Assembly: GCA_036149055.1 (NCBI GenBank)
Contig: JAYZQJ010000243.1
Coordinates: 1-37,940, forward strand
From: Myxococcota bacterium
GTDB taxonomy: Bacteria > Myxococcota_A > Polyangia > Polyangiales > Sandaracinaceae
Direction of reading: 5' to 3'
DNA length: 37,940 bases
Position numbers and translations under genes: made by a program
In this document: positions 1 through 37,940 of the stretch, one piece after another
Position numbering within the stretch: position 1 is the stretch's first letter
How the letters are laid out: the number at the start of each line of letters is the position of its first letter
Notes under the pieces: model-generated
Seen by the model: the letters and a program-made list of their open reading frames with translations, nothing else
Database searches by the model: none
Told to the model about the DNA's origin: nothing

Positions 1-159
1 CGGCAGCGGGGCCGGCAGCGGCAGCGGGGCCGGCAGCGGAAGCGGGGCCGGCAGCGGCAGCGGGGCCGGCAGCGGCAGCGGGGCCGGCAGCGGCAGCGGG
101 GCCGGCAGCGGCAGCGGGGCCGGCAGCGGCAGCGGGGCCGGCAGCGGAAGCGGGGCCGG
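1..159. repeat. Tandem 18-mer repeat (CGGCAGCGGGGCCGGCAG), about 9 units, running off the left edge
   Basis: Units read directly at 1-18, 19-36, ... 145-159; two units carry CGGAAG instead of CGGCAG; no spacers. Confidence 0.95.
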
Positions 160-187
160 GGACGCCCTCGGCGACCTCGCTACCCAT
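1..187 (-). CDS. Possible start of a gene running off the left edge (MGSEVAEGVPGPASAAGP(AAAAGP)n)
   Basis: Minus-strand ATG at 187 preceded by GGGAGGCGAGGAGAC; frame open to position 1, but almost all of it is the tandem repeat. Confidence 0.3.
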   Translation of the reverse strand, partial: MGSEVAEGVPGPASAAGPAAAAGPAAAAGPAAAAGPAAAAGPAAAAGPASAAGPAAAAGPAA

Positions 188-237
188 GTCTCCTCGCCTC
201 CCTTTGATCAGCCTCGACGACCAGTCCATCGGAACCA

Positions 238-316
238 GACTCGGACTCGGCAGGGGACTCGGCAGCGGACTCGGATCCGGCCGCGGGCTCGGGCTCGGCG
301 TCGGGCTCGGCGTCGG
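238..316. repeat. Degenerate hexamer repeat (GACTCG/GGCTCG/GCGTCG)
   Basis: gactcggactcggcaggggactcggcagcggactcgg...gggctcgggctcggcgtcgggctcggcgtcgg. Confidence 0.7.
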
Positions 317-456
317 AGTGGGCGAAGTTCGATGAATGAATAGGATCGTCCCTGTTCCCTCGTCGCAACCTTTCCTGTCGATCCCCCCGGCGAGCGGGAG
401 CTTTTGCGCGCACGCGGCGGATCGTGCGAAGGTGCCGCCGACGTGGAGGAGAGGCG

Positions 457-960
457 ATGAGTGACTTCGGGCAGCCGCCGGGGGGCGGTGGATTCGGGCA
501 ACCTCCGGGCGGCGGACAGCCTCCGGGCGGCTTCGGGCAACCTCCGGGCGGCGGGCAGCCTCCGGGCGGCTTCGGTCCTCCTCCGGGGAGCCAGCCGGGC
601 TTCGGTCAGCCTCCGGCGGGGCCGGGCGGCATGGGCGGCGGCGGCGGCATGAGCGGGCCGGCGATCGATCCGCTCGCCATCGCCTCGATCGGCGTCTCCA
701 TGCTCAGCCTCGTCACCTGCTTCTGCTGCGGCAGCCTCGGCGGGGTGATCGGGACCGCGCTCGGCGGCGTGCCGGTGGGCCTGGTCGGGATCGGGCTCGG
801 CGTCTTCTCGATCACGCGCATCAAGAAGGAGCCGGAGAAGCTCAAGGGCAAGGAGCTCGCGATCGCCGGCATCGTGGCCGGCGCGATCTCGATCATCATC
901 ACCGTCCTGCTCAGCGTGCTGATGGGGCTCGGCGTCGTCGCCAACCTCGCCTCGCAGTGA
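457..960 (+). CDS. DUF4190-like membrane protein with Gly/Pro-rich (FGQPPGGG) N-terminal repeats
   Basis: GGAGGAG SD before ATG 457; LAIASI...CFCC...IGLGVFSITRIK...GKELAIAGI pattern typical of DUF4190. Confidence 0.8.
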   Translation: MSDFGQPPGGGGFGQPPGGGQPPGGFGQPPGGGQPPGGFGPPPGSQPGFGQPPAGPGGMGGGGGMSGPAIDPLAIASIGVSMLSLVTCFCCGSLGGVIGTALGGVPVGLVGIGLGVFSITRIKKEPEKLKGKELAIAGIVAGAISIIITVLLSVLMGLGVVANLASQ

Positions 961-963
961 AGA

Positions 964-1067
964 TGCGGCAAATATTGCCGCAGCTTCCACGCGCGTCAGC
1001 GCGTGAGATGGGGTGGGAGCCCGAGCCGGCTTTGCCGGTCGGGCGGGAGGGGGCGCATGCCCCCTCC
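964..1067. other. Cluster of four consecutive hairpins between convergent genes (terminator, REP-like element or structured RNA)
   Basis: TGCGGCAA-ATA-TTGCCGCA (964-982); CACGCGC-GTCA-GCGCGTG (988-1005); CCCGA(G)CCGGC-TTT-GCCGGTCGGG (1020-1043); GGAGGGGGC-GCAT-GCCCCCTCC (1046-1067). Confidence 0.6.
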
Positions 1068-1077
1068 GGAAACTGAG

Positions 1078-1548
1078 CTAGCGAAGGTCCGTCAGCGCGC
1101 GCCGGAGGCCTCGGAGCGTGCTGGCGCCGCTCCCGGCGAAGCGGACCCGGCGCTCCCGGTCGAGGAGGACGAGCGTGGGGACCGCGCTCGCCTCGTACTG
1201 GACCGCGGTGCGCCCGGTGCACTGGAGCAGCGGCACGTGGGCGTGCGGCCACGGGTGCTCCTGGAGGCGCCGACGCGGCTCGTGGCTCAGGGCGATCACG
1301 GCGACGTCGCGCGACTCGGCGGCGAGGGTGTCGAGCGCGGGGACCACGCGGCGACAGCTCTGGCACCAGGTCGCGACGAAGGCGAGCACCACCGGCCGGC
1401 CGGCGTAGGCGTCGAGCCCGATCTCGCCGGGGGCGTCGAGGGCCCGCGCGCGGATGGGGGGCGCGGCGCCGCCGACGAGGTCGTCCGGGGACGCGGCCGC
1501 GACGGAGACCAGGCCGAGCCAGAGCAACGCGGTGAGCCAGGGTCGCAC
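1078..1548 (-). CDS. TlpA/ResA-family thioredoxin-like protein, exported
   Basis: Signal peptide; GRPVVLAFVATWCQSC (CxxC); VPTLVLLD cis-Pro motif. Confidence 0.85.
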   Translation of the reverse strand: MRPWLTALLWLGLVSVAAASPDDLVGGAAPPIRARALDAPGEIGLDAYAGRPVVLAFVATWCQSCRRVVPALDTLAAESRDVAVIALSHEPRRRLQEHPWPHAHVPLLQCTGRTAVQYEASAVPTLVLLDRERRVRFAGSGASTLRGLRRALTDLR

Positions 1549-1597
1549 GGGCGGAGGGTAGCAAGCATCGGCCCCCGCGGTTCGCTACCCTCGCTCG

Positions 1598-2227
1598 GTG
1601 CTCGCTCGCGCTGCGCTCGCCGGCCTCGTGCTGGCTTCGTCCGGGTGTCAGGCCCCGGCCGAGCCCGCGCGCGCCCCGCTCTCCGAGCCGAGCCTCGTCG
1701 CCCTCGGCGAGGCGCGGCCCGCGGGCCTCGATCAGCCGCCGTCGTTCGCGGTCGCCTTCGAGGGCGGCGCGGCGCTCGATCGCAGGGCCACCCGCTTCGT
1801 CCCGCGGTGGCGCGACGGCGCGGCGCTGATCGACCCGGAGGGGCGGCTCTACCAGGTCTGGCCCGACGGGCGGCGCCGCATGCTCGCCGCCGGGGTGACC
1901 GCGCTCGCCGCCTCGGACGACGCCGCGCGCCTCGCCTACGCGGTGCGCACCGACGGCTCGCTGCGGCTCCACGACGGCGAGGCGGAGCGCAGCCTCGCCG
2001 AGGGGATGGCCTCGATCGGCGCGCTCACCTTCGACGGCGAGGCGGTCGTCTTCGTCGGCGCCCGACCGGCTGGGGCGGCGCGAGGTGGGGTGGCCGGCGT
2101 CTGGTCGGCGGACGACGGCGGCGCGCGCTGCCACACGAACTGCGATCTCCGGGTCGGCGCCGACTGGGGCGACCGCTTCGTCCCGCCTCCCACCGAGCCG
2201 GCCGCGCTCCTCGAGGCCGCCCGATGA
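1598..2227 (+). CDS. Hypothetical lipoprotein, beta-rich
   Basis: Lipobox LASSGC; high GC3; ATGA overlap with the next gene. Confidence 0.7.
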   Translation: MLARAALAGLVLASSGCQAPAEPARAPLSEPSLVALGEARPAGLDQPPSFAVAFEGGAALDRRATRFVPRWRDGAALIDPEGRLYQVWPDGRRRMLAAGVTALAASDDAARLAYAVRTDGSLRLHDGEAERSLAEGMASIGALTFDGEAVVFVGARPAGAARGGVAGVWSADDGGARCHTNCDLRVGADWGDRFVPPPTEPAALLEAAR

Positions 2228-3417
2228 GGTGGCTCGTGGTCCTCGCGCTCGCGGTCCCCGCGTCGGCGACGGCGCAGACGTTCTCGAGCCCGGTCGGCTG
2301 CGATGGGTGCATCGCGAACTGGTACTACTTCGATTCCACCGGCGAGGGCGGCGGCGTCCAGGACTGGAACTGCGGCGGGTCGAGCTACGAGTACCACCGC
2401 GGGAGCGACTTCAGCCTGGCCGGCGGCAACGGCGCGATCGCGAGCGGCTGGGACGTGGTGGCGGCGGCGGACGGGACGGTCGTGAGCGCGCAGGACGGCC
2501 ACTACGATCGGTGCACCACCTGCTCGGCCAGCGTCGACGCGCGCTGCGGCACCGACTTCGGCTTCGGCTACGGCAACCACGTGGTCGTGAACCACGGGAG
2601 CTACCGCGTGATCTACGCGCACCTGCGGACCGGGAGCGTGCGCGTGGCGCCCGGGGACGCGGTGCGGTGCGGCGACGCGCTCGGGCAGATCGCCTCGAGC
2701 GGGTGCTCGACCGGCGCCCACCTGCACTTCGAGACCCGACCGCTCGGCGGCGCGTTCACCACCGCCTTCGATCCCTTCGCCGGGTCGTGCTCGTCGACCT
2801 CGCCGACGCGCTGGACGACGCAAGGCGCCTACCGCGGCATGCCGACCCGGGGCTGCGGCCCGCCCGCCCCCACCTGCCCGGCCGGGACCTACGCGATCTG
2901 GACCTGCGACGACGCGCGGACCGAGCGGCGCCGCTGCGTCGACGGCGTGGACGAGACCGAGCCGTGCCCGCACGGCTGCCTCTCGATGCCGGTGGGCACC
3001 GACGACGTGTGCGCGCCCCCACCGGACGCCGACGGCGACGGATCTCCGGCCGGCGAGGACTGCGACGACATGGACGCGGGGCGGCGCCCCGGCGCGATGG
3101 AGATCTGCGGGGACGGGATCGATCAGGACTGCGACGGCGAAGATCTCGGCTGCCCGGCGAGCGACGCCGGCCCGACGCCGATGGACGCCGGCCTCGCCTC
3201 CGACGCCTCCCCGGGCGACGCCGGATCGCGGGCCGACGTCGCCGTGCCCGAGACCCGCCGCCCGGACGCGGTGGTCGGCGCCTGCGGGTGCCGCGCGGCC
3301 GGATCGCGCCGGCCATCCGGCGCCTGGCTCCTGGGGCTGGCCGCCCTGGTGGTCACGATGCGCCGACGCGTTCTGCCGCGTCACGGGGCGGGGACAGGCG
3401 AACCCGATCGGGTGTGA
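2224..3417 (+). CDS. M23-family metallopeptidase with a MopE-like metal-binding repeat and MYXO-CTERM-like tail
   Basis: Signal peptide MRWLVVLALAVPASATAQ; HRGSD and HLH zinc motifs; YAHL, STGAHLHFE; DADGDG..DCDD..EICGDGIDQDCDG; C-terminal ACGCRAAG...WLLGLAALVVTMRRR. The ORF part upstream of 2224 is shadow. Confidence 0.88.
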   Translation: MRWLVVLALAVPASATAQTFSSPVGCDGCIANWYYFDSTGEGGGVQDWNCGGSSYEYHRGSDFSLAGGNGAIASGWDVVAAADGTVVSAQDGHYDRCTTCSASVDARCGTDFGFGYGNHVVVNHGSYRVIYAHLRTGSVRVAPGDAVRCGDALGQIASSGCSTGAHLHFETRPLGGAFTTAFDPFAGSCSSTSPTRWTTQGAYRGMPTRGCGPPAPTCPAGTYAIWTCDDARTERRRCVDGVDETEPCPHGCLSMPVGTDDVCAPPPDADGDGSPAGEDCDDMDAGRRPGAMEICGDGIDQDCDGEDLGCPASDAGPTPMDAGLASDASPGDAGSRADVAVPETRRPDAVVGACGCRAAGSRRPSGAWLLGLAALVVTMRRRVLPRHGAGTGEPDRV

Positions 3418-3431
3418 CTACGATCGAATCC

Positions 3432-3890
3432 ATGGGCATGGCCTCTCGGTCTCGGGAGATCACGCGTCGCCTCGTCGAGGCGTCGGTCGTGCTCATGCGT
3501 CACGACGGCCGCGCGCTCCTGCTCCGCCGCCGCCCGGACGATCGCTCCTTCGCGCACAAGTGGTGCCTGCCCGGCGGGCGCATCGAGCGCGGCGAGTCGC
3601 CGAACGAGACCGCGGTGCGCGAGGCGCGCGAGGAGACCGGCATCGCGCCGCGCATCGAGGAGTCCCTCGGCCCACGCCGCATCACGCTCATCCACCGCGC
3701 GCTCGACTTCCACATCCACACCTTCGTCGGCACCGCGCCGCACGGCCGCGTCATCCTCTCCGACGAGCACGTGGACGCGCGGTGGATCTCCCGCGACGAG
3801 GCCCGCCTCGCGGAGGAGCTCCTCCCCTCCGGCCTCGCCGGCGAGGTCACCACCGAGCTGATCGCCCGCTTCGCGCGCGGCGAGGTCTAG
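3432..3890 (+). CDS. NUDIX hydrolase
   Basis: Nudix box GGRIERGESPNETAVREAREETG; LSDEH..ARW motif. Start could be 3432 or 3438. Confidence 0.88.
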   Translation: MGMASRSREITRRLVEASVVLMRHDGRALLLRRRPDDRSFAHKWCLPGGRIERGESPNETAVREAREETGIAPRIEESLGPRRITLIHRALDFHIHTFVGTAPHGRVILSDEHVDARWISRDEARLAEELLPSGLAGEVTTELIARFARGEV

Positions 3891-4807
3891 AAGACCCCAC
3901 AGCCCGGATCCAGGCAGGCGCCGCCCACGCAGACGTGAGAGGCGCAGGCGGCGTCGGAGGCGCAGGGAGCCCCGACCGGCGCGTCGCCGGGGGCGCAGCG
4001 CGCGGAGGCGTCGCAGTGGCCGCTCTCGCAGTCCCGGGCGCCGCGGCACGGGGCGCCGACCGGGCTGGCGACGCAGCGCCGCTCCTCGCAGCGGCTCGAC
4101 CAGCAGTCGGTGTCGGCGTCGCAGGGACCTCCGAGCTCGACCCACGGCACGCACGTCCCCACCTCGCTGCCCGGCGCGTCGGGGGCGCAGCGGAGAGCCA
4201 GCCGCTCGATGCCGCGCTCGGGGGTGAGCGTGCCGTCGAGGTCGACGCACTGGTGCAGCCGATCGCAGCGCTCCCCCTCGCTCACGCTCGCCCGGCAGGA
4301 GTGCCCGGCTCCGTCGGGCGCGCAGGCGCCGAGCCGGCACGCGCTGACCAGCTCGAAGCCGAGGGGCTCGCACGCCGCGCCCGCGCCGAGGTCGCCCTCG
4401 AAGACCCCGCCGAGCGCGAACAGATCGCGGACCTGCCAGTCCAGCGACGCGATGAAGCCCTGACAGCCGTCGGCGCGCCCGCGCATGCGGCGGATGAGGG
4501 CGGCGGCCGCGGCCCCGTCGTAGTGGACCTCGGCGGCGTCGATCGCAGCCCGCAGCGCCGGGGAAGGGAACGTCGAGCAGAGCGCCCGCTCCTCGTCGCG
4601 GCAGTCACGCACCGCGGCGCCTGGACAATCGCAATCCTCGATCGGCTCGCAGAGCGCGTCGAAGAAGGCGCCGCAGAAGGCGTCGAGGGGGAGCGGATCG
4701 GTCACGGGGTGACTCTCGAGCAGGCACCCGCTCAGGCCCACGCTGGCCAGCAAGGTCGCGAACGCGATCTGGAGTCGCCGCCTGTGCACCGCGCTACCCC
4801 CACACAC
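3887..4807 (-). CDS. Cys-rich lipoprotein (myxobacterial disulfide-rich repeats)
   Basis: Lipobox GLSGC; repeated G.PC..D.DC.S..C....C units at the C-terminus; AAGGAG SD upstream. Confidence 0.8.
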   Translation of the reverse strand: MCGGSAVHRRRLQIAFATLLASVGLSGCLLESHPVTDPLPLDAFCGAFFDALCEPIEDCDCPGAAVRDCRDEERALCSTFPSPALRAAIDAAEVHYDGAAAAALIRRMRGRADGCQGFIASLDWQVRDLFALGGVFEGDLGAGAACEPLGFELVSACRLGACAPDGAGHSCRASVSEGERCDRLHQCVDLDGTLTPERGIERLALRCAPDAPGSEVGTCVPWVELGGPCDADTDCWSSRCEERRCVASPVGAPCRGARDCESGHCDASARCAPGDAPVGAPCASDAACASHVCVGGACLDPGCGVF

Positions 4808-4842
4808 CTCCTACTCCTTCCGCGGGGGACATGCGAGGTGGG

Positions 4843-5403
4843 ATGGCGTACAACGGGGCGGAGATGCTCGCGTGGATGCGGAGGCTCGTGGGGCGGCGTC
4901 CCGGCGCGACGGAGCGCTGGCGCCGGGCCGTCGGGCGCCTCGACCTCGATCCGCTCCTCGAGGACGCGCTGGTCCGGCAGCCGACCCTCGCCGACGCGTG
5001 GCAGCGCTGCCCGCGGGTGGACTGGGCGGTGGACCTCGCGCTGAAGGCCAAGGTGGAGCCGGAGCTCATCCGGCAGGGCATCGCCGAGATCGCCCGGACC
5101 GGTCGCGGCTGGGGCGCCGAGCGGGCGCCGGACGCGCTCGACCCGTGGCGGCAGGACACGCTGGCGCTCGAGGGCACCCTGCGCGCGATCGTGGAGGCGG
5201 AGCCCGAGGTCCGCGCGCTCGCCGCGAAGCTGCGGGAGGCCGAGCGGTGGCGGCAGCGCGCCCGCATCCAGACGATCTCGGACCAGTACGACGGCGCCCA
5301 CGCCCGCGCCCACCGCGCCCTCGCCGACGCCTTCCGGCGGCGCGTCACCGCCGAGCCTCTGTCGGTCGCGCTGATCGGACAGCGCAATCATCCCTACCGC
5401 TGA
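4843..5403 (+). CDS. Hypothetical helical protein
   Basis: High GC3 frame; GAGG before ATG 4843; no recognisable motif. Confidence 0.65.
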   Translation: MAYNGAEMLAWMRRLVGRRPGATERWRRAVGRLDLDPLLEDALVRQPTLADAWQRCPRVDWAVDLALKAKVEPELIRQGIAEIARTGRGWGAERAPDALDPWRQDTLALEGTLRAIVEAEPEVRALAAKLREAERWRQRARIQTISDQYDGAHARAHRALADAFRRRVTAEPLSVALIGQRNHPYR

Positions 5404-5425
5404 GCTCCCCCTACCGCCGAGACCC

Positions 5426-6028
5426 ATGAAGCGCCTCGCCCTCGCTCTCCTCACGCTCCCCCTCTTCGCCGCGCCCGCGCGGGCCGACGACCACCCCACC
5501 CTCGCGAGCGACGGCGTCTTCGTCGGCGTGCGCCTCGAGCCCGGCGCCGCGCTGAGCCTCGGCTACGACCTCGACGTCTACCTGACCGGCGACCGCGTGC
5601 TCAGCGTGGGCCCGGCGGCGAGCTTCTCCTTCCTCGGCGAGGACGGCGCGGACCTCGGCCAGCGTCAGGACTGGCTGCTGGCGATCGACGTGCTGCGGCT
5701 CAAGGTCGCGCTCGACGACGGCCACGGCGCGGCGCGCCCCTACATCTTCCTCGGCGGCGGCCTCTACTACGCGTCGCTCCCGGAGCAGCGCTCGACCCCG
5801 CGCGAGGTCTTCCTCGTGCCCGACGGCACGCCGGCCACCGCGGAGCTGCGCTTCCCGGGCGGCGACCACTACGGCGGGCTGCTCTCGTCGGGGCTCGGGC
5901 TGGACGTCTACTTCGCCGACGGCTTCGGCGTGGCCGCGGTGCTGGCGAGCCACGTGCGCCTCTCCGACGACGGGCGCGTCCCGGACTTCTGGGCCGAGCT
6001 CGCGGTGGGGCTCCGCTTCGGGCTGTGA
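5426..6028 (+). CDS. Small outer-membrane beta-barrel protein
   Basis: Signal peptide ending ARA-DD; amphipathic strands (RPYIFLGGGLYY, GLGLDVYF); C-terminal WAELAVGLRFGL. Confidence 0.75.
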   Translation: MKRLALALLTLPLFAAPARADDHPTLASDGVFVGVRLEPGAALSLGYDLDVYLTGDRVLSVGPAASFSFLGEDGADLGQRQDWLLAIDVLRLKVALDDGHGAARPYIFLGGGLYYASLPEQRSTPREVFLVPDGTPATAELRFPGGDHYGGLLSSGLGLDVYFADGFGVAAVLASHVRLSDDGRVPDFWAELAVGLRFGL

Positions 6029-6039
6029 GGGGTCGGCCC

Positions 6040-7959
6040 GTGAAGCACGCCGCGCTCGTCGCGCTCGCCCTCGCGGCGAGCGGCTGCTCCCCGCTCATCG
6101 GCCTCGTCGTGCGCGCGGCGGCGAGCGACGGCGGCGAGATCGCGCCCGGCGGTGAGGTCAGCGGGACCACCCGCGGCGCCGCCGACCGATGGCAGCCCTC
6201 GTGCGGCGCGCCCGCCGGCGGCGGCGATCGCGCCTTCGTCTTCGTGCCGCCGCGCGCCGGCACCTACCGCGTCGAGGTCGAGGCCGACTACGACAGCGTG
6301 CTCGCCGTCTTCGACGAGGGCGGCGAGGCGCTCGACTGCAACGACGACCACGACCGCACGAGCCACTCCCTCGTCGAGCGCCGCTTCGAGGCCGGGCGGC
6401 GCTACACCCTCGTCGTCGACGGCTACCGCGGGGCGACCGGCGGCTTCCGGCTCCGGGTGAGCGAGCCCGCGCCCGAGGAGGCCGAGGGGCGCGCGCTGAC
6501 CCTCGGGGAGCGCGCGGCCGGCGACACCTCGGGAGGCGCGGACCATCACACGCCGACTTGCGGCGCCACCGCGGGCAGCCCGGACGAGCGCTGGGTCTTC
6601 ACCCCGCCCGAGGCCGGCGCCTACCAGGTCGAGGTCACGTCGCTCTACGACGCGGTCGTCGCGATCTACGCGCCCGGCGCGACCGAGCCCCTCGCGTGCA
6701 ACGACGACCACGGCTCGACCCGGGTGTCGCAGGTCACCGCGCAGCTCGAGGCCGGCGTGCCCTACGCCGTCGTCGTCGACGGCTACCACGGCGACGCCGG
6801 CCGCTACCGCATCGTCGCCCGCGCCGCGACCGGGGCGGCCGAGGCCCGCGCGCTGACCCTCGGCGCCGAGGTGCGCGGCGACACCACGGGAGGCTCCGAC
6901 TCTCGCACGCCTCCTTGCGGCGCCCGCCCCGGGAGCCCTGACGACGTCTGGCGCCTCGTCCCCCCGCGGAGCGGCAGCTACGTGGTGCGCCTCGACAGCG
7001 ACTACGACGGCCTGCTCGCCGTCTACCGCCCGGGCGTCGACGAGCCGATCGGCTGCAACGACGACCACGGCTCCACGCGCCAGAGCGAGGTCGTCGTCCC
7101 GCTGATCGCCGGGCAGGACTACGAGGTCGTCGTCGACGGCTGGGGCGGACGCGCGGGCGCCTACCGGCTGGTCGTGAGCGAGGCCGTGGCCGGCGGCGGG
7201 CCGCTGCAGCTCGGCCAGCCAGGCCGGGGCGACACCTCGCGCGCCTCGGATCAGCACACGCCGAGCTGCGGCGCGAGCGCGGGCAGCCCCGACGACGTGT
7301 GGACCTTCACCGCCGCCGAGACGCAGCAGATCCGGGTGGACGTCGACGCCGAGTACGACTCGGTGGTCGCGGTGCTCGACGCGCAGGGCCAGGAGCTCGG
7401 CTGCAACGACGACCACACGAGCACGCGCACCTCGCGGCTGGAGGTCACGGTCCAGGCAGGGCAGACCTACCGGGTCGTGGTCGACGGCTTCCGCGGGCAG
7501 ACCGGCGCCTACCGGCTGCGCGTCGAGCCCCTCGGCCCGCCGCCCCCGCCGCCCCCGCCGGAGGGGCCGCGGGTCGAGAACATCACCGCGATGGAGCGCC
7601 GCTGCGGCGCCATGCCCACCCTCGCCGAGGGCACCCAGACGGTCGACGTCGCGGCGAGCGAGGCCGACGCGCGGACCAGCTGCGGCGGCTTCGGCCCGGG
7701 GCCGGAGGCGCTCCGCCGCCTGCGGGTGACCCAGGAGACGCGGCTCCAGATCACCGCGCGCTCGCCGCACCAGCCCGTCCTGGAGCTGCGCACCGGCTGC
7801 TCGCGCGGTCATCACGTGGTCGCCTGCGACGCGAGCCAGGGCCAGGCCACGCTGTCCGCGCGACTCGAGCCGAACGTCGACTACACCCTGCTGATCGACA
7901 CGCGCCGTGGGGGAGACGCGAGGGTGGAGCTCGAGGTCCAGCTGACGCCGATCCCGTGA
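6040..7959 (+). CDS. Lipoprotein with four tandem PPC (pre-peptidase C-terminal)-like repeats plus a divergent fifth; no catalytic domain seen
   Basis: Lipobox LAASGC; 4x G.T.G..D...P.CGA..G..D...F....G.Y.V...YD....CNDDH...S.....AG..Y.VVVDG..G..G.YRL; poly-Pro linker. Confidence 0.85.
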   Translation: MKHAALVALALAASGCSPLIGLVVRAAASDGGEIAPGGEVSGTTRGAADRWQPSCGAPAGGGDRAFVFVPPRAGTYRVEVEADYDSVLAVFDEGGEALDCNDDHDRTSHSLVERRFEAGRRYTLVVDGYRGATGGFRLRVSEPAPEEAEGRALTLGERAAGDTSGGADHHTPTCGATAGSPDERWVFTPPEAGAYQVEVTSLYDAVVAIYAPGATEPLACNDDHGSTRVSQVTAQLEAGVPYAVVVDGYHGDAGRYRIVARAATGAAEARALTLGAEVRGDTTGGSDSRTPPCGARPGSPDDVWRLVPPRSGSYVVRLDSDYDGLLAVYRPGVDEPIGCNDDHGSTRQSEVVVPLIAGQDYEVVVDGWGGRAGAYRLVVSEAVAGGGPLQLGQPGRGDTSRASDQHTPSCGASAGSPDDVWTFTAAETQQIRVDVDAEYDSVVAVLDAQGQELGCNDDHTSTRTSRLEVTVQAGQTYRVVVDGFRGQTGAYRLRVEPLGPPPPPPPPEGPRVENITAMERRCGAMPTLAEGTQTVDVAASEADARTSCGGFGPGPEALRRLRVTQETRLQITARSPHQPVLELRTGCSRGHHVVACDASQGQATLSARLEPNVDYTLLIDTRRGGDARVELEVQLTPIP

Positions 7960-8008
7960 GCCTGCCGTGAGAGCGCGGCGCCGTGGGGGGCGCGCCGCGC
8001 TCGCCCGG

Positions 8009-8467
8009 TCAGCCGGTCTTCTGCTTCTTCGCGCGCTCGATGCCGCCCGCGGGCGTGAGCTTCAGCCGCGCGGAGGACTCCCGCCCGCGAAACCCGGCGA
8101 TGCGGACGTCCTCCACCACCTTGAAGAGCTCCCCGAAGCGAAAGGGCTTGACCAGGATGCGCGCGAACGCCGCCTCCTCGTCCGTCTCGATCTTGCCCGG
8201 GTAGCCCGTGATGCAGACGACCGGAGGCGCGCTCTCCCCCAAGAGCGCCCGCAGCTCCGCCACGAACCTTCCACCGTCGAGGTACGGCATGTCGTAGTCC
8301 GTGACGATCACGGGCGGCGGCTCGTCGCGCGTGCACTCGGCCAGCGCGAGCCGCGCGTCTCCGAACGCGCGCGCCTCCCAACCCTCCGCACGGAACAACT
8401 CGGCCAGCACTTCGACGAGGCGCCGCTCATCGTCGATCAGCCAGACGCGTCGTGTGTCATCCCCCAT
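8009..8467 (-). CDS. Single-domain response regulator (receiver) with short C-terminal extension
   Basis: LIDD, VTDYDMP (phospho-acceptor Asp), ITG and KPF motifs. Confidence 0.9.
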   Translation of the reverse strand: MGDDTRRVWLIDDERRLVEVLAELFRAEGWEARAFGDARLALAECTRDEPPPVIVTDYDMPYLDGGRFVAELRALLGESAPPVVCITGYPGKIETDEEAAFARILVKPFRFGELFKVVEDVRIAGFRGRESSARLKLTPAGGIERAKKQKTG

Positions 8468-8610
8468 CTTCAACCCCCCTCGGACCCCCAGGGTCCACCC
8501 CAGTTATGCCAGGTTTCAGAGGAGAAATCCCGACCCCCGTTCAGGGGTCCTCGGGGGGGCGTACCATGCAGCGGGGACGCACTCCCGATACACCCGAATA
8601 ACCGAGGGAT

Positions 8611-8624
8611 TTCAAGCGGTTGAA
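8611..8624. promoter_or_regulatory. Candidate operator palindrome TTCAA-N4-TTGAA in the regulator/encapsulin divergent region
   Basis: TTCAAGCGGTTGAA in a locally AT-richer intergenic stretch. Confidence 0.3.
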
Positions 8625-8815
8625 TGGTACCGCAGGAGAGGACGTCCGGAGGGCGTCCCTCGTTCGAAAAGGAGGTCGATCGCGCGGCCGCGGCCTGGCC
8701 CGACGAACGCTTCATCCGCCCACTGTACATCACAAACGAGGCTGCGCCACGAGCCCCCGGCGTCCGGGGCACTGTACGGACGGTGAGCATTGTGGTCGGC
8801 GCCGTCCGCGATTAG
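8624..8815 (+). CDS. Small 63-aa ORF upstream of the encapsulin cargo gene, C-terminus IVVGAVRD
   Basis: ATG 8624 to TAG 8815; ends 25 nt before the ferritin-like gene; weak SD. Confidence 0.4.
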   Translation: MVPQERTSGGRPSFEKEVDRAAAAWPDERFIRPLYITNEAAPRAPGVRGTVRTVSIVVGAVRD

Positions 8816-8840
8816 GTAGGGGCCTCGGAAGGGAGGCGTG

Positions 8841-9227
8841 ATGGCAGGCCAATACCACGAGCCACGCGAGCGGCTGAGCGAGAAGTCCCTCGACATCAAG
8901 CGCGCGATCGACTCGATGATGGAGGAGCTGGAGGCCGTCGACTGGTACCGGCAGCGCGCGCAGGCGTGCACCGACCCGGCGCTGCGGGCGATCCTCGATC
9001 ATCACCAGCGCGAGGAGATCGAGCACTTCGCGATGCTGCTCGAGTGGTGCCGCCGGAACGACCCCGACTTCGCCGAGCAGCTGCGCACGTACATGTTCAC
9101 CGAGGGCGACATCCTCAACGTCGAGGACGACGCCACCGCCGGCGGCCTCGCGCGCCCGACCGAGGACGCCACCGACGCCGTGGACCCGCAGCGCAGCACC
9201 ATCGGCGCGCTGAAGGAGGAGCGATGA
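8841..9227 (+). CDS. Encapsulin-associated ferritin-like protein (EncFtn/Flp) with C-terminal cargo-loading peptide
   Basis: YHEP..LS, EELEAVDWY.QRA and H..EE.EH ferroxidase motifs; acidic linker then STIGALK (LxxGSL-type targeting peptide); GGAGG SD. Confidence 0.93.
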   Translation: MAGQYHEPRERLSEKSLDIKRAIDSMMEELEAVDWYRQRAQACTDPALRAILDHHQREEIEHFAMLLEWCRRNDPDFAEQLRTYMFTEGDILNVEDDATAGGLARPTEDATDAVDPQRSTIGALKEER

Positions 9228-10027
9228 TCCGCCCCGTGCACCCCGCAGGGCTGACCGACACCATCGTCAGCCAGATCGAGGGCTCGATCCTCGACAAGGC
9301 CAAGGCCGTGATGACCGCGCGGCGCTACCTGGACTTCGAGGGCCCCCTCGGCGGCGGCATCGAGTCGCTGCAGGTCGGCCCCGTCCACCACGCCGAGATC
9401 GACGGCACCGGCGCCAAGGTCAGCGCGCGCCGCGCCATCCCGATCCCCACCCTGTACTCGACCTTCGAGCTGCCGCGCCGCGAGATCGAGGGCGCCGTGC
9501 ACCCGGGCCTCCCGCTCGACACCGGCCCCGCCGAGGACGCGGCCGAGGAGGTCGCGCTCGCCGAGGAGCACCTGCTCTACCACGGCGTCTCCGAGCTCGG
9601 CGTGGACGGCATCGTCAGCCACCCGGGCGCCCAGAGCGTGCCGCTCTCGGACTGGTCCAAGGCCGGCGGCGCCATCGGCGACGTCATCGCCGCGGCCGAC
9701 GCGCTCGACAGCGCTCAGACCCACGGCCCGTTCGCGCTCGTGCTCGCGCCGGCGCTCTACAACCAGCTCTTCCGCAAGTACGAGGGCAGCGACGTGCTCG
9801 CGCTCGACCACCTGCGGCGGCTGGCCACCGGCGGCATCTACAAGTGCCACGTGCTCCGCGACGAGGGCGTCCTGGTCTCCCCCGACCTCGGCCCGATCGT
9901 CTGCGCGCAGGACCTCCAGGTGAGCTTCCTCGACGTGCGCGAGCACACCGTGGCGTTCACCATCTCGAGCGCGGTGGTGCTGCGGCTCGACGACCCGAAG
10001 GCGGCCTGCGTTCTCAAGCGCGGGTGA
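9224..10027 (+). CDS. Family 1 encapsulin shell protein (Linocin M18/HK97 fold), 267 aa
   Basis: ARRYLDFEGPLG, IPTLYSTFELPRREIE, PLD...AEDAA..VALAEEHLLYHG, DW, GPFALVL...LY..L, LRLDDPKAAC; ATGA overlap with the cargo gene. Confidence 0.93.
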   Translation: MIRPVHPAGLTDTIVSQIEGSILDKAKAVMTARRYLDFEGPLGGGIESLQVGPVHHAEIDGTGAKVSARRAIPIPTLYSTFELPRREIEGAVHPGLPLDTGPAEDAAEEVALAEEHLLYHGVSELGVDGIVSHPGAQSVPLSDWSKAGGAIGDVIAAADALDSAQTHGPFALVLAPALYNQLFRKYEGSDVLALDHLRRLATGGIYKCHVLRDEGVLVSPDLGPIVCAQDLQVSFLDVREHTVAFTISSAVVLRLDDPKAACVLKRG

Positions 10028-10073
10028 CCGAAGGGGCTTGCCTCGGGGGTCCCGAAGGCGCAGGTGACACCAC

Positions 10074-10580
10074 GTGGGCAAGCTCTTCCTGCTCTTCACC
10101 CTCGTCCCGATCGCCGAGACGTACCTGCTGTACCTCATGGGGGCGCACGTCGGCTGGCTGCCGACGCTGCTCCTCGTGATCCTGACCGGCTTCCTCGGCG
10201 CGGCGCTCGCCAAGCGCGAGGGCCTCAAGGTGTGGCGCTCGTGGCAGGAGGCGCTGTCCCAGGCGCGCATGCCCGAGGAGGGCATCCTCGGCGGCGTGCT
10301 CGTCCTGGTCGGCGGCGTCCTGCTCGTCACCCCGGGCGTCTTGACCGACCTCACCGGCATGCTGCTGCTCGTCCCGCCGTCCCGCCGCTTCATCGCCAAG
10401 CACGTGCGCGCGCGCCTCGAGGAGAAGTTCCAGTCCGGGACCGTGCAGTACCGCGTGGACCTCGGCGGCGGCCGCGTCGCCCAGCGCACCGTCCGCCGCG
10501 ACCCCAACGTCATCGACGTCGAAGGGGAGGTCGTCGAGGAGCGCCGCCGAGGCGACGCCCGCGGCGAGCTCGAGGGCTGA
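10074..10580 (+). CDS. fxsA: FxsA-family membrane protein
   Basis: LFLLF..VP.AE.YL, TLLLVILTG.LG..L.K.EG, GGVLLVTPGVLTD..G motifs; C-terminal VIDVEGEV. Confidence 0.9.
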   Translation: MGKLFLLFTLVPIAETYLLYLMGAHVGWLPTLLLVILTGFLGAALAKREGLKVWRSWQEALSQARMPEEGILGGVLVLVGGVLLVTPGVLTDLTGMLLLVPPSRRFIAKHVRARLEEKFQSGTVQYRVDLGGGRVAQRTVRRDPNVIDVEGEVVEERRRGDARGELEG

Positions 10581-10583
10581 GGG

Positions 10584-11888
10584 TCAGACGGGAGGCTCGC
10601 GGCGCGGAGGCCGGCCCTCGGGGGCCTTGGCGACGCACTGGGCGAGGTAGGGCAGCGCCATCTGCACGATGTCGATGTCGGGGTCGAGCTGCTTGCCGAG
10701 GCCCTCGGCGACGAGGACGCCGAGGTTGACCACCGTGAAGATCGGCTCGACCTGGATGCGGTGGCGACGGAGGATGTTCATCATCCCGCCGACCACCTCG
10801 CTGACCTCGACCTCGCCGAGCTTCTTGTCGGCGAAGCGATCGAAGAACGCCACCGTGTCGCGCTCGTAGGCCGCGTAGTCCCGGGTCGCGGCGAAGGGCG
10901 CGTAGGCGTAGAAGAGGCGCGCCGCGGCGACGCCGTCGTTGGAGCCGAGCGCCTGGAACGTCTCGATCCACGGCCGCATCATGTCCGAGGGGATCTCGGC
11001 CACCATGCCGAGGTCGATGAACACCAGGGTCCCGTCGTCCTGGAGCAGGATGTTCCCGGGGTGCATGTCCGCGTGCACGAAGCCGTCCTCGAAGACCATC
11101 TTCAGGATGGCCTCGCCGCCCCGGGCCGCGAGCCGGCGCCGCGCCTTGCGCTCCTTCACCCGCTCGGGGTGGGTCGCCTTGGTCCCGTCGATGAACTCCA
11201 TCACCAGGAGCCGCTCGGTGCAGAGCTCCTCGTAGAGGTCGGGCACGCGCACGCCCTTCACGCCGGCGAAGTTCTCGCCGAGGCGCCGGTTGTTGGCGGC
11301 CTCGAGGCGGAAGTCGAGCTGGTTGGCGAGCGCGTCGCCGAAGCGCTCCACCGCGCCGGGCAGCGCGAGGAGGTGGAACGAGGGGATCACGTCGAGCATG
11401 CGCGCGCCGACGCCGAGGATGGCGAGGTCGCGCTCGATCTGAGCCCGCGCCTCCGGCCGCTGCACCTTGAGCGCGACCCGCTCCCCCGAGTCGAGCCGCG
11501 CCTCGTGCACCTGCGCCACCGAGGCGGCCGCGATCGGCGCCGGATCCACCTCGACGAGGCGAGCGCGCTCCCCGTCGGTCAGCTCGGTCCGGAGCACCCC
11601 CTCCACCGTCTCGAAGGGCATCGAGGGCACGTCGTCCTGGAGCCGCGCCAGCGCCTCGATGTAGCCGGGGCCGAGCAGGTCGGGCCGGCTGCCGAGGATC
11701 TGCCCGAACTTCACGAACGTCGCCCCGAGCCGCTCGAGCGTGCCGGCGAGCACGTCACCGCGCAGCCGCTCTCGCTCCAGCGTCGAGAGGCGCCCGGCGA
11801 ACACGCGGCGGACCACGTAGCCGAAGAGCGCGCCCACGAAGACCAGCGCGATGAAGAGGAAGCGGGGGATGAGGAGGATCGAGCGCAT
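10584..11888 (-). CDS. AarF/ABC1/UbiB-family atypical kinase
   Basis: LGATFVKFGQILGSRPDL, AAASVAQVHEA, VALKVQRP, HADMHPGN, IDLGM; true start MRSILL at 11888. Confidence 0.93.
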   Translation of the reverse strand: MRSILLIPRFLFIALVFVGALFGYVVRRVFAGRLSTLERERLRGDVLAGTLERLGATFVKFGQILGSRPDLLGPGYIEALARLQDDVPSMPFETVEGVLRTELTDGERARLVEVDPAPIAAASVAQVHEARLDSGERVALKVQRPEARAQIERDLAILGVGARMLDVIPSFHLLALPGAVERFGDALANQLDFRLEAANNRRLGENFAGVKGVRVPDLYEELCTERLLVMEFIDGTKATHPERVKERKARRRLAARGGEAILKMVFEDGFVHADMHPGNILLQDDGTLVFIDLGMVAEIPSDMMRPWIETFQALGSNDGVAAARLFYAYAPFAATRDYAAYERDTVAFFDRFADKKLGEVEVSEVVGGMMNILRRHRIQVEPIFTVVNLGVLVAEGLGKQLDPDIDIVQMALPYLAQCVAKAPEGRPPRREPPV

Positions 11889-11969
11889 CCGCGCCGGAGC
11901 ACATAGCCCAGCCGCGCGGGAGGAGCGAGCGGCGGGAATTTCGACGCGCGAAGCGAGTACGATGCGCCC

Positions 11970-13142
11970 ATGCGCAGCTTGGCATGGAGCTTCTTTCTTC
12001 TCCTGGCGGTCGGGTGCAGCGGCCGCATGGTCGGCCCCGAGGACTCCGGCGTGGTCACGCCTCCCGCGGACGGCGGCGTCCTCACCGACACCGGCACGCC
12101 CGAGCCCGACGACGCCGGCCTCGTGGAGGACGACGCCGGCCTCGTGGCGGACGACGCCGGCTCGCCCGACGCCGGCCCGCCGCCGTGCGCCTGCCCGGTG
12201 ATGCCGACCACCTGCGTGGCCCCGGCCGCCGACACGCCGACCTTCACCCCGGGCGGCGGCATGCTCGAGCAGCTCTTCGACGTCATCGCCTGCGCCGACA
12301 CCACCCTCGAGATCGCCATCTACGAGGCCGAGTGGACCTGCCTGTCGAGCGCGATCGAGGCGCAGCTGGCGCGGGACCCCGACCTGACCGTGCGGGTGGT
12401 CGTGGACGACGATCACTGCCCGCCCGGCGACTGCATCATGGACGGCATCACGCCGAGCGACCGAGTGACCGTGGTGCGCGACGACCGGAGCAGCCTGATG
12501 CACCACAAGTGGGTCATCGCCGACGGCGCGCGCCTCTGGGTCGGCAGCGCGAACTGGAGCGAGCGCAGCTTCTGCGTCGACCACAACGACGCGCTGGTGG
12601 TCGAGCAGCCGGAGATCGTCGCCCGCTACCGCGAGATCTTCGAGCGCATGGCCACCGACGGCACCTTCGGCCCGGTCGCGCCCGAGCCGCCGACCACCGC
12701 GGGCGCCTACACCGTCTACTTCAGCCCGGAGAGCCCGACCACGATGCCGGCCGCGTGGCTGACCGCAATGGTGGCCGCGATCGACGCGTCGACGACCTCG
12801 GTCGACGTGCTCACCAACGCCTGGACCCGCACCGAGATCTCGGACGCGCTCATCCGGGCGCACATGCGCGGCGTGACCGTGCGCGCCGTGGTCAGCCACC
12901 TCTACGCCGACGACCCGCCCGCCCAGGCGCTCCTCGCCGCCGGCATCGACGTCCGCCGCGACAACGTGCACGACAAGGCCATGGTCATCGACGCCGCCAC
13001 CGTGGTCACCGGCTCCGCGAACTGGAGCCAGAACGCGTGGTCCAACAACGAGAACAGCCTCTGGATCGCCGACCCCGCCGTCGCCGCGACGTTCACGACC
13101 GAGATCGATCGTGTCTTCGCGGAGGCACGCCCGGTCGAGTGA
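11970..13142 (+). CDS. Phospholipase D superfamily lipoprotein with two HKD motifs
   Basis: Lipobox LAVGC; HHKWVIAD..GSANWS and HDKAMVID..GSANWS. Confidence 0.9.
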   Translation: MRSLAWSFFLLLAVGCSGRMVGPEDSGVVTPPADGGVLTDTGTPEPDDAGLVEDDAGLVADDAGSPDAGPPPCACPVMPTTCVAPAADTPTFTPGGGMLEQLFDVIACADTTLEIAIYEAEWTCLSSAIEAQLARDPDLTVRVVVDDDHCPPGDCIMDGITPSDRVTVVRDDRSSLMHHKWVIADGARLWVGSANWSERSFCVDHNDALVVEQPEIVARYREIFERMATDGTFGPVAPEPPTTAGAYTVYFSPESPTTMPAAWLTAMVAAIDASTTSVDVLTNAWTRTEISDALIRAHMRGVTVRAVVSHLYADDPPAQALLAAGIDVRRDNVHDKAMVIDAATVVTGSANWSQNAWSNNENSLWIADPAVAATFTTEIDRVFAEARPVE

Positions 13143-13158
13143 CGCTACGGTCCCGCGC

Positions 13159-14322
13159 GTGAAGGACGTCACCGTCGCGCTGCGCAAGGACATCTCCCGG
13201 CTCCTCGCCGCCGGACACCCTTGGGTGTACCGCGACGCGCTCGAGCGCTTCGACGCGCCGCCCGGCGCGGTGGTGACGGTGCGGGATCCGAGGCGGAAGC
13301 TCGTGGGGCGAGGGGTGGCCGAGCGAGGGCCGATCGGGGTGCGGCTCTGGACCACGGTGGACGAGCCGATCGACGAGGCCTTCGTCCGGCGGCGGGTGCG
13401 GGACGCCATCGCGCTCCGGCGGCGGCTCGCGCCCCCGAACACCACCGCCCTCCGGCTCCTCCACGGCGAGGGCGACCGGCTCGGCGGCGCGGTCTGCGAC
13501 GTCTACGACGGGGTCGGCGTGCTCCGGCTGGACGGAGCCGCGACCGAGCGCTGGGTCGACGCGATCGCGCGCGCGCTCATCGAGGAGGGGCGGCTCGACG
13601 CCCTCCTGGTCAAGCGCGGTCGGCGCGGCGACACCTCGGTCGAGGTCATCCACGGCGAGGTCCCCGACGCGCCGATCCCGGTCGAGGAGCACGGCATGCG
13701 GCTGCTCGTCGACGTTCACCGCGGCCAGAAGACCGGCCTCTTCCTCGACCACCGCGAGTCCCGCCGCTGGGTGCGCCAGGCGGCGGAGGGCATGCGGGTG
13801 CTCAACCTCTACGGCTACACCGGCGGGTTCTCCATCGCGGCCGGGCTCGGCGGGGCGCGCGCGGTCGAGACCGTCGACGTGGCCGACGCGGCGCTCGAGT
13901 TCGCGCGGCGGAGCTGGGCCCAGAACGGCCTGCCGCCCGGGCAGCACGAGACGTTCACCGAGGACGTGCCGCAGTTCCTCGAGCGCGCGCGCGCCAAGCG
14001 GCGGACCTGGGACCTCATCGTCTCGGACCCGCCCTCGTTCGCGCCCAAGAAGGAGGCGCGCAAGGCCGCGCTCCGGGCCTACCGCGCGCTGCACCGGAGC
14101 TGCCTGCGCATGATCGACGACGGCGGCCTCTACCTCGCCGCGAGCTGCTCGAGCCAGATCGATCGCGAGGCGTTCGAGAAGACCCTCCTCGACGGCGCCG
14201 AGAAGGCGAAGGTCGTGCTCCAGGTCCTCGGCCGCTGGGGCGCCGCGCCGGATCACCCCCGCGTGCTCGCCTTCCCGGAGGGCGACTACCTCAAGGTCGT
14301 CGCCTGCCGGGTCAGCCGTTGA
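13159..14322 (+). CDS. Class I SAM-dependent rRNA methyltransferase, RlmI family (PUA plus MTase)
   Basis: GHPWVY, RLLHGEGD.LGG, GQKTGLFLDHRE.R, VLNLYGYTGGFS, DPPSFA, SCS, DHP....FPEG.YLK. Confidence 0.92.
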   Translation: MKDVTVALRKDISRLLAAGHPWVYRDALERFDAPPGAVVTVRDPRRKLVGRGVAERGPIGVRLWTTVDEPIDEAFVRRRVRDAIALRRRLAPPNTTALRLLHGEGDRLGGAVCDVYDGVGVLRLDGAATERWVDAIARALIEEGRLDALLVKRGRRGDTSVEVIHGEVPDAPIPVEEHGMRLLVDVHRGQKTGLFLDHRESRRWVRQAAEGMRVLNLYGYTGGFSIAAGLGGARAVETVDVADAALEFARRSWAQNGLPPGQHETFTEDVPQFLERARAKRRTWDLIVSDPPSFAPKKEARKAALRAYRALHRSCLRMIDDGGLYLAASCSSQIDREAFEKTLLDGAEKAKVVLQVLGRWGAAPDHPRVLAFPEGDYLKVVACRVSR

Positions 14323-14748
14323 CACCCCTCGGCTGGGCCCCACATCGCGACGGATGAGCGAACGCGACGCCGGCCTGGCCCACCTCGTCCTGCGACTGAC
14401 GCTGGGCGTGAACCTCGCGCTGCACGGGCTCGTGCGGCTGCCGAAGATCACCGGCTTCGCCGAGGGGCTGAAGGGCGCGTTCGCCGAGACGATCCTGCCG
14501 GGGGATGTCGTCTGGGTCTTCGCCGTCACGCTCGTGATCGCCGAGGCCGTGGTCGGGGTGCTGCTCGTGCTCGGCGTCTTCCAGCGCTGGACCCTGGTGG
14601 CCGGCGGGCTGCTGATGACCTCGCTGGTCTTCGGCACCGCGCTCCGCGAGGACTGGGGCACGCTCGGCACGCAGATGATCTACGTGCTCATCTACTACGT
14701 GACGCTCCGCGATCTCCGCCACGACCGCTACTCGATCGACGCCTGGCT

Positions 14749-16107
<1,359 letters not shown>

Positions 16108-16110
16108 GCG

Positions 16111-17937
<1,827 letters not shown>

Positions 17938-18022
17938 GTTGGACCCGCGATTGTGTCCGGGTTCGCCCGCGATGTCACGTACTTGAAGGAGAGCCGCCCG
18001 CGACGCATGCTCCGCCGCCCCC

Positions 18023-19168
18023 ATGAGCGACGAAGAGCCCCTCTCCATCCCCACCGTCGACCTCGCCGAGCTGGTCCACCACGACCGCGCGGTCCGTCAG
18101 CGCGCCGCCGCGTCCCTGCGCGAGGCGTTCGGCACCTACGGCCTGGTCTACGTCCTGAATCACGGCGTCGACTTCACGCTGCGCGACCGCCTGTTCCAGC
18201 GCTTCGTCGACTTCACCGAGCGCCCGGACGCGGAGAAGCAGCCCTTCAACCGCGGGGACATCTGGTTCCAGCGCGGGTGGACGCCCCCGAACACCGAGCG
18301 CGCGGTCGCCGCCGGCGGCCAGCCCGACTTCAAGGAGTGCTGGTTCGCGGCCCCGGTGCCCACCAGCCCCGACCTCCAGGTCGAGTACCCGCAGATCTTC
18401 GCGGACAACGTCTGGCCCGAGGACGGCGCCGAGTTCCGCGAGGACTACCTCACGCTCGGCCGCCAGCTCCACGAGGCGGGGCTCAGCCTGCTGCACGGCG
18501 TGGCGATGTCGCTCGACCTCCCCGAGCGCACCTTCGAGCGCAAGGTCGAGGGCGGCGCGCACGTCTTCCGGCTGCTCCGCTACCTCGCGCTCGGCCAGGA
18601 TCAGGTCGGCTCGGGCGTCGTCTGGGGCGAGGAGCACACCGACTTCAACCTGCTCACCCTGCTCCCCGGCGGGCAGTTCTTCGACCCCGAGAGCGCGCCC
18701 TGCGACCGGCCGGACGACGCGAGCGGCCTCTACCTCCGCACCCGCCCCTCGAAGGCGCACCCCCGCGGGCAGCTCATCCAGGGCAAGGCGCCCCCCGGCT
18801 GCATCGTCGCGCAGGTCGGCCAGCAGCTCGAGATCCTCACCGGCGGCGAGCTGCTCGCGACCCCGCACGTGATCACCGCGCCGAAGACCCCCGGCTATAC
18901 CCGGATGAGCGGCGCCCACTTCATCCACCTGCACGCGCACGAGATGGTCTTCCCGCTCGAGCGCCTGCGCACCCCCGAGAACATCGCCGCCTACGCGCCG
19001 CCGGTCCTCGCGGGCACCTACGCGATCAAGACGCTGGTCGACATCGGGCTCGCGCCGCCCGAGGCGCTGTCCAAGCTCGGCTACCGTCACTACGGCCGCC
19101 TGGCCGACATCCACGCCGCCGAGCGAGGGGCCGCCCAACAGGGAGCAAAGGAAGACCCCGGGGCGTAA
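18023..19168 (+). CDS. Isopenicillin N synthase-like 2OG-Fe(II) oxygenase
   Basis: IPTVDL, LREAF..YG..YV.NHGV, HTD...H iron triad (HTDFNLLTLL; ATPHV), R-x-S (RMS). Confidence 0.9.
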   Translation: MSDEEPLSIPTVDLAELVHHDRAVRQRAAASLREAFGTYGLVYVLNHGVDFTLRDRLFQRFVDFTERPDAEKQPFNRGDIWFQRGWTPPNTERAVAAGGQPDFKECWFAAPVPTSPDLQVEYPQIFADNVWPEDGAEFREDYLTLGRQLHEAGLSLLHGVAMSLDLPERTFERKVEGGAHVFRLLRYLALGQDQVGSGVVWGEEHTDFNLLTLLPGGQFFDPESAPCDRPDDASGLYLRTRPSKAHPRGQLIQGKAPPGCIVAQVGQQLEILTGGELLATPHVITAPKTPGYTRMSGAHFIHLHAHEMVFPLERLRTPENIAAYAPPVLAGTYAIKTLVDIGLAPPEALSKLGYRHYGRLADIHAAERGAAQQGAKEDPGA

Positions 19169-19178
19169 GCTTCGGGCG

Positions 19179-19559
19179 ATGACCCCGCACCTCCGCCGCC
19201 TGAAGTGGGCGAACTTCGCGCTCGGCGCGTACACGTTCGTGTTCGGCCTGCTCTTCCTGGTGATCTTCGTCTTCGGCGGCTGGCTCGGGTGGCAGGACGG
19301 CGAGACCCCCGGCCTGGTGTTCATCCTGGTCGGGATCCTCGCCTTCCTGCTCATCGGCGGCCTCGGCGCCGCCCACGTGGTGGTCGGCTACCTGGTCGGC
19401 AGCGGCCGCGGGCGCGCCGCGCAGACGTGGCTCGCGAGCACCCAGCTCATGAGCTTCCCCGTCGGCACGGTCTACGCCGTCTACGCCTACTGGGTGTGCT
19501 GGGCCGACGAGGACTCGATCCGCTGCTTCGAGTCCTCGATCAAGCCCAAGGTCAGCTAG
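19179..19559 (+). CDS. Small membrane protein
   Basis: Three hydrophobic segments; FPVGT..AVYAYWV motif; high GC3. Confidence 0.75.
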   Translation: MTPHLRRLKWANFALGAYTFVFGLLFLVIFVFGGWLGWQDGETPGLVFILVGILAFLLIGGLGAAHVVVGYLVGSGRGRAAQTWLASTQLMSFPVGTVYAVYAYWVCWADEDSIRCFESSIKPKVS

Positions 19560-20209
19560 AGACAGGTCAGCGCCGCCGTGGCGCCGGTCGGGTCGTAGTC
19601 CGCCGCGCCCGCGCCCGCGGTGTCGGCGATGCGGCGCAGGGAGTCGCCGGTGATCGCGCCCGCGCAGTCGCCGCTCCAGTCGCCGTCCATCTCGGCCACG
19701 CTCTTGCGGCTCGGCGAGTGGCCCGAGCCCCAGCACACGAAGTCGATCTGCGCGTCCGGACTGGCGAACGCCCCGGAGCTGTACAGCGCCACCTCTCCGC
19801 CGGCGTCCGAGGGACGAAAGCTGGAGGGCCAAGGAAAAACATGGCGGCCGCCAGGCGCGATGGTGACCCCGGCCTCCAGGGAGGCGACCGAGACATAGAG
19901 CGGCTGCTGGCAGAGGGAGTAGCCCGAGTCGGTCTCGACCGGCGCGTCGGTGGGATTGAAGAGCGTGAGGGTCACGCCCGGGTCGAGCTCCTCGATGAGC
20001 AGATCCCCACCTGCGCAGTGGAGGGCCGGCGGCGGTCCGGCGTCGAGCACGCCCGCGTCGGCCATGCCCGCGTCGGTGGGGCCCGCGTCCGAGCCCGCGT
20101 CCACCCCGGCGTCTCCGCTCCCGACGGACGCGTCGAGGGGGCTGGCGCCGTCGCAAGCATTCAGGAGCGACGCGAGCAGGAGCGCGACGCCCGCGGCGCG
20201 TCGTCCCAC
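19556..20209 (-). CDS. Lipoprotein with DAG-repeat linker and lamin-tail-like beta domain
   Basis: Lipobox LLNAC; L.I.EL..V.L.NPT..PV..SGY.LC, IAPG, GGEVALY, IDFVCWG, G.SL.R. GTG start at 20209 inferred. Confidence 0.7.
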   Translation of the reverse strand: MGRRAAGVALLLASLLNACDGASPLDASVGSGDAGVDAGSDAGPTDAGMADAGVLDAGPPPALHCAGGDLLIEELDPGVTLTLFNPTDAPVETDSGYSLCQQPLYVSVASLEAGVTIAPGGRHVFPWPSSFRPSDAGGEVALYSSGAFASPDAQIDFVCWGSGHSPSRKSVAEMDGDWSGDCAGAITGDSLRRIADTAGAGAADYDPTGATAALTCL

Positions 20210-20210
20210 T

Positions 20211-20723
20211 TCAGATCCGGCGACGTCGCCACAGGAGGGCGACCGCCACCAGGAGCGCGAGCCCGCCCGCCCCGGCGCCGTTCGCGCGGCCGCCAACGCT
20301 GCAGCCGCCGCTCTCGGCCGGCGGGGTCGTGCCGGAGTCGCCGCCGCTCGACGTGCCGCTGTCCTGCGCGGTGGCCCCCGAATCCCCCGGGGGAGCCACG
20401 CCCGAGTCGGCCGGCGGAGCCACGCCCGAGTCCGCGGGAGCCACGCCCGAGTCGCCCGGGGCTACGCCCGAGTCGGCCGGCGCCACGCCCGCATCCGCGG
20501 TGCAGCCCGACACGGCCGTCCACATCCGCTGACTGGCCGAGGGGTCACAGACCTCGCATGCGTTGTCCGGGTTCATCTCTCCGCGCGACCGACACATGCT
20601 GTCGATGGAGCAGCAGTTCGCGCCGCAGCAGATGGGGAAGCTCCCCATTCCGATGTCGTCGTCATCCGCGCTGGCGACGGCCGGAACACCCACACACACG
20701 AGCACCAAGAGGAAAGTCCGCAT
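20211..20723 (-). CDS. Small secreted MYXO-CTERM protein with a Cys-rich domain and (DSGVAP) repeats
   Basis: Signal peptide; CC...CC.ID..C.....NP.N.C.VCDP....W; tail GGCSVG...LALLVAVALLWRRRR. Confidence 0.85.
   Translation of the reverse strand: MRTFLLVLVCVGVPAVASADDDDIGMGSFPICCGANCCSIDSMCRSRGEMNPDNACEVCDPSASQRMWTAVSGCTADAGVAPADSGVAPGDSGVAPADSGVAPPADSGVAPPGDSGATAQDSGTSSGGDSGTTPPAESGGCSVGGRANGAGAGGLALLVAVALLWRRRRI
20330..20497. repeat. 21-24 nt coding repeat encoding D[AS]GVAP units
   Basis: Repeated gccacgcccgagtc on the plus strand. Confidence 0.8.
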
Positions 20724-20776
20724 GGTGGCAGCGTCTCACAGAGGCGACTCACCATGCTAGCCTCCCCAGGACGACC

Positions 20777-22003
20777 ATGAAGCGTTCCTGTGCACTCGCC
20801 TCTCTCCTCCTCGTTCAAGGATGCACGTTGTTGGTCTCCGTCGACTCCTACACCTTCGGAGAGGACGGCGGAGTGCACGTGGACACGGGCACCGACTCGG
20901 GCGCGGCGCCGGCGCGCGACGCTGAGCCGGACGCGTCGCCAACGCATGACTCGGGCCTGGATGGCGGCGCCCCCATGCTTCAACGCCGCCGGCTCTGCTC
21001 GGGTCGGACATTCAGCTGCGCCGTCAGCGATGGAGCCGTCCATTGCTGGGGTCTCAATCGACACTCCGAGGTGGCCCCCACCAGCGAGAGCCCAATCCTT
21101 GCGCCCCGAGCCCGCAGTGGAGGCCTCCCACCCGACGTCGTCGAGATCGCCTGCGGCGACCAGCACGCTTGCGCGCTGTCCGCGTCGGGCGGCGTCTTCT
21201 GTTGGGGGCGCAATGACTTCGGCCAGGTCGACTCGATGCCGTCGACAGGCGACGTCGCCCTCGCCGAGCGCGCGGCCGCCGACTTCTCCGATCTCGTCGA
21301 CGTCGCCGCGAGCGGCGCCACCACCTGCGTCCTCCGGCGCAACGGCGAGGCCCATTGTTGGGGTCGCGGGAGTGAGGGCCAGCTGGGCAACGGCTTCCTG
21401 GACTCCCCGACTCCCGTGCAAGTGCAGGGCGTCGGCGCGCTACGACAGCTGCTCGACGGCTACGGGAGCGTCTGTGGCGTCGACGCGATGGGCGACGCCT
21501 ATTGCTGGGGACCCGGGCCGGCGCGGCCGACAGCCAGCTCGGCCGACGCCTATCAGATCGACTGGCTCGAGATGGAGATCCCGTTCGACGCGGGCGCCGG
21601 CCACCTCTGCGGGCTGACCGGCGGGACGGGGATGCGCTGCCAAGGCAGCAACGGTTTCGGGCAGCTCGGCGTGGGCACGACCGTGGACTCCGACGTGCCA
21701 GTCACGGTGGGCGGCCTGCCGTCCGGACTCTCTCACGTCGCGCTGCTCCTACAGTCCTCGTGCGTGGCCGCTTCGCGAGAGGTCTGGTGCTGGGGCTACG
21801 CGGAGGACGGTTTCCTCGGCATTGGAGAGGTCTTCCAGGCGGAGTCGCCAGCCAGGGTGGGAGAGCTGCCATCCAACGTCGTGACGATGGCAGGGGGCGA
21901 GACGCACGTATGCGCGCTCTTGGAGGACGCCTCGATCTACTGCTGGGGCTTTCTCGGTGAGACGACCCCGATTACGAGCCCACAACGGTTCTCGCTGCCT
22001 TGA
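20777..22003 (+). CDS. RCC1/BLIP-II repeat beta-propeller lipoprotein
   Basis: Lipobox LVQGC; repeated G..H.CA....G.V.CWG.N..GQLG; more A/T at third codon positions than neighbours. Confidence 0.88.
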   Translation: MKRSCALASLLLVQGCTLLVSVDSYTFGEDGGVHVDTGTDSGAAPARDAEPDASPTHDSGLDGGAPMLQRRRLCSGRTFSCAVSDGAVHCWGLNRHSEVAPTSESPILAPRARSGGLPPDVVEIACGDQHACALSASGGVFCWGRNDFGQVDSMPSTGDVALAERAAADFSDLVDVAASGATTCVLRRNGEAHCWGRGSEGQLGNGFLDSPTPVQVQGVGALRQLLDGYGSVCGVDAMGDAYCWGPGPARPTASSADAYQIDWLEMEIPFDAGAGHLCGLTGGTGMRCQGSNGFGQLGVGTTVDSDVPVTVGGLPSGLSHVALLLQSSCVAASREVWCWGYAEDGFLGIGEVFQAESPARVGELPSNVVTMAGGETHVCALLEDASIYCWGFLGETTPITSPQRFSLP

Positions 22004-22009
22004 GCGGAT

Positions 22010-23500
22010 CTACGCGCGGGTCGGGGGGCGGCGGTCGAACCAGGGCTGGGCCTCTTCGAGCTGGGCGGAGAGCTGGAGCACCAGGGCGTCGGCGCCCGGG
22101 CGCGCGGTGAGCATCGCGCCGAGCGGCAGGCCGTCGGGGGTCCAGTAGAGCGGCACGCTCGCGGACGGCTGGCCGGTCACGTTGAAGATCGGCGAGTACG
22201 GCGCGAACGCGTAGGCGCGCGACGCGGCGCGGTCGACCAGCCCGGGGATCTTGAGCAGCGCCGGCGTGCCGAGCGCGCCCATCAGGTCGTGCAGCTGAGC
22301 CTCGAAGCCGACCGGGTCGAGCTCCCCGTGCTTCATCGGCGGCCGCCCGGTGGTCGGCGTGATGAGCACGTCGTAGTCGTCGAAGAAGGCCACCACCTTG
22401 CGAGCCTCCTCGTGGAGCTTGCGGCGCATCGTGGTGAACGTGCCCGCGTCGATCGAGCGGCCGGCGAGCCCGAGCAGCCACGTGGTGCGCTCGCAGTCGC
22501 TGGGCCCGGCGGGGCGGCGGAGGTGGGCCTCGGCCGCGGTCAGCTCGGACGCGACGCCGGCGGCGAAGTGATAGAAGAAGGCCTTCGCGAAGCCGTGCGC
22601 GTCGATGCGCGGGCTGGCGATGTCGACCTGATGGCCGAGCGCCTCGCAGAGGCTCGCCGCCCCCTCGACCGCCCGCGTCGCGTCCACGTTCGGCTCGCCC
22701 GGCAGGATGGGGTCGGCGGTGTAGGCGACGCGGAGCTTCTCGAGCGGCCGATCGAGCGCGCGCAGGAAGCTGCCGCCGGGCGGCGGGAAGTAGATGCCGT
22801 GGGGCTCGGGGCCCGCGGTCGCGTCGAGCATCGCCGCGCTGTCGCGCACGCTCCGGGTGAGCACGTGCTCGACGCCGAAGCCGTAGAGCACCTCGGAGTC
22901 GTCGGGCCCCGGCGGGGTGCGGAGCCGGGACGGCTTGAGCCCGTAGATCCCGCAGCAGCTCGCCGGGATCCGGATCGAGCCGCCGCCGTCCCCGCCGTGC
23001 GCCATCGGCACGATGCCCGCCGCCACCGCCGCCGCCGAGCCCCCGCTCGAGCCGCCCGGCGAGACCCCGTGGCGCCACGGGTTGTGCGTCGGCCCGTAGA
23101 GCTCGGGCTCGGTGGTCGGCACGATGCCGAGCTCGGGCGTGTTGGTGCGCCCGAAGATCACGACGCCCGCCTCGAGGTAGCGCCTCACCAGCTCGGCCGG
23201 GCGCTCGGGCAGGTACCCGCGGTAGAGCCGGCTCCCCGCCTGACACGGCACGCCCGGGTAGCCGGCGTGAAGATCCTTGAGCAGGAACGGCACTCCGCGG
23301 AACGGCCGGTCGGGCAGCGCCTCCTTCACCCGCTCGCGCGCGATGGCGTGCATCTCGAGCACGATCGCGTTGAGCCGCGGGTTCACCCTCGCGGCGCGCG
23401 CGAGGGCCTCCTCGAGCAGCTCCGACGCCGTGACCTCGCCCGCGCGGACGAGCTCGGCCAGACCGAGCCCGTCGTAGGCGTCGTACTCCGCGAACCCCAT
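22010..23500 (-). CDS. Amidase signature family enzyme
   Basis: GVPFLLKD (catalytic Lys), [22 protein letters not shown]. Confidence 0.93.
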
Positions 23501-23534
23501 GGCGGCGGTTGTACCACCCCCGCCCGAGGCGGCG

Positions 23535-23930
23535 TCAGGCGAAGTAGCGCCGGACCCGCGCCGACCAGAGCACCCGCAGCGAGCGCACGTTCATGGCCAC
23601 GCCGGCGGCGGTGATCGTCAGCGGCACCAGCAGCCCCAGCGACCAGGTCGCGAGCAGCGCGAGCGTCAGCTTCCCGATCGAGAGCACCCCGAGCACCGAG
23701 AACACCGCCGCGAGCCCCGAGACCACGAAGCGCGTCCCCTGGCTCTTGCCGACGAGCAGGCGCCCGATGAACAGCGAGATCCCCACCCCGATCGCCGCGC
23801 CCACCAGGTTGAGCCCCAAGCTCACCCAGCCGAGCCCACCGGCGAGCCACCCCAGGGCGGAGCCCCCGAGACAATACAGGATCCACAGCAGGGTCAGGTT
23901 CTCGAGCTGGTCACGTGCGGTCATCGTCAT
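23535..23930 (-). CDS. Small membrane protein (about 4 TM)
   Basis: Four hydrophobic segments; GGGAGG SD before the ATG. Confidence 0.75.
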   Translation of the reverse strand: MTMTARDQLENLTLLWILYCLGGSALGWLAGGLGWVSLGLNLVGAAIGVGISLFIGRLLVGKSQGTRFVVSGLAAVFSVLGVLSIGKLTLALLATWSLGLLVPLTITAAGVAMNVRSLRVLWSARVRRYFA

Positions 23931-24151
23931 CCTCCCGGGCGGCTCCCCGCCTCTCGGCCCCTCCGTTCAGCAAATCCGAGGCCAGCCCGACGAGTGGCGA
24001 CGCGCCGCCGTTCGAAACCACTCGGCCGACATCGAATGCCCCCCATCGGACACGGCGTGCACGGCTACGCGGTCGCCCCCTCGGCCGTCGCCACCGGATA
24101 CACAAGACCCACTCGTTGACAAGCACCGCTGCCCGCGTCAGACCGGTCGTC

Positions 24152-25264
24152 GTGAACCCCGCACCAAGCCGCACGATCATCCGTTCGCTCGCGATGGCGC
24201 TGATGCTCGGCGGCTGTAGCTGCGTCGGCGAAGGTCACGACTGCGCACTGGGCAGCGCCTCGTGCGACGCGGGCGCGGACGCGGACACCGTGCCGGACGG
24301 CTCGGCCGTTCCGCCCCCTCCGTTCTGCGACCTGACCTACGCCTTCGTCGATGAGCCCGAGTTTCGGCCCCGGGCGACGGGCAGCACCGCTCCGATCCCG
24401 CCCCCCCCGCCGCTGAGCGCCAGCGGCGTCGACACGACGCTGCGGCCGGAGGTCGGACAGACGGGGCTGAGGTCGTGGTGGGTGCGTGGTGACGTGCCGC
24501 TACGCCTGTCGATGGGGGTCAGCGTGGGGAGCGACATCTCCTCGGTCCCGTACACCATGCGGATCGTGCCGGTGGTGAACGGCCGGATCGGCCGCATGCG
24601 CCGGATGGACGGCGAGTGGGAAGACGTGCTCGCCTTCTCTCGGTCCCCGGGCATGGCGTCGCTCGCGTCTACCGTCGAGATCGACCGGGCCAGCTTCCAG
24701 CCGGGGCTCAACTCGCTCTCGTTCGCCTACGTCATCGAGACGCCGAGCGCTCCCACCACCGTGCGGGTCGGGACATTCCCGAACCTCAGCGTGTTCATCG
24801 ACCGGACGGGGCGGAACACCTTCGCGACGGACGAGAGCGCTCTGGAGGTCTCGACCGAGCCCCGGCTCCGGAGCCGCGCGAGCTTCGTCACCCTCGGCGC
24901 GGACGGCCGAATGGTCGCGCATCTGGACGACCCCGGCCTGCTCGAATCGGAGGGGCTGTGGGTCCACCTCCAGAGCAACGACGTGCTGGCGGACTGCGAG
25001 CACGACAACGCGATCGCCGTCATCGCGCTCCTCGATGGGCGGCCGCTCGCCTTCGGCCCCGGCGGGGCCACCAGCGTGCTCTTGCCGGTCGGCCCCACGG
25101 AGCGGCTCGCGTTCCGCATGCCGTCGCTCGACCTGCCGACCGACGCGGGTCACTCCCTGATCATCCTCCGGGTCGAAGGGGTCGGTCATCCCTTCGAGGC
25201 CGACGACGGTTGGCTGTCTCCCTGGGTGGCGTTCCCGTCGATGCTGTTCCTGCTGGAGTGGTAG
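24152..25264 (+). CDS. Uncharacterised lipoprotein (paralog of 31797-32915)
   Basis: Lipobox LMLGGC; GTG start at 24152 inferred; TTGACA at 24116-24121 upstream. Confidence 0.7.
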   Translation: MNPAPSRTIIRSLAMALMLGGCSCVGEGHDCALGSASCDAGADADTVPDGSAVPPPPFCDLTYAFVDEPEFRPRATGSTAPIPPPPPLSASGVDTTLRPEVGQTGLRSWWVRGDVPLRLSMGVSVGSDISSVPYTMRIVPVVNGRIGRMRRMDGEWEDVLAFSRSPGMASLASTVEIDRASFQPGLNSLSFAYVIETPSAPTTVRVGTFPNLSVFIDRTGRNTFATDESALEVSTEPRLRSRASFVTLGADGRMVAHLDDPGLLESEGLWVHLQSNDVLADCEHDNAIAVIALLDGRPLAFGPGGATSVLLPVGPTERLAFRMPSLDLPTDAGHSLIILRVEGVGHPFEADDGWLSPWVAFPSMLFLLEW

Positions 25265-25279
25265 CGAGGCCGCGTCATC

Positions 25280-26380
25280 TCACAGCGCTTCGAGGATGGC
25301 GCGGGCGACCGGGGCCAGGTAGCCGTCGTCCTGGCAGACGCTGACCGCGCCGACCCGGGCGCCGCGGGCCTCGAGCGCTTCGGCGACGCGGAGCAGGCGA
25401 AGCGGCGGGTCGGTGGCGCCGCGGCCGGGGATGTCGCAGGAGGGGAGGAGCGCGCCGGGCCTCGTGGGGTCCGGGCGCTGCAGCAGGCGGAGATCTCGGT
25501 CGCCCTCCGGGCCAGTGAGCGTGGGCCACGCGATCGGCTCGCCCGGGGCCGGGGCGAGGTCGACGGGCACGCCGGCGATCGGCACGTAGACCAGGCGCTC
25601 CGGGCGGTGGCGGAGCTGCAACAGGCCGTCGACGTAGCGGGACACCGGGTGCAGCCCGTCCTCGGCGTGCTCGACGCAGCGGCTGGACAGGTCGCCGTAT
25701 CGGTCCGTCGACGGATCGAAGAACCCCGGATCGCGGGCCGAGCAGTCGTCGTCGTCGGAGATCAGAACCACCGCGAGCACCGTGCCGGGGCGGACGAGCC
25801 CGTGCGCGTCGCCGCGCCCCGCCGCGCCGCGCGCGAAGACCGGCGGGACGTAGCCGGGCGCGGTCCAGTCGGTCGCGGCCGCCGGGCTCGCGGCCTTCAG
25901 CATCGCCTCGAGCGGCTGCTCGAAGCCGCAGCCCTCGCCCACCCGGGCCACGCACGCGAGGTCCCGGGCGGCGAGCTCCAGGTCGACGTCGGGGTCGAGG
26001 GTCTGCACCGCCGGGTGGGCCTCGCCGCAGCCCACCTCTCGCAGCTGCGCGTCTTCGCCCAGAGAATCGCAGGTCGGCAGCTCGGAGTCGCCCACGCCGA
26101 GGTCCGAGGTGACGAAGCCGACCTGGACCGACGCCGGCGGCTCGACGTCGCCGAGCCCGTCGCCGTCGACGTCCCCGCGCGTCAACATCGCCACCAGCGT
26201 CGACATGTCCGCGGCGAAGCTGGACTGCTCCTCGACCATCGATCCGGAGCTGTCCACCACGAACAGGAGATCGACGTCGCGCCGGAGCGGCGGAGGCGCG
26301 CCCGCGTCGGCCACCACGCTCGCGTCGGAGCACCCGACGGCGAGGGCCGCGGTCAGCAAAGGGACGCAGGCCGCTCTCAC
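25280..26380 (-). CDS. VWA/MIDAS-like lipoprotein, paralog 3
   Basis: Lipobox LAVGC; DLLFVVDSSGSM, GCGFEQPLEA.LKA, ISDDDDCS; GTG overlaps the upstream stop; GGAGG SD. Confidence 0.85.
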   Translation of the reverse strand: MRAACVPLLTAALAVGCSDASVVADAGAPPPLRRDVDLLFVVDSSGSMVEEQSSFAADMSTLVAMLTRGDVDGDGLGDVEPPASVQVGFVTSDLGVGDSELPTCDSLGEDAQLREVGCGEAHPAVQTLDPDVDLELAARDLACVARVGEGCGFEQPLEAMLKAASPAAATDWTAPGYVPPVFARGAAGRGDAHGLVRPGTVLAVVLISDDDDCSARDPGFFDPSTDRYGDLSSRCVEHAEDGLHPVSRYVDGLLQLRHRPERLVYVPIAGVPVDLAPAPGEPIAWPTLTGPEGDRDLRLLQRPDPTRPGALLPSCDIPGRGATDPPLRLLRVAEALEARGARVGAVSVCQDDGYLAPVARAILEAL

Positions 26381-27624
26381 ATGGCCTCCATGATCCCCCT
26401 CAGGATGCGGCCGGCGTGAGACTCCTGGCAGACGCTGCCGACCTGGACGCGCGCGCCGCGCGCCTCGAGGGACTCGGCGACCTGCAGGATCCGGATCGGC
26501 GGGAACGCTACGCCGCGGCCCGGCACGTCGCAGGACGGGACGAGGCGGTTGGGCGCGGACGGGTCGACGCGCTCTTCGAGCCGGGGGTCCCGCGTGCCCG
26601 GCGGGCCCACGAGCGAGGCCCAGTCGGTGGGCTCGCCGGGGCCGCTCAGGAGATCGACCGGGACGCCGGCGATCGGGATGAACGCCAGCCGCCCGGCGCG
26701 GGCGCGGAGCTGCAGGAGCCCCTCGACGTAGCGGGACGTGGGGTGCAGGGCCCGGCTGGCGTGGGCGAAGCAGCGCAGGTTGAGGTCGGTGCCGCCGTAC
26801 GTCCGGTCCGAGGGGTTGAACAGATTCAGGTCCGACGCCGAGCAGTCCTCCTCGTCGGTCAGCATCACGATGGCGAGCACCGAGCCGGGGCGCACGAGCC
26901 CCTCGTTCACGCCGTCGCCGTGCCCCGTCGTGCCGCGGAAGAACTCGGGCGGCGCGTAGCGGTGCGACGTCCACTCCGTGGGCTCCGCCGGGCTCAGCGC
27001 CTTGAGCGCCGCCTCCAGCGGCTGCTCGAAGCCGCAGCCTCCCGTGCCCACCATGGCGACGCAGCCGACCTGCTCCGCGAACTCCTCGGCCGTGGTCCGG
27101 CGGGTCGGGGTCCAGTGGAGGAAGCTGGGGTAGTTCGGCATGCACCCCATGATGTCGATCCGCCCCTGGGTCCGGAAGACTCCGTCATCGCCGAAGTCGG
27201 CGCGCGCGCAGGTGGGCACCGTGAAGCCGCCGGTCCCCATGTCGGGGGTGATCACGCCGACGTGCAGGGAGTCGACGCTCGGCGCGTCCCGGGCGCCGTC
27301 CCCGTCGAGGTCGCCGGTGCCGAGCGCGCGCACGATCTCCGGCAGCTCGACGGCCAACGAGAACTGCTCCTCGGACATCGAGCCCGAGTTGTCGATCACC
27401 AGCAGCAGGTCGACGTCGGGCGTGGGCGGCGGCGGAGGCGGCGGAGGCGGCCCGCTGTCCACGGGCGACGGGGCGCGCCCGTCCGGCGTCCCCGGCGCGG
27501 GGATCACCCGACCGTCGGGCAGCCGCGCGCCCACGCCCCCGCCGTCGACCTCGAGCTCGCTCGACGTGTAGCAGCCGGTGGCGATCCACGCGGCCGTCGC
27601 CACCATCCACATCGTGGTCTTCAT
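26377..27624 (-). CDS. VWA/MIDAS-like lipoprotein, paralog 2
   Basis: Lipobox IATGC; DLLLVIDNSGSM, GCGFEQPLEAALKAL, LTDEEDCS; GGAGGAGG SD. Confidence 0.87.
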   Translation of the reverse strand: MKTTMWMVATAAWIATGCYTSSELEVDGGGVGARLPDGRVIPAPGTPDGRAPSPVDSGPPPPPPPPPTPDVDLLLVIDNSGSMSEEQFSLAVELPEIVRALGTGDLDGDGARDAPSVDSLHVGVITPDMGTGGFTVPTCARADFGDDGVFRTQGRIDIMGCMPNYPSFLHWTPTRRTTAEEFAEQVGCVAMVGTGGCGFEQPLEAALKALSPAEPTEWTSHRYAPPEFFRGTTGHGDGVNEGLVRPGSVLAIVMLTDEEDCSASDLNLFNPSDRTYGGTDLNLRCFAHASRALHPTSRYVEGLLQLRARAGRLAFIPIAGVPVDLLSGPGEPTDWASLVGPPGTRDPRLEERVDPSAPNRLVPSCDVPGRGVAFPPIRILQVAESLEARGARVQVGSVCQESHAGRILRGIMEAM

Positions 27625-27653
27625 CGCTCTCGCCTCCTCCATGAACGCAAGTA

Positions 27654-28880
27654 TCACAGCGCCTCCACGATCGCGCGAAGCAACGGACCGGCGTGGTCGT
27701 CCTGACACACGCTCCCGACGGCGACCCGCGCGCCCCGCGCCTCCAGCGCCTCCGCCGCCTGGAGGATCCGCACCGGCGGCATCGCCACGCCGCGGTCGCT
27801 CGATCGGCACGAAGGGATCTGGCGCGTGGGGCTGTCCGGATCGACCCGCGGCTCGAGGCGCTCGTCGCGCACCCCGGTCGGCCCGGTCAGGCGCTCCCAG
27901 GCGATCGGGGCGCCCGGCGTCGGCATCAGGTCGGCGGGCACGCCGGCGATCGGCACGAACACCAGCCGTCCCGGGCGATGCCGGAGCTGGAGCAGCCCGT
28001 CGACGAAGCGCGAGACCGGGTGCAGCGCCTCGGGGAACGAGAAGCAGCGCAGGCTCAGCGGGGGGCCCGAGTAGGTCTCGCTCGTCACATCGTAGAGGAC
28101 GGGGTCCGACGCCGAGCAGTCCTCCTCGTCGGTGAGCAGCGCGACCGCGAGCACCGAGCCTGCACGGACCAGCCCCTCGTTCGCGTCGGCCCCGTGGCCG
28201 GCGGTGCCCTCGTGGAAGCGCGGCGGCGCGAAGCCGGGCGCCGTCCACGCGGTGGGCGCGGCGGGGCTCAGCGCCTTCAGCGCCGCCTCGAGCTGCTGCT
28301 CGAACCCGCAGCCGCCGGTGCCCACCCGGGCGACGCAGGCCGCGTCCCGGGCGGAGTCGGACGGCGCGCTGGGGGGCCGCCAGGTGAGGAACGGCGGGTA
28401 GGCGAGCGCGCACCCCGGCGCGTCGGAGGGCCCGGCGGTCCGGAGGAGCCCGTCGTCGCCGAAGTCCGAGCGCACGCAGGTGGGCACCCGGAAGCCGCCG
28501 GTCCCGAGGTCGGTCGTGACCACGCCCACCTGCAGGCTCCGCACCGGCTCGAAGTCCGGGTCGCCCGGCTCACCGTCGCCCGCGAGGTCTCCGTCCTGGT
28601 CGTAGTCGCCGGTGGCCAGCGTGGTGACGACCGCCTCGAGCGCGGCGGCGAAGGACACCTGCTCCTCGGTCATCGAGCTCGAGTTGTCGATGACGAGCAG
28701 GAGGTCGACGTCGCGGGTGGCCGGAGGCGGCGGCCCGCCGTCCGGGGGCTCGATGGCGCCGCCGTCCGCGGGCACGGCCCCGTCGCCGACCGGGCTCGCG
28801 TCCGGCCCCGGGTCGATCGACGCGAAGCAGCCGACCGCGATCGTCGCGATCGCGGCCGCCGTCCAGGTACCGTCCCTCAT
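27654..28880 (-). CDS. VWA/MIDAS-like lipoprotein, paralog 1
   Basis: Lipobox IAVGC; DLLLVIDNSSSM, GCGFEQQLEAALKAL, LTDEEDCS. Confidence 0.87.
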   Translation of the reverse strand: MRDGTWTAAAIATIAVGCFASIDPGPDASPVGDGAVPADGGAIEPPDGGPPPPATRDVDLLLVIDNSSSMTEEQVSFAAALEAVVTTLATGDYDQDGDLAGDGEPGDPDFEPVRSLQVGVVTTDLGTGGFRVPTCVRSDFGDDGLLRTAGPSDAPGCALAYPPFLTWRPPSAPSDSARDAACVARVGTGGCGFEQQLEAALKALSPAAPTAWTAPGFAPPRFHEGTAGHGADANEGLVRAGSVLAVALLTDEEDCSASDPVLYDVTSETYSGPPLSLRCFSFPEALHPVSRFVDGLLQLRHRPGRLVFVPIAGVPADLMPTPGAPIAWERLTGPTGVRDERLEPRVDPDSPTRQIPSCRSSDRGVAMPPVRILQAAEALEARGARVAVGSVCQDDHAGPLLRAIVEAL

Positions 28881-28962
28881 CCTTCCTCCGGGCTTCGTCG
28901 CCGCGAGGCCGACGATTTTCCAAGACCTTGTCGCCGCGCGCGTCCGGTGACAGCGTCCGCGC

Positions 28963-30408
28963 GTGAACGAGCTCTTCCCCAGGCTACACGCGCCCGACGA
29001 CCGGCCCGCCCTCCGCTTCGAGGATCGGGCCCTCTCCCAGCGCGCGCTCGCTCGCGCCGTCGTCGGTCACCTCGCGCGCCTCGAGGCCCTCGGCGTGGGC
29101 CCCGGCGACCGGGTCGGCGTCTGGACGCACCCCTCCCTGGAGGCGATGGTCGCGCTCGCGGCCCACGCGGCCGGCGGCGTCGTCAGCGTCCCGCTGAACC
29201 CCAAGCTCGGTCCCCGCGAGCTCGGCCACATCCTGAGCGACGCCGCGCCGAAGCTCGTGCTCGCCCCCGACCTCGCGGCGGTGGCGGACCGCACGCCGGA
29301 CGCCGAGGCGATCGCGGTCGGCGGCGCCGACGGCGCCCTCCCCTCGGCCCCGGTCGACGACGCGCCGCTGCTGGTCCTCTACACCTCGGGCACCACCGGC
29401 GCGCCCAAGGGCGCCGTGCTGACCCGCCGGAACGCGGCCGCCAGCCTCGACGGCCTCGCGGACGCGTGGGGCTGGACGGTCTTCGACACCGTGGTGCACG
29501 CGCTGCCGCTCTTCCACGTGCACGGCCTGGTGCTCGGCCTCTTCGGCGCGCTCCGGGTGGGCGGCGCGCTCGAGTGGCTGCCCCGCTTCTCGCCCGAGCT
29601 CGTCGCCGACGCGCTCCGGCCGGGCCAGACGATGCTCTTCGGGGTGCCGACCATGTACCACCGGCTCGCCGACGCGGCCGAGTCCGACCCGCGCGTCGCC
29701 GAGGGCCTGCGGGCCGCGCGCCTCCTCATCAGCGGCTCGGCGGGCCTGCCGGTCCGCGAGCACCGCCGCATCGAGGCGGCCTGCGGGCGCGGCGTGCTCG
29801 AGCGCTACGGCCTCACCGAGACGCTCATCAACTGCGCGGTGCGCGCCGACGGCGGCCCCCGCCCCGGCTACGTCGGCCCGCCCCTCGAGGGCATCGCGCT
29901 GAAGCTCGTCGACGACCAGCGCCGCGAGCTCGACGCGCGCGACGACGCCACCCTCGGCGAGATCGCGGTCCGCGGCGCCAACGTCTTCCCCGGCTACCTC
30001 AACCGCCCCGACGCCACCGCGAAGGTCGTCGACGCGGACGGCTGGTTCTACACCGGCGACCTCGCCACCCGCACCGAGGACGGGTCCATCCGGATCGTCG
30101 GCCGGCGCGCGACCGACCTCATCAAGACCGGCGGCTTCAAGGTCGGCGCGGGCGAGGTCGAGGCGGCGATCCTGGAGCACCCCGCGGTGGCCGAGGTGGC
30201 GGTGCACGGCGTGCCCGACGACGATCTCGGCGAGCGCATCGTGGCGTTCGTGGTCGCGCGCGAGCCGGTGGAGGGCGAGGCGCTGACCGAGCTGGTCGCC
30301 TCTCAGCTCACCCCGCACAAGCGCCCGCGGGAGGTCCGCTTCGTGGACGCCCTGCCCCGCAACGCGATGGGCAAGGTGATGAAGCCGCGCCTGCTCGAGC
30401 CGGCATGA
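28963..30408 (+). CDS. Acyl-CoA synthetase (AMP-binding; MatB/malonyl-CoA synthetase-like)
   Basis: YTSGTTGAPKG, LPLFHVHGL, ERYGLTET, GWFYTGD, LPRNAMGKV.K. Confidence 0.92.
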   Translation: MNELFPRLHAPDDRPALRFEDRALSQRALARAVVGHLARLEALGVGPGDRVGVWTHPSLEAMVALAAHAAGGVVSVPLNPKLGPRELGHILSDAAPKLVLAPDLAAVADRTPDAEAIAVGGADGALPSAPVDDAPLLVLYTSGTTGAPKGAVLTRRNAAASLDGLADAWGWTVFDTVVHALPLFHVHGLVLGLFGALRVGGALEWLPRFSPELVADALRPGQTMLFGVPTMYHRLADAAESDPRVAEGLRAARLLISGSAGLPVREHRRIEAACGRGVLERYGLTETLINCAVRADGGPRPGYVGPPLEGIALKLVDDQRRELDARDDATLGEIAVRGANVFPGYLNRPDATAKVVDADGWFYTGDLATRTEDGSIRIVGRRATDLIKTGGFKVGAGEVEAAILEHPAVAEVAVHGVPDDDLGERIVAFVVAREPVEGEALTELVASQLTPHKRPREVRFVDALPRNAMGKVMKPRLLEPA

Positions 30409-31313
30409 GCGAGCGCCGCTTCGACCCCTTCACCGGCCGCTCGATCGTGCTCGCGCCCGGCCGCCGCGGCCTCGGAGCCGCCAAGCCCGGAGGCCTGCCC
30501 GCGCCCGCGGGCCGCTGCCCCTTCTGCCCCGGCCACGAGGCGGACACCGAGGAGACGCTCGCCCGCTGGCCGGAGCGCGGGCCGTGGAGGGTGCGCGTCG
30601 TCCGCAACAAGTACCCGCTCGCGTCGCTGCCCGGCGGCGACCACGAGGTCGGCATCGACGACGCCGCCCACGACACCGACCTCGACGACCTCGCCCCCGA
30701 CCACGCGCTGGCCCTCTGGCGCGTCTACCGTGATCGGATCGCGGCGCTGTCGACCCGTCACCGCGAGGTGCTCTTCTTCCGCAACCGCGGCCGACGCGCC
30801 GGCAGCAGCCAGCCGCACCCGCACTCGCAGGTGGTCGCCATCGACTGGGAGCCGGCCGACCTCGCGATCCGCCGCGAGCGTGCCCGCGCCCACGAGCGCG
30901 AGCGCGGCGTCCCGCTCCACGCCGCGGAGCTCGAGCGGGAGCGCGCCTCCGCCCGCGTGCTCTGGGACGACGACGCCCTCCTCACCCACTGCCCGTTCGC
31001 GCCCACCCGCCCCTACGAGGTCCGCTTCGTCCCCACCGCGCCGCGCGGCCGCTTCGCCGACGCGACCGACGCCGAGCTCGAGGCGCTGTCCCGCCGCGTC
31101 GGCGACGCGGTCCGCCGCCTGAAGGCCGTCGGCGTGCCCGACTACAACCTCATCCTCCGCCAGGTCGACGCCTGGTGGCACCTCGAGCTCCTCCCCCGCA
31201 CCGGCGGCGACGCCGGCTTCGAGCTCAGCACCGGCGACATGATCGTGGTCGTCCCCCCCGAGGACGCCGCCCGCGCGCTTCGAGGGGTCAGCCCTGCGGC
31301 GCGCCGAAGTTGA
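30405..31313 (+). CDS. GalT-like (HIT superfamily) nucleotidyltransferase, 302 aa
   Basis: R.DP.TG, CPFCPG.E, VRVV.NKYP, N.G..AG.S..HPHSQ, AGFEL.TG..I..V.PE.AA..L; ATGA overlap with the synthetase. Confidence 0.85.
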   Translation: MSERRFDPFTGRSIVLAPGRRGLGAAKPGGLPAPAGRCPFCPGHEADTEETLARWPERGPWRVRVVRNKYPLASLPGGDHEVGIDDAAHDTDLDDLAPDHALALWRVYRDRIAALSTRHREVLFFRNRGRRAGSSQPHPHSQVVAIDWEPADLAIRRERARAHERERGVPLHAAELERERASARVLWDDDALLTHCPFAPTRPYEVRFVPTAPRGRFADATDAELEALSRRVGDAVRRLKAVGVPDYNLILRQVDAWWHLELLPRTGGDAGFELSTGDMIVVVPPEDAARALRGVSPAARRS

Positions 31314-31719
31314 TCATCCAGTGCACACCGAAGCGGTCGGTGACCTGGCCGTGGTAGTCGCCCCAGAACTGATCCTCGATCGGCATCGTGATCTCGCCCC
31401 CGTCGGCCGAGAGCGCCGTCATCAGGCGGTCCGCCTCCGCGCGGCTGTCCGGGTTGATCATGAGGTGCACGTTGTTGCCCGCCTGGTGATCGGGCCCCAT
31501 CCCCGGCACCGTATCGCTGGCCATCATCTGCAGCCCGCCCGGGACCTGCAGCCCCACGTGCAGCACGAGCTGCTGCTGCGCCTCGGTGAGATCCGCCGCC
31601 CCGGGAGGCAGGTCGCTGTACCGCATGATCGGCGTCAGCTCGCCCCCGAGAACCTTCGCGTAGAACCGGAACGCCGCCTCCGCCTCGCCGGCGAAGTTCA
31701 GATACGGATGCATGTTCAT
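31288..31719 (-). CDS. VOC/PhnB (glyoxalase-like) family protein
   Basis: PYLNF.G.AEAAF.FY..V.GG, MASD, LS.DGG.I.MP..DQFWG...G.VTDRFGV.WM; GGAGAGGG SD. Confidence 0.9.
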   Translation of the reverse strand: MNMHPYLNFAGEAEAAFRFYAKVLGGELTPIMRYSDLPPGAADLTEAQQQLVLHVGLQVPGGLQMMASDTVPGMGPDHQAGNNVHLMINPDSRAEADRLMTALSADGGEITMPIEDQFWGDYHGQVTDRFGVHWMINFGAPQG

Positions 31720-31796
31720 CGTGCCCTCTCCTTCGCCGGCGAACGTATCGGCTCCCGAGCGCGACCACAACGCCGGCGCCGTGCTACACCAGACAC

Positions 31797-32915
31797 GTGA
31801 ACCTAGTTTCCGCAGACCGCAACGCTCGCTCGCGGCGACTGCCCGCGCGGGCCCTCATGGTGGCGGTGGCGCTCGCCTGCGTCGGCTGTGAAGATCCGGA
31901 CGCGCGAAGTGCGGACGGGGGCTCCGACGGGGAGACGGACGCGACGTCTTCTCCGACGCCGGGCCCCTGCATCCGCCCGCGGTACCTGGACGACGAGTTC
32001 GGCCCCGTCCCACGGAGGCTGCCGCGGCTCGACCCGTCGACCATCGAGCGCGGGGAGGACGCCTCCATCACGGGGGTCCTGAGCCTGCGCGAGGACCGCT
32101 CCACCGAGAGAAACTACTGGCTCGGCGACGACGAGCCGGGCGTCGAGGTCAGGGCCGACTTCGTCCTCGGCGCGGAGCCCTCGGGCGAGAGCGAAGCCAG
32201 GCTGACGGTCTACGTGAACGGCCGCCCGGTCGAGGTCGAGTCGGAGGGCGTCCCCGTCACTCACGTGGACGTACGGACCGTGGACGGAAGGGCGGGCGCC
32301 GACCTCCTCTTACCCCGGGACCTGTTCGTCTCTGGCGGCAGCACGGTGCACCTCCTCGCGTTCTGGGAGTACACCGACCATCCGTCGTACGCCCCCCTCG
32401 TCACGTCCGTCGCGTTCCTCGTGTACCGCGAGTCCGAGCTGCCCCTCGAGACCTTCGAGGCCGACCGGACGACTCGCTCCGGTGACACGAGCGACCGTCG
32501 GGCGGGGCTGCCGCACCACGCCTCTTACATCTGGGTGAACGAGCCGACGCACCAGGATCGGACCCCCGCGGCCGATGTCCCGATCATGGTCAGGATGCAG
32601 CCCAATCCGGGGTTGGAGACCTGCCGGCCGTACACCGAGGTCCAGTCACTGATCGTGCTGGCCAACGGCCTGCCTCTCGACGGCTGGGCCCCGGGAGACG
32701 CGGGGTCGTCGTACGTGGTCGCGCACGAAACGGCGAGCGGCGCGGTCGACGTCGAGGTTCGCATCCCCGAGCGCATCCTCGAAGCCGAACGGACCGCCTT
32801 GAACTTCATGGTGCTCGGCGGCATCGGCGCGCCGCTCCAGAACACCGTACACAGCGGCACGCCCTACCTGGGTATCGACGTGGTGCTGGGCGGGACCGGT
32901 TGGCTGAATCCGTAA
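31797..32915 (+). CDS. Uncharacterised lipoprotein (paralog of 24152-25264)
   Basis: Lipobox ACVGC; shared motifs listed in findings; slightly atypical codon usage. Confidence 0.72.
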   Translation: MNLVSADRNARSRRLPARALMVAVALACVGCEDPDARSADGGSDGETDATSSPTPGPCIRPRYLDDEFGPVPRRLPRLDPSTIERGEDASITGVLSLREDRSTERNYWLGDDEPGVEVRADFVLGAEPSGESEARLTVYVNGRPVEVESEGVPVTHVDVRTVDGRAGADLLLPRDLFVSGGSTVHLLAFWEYTDHPSYAPLVTSVAFLVYRESELPLETFEADRTTRSGDTSDRRAGLPHHASYIWVNEPTHQDRTPAADVPIMVRMQPNPGLETCRPYTEVQSLIVLANGLPLDGWAPGDAGSSYVVAHETASGAVDVEVRIPERILEAERTALNFMVLGGIGAPLQNTVHSGTPYLGIDVVLGGTGWLNP

Positions 32916-32942
32916 TGACCGAGGGTCCAGATCCCGGGAGGC

Positions 32943-33013
32943 GGGGACGGAGTTCACTTGTGAACTTACGTATCGATTATACCTACGTGAGTTAACAAGT
33001 TCACTCCGTCCCC
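32943..33013. repeat. 71-bp imperfect palindrome with 30-bp arms and an AT-rich core
   Basis: GGGGACGGAGTTCACTTGTGAACTTACGTA-tcgattatacc-TACGTGAGTTAACAAGTTCACTCCGTCCCC; 26 of 30 positions Watson-Crick paired plus one G-T. Confidence 0.9.
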
Positions 33014-33050
33014 CGGTCCTCGTTCGGAGAGGTCGCGCCTCCGCGCGAGG

Positions 33051-33893
33051 TCAGGACTGGCCGAGGACCGGGAGCGCGCGGGCGTGGCGGGGGGCGTCTT
33101 CGCGGGGCGAGGGATCGGGGCGGAGCGAGGCGGGGCGCTGGGCCCACCAGGCGGCGACCTCGGGGTCGAGGAGGTGGCTGGCGCGCACGTTGGCGAGCGC
33201 GTTGAACATCACGCTGCGCACGTTGGGGATCTGCGCCTCGAGCGTCTCGAGGAGCTCCGCCATCTTGTCGCGCTTCAGGCCCGGCTGGGAGCCGCAGAGG
33301 TTGCACGGCAGGATCGGGAAGGCCTGCGCCTCGGCGTAGGTCCGGATGCGGTCCTCCTCGCACTCGATGAGCGGCCGGATCACGTCGAAGCGGTCGCAGT
33401 TGGTGCGGTACGACGGCGGCATCGCCTGGAGCTTGCCGCTGTAGAGGAGGTTCATCAGGAAGGTCTCGAGCGCGTCGTCGCGATGGTGGCCGAGCGCGAT
33501 CTTGTTGCACTCCAGGCGCTCCGCCGCCGAGTACAGGATGCCCCGCCGGAGGCGCGAGCAGAGCGAGCAGTAGGTCGCGCCCGGCTGCAGCTTGTCGGTC
33601 ACGACCGAGTAGGTGTCCTCGCGGATCACCTCCCAGCGGCCGCCGCGCTGCTGGAGCCAGTCGACCAGCGGCGCGCCGTCGTAGCCCGGCTGCACCTGGT
33701 CGAGGTGCACCGCGACCAGCTCCACCGAGAAGGGCAGCCGCTGGGCCAGCCGGTCGAGCAGAGTCAGCATCGTGTAGCTGTCCTTGCCGCCGCTGATCGC
33801 GACCATGATCCGGTCGCCGTCCTCGAGGAGCTCGAACTTCTCGCAGGTGCGCTTGAGCTGCCGGTACAGCTTCCGCTCGTTCGGATCCGACAT
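33051..33893 (-). CDS. ttcA: tRNA 2-thiocytidine(32) synthetase
   Basis: PP-loop SGGKDS, EDTYSVV, CSLCSRLRRG.LY, GHHRDD, IRPL, PCNLCGSQ. Confidence 0.95.
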   Translation of the reverse strand: MSDPNERKLYRQLKRTCEKFELLEDGDRIMVAISGGKDSYTMLTLLDRLAQRLPFSVELVAVHLDQVQPGYDGAPLVDWLQQRGGRWEVIREDTYSVVTDKLQPGATYCSLCSRLRRGILYSAAERLECNKIALGHHRDDALETFLMNLLYSGKLQAMPPSYRTNCDRFDVIRPLIECEEDRIRTYAEAQAFPILPCNLCGSQPGLKRDKMAELLETLEAQIPNVRSVMFNALANVRASHLLDPEVAAWWAQRPASLRPDPSPREDAPRHARALPVLGQS

Positions 33894-33897
33894 CAGG

Positions 33898-35079
33898 TCA
33901 GAAGCGGTACGTCGCTTCGAGGCCGACGTCGAGCGAGATGATGGTCCGGCCCGGGATGAACCAGAACGTCGGCGTGAGCAGATCGGCGCCGATCTCCCAC
34001 TGGGGGCTGAGCGCGAGGTTCAGGCCCGCGGCCAGGCGGATGACCGGGCCGTTGAAAGGCAGGTAGCCGACCGCGCCCCGGAGCGGGATGGTCAGGTCCA
34101 GGTCGTTCGAGAGCACGATGCGGTTCTCGAACTGGAGCATGAAGAGCAGGTTGTCGGCCCGGCCGTCCCGCCCGTTGAGGTTGGCGTAGGCGACGTAGGC
34201 GCCGAGCAGGATCGTGCGCGTGATGCGGAAGTCGAGGCGCGCGCCGACGAGGTGGTTGTAGAAGAACTCCTGCGAGGCGCCGAACGCGGCCTCGGTCTGG
34301 AGGGTCAGCGACCAGCGGCGCAGCTCGGCCTCGGGCTCCTCGGGCGTCTCGGGCTCGGGCTCCCGCTGGGGCTCCGGCTCGGGCTCCGGCTCGCCGGCGG
34401 CGGCGCGATCGACGGCCTGCGCGCCGGAGACGTTCCAGGCGCTCGGCGGCGGGAGGGCCTGGCGGAGGAGGCGCTCGACCACCGCCCGCAGGTCGTCCGC
34501 GCCGGCGGTCCCCCGGGCGAAGAACGGGCCCGCCCCGTCCAGGCTGGCCACGCTGATCTCGACCACGTACTGCCCGGCGTGCGCCCAGATCCGCGCGAAG
34601 GCGCCGCGGTGCACCCGGGCCACCCACGAGACGCGCCAGAGATCGGCGGGCGTCGGCGGGTACGGCATGCGCAGCTGCTGGGCCGCGGAGACGGTCTCCT
34701 CGGCGGTCAGCACCCGGTAGCCCATCGCCTGCGCGGTCTCCCGCATGGTCGCGCTCGCCACCCGGCCGACCAGCGGGTCGATGCCGAAGGTGGCCGCGTC
34801 GACGACGAGCATGCGCATGCGCTCCTCGCCTTCGGCCGGCGGGGGCGCGGTCTCGGAGGGCACCGTTTCGGACGGCGCGGTCTCGGGAGGCGCGGTCTCG
34901 GGCGCGACCGGATCGGCGAACTCGTCGAAGCCGTCCTCCGCGGGCTCGCCGGGCGGCGGCGTCTCGGGCTCGTCGAGCGCCTCGAAGGCCTCGTCGTCCG
35001 CGAACTCGTCCGGGACCTGCGCGAACGCCACCGCGGGCAGGGCCCACGCGAGCGCGATCGAGAGCGCGAAGCGAGACAC
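33898..35079 (-). CDS. Exported protein: acidic/Pro-rich N-terminus, alpha/beta domain, EP linker and C-terminal outer-membrane beta-barrel-like domain
   Basis: Signal peptide ending AFA-Q (GTG 35079); alternating beta strands ending LDVGLEATYRF; stop 4 nt upstream of the ttcA start. Confidence 0.78.
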   Translation of the reverse strand: MSRFALSIALAWALPAVAFAQVPDEFADDEAFEALDEPETPPPGEPAEDGFDEFADPVAPETAPPETAPSETVPSETAPPPAEGEERMRMLVVDAATFGIDPLVGRVASATMRETAQAMGYRVLTAEETVSAAQQLRMPYPPTPADLWRVSWVARVHRGAFARIWAHAGQYVVEISVASLDGAGPFFARGTAGADDLRAVVERLLRQALPPPSAWNVSGAQAVDRAAAGEPEPEPEPQREPEPETPEEPEAELRRWSLTLQTEAAFGASQEFFYNHLVGARLDFRITRTILLGAYVAYANLNGRDGRADNLLFMLQFENRIVLSNDLDLTIPLRGAVGYLPFNGPVIRLAAGLNLALSPQWEIGADLLTPTFWFIPGRTIISLDVGLEATYRF

Positions 35080-35130
35080 GGCCGGAGGATAGCAGCGTGA
35101 GCGGGACCTTCCCATTACGCTCTCCGCGCC

Positions 35131-36279
35131 GTGCGCCTCGCCTGCCTCGCCCTCCTGCTCGTCGCCTGCGCCGATCCACCGGAGCCGCGCCCGCCCGCCC
35201 GCGCGCCCGAGCCGGCGCCCGCCGCGCCCACGCTCGAAGCCCCCACGCTCGAAGACGACGCGCCGCCGACCGCGAGCTGGCCGAGCGACGTCGAGGACCT
35301 GCGCGCGTCGGTCGACGCGTTCACCACCGTCGAGGCCTGCCTCGCCGGGCTGCGCGCCGACACCCCGACCGCGGTCGCCGAGGCGGTCGCCGACCTCGCC
35401 TACGACGGCTTCTTCGACGACGTCTGCGCGAGCCTCGCCGCGGTGAAGGCCGGCGACGCGGAGGCCTGCGACGCGGTGGGCCCCTCGACCGCGCAGGCCG
35501 GCTGCCGACGGCGACTCGCGCTCCTGCACGGCCGGCCCGAGGCGTGCCCGGAGGACCGGGTGGTCGGCGGCCGCGAGCCGGTGTGCGTGGCCTGGGCGAG
35601 CCGGGACCCGTCGCTCTGCCGGGCGGCCGGCGTCGACGAGGCCCGGTGTCGCGCGGTGCTGAGCGGCGACGAGGGCCGCTGCGCGCGCCTCCGCGGCGGC
35701 GATCGAGGGCGGTGCGAGGCGGCGCTCGGGCGCTACGCGAGCGCGCTGGGGGACGAGCGGCGGCGGAGCGAGGCGGCGGAGGCCGAGCCGACGTTCACCC
35801 TCGAGGTCGAGGAGGACGGGCAGGAGCCGGTGCGCCTGGAGCGCGACGTGATCGACCGCGGGGTGGTGCTCGAGCCGCGCGCCTGTCGGTGGACGGTGCG
35901 GCTCGCGCGAGCGATGGGCGAGCTCCCGGTGCCGCTCTCGCCGGGCGCGTTCACGCCCACGTTCTTCCTCGAGCTGTCGGTGCCGCCGGGCGAGGAGCGG
36001 CCGGTGCGCCTGCCCCTGAACGCCAGCGACGCGGTGCTCTCGCTCGCCCTGCCTCGGCACGGCGGGCTGACCTCGGTGAGCGGCGCGGAGGGCGCGCTGA
36101 CCCTGGAGCGCTTCGAGACGCGGCGCGGCGGCGCCATCGAGGGCGCGCTGACCGGGACGCTGAGGCGGGGCGAGGCGACCCTGCGGGTGACGGGGCGGGT
36201 GTCCACGTTCGTGCGCGATCTCGACCCGATGCCGGCGCGGTGCACGGAATCGGCTGCGGGCGAGGCGTCGGGCGGGTAG
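35131..36279 (+). CDS. Cys-rich lipoprotein with helical Cys repeats and a C-terminal beta domain
   Basis: Lipobox LLVAC; regularly spaced Cys (D...C.......RC.A); high GC3. Confidence 0.75.
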   Translation: MRLACLALLLVACADPPEPRPPARAPEPAPAAPTLEAPTLEDDAPPTASWPSDVEDLRASVDAFTTVEACLAGLRADTPTAVAEAVADLAYDGFFDDVCASLAAVKAGDAEACDAVGPSTAQAGCRRRLALLHGRPEACPEDRVVGGREPVCVAWASRDPSLCRAAGVDEARCRAVLSGDEGRCARLRGGDRGRCEAALGRYASALGDERRRSEAAEAEPTFTLEVEEDGQEPVRLERDVIDRGVVLEPRACRWTVRLARAMGELPVPLSPGAFTPTFFLELSVPPGEERPVRLPLNASDAVLSLALPRHGGLTSVSGAEGALTLERFETRRGGAIEGALTGTLRRGEATLRVTGRVSTFVRDLDPMPARCTESAAGEASGG

Positions 36280-36288
36280 AGTCGCCGC

Positions 36289-37311
36289 ATGCGCGCGCTG
36301 CCGCTCCTGCTCCTCCTCGCCTTCGCGGCGCCGGCCGCGGCACAGGAGATCGGGCCCCAGGCGTGCGGCCAGGAGGCCTCGAGCGCGGACTACGGTGAGG
36401 TGCGCGTGGGGGCCGAGGTGGTCCCGCAGCGTCACCGCTTCGTCGGCGGCGACCCCAACTGGGACGGCCGCATGGGGCGCTACCTCGGCATGCCGGGGCG
36501 GGTCACCCGGCTCAGCGGGGTGGACGACCAGGGCTGCCCCGGGGTGCGGATCGACGTCGACGGAGGGCGCTGGTTCTGGCGCCTGCGCGACCTGAACGTC
36601 GGCGTGGCGCGGCCCGGCGCGGAGCTGCCCGAGCGCGAGGCGTCTCCGATCCCGCAGCAGTGCGGCCGGACCGACGCGACGGTGGAGTACGGACCGCTGC
36701 AGCTCGGCACGGTCGTGGTCCTCGGCCGGCACCGCCCGATCGGCGGCGACGACAACTGGACGCCGCAGATGACCGCCTTCGTGGGGCGCACGGCGCGAGT
36801 GGTGGAGCTCGCGGGGACCGACGACACCGGCTGCGCGGGCGTGCACGTCGACGTGGACGGCCGGCAATGGTTCTGGCGCATCCGCGACCTCTCGCTCTCG
36901 GACGACGAGGGCGGCGCGGTGGCCTATCGCCCCGGCATGGCGAGCGATCACGGCCGCCCGATCGCGCCCGAGGAGCCGCCCGACGCGCGCGTGCCGCAGC
37001 AGTGCGGCATGACCGACGAGACCGCGGACTTCGGCCCGGTCACGGTCGGCAGCGAGGTCGTCGTCGGCCGTCACCGCAGCGTGATGGGCGAGGCGAACTG
37101 GGTGGAGGAGATGGAGGCCTTCGTGGGCCGCACCGCGCGCGTCACCGAGCTGGTCGGCGTCGACGAGCAGGGCTGCGCGCTGGTCCACGTGGACGCGGAC
37201 AACGGCGAGTGGTTCTGGCGCCTCCGCGACATGCGCCTCCCCGAGGAGAGCCCCGCTCCGCCGACGCCGAGCGAGCCCGAGACGCCCGCGCCCACCCCTG
37301 GCACACCGTGA
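36289..37311 (+). CDS. Secreted protein with three tandem ~95-aa repeats (SH3/KOW-like)
   Basis: Signal peptide; 3x PQ.CG.......G....G..VV..RHR...G..NW...M....G...RV..L.G.D..GC..V.VD.D...WFWR.RD. Confidence 0.85.
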   Translation: MRALPLLLLLAFAAPAAAQEIGPQACGQEASSADYGEVRVGAEVVPQRHRFVGGDPNWDGRMGRYLGMPGRVTRLSGVDDQGCPGVRIDVDGGRWFWRLRDLNVGVARPGAELPEREASPIPQQCGRTDATVEYGPLQLGTVVVLGRHRPIGGDDNWTPQMTAFVGRTARVVELAGTDDTGCAGVHVDVDGRQWFWRIRDLSLSDDEGGAVAYRPGMASDHGRPIAPEEPPDARVPQQCGMTDETADFGPVTVGSEVVVGRHRSVMGEANWVEEMEAFVGRTARVTELVGVDEQGCALVHVDADNGEWFWRLRDMRLPEESPAPPTPSEPETPAPTPGTP

Positions 37312-37345
37312 CACGGGCGGAGAGACGGCGGCCCCCGATCAACGG

Positions 37346-37362
37346 CTGGCACGCCGCCTGCT
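37346..37362 (+). promoter_or_regulatory. Sigma54 (-24/-12) promoter
   Basis: CTGGCACG-CCGC-CTGCT against consensus YTGGCACG-N4-TTGCW; correct GG-N10-GC spacing; intergenic. Confidence 0.75.
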
Positions 37363-37370
37363 CGGTGAAT

Positions 37371-37462
37371 GGCTGTTCCACATCCATCCATTCACACATC
37401 CTCCATCAGATGCGCAGCCCCCCGAGTCGGCCCATCCACCCGACTCGGGGGGCGTTTCTGTT
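37371..37462 (+). ncRNA. Candidate ~90-nt sigma54-dependent small RNA
   Basis: Bounded by the sigma54 promoter and an intrinsic terminator; C/A-rich body with repeated CATCC; no SD-led ORF inside. Confidence 0.55.
37417..37462 (+). terminator. Intrinsic terminator
   Basis: Perfect 14-bp stem GCCCCCCGAGTCGG / CCGACTCGGGGGGC, 9-nt loop CCCATCCAC, followed by GTTTCTGTT. Confidence 0.8.
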
Positions 37463-37494
37463 GGGGGCAATGGCCACCGGCCATGCCCCCAACC

Positions 37495-37527
37495 GCGTGC
37501 CCCTGCCCGTGCCCGTGCCCGTGCCCG
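37495..37527. repeat. Hexamer repeat (CGTGCC)n
   Basis: cgtgcccctgcccgtgcccgtgcccgtgcccg. Confidence 0.85.
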
Positions 37528-37550
37528 CGAGCAGACGTAGAGCTCGAAGC

Positions 37551-37610
37551 GAGACCGGCAGCGGCAGCGTGACCGGCAGCGGCAGCGTGACCGGCAGCGG
37601 CAGCGAGACC
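37551..37610. repeat. 18-mer tandem repeat x3 (GACCGGCAGCGGCAGCG[T/A]), related to the left-edge repeat
   Basis: Read directly; ends exactly at the IS3 inverted repeat. Confidence 0.9.
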
Positions 37611-37940
37611 TGGAGTTCCCTCGATTCCGTGGATGTCGGTGACCCAGCGCTTGTCCGGTTCGCTGGCCGTGAAGTCGCGGCCGAGCTGATTGTCGGCCAC
37701 GGGATGAGCCTGGTCTCGCAGAGTCGTGCGGCGGAAACGCTTCGGAGCTCGGGCCTGGAGGCCGAGGTCGCGCATGACCCGCTCCACGCGCCGCTTGCCT
37801 ACACGCCAGCCCTCGGTCCTCAGCGCCTCGAGGATCCGCGGGCTCCCGTAAGTCCCCCGGCTCGCCTTGAAGAGGCGCGTGACCGCTGCTCGTAGCTTCT
37901 GCTCGCTCTTGTGCCTGTCGCTCGGAGGCCGCTTGAGGAA
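37611..37940 (-). mobile_element. IS3-family element, internally deleted; continues beyond the right edge
   Basis: OrfB fragment FLKRPPS...SRGTYGSPRI...GKRRVERVMRDLGL.A...RTT...VADNQLGRDF...PDKRWVTDI, then immediately an IS3-type terminal IR TGGAGTTCCCTCGATTCCGTGGA (37611-37633). Confidence 0.88.
37632..37940 (-). pseudogene. Truncated IS3 OrfB transposase (HTH region plus only the first DDE Asp)
   Basis: Homology stops at WVTDI; the rest of the integrase core is absent. Confidence 0.85.

Follow-up and report, generated by a model that had tools for sequence, protein, structure and literature searches.

Near the end of a contig from a member of the Sandaracinaceae (JAYZQJ010000243.1 of assembly GCA_036149055.1; the window analysed here is the whole stretch of 37,940 nt) a sequence resembling a sigma54 promoter is followed by a G-poor tract with repeated CATCC motifs and by a perfect hairpin. 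This arrangement raises the question of whether the unit is a gene for an RNA in its own right and, if so, what such an RNA might do. The analysis described here indicates that the unit is very probably an uncatalogued RNA gene with some function, encoded on the plus strand, and that its RNA is likely to be about 85 nt long with a 3' end near 37460. No description of a small RNA (sRNA) of the Sandaracinaceae was found in the literature in open-licence sources, and a literature search combining CAUCC with Shine-Dalgarno terms found no description of this RNA.

Layout of the unit

The features of the locus are as follows.

36289 to 37311, plus strand: upstream gene, used as synteny anchor and not part of the RNA; 340 amino acids with a signal-peptide-like N-terminus and three internal repeats
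37299 to 37314, plus strand: direct repeat TGGCAC-N4-TGACAC with a period of 10, candidate enhancer (bEBP site) whose end lies 32 nt before the -24 box
37347 to 37362, plus strand: predicted sigma54 -24/-12 promoter
37375 to 37379, plus strand: probable +1 (G37375) and conserved 5' end GUUCC
37375 to 37408, plus strand: single-stranded body with one G and repeated CCAU units (complement of AUGG)
37397 to 37405, plus strand: core CAUCCUCCA including the anti-Shine-Dalgarno CCUCC (37400-37404); predicted seed
37417 to 37453, plus strand: 14-bp GC hairpin with a 9-nt loop; 3' end or terminator stem
37454 to 37462, plus strand: U-rich tail

The promoter boxes (TGGCACG at 37347-37353 and CTGCT at 37358-37362), the CATCC copies at 37381, 37385, 37397 and 37433, the CCTCC and the perfect 14-bp stem (37417-37430 with 37440-37453, followed by the tail GTTTCTGTT) were all found as a preliminary description of the locus had given them. 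Its remark that the tract is G-poor for this genome, which has a GC content of 73%, was also borne out, since among 115 sigma54-like boxes this one has the fewest G residues downstream (4 in 40 nt). The fold of the unit has a z score of -5.5, with none of 200 shuffles equally stable, and four CATCC motifs were attained by only 8 of 2000 dinucleotide shuffles. Clusters of at least four CATCC per 60 nt occur five times in the whole genome, three of them inside one repeat on contig C266. An Rfam search of the locus returned no credible family, the four matches (E 1.3-7.8) all lying far under their gathering scores, and the homolog loci likewise gave no credible Rfam match.

Beyond the unit, between 37460 and 37940, the window contains a second hairpin (37460-37494), short tandem repeats of 6 and 18 bp and, on the minus strand, an IS3-type transposase fragment (HTH_21) truncated both near 37623 and by the end of the contig. 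The 18-bp repeat is also found at 1-170 of the window and is expanded in a same-species variant of the locus (L228). None of these elements is conserved together with the unit.

Conservation and distribution

The 340-residue product of the upstream gene has no Pfam family over the cut-off and no usable Atlas match. It was matched in 31 of the 32 genomes of the family, and 30 ortholog loci were inspected. The unit lies behind eight of them and is missing from the other 22, giving eight carriers among the 32 family genomes, in five genera: G000 (the source genome) and G001, which are the two genomes of their genus, together with G004, G005, G008, G014, G017 and G018. The unpublished genome G023 enters these tallies as a non-carrier only. 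Only G001 was found by BLAST in 60 genomes of relatives (75%, E = 7.5e-18), and the further carriers were found through synteny. The unit was not found in G010 or G022, which belong to genera containing carriers; in G022 half of the upstream repeat is still present. A ninth distinct sequence comes from a metagenome contig (L229), and the variant L228 differs within the unit solely at two spacer bases between the -12 box and +1. The identical two changes were seen in one metatranscriptome contig. The named carriers are Sandaracinaceae; among the GTDB records with the unit, which were left out of the homolog count, three are labelled Sandaracinaceae, one Polyangia and one Proteobacteria.

Across the nine distinct sequences, which are kin so that the counts are not independent, the promoter, the spacing to +1, the C/A-rich body and the hairpin are conserved together, and the stem shows compensatory changes. 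No open reading frame is conserved on either the plus or the minus strand among the nine homologs, and a coding function on either strand was rejected. These results uphold the earlier proposal of an unannotated small RNA gene of the sigma54 type. The distance from the upstream gene to the promoter varies from about 35 to more than 250 nt, and the downstream gene is not conserved, being convergent in G001, G004, G014 and G018 and replaced by repeats and the IS fragment in the source genome.

A covariance model trained on the eight homologs (R1) recovered the same eight in the 32 family genomes, the next best match scoring 27.9 bits (E = 0.076), and under stricter filters it gave no match outside the family in 151 genomes of the order. 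Among the genomes searched the unit is therefore confined to part of one family. Looser searches gave nothing comparable. In a GTDB scan for the promoter with CATCCATCC (120 loci), those screened for G-poor bodies had the look of mRNA leaders or of chance matches, and none had the architecture of the unit. Eight matches to the promoter plus GTTCC outside the family lacked body and hairpin, three non-myxobacterial matches and two of four metagenome matches had neither the upstream gene nor the unit architecture, and a search for core plus stem returned noise, including a match in G009 without a promoter.

Two observations were made alongside these searches. In genus g8 (L146, L147, L149) a hydrophobic open reading frame of 34-35 amino acids is inserted behind the anchor gene and ahead of the promoter. 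Duplex energies between the start region of this frame and the cognate RNA are -23.8 (G008) and -19.2 (G017) kcal/mol, and G022 keeps the frame with the RNA absent. A different short sigma54-promoted unit, with a 5' hairpin, CUCUCCAUCUCCAU and a terminator, is present in G002 (L359, C68:117514-117633, plus strand). It is a weak match to R1 (E = 0.076), is not syntenic and has no upstream repeat, and is possibly an analogous sRNA.

Seven RNA sequencing runs from two studies contain the stretch. Four were examined, and assembled contigs, which may contain DNA, cover the unit in three of them, ending at 37414, 37454 and 37521.

Promoter and transcription start

Eight sequences share TGGCACG at -24, TG in the -12 box and GTTCC without any change while the spacers vary freely, and RpoN is encoded in the source genome. 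GTTCC starts 28 nt from the first T of the -24 box in eight of the nine sequences; G004 has GTAC one base later. A genome-wide calibration of this spacing comes from 196 sigma54-like boxes in G000, after which 33 ATGs fall at offset 28 and 22 at offset 29, with none at 24-27. Of these 55 ATGs, 49 share the frame of a called gene, and 35 of the 49 genes have signal peptides and 18 have lipoboxes. They look like leaderless sigma54 mRNAs whose start codons mark +1 and which form a large class for envelope proteins. A literature search found no paper that combines all the terms of such an abundance of leaderless sigma54 mRNAs.

Because GUUCC of the unit sits at offset 28, where leaderless ATGs pile up throughout the genome, its +1 can be placed at G37375, which is the likely start as judged from this spacing. 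The preliminary description had been right about the sigma54 box and had put the start near 37371-37374; given that no ATG falls at 24-27, 37375 is the more likely position. The ATG at 37369 (offset 22) lies upstream of +1, as had been stated, and would thus be untranscribed. An alternative fold in which GGCUG pairs with CAGCC (37415-37419) had also been suggested and is not borne out: its pairing probability is at most 0.002 even if it is transcribed, and the greater part of GGCUG precedes +1.

Structure of the RNA

In the homologs the RNA consists of a body of 25-36 nt with one to three G residues, a short linker and one hairpin. The body is predicted to be unpaired, with a mean probability of 0.96 over 37375-37405, and is unpaired in all of the homologs that were folded; for the core the unpaired probability is 0.84-1.0. 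The core CAUCCUCCA is present in eight of the nine sequences, G018 having CAUCCCCCA. CCAT occurs 25 times in the nine bodies as against a shuffle mean of 3.6 and a maximum of 12 in 5000 shuffles, a comparison in which the kinship of the sequences has to be kept in mind. The CAUCC copy in the terminator loop, which had been counted with the others, is confined to G000 and G001, and no general role is supported for it.

Between G000 and G001, 4 of the 14 base pairs of the stem have changed on both sides and all are still paired. In the six other homologs, for which the structure was set by hand, 95% of stem cells pair, three pairs show double changes, eight never vary, and the covariation score is attained in 3 of 500 shuffles. 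The stem sequence CCCCGGUCG does not vary in six homologs. The U-tails are less uniform, with five T in 8 nt in G000, six in G001 and zero to three in five others, so that a strong tail is found in two of the seven scored. Since the tails are weak in five homologs, intrinsic termination does not appear to be general, and the RNA is possibly trimmed back to the hairpin. An automated terminator scan reported none at the locus, because the 9-nt loop exceeds the limit of 3-8 nt used by the scan.

An upstream direct repeat common to lipoprotein genes

A conserved element that the preliminary description did not mention lies upstream of the promoter. In the window it overlaps the stop codon of the upstream gene, while in most homologs it is intergenic, and all eight homologs have GGCAC-N4-TGRCAC with a gap of 32-35 nt to the -24 box. 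A matrix trained on seven copies other than its own was scanned against 179 boxes in G000 and gave six matches at gaps of 30-36, one of them being the unit itself, as against two over the other 188 gaps. The combined pattern of repeat and promoter was found in 22 of 151 genomes of the order, and a reversed control gave no match. About 16 of 20 repeat loci other than the sRNA begin with a signal-peptide protein, nearly all with a lipobox-like Cys as judged by eye, and 6 of 14 scanned loci encode PF09826 beta-propellers. The loci with repeat and promoter across the order (L256-L272, L277, L278, L280) have the repeat 30-35 nt before the box and mostly precede lipoprotein genes. Within G000, lipobox genes lie behind five of the seven repeat-bearing promoters as against 32 of 154 others (p = 0.007; lipoboxes were called by regular expression). 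Three of the seven have leaders.

Bacterial enhancer binding proteins (bEBPs) of M. xanthus are described as binding tandem repeats (PMC9765219), and the direct repeat is for this reason regarded as a probable enhancer. We infer that it is an enhancer-like element common to the unit and to sigma54 lipoprotein genes across the order. The motif could not be named: the Nla28 half-site given in the available part of the same source is different, and GGCAC is absent from the main text of PMC3333781. The genome has 64 strong matches to sigma54 activators, and an activator adjoins only 1 of 25 enhancer loci. The first candidate among the activators is C125:9699-11024, which is oriented divergently from a promoter with the repeat. 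An FHA-type activator within the window was considered as a linked regulator and rejected, as it lies 21 kb from the unit and other carriers show no such linkage.

Proposed action of the RNA

The reading that we favour, with some confidence, is that the unit encodes a chaperone-independent sRNA that would pair broadly with ribosome-binding regions and lower translation as part of an envelope-lipoprotein regulon. A bEBP bound at the direct repeat would activate the unit together with the sigma54 lipoprotein genes that bear the same repeat at the same spacing, and transcription would run from 37375 and end after the hairpin. The unstructured 5' part would then act without Hfq; the partner of CCUCC would be the GGAGG of the Shine-Dalgarno sequence, and a CAU lying 4-10 nt to its 5' side would pair with AUG. 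By such pairing the RNA would copy the contacts of 16S rRNA and of initiator tRNA, and it would have many targets of moderate affinity instead of a single partner.

Several lines of evidence are consistent with this proposal. The reverse complement of the body reads as GGAGG followed by AUGs. In each of the eight bodies examined one or more CAUs lie 4-10 nt to the 5' side of the core, and on its 3' side the eight together have only one non-overlapping CAU, a count that excludes the overlapping CCUCCAU of three homologs. In the genome itself the spacing from GGAGG to the start codon peaks at 4-8 nt (8029 genes, from our own gene calls). The G000 body pairs better with start regions than with coding windows, by 2.0 kcal/mol, and exceeds all 25 shuffles (0.6-1.96), and all eight homologs fall on the same side (z -0.6 to -4.0), with the real value reached by none of 14 shuffles in five homologs, by one in two and by four in one (G018). 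Part of this preference follows from the method, since every start window contains AUG or GUG and Shine-Dalgarno motifs are rewarded in the gene calls. Perfect complements of at least 8 nt are found in 154 start regions and in 78 coding windows, of 8004. The preliminary description had left open a choice between pairing with GGAUG or GGAGG initiation regions and titration of a protein; the anti-Shine-Dalgarno core, the side on which the CAUs lie and the start-region preference favour pairing, and titration keeps a lower standing.

No standout target emerged among the 8004 start regions, in which the longest perfect complement is 11 nt. Among start regions bearing the complement of the core, lipoproteins are mildly over-represented (15 of 62 as against 12%, p = 0.01). 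The acpP gene, which ranks 54th of 8004 in G000 and was the one candidate compared across genomes, was considered as a co-evolved target and rejected, because in six other carriers its cognate duplex is equalled or beaten by 11-26 of 32 acpP regions from non-carriers. Hfq and ProQ were not found in the source genome, which is 96% complete. Chaperone-free pairing through C-rich segments has precedents in 6C RNA (PMC6486639) and in NfeR1 (PMC10746234), as far as the available text of these sources goes.

A more far-reaching version, which we think quite doubtful, is that the RNA might be a generic mimic of the initiation complex, an anti-Shine-Dalgarno joined to a ladder of CAU anticodon look-alikes, that would broadly damp translation led by Shine-Dalgarno sequences while sigma54 activates leaderless envelope and lipoprotein mRNAs that the RNA cannot bind. 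The 5' ends of the 49 leaderless-looking sigma54 genes do pair more weakly, at a mean of -4.8 kcal/mol as against -14.1 for starts led by GGAGG, a gap that is expected by construction. The presence of leaders behind three of the seven repeat-bearing promoters counts against this version.

Alternative explanations

A real sigma54 sRNA could also work as a decoy, its CCAU/AUCC repeats titrating an RNA-binding protein such as an RRM protein in the manner of CsrB or CrcZ. The decoys CsrB, RsmY, RsmZ and CrcZ carry a short repeated motif, and CrcZ is sigma54-driven. The strong over-representation of the repeat unit, the variation in number and spacing of its copies among homologs and the want of a specific mRNA target would all suit a decoy, as would the four strong RRM proteins and one weak match encoded in the genome, the invariance of the stem in six homologs and a similar C/A-rich single-stranded element at a hairpin that is conserved between the cistrons of another operon in five genomes (contig C23). 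CsrB and Rsm decoys, however, need multiple GGA in loops, and the plus-strand body, which has one to three G in the homologs, contains neither GGA nor AANAANAA, which excludes CsrA as the ligand; the csrA gene is a fusion in a flagellar cluster, and no Hfq was found. The invariant core complements the Shine-Dalgarno sequence, its CAUs lie on the side that fits pairing with AUG, the repeats are not shown in loops and the RNA is short. We consider a decoy unlikely, though it is the main rival. It is improbable, too, that the unit is simply the 3' end of the upstream mRNA, that is, a C-rich and G-poor tract for Rho loading or processing with a stabilising hairpin, perhaps released as a 3'UTR fragment. 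Such a reading would account for the constant position behind the same gene, for RNA contigs that continue beyond the gene into the unit (two of the three ending at or in the hairpin, at 37414 and 37454), for the poor U-tails and for the existence of other G-poor tracts with hairpins behind stop codons in this genome. It leaves unexplained the invariant -24 box, the fixed 28-nt offset of GUUCC and the enhancer at 32-35 nt, and it sits poorly with a gene-to-promoter distance that varies so widely and even accommodates the small g8 reading frame, and with the 22 ortholog loci that have no unit.

The opposite strand also has points in its favour, as the reverse complement of the body reads like a textbook ribosome-binding site and ATG (GGAGG-N8-ATG) opening an antisense reading frame of 106 codons (37391-37071), and is rich in GGAUG, which might make it a CsrA sponge in a genome that encodes a CsrA domain. 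The predicted peptides differ in frame and sequence across all nine homologs, however, and promoter, enhancer and U-tail all indicate the plus strand. CsrA prefers spaced GGA sites in hairpin loops, whereas the GGAs here are 3-5 nt apart and outside such loops, and a function of the minus strand seems very improbable. A 5' leader or attenuator, with the anti-Shine-Dalgarno acting in cis on a downstream gene, is the reading to which we attach hardly any weight. A same-strand gene does follow in G017, and CT-rich anti-Shine-Dalgarno insulation at sigma54 promoters has reportedly been described in one study, but no downstream gene is conserved among the carriers. The pairing sRNA set out above keeps our preference.

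Comparison with known regulatory RNAs

The unit has the traits of a trans-acting base-pairing sRNA, namely its own promoter and 3' hairpin, conservation, the lack of coding potential and a conserved single-stranded seed (CAUCCUCCA in eight of nine). Its regulatory logic recalls the sRNAs of envelope regulons, MicA, RybB and MicL with sigmaE and GlmY with QseF and sigma54, whose class of promoter is common to envelope-protein genes and which need Hfq or RapZ; the likeness is one of logic only, and there is no sequence relation.

A closer parallel is Pxr (RF01812) of Myxococcus xanthus and relatives, for which a sigma54 promoter, an upstream enhancer, a C-rich unpaired segment and an Hfq-less host are described, TRIC-seq having placed the pairing of Pxr and of MXnc1 near Shine-Dalgarno sequences (PMC5568312, 10.1101/2025.09.11.675593, PMC5684412). 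The unit, likewise myxobacterial, has a sigma54 promoter at the level of sequence, a putative enhancer, a C-rich segment predicted to be unpaired and a host in which no Hfq was found. In the available text of the same sources Pxr is reported from the Cystobacterineae lineage only. The Pxr covariance model gave no match at the locus (E up to 10), at the eight homolog loci or genome-wide (E up to 1 for both). Pxr has three stem-loops, whereas all homologs of the unit have a single 3' hairpin and a linear 5' seed, and Pxr lies directly behind the gene for its activator pxrR/nla19, whereas the unit lies behind a gene for a secreted-type protein. With no model match, one hairpin and no adjacent activator of the pxrR/nla19 type, identity with Pxr was rejected.

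The alpha-rhizobial NfeR1/alpha-r14 and AbcR sRNAs are described as using repeated, redundant anti-Shine-Dalgarno motifs to block translation of many mRNAs (PMC10746234). NfeR1/alpha-r14 carries CCUCCUCCC in three hairpin loops, whereas the unit has one CCUCC and a CCAU ladder at an unstructured 5' end; NfeR1 is driven by LsrB, with NtrC as its repressor, and the unit has no Rfam match. The 6C RNA of Mycobacterium and other high-GC Gram-positives is described as pairing with multiple mRNAs through C-rich single-stranded regions without a chaperone (PMC6486639), but its poly-C loops are borne on stems, it belongs to another phylum and has no sigma54 promoter, and Rfam does not link the unit to it. 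The sRNA thus appears to resemble Pxr, NfeR1 and 6C in operation and is a member of none of these families. What would set it apart is the linear anti-Shine-Dalgarno with a ladder of start-codon complements and the putative enhancer held in common with lipoprotein genes.

Related elements in this and other genomes

The intercistronic element mentioned above is G-free and C/A-rich, lies beside or inside a GC hairpin (L231, on the minus strand near 27228 of C23 in G000, and L232, L233, L234 and L236), reads CAUCCUCCACAC in G000 and G001 and is conserved in 5 of 25 inspected loci. It is possibly an mRNA-derived sibling RNA or a protein-binding site. G-poor tracts followed by strong hairpins also occur in G000 at C114:+4355 (after lon), C274:-9612, C57:+9192 and C149:-8391, three of them directly behind stop codons, and these four are candidates for 3'UTR-derived or stand-alone sRNAs. 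Near the ends of four contigs (C119, C127, C161, C269) a repeated G-free motif beginning ATTCCTCCACGCCTCCCACC is likely to be the end of a multicopy element. The CsrA domain of this genome (L186:1057-1656, on C132) is fused to a C-terminal region, which presumably resembles FliW, and adjoins a flgL-like gene. Outside the myxobacteria, in two loci (L222, L223), GUUCCCAUCCUCCA stands behind a sigma54 box and is followed after 40-50 nt by a G-rich GGAGG(A/G)UG tract, a potential partner for pairing in cis.

Significance

Riboregulation in myxobacteria is known mainly from Pxr. The unit adds a defined RNA with a calibrated start, a candidate enhancer common to lipoprotein genes across the order and a simple predicted seed. 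The many sigma54 mRNAs that look leaderless form a lead of their own. If the CAU ladder does pair with start codons, a high-GC bacterium without Hfq would gain both affinity and selectivity from a Shine-Dalgarno complement; and should the doubtful reading as a mimic of the initiation complex prove true, it would mean that an sRNA switches between two classes of translation initiation.
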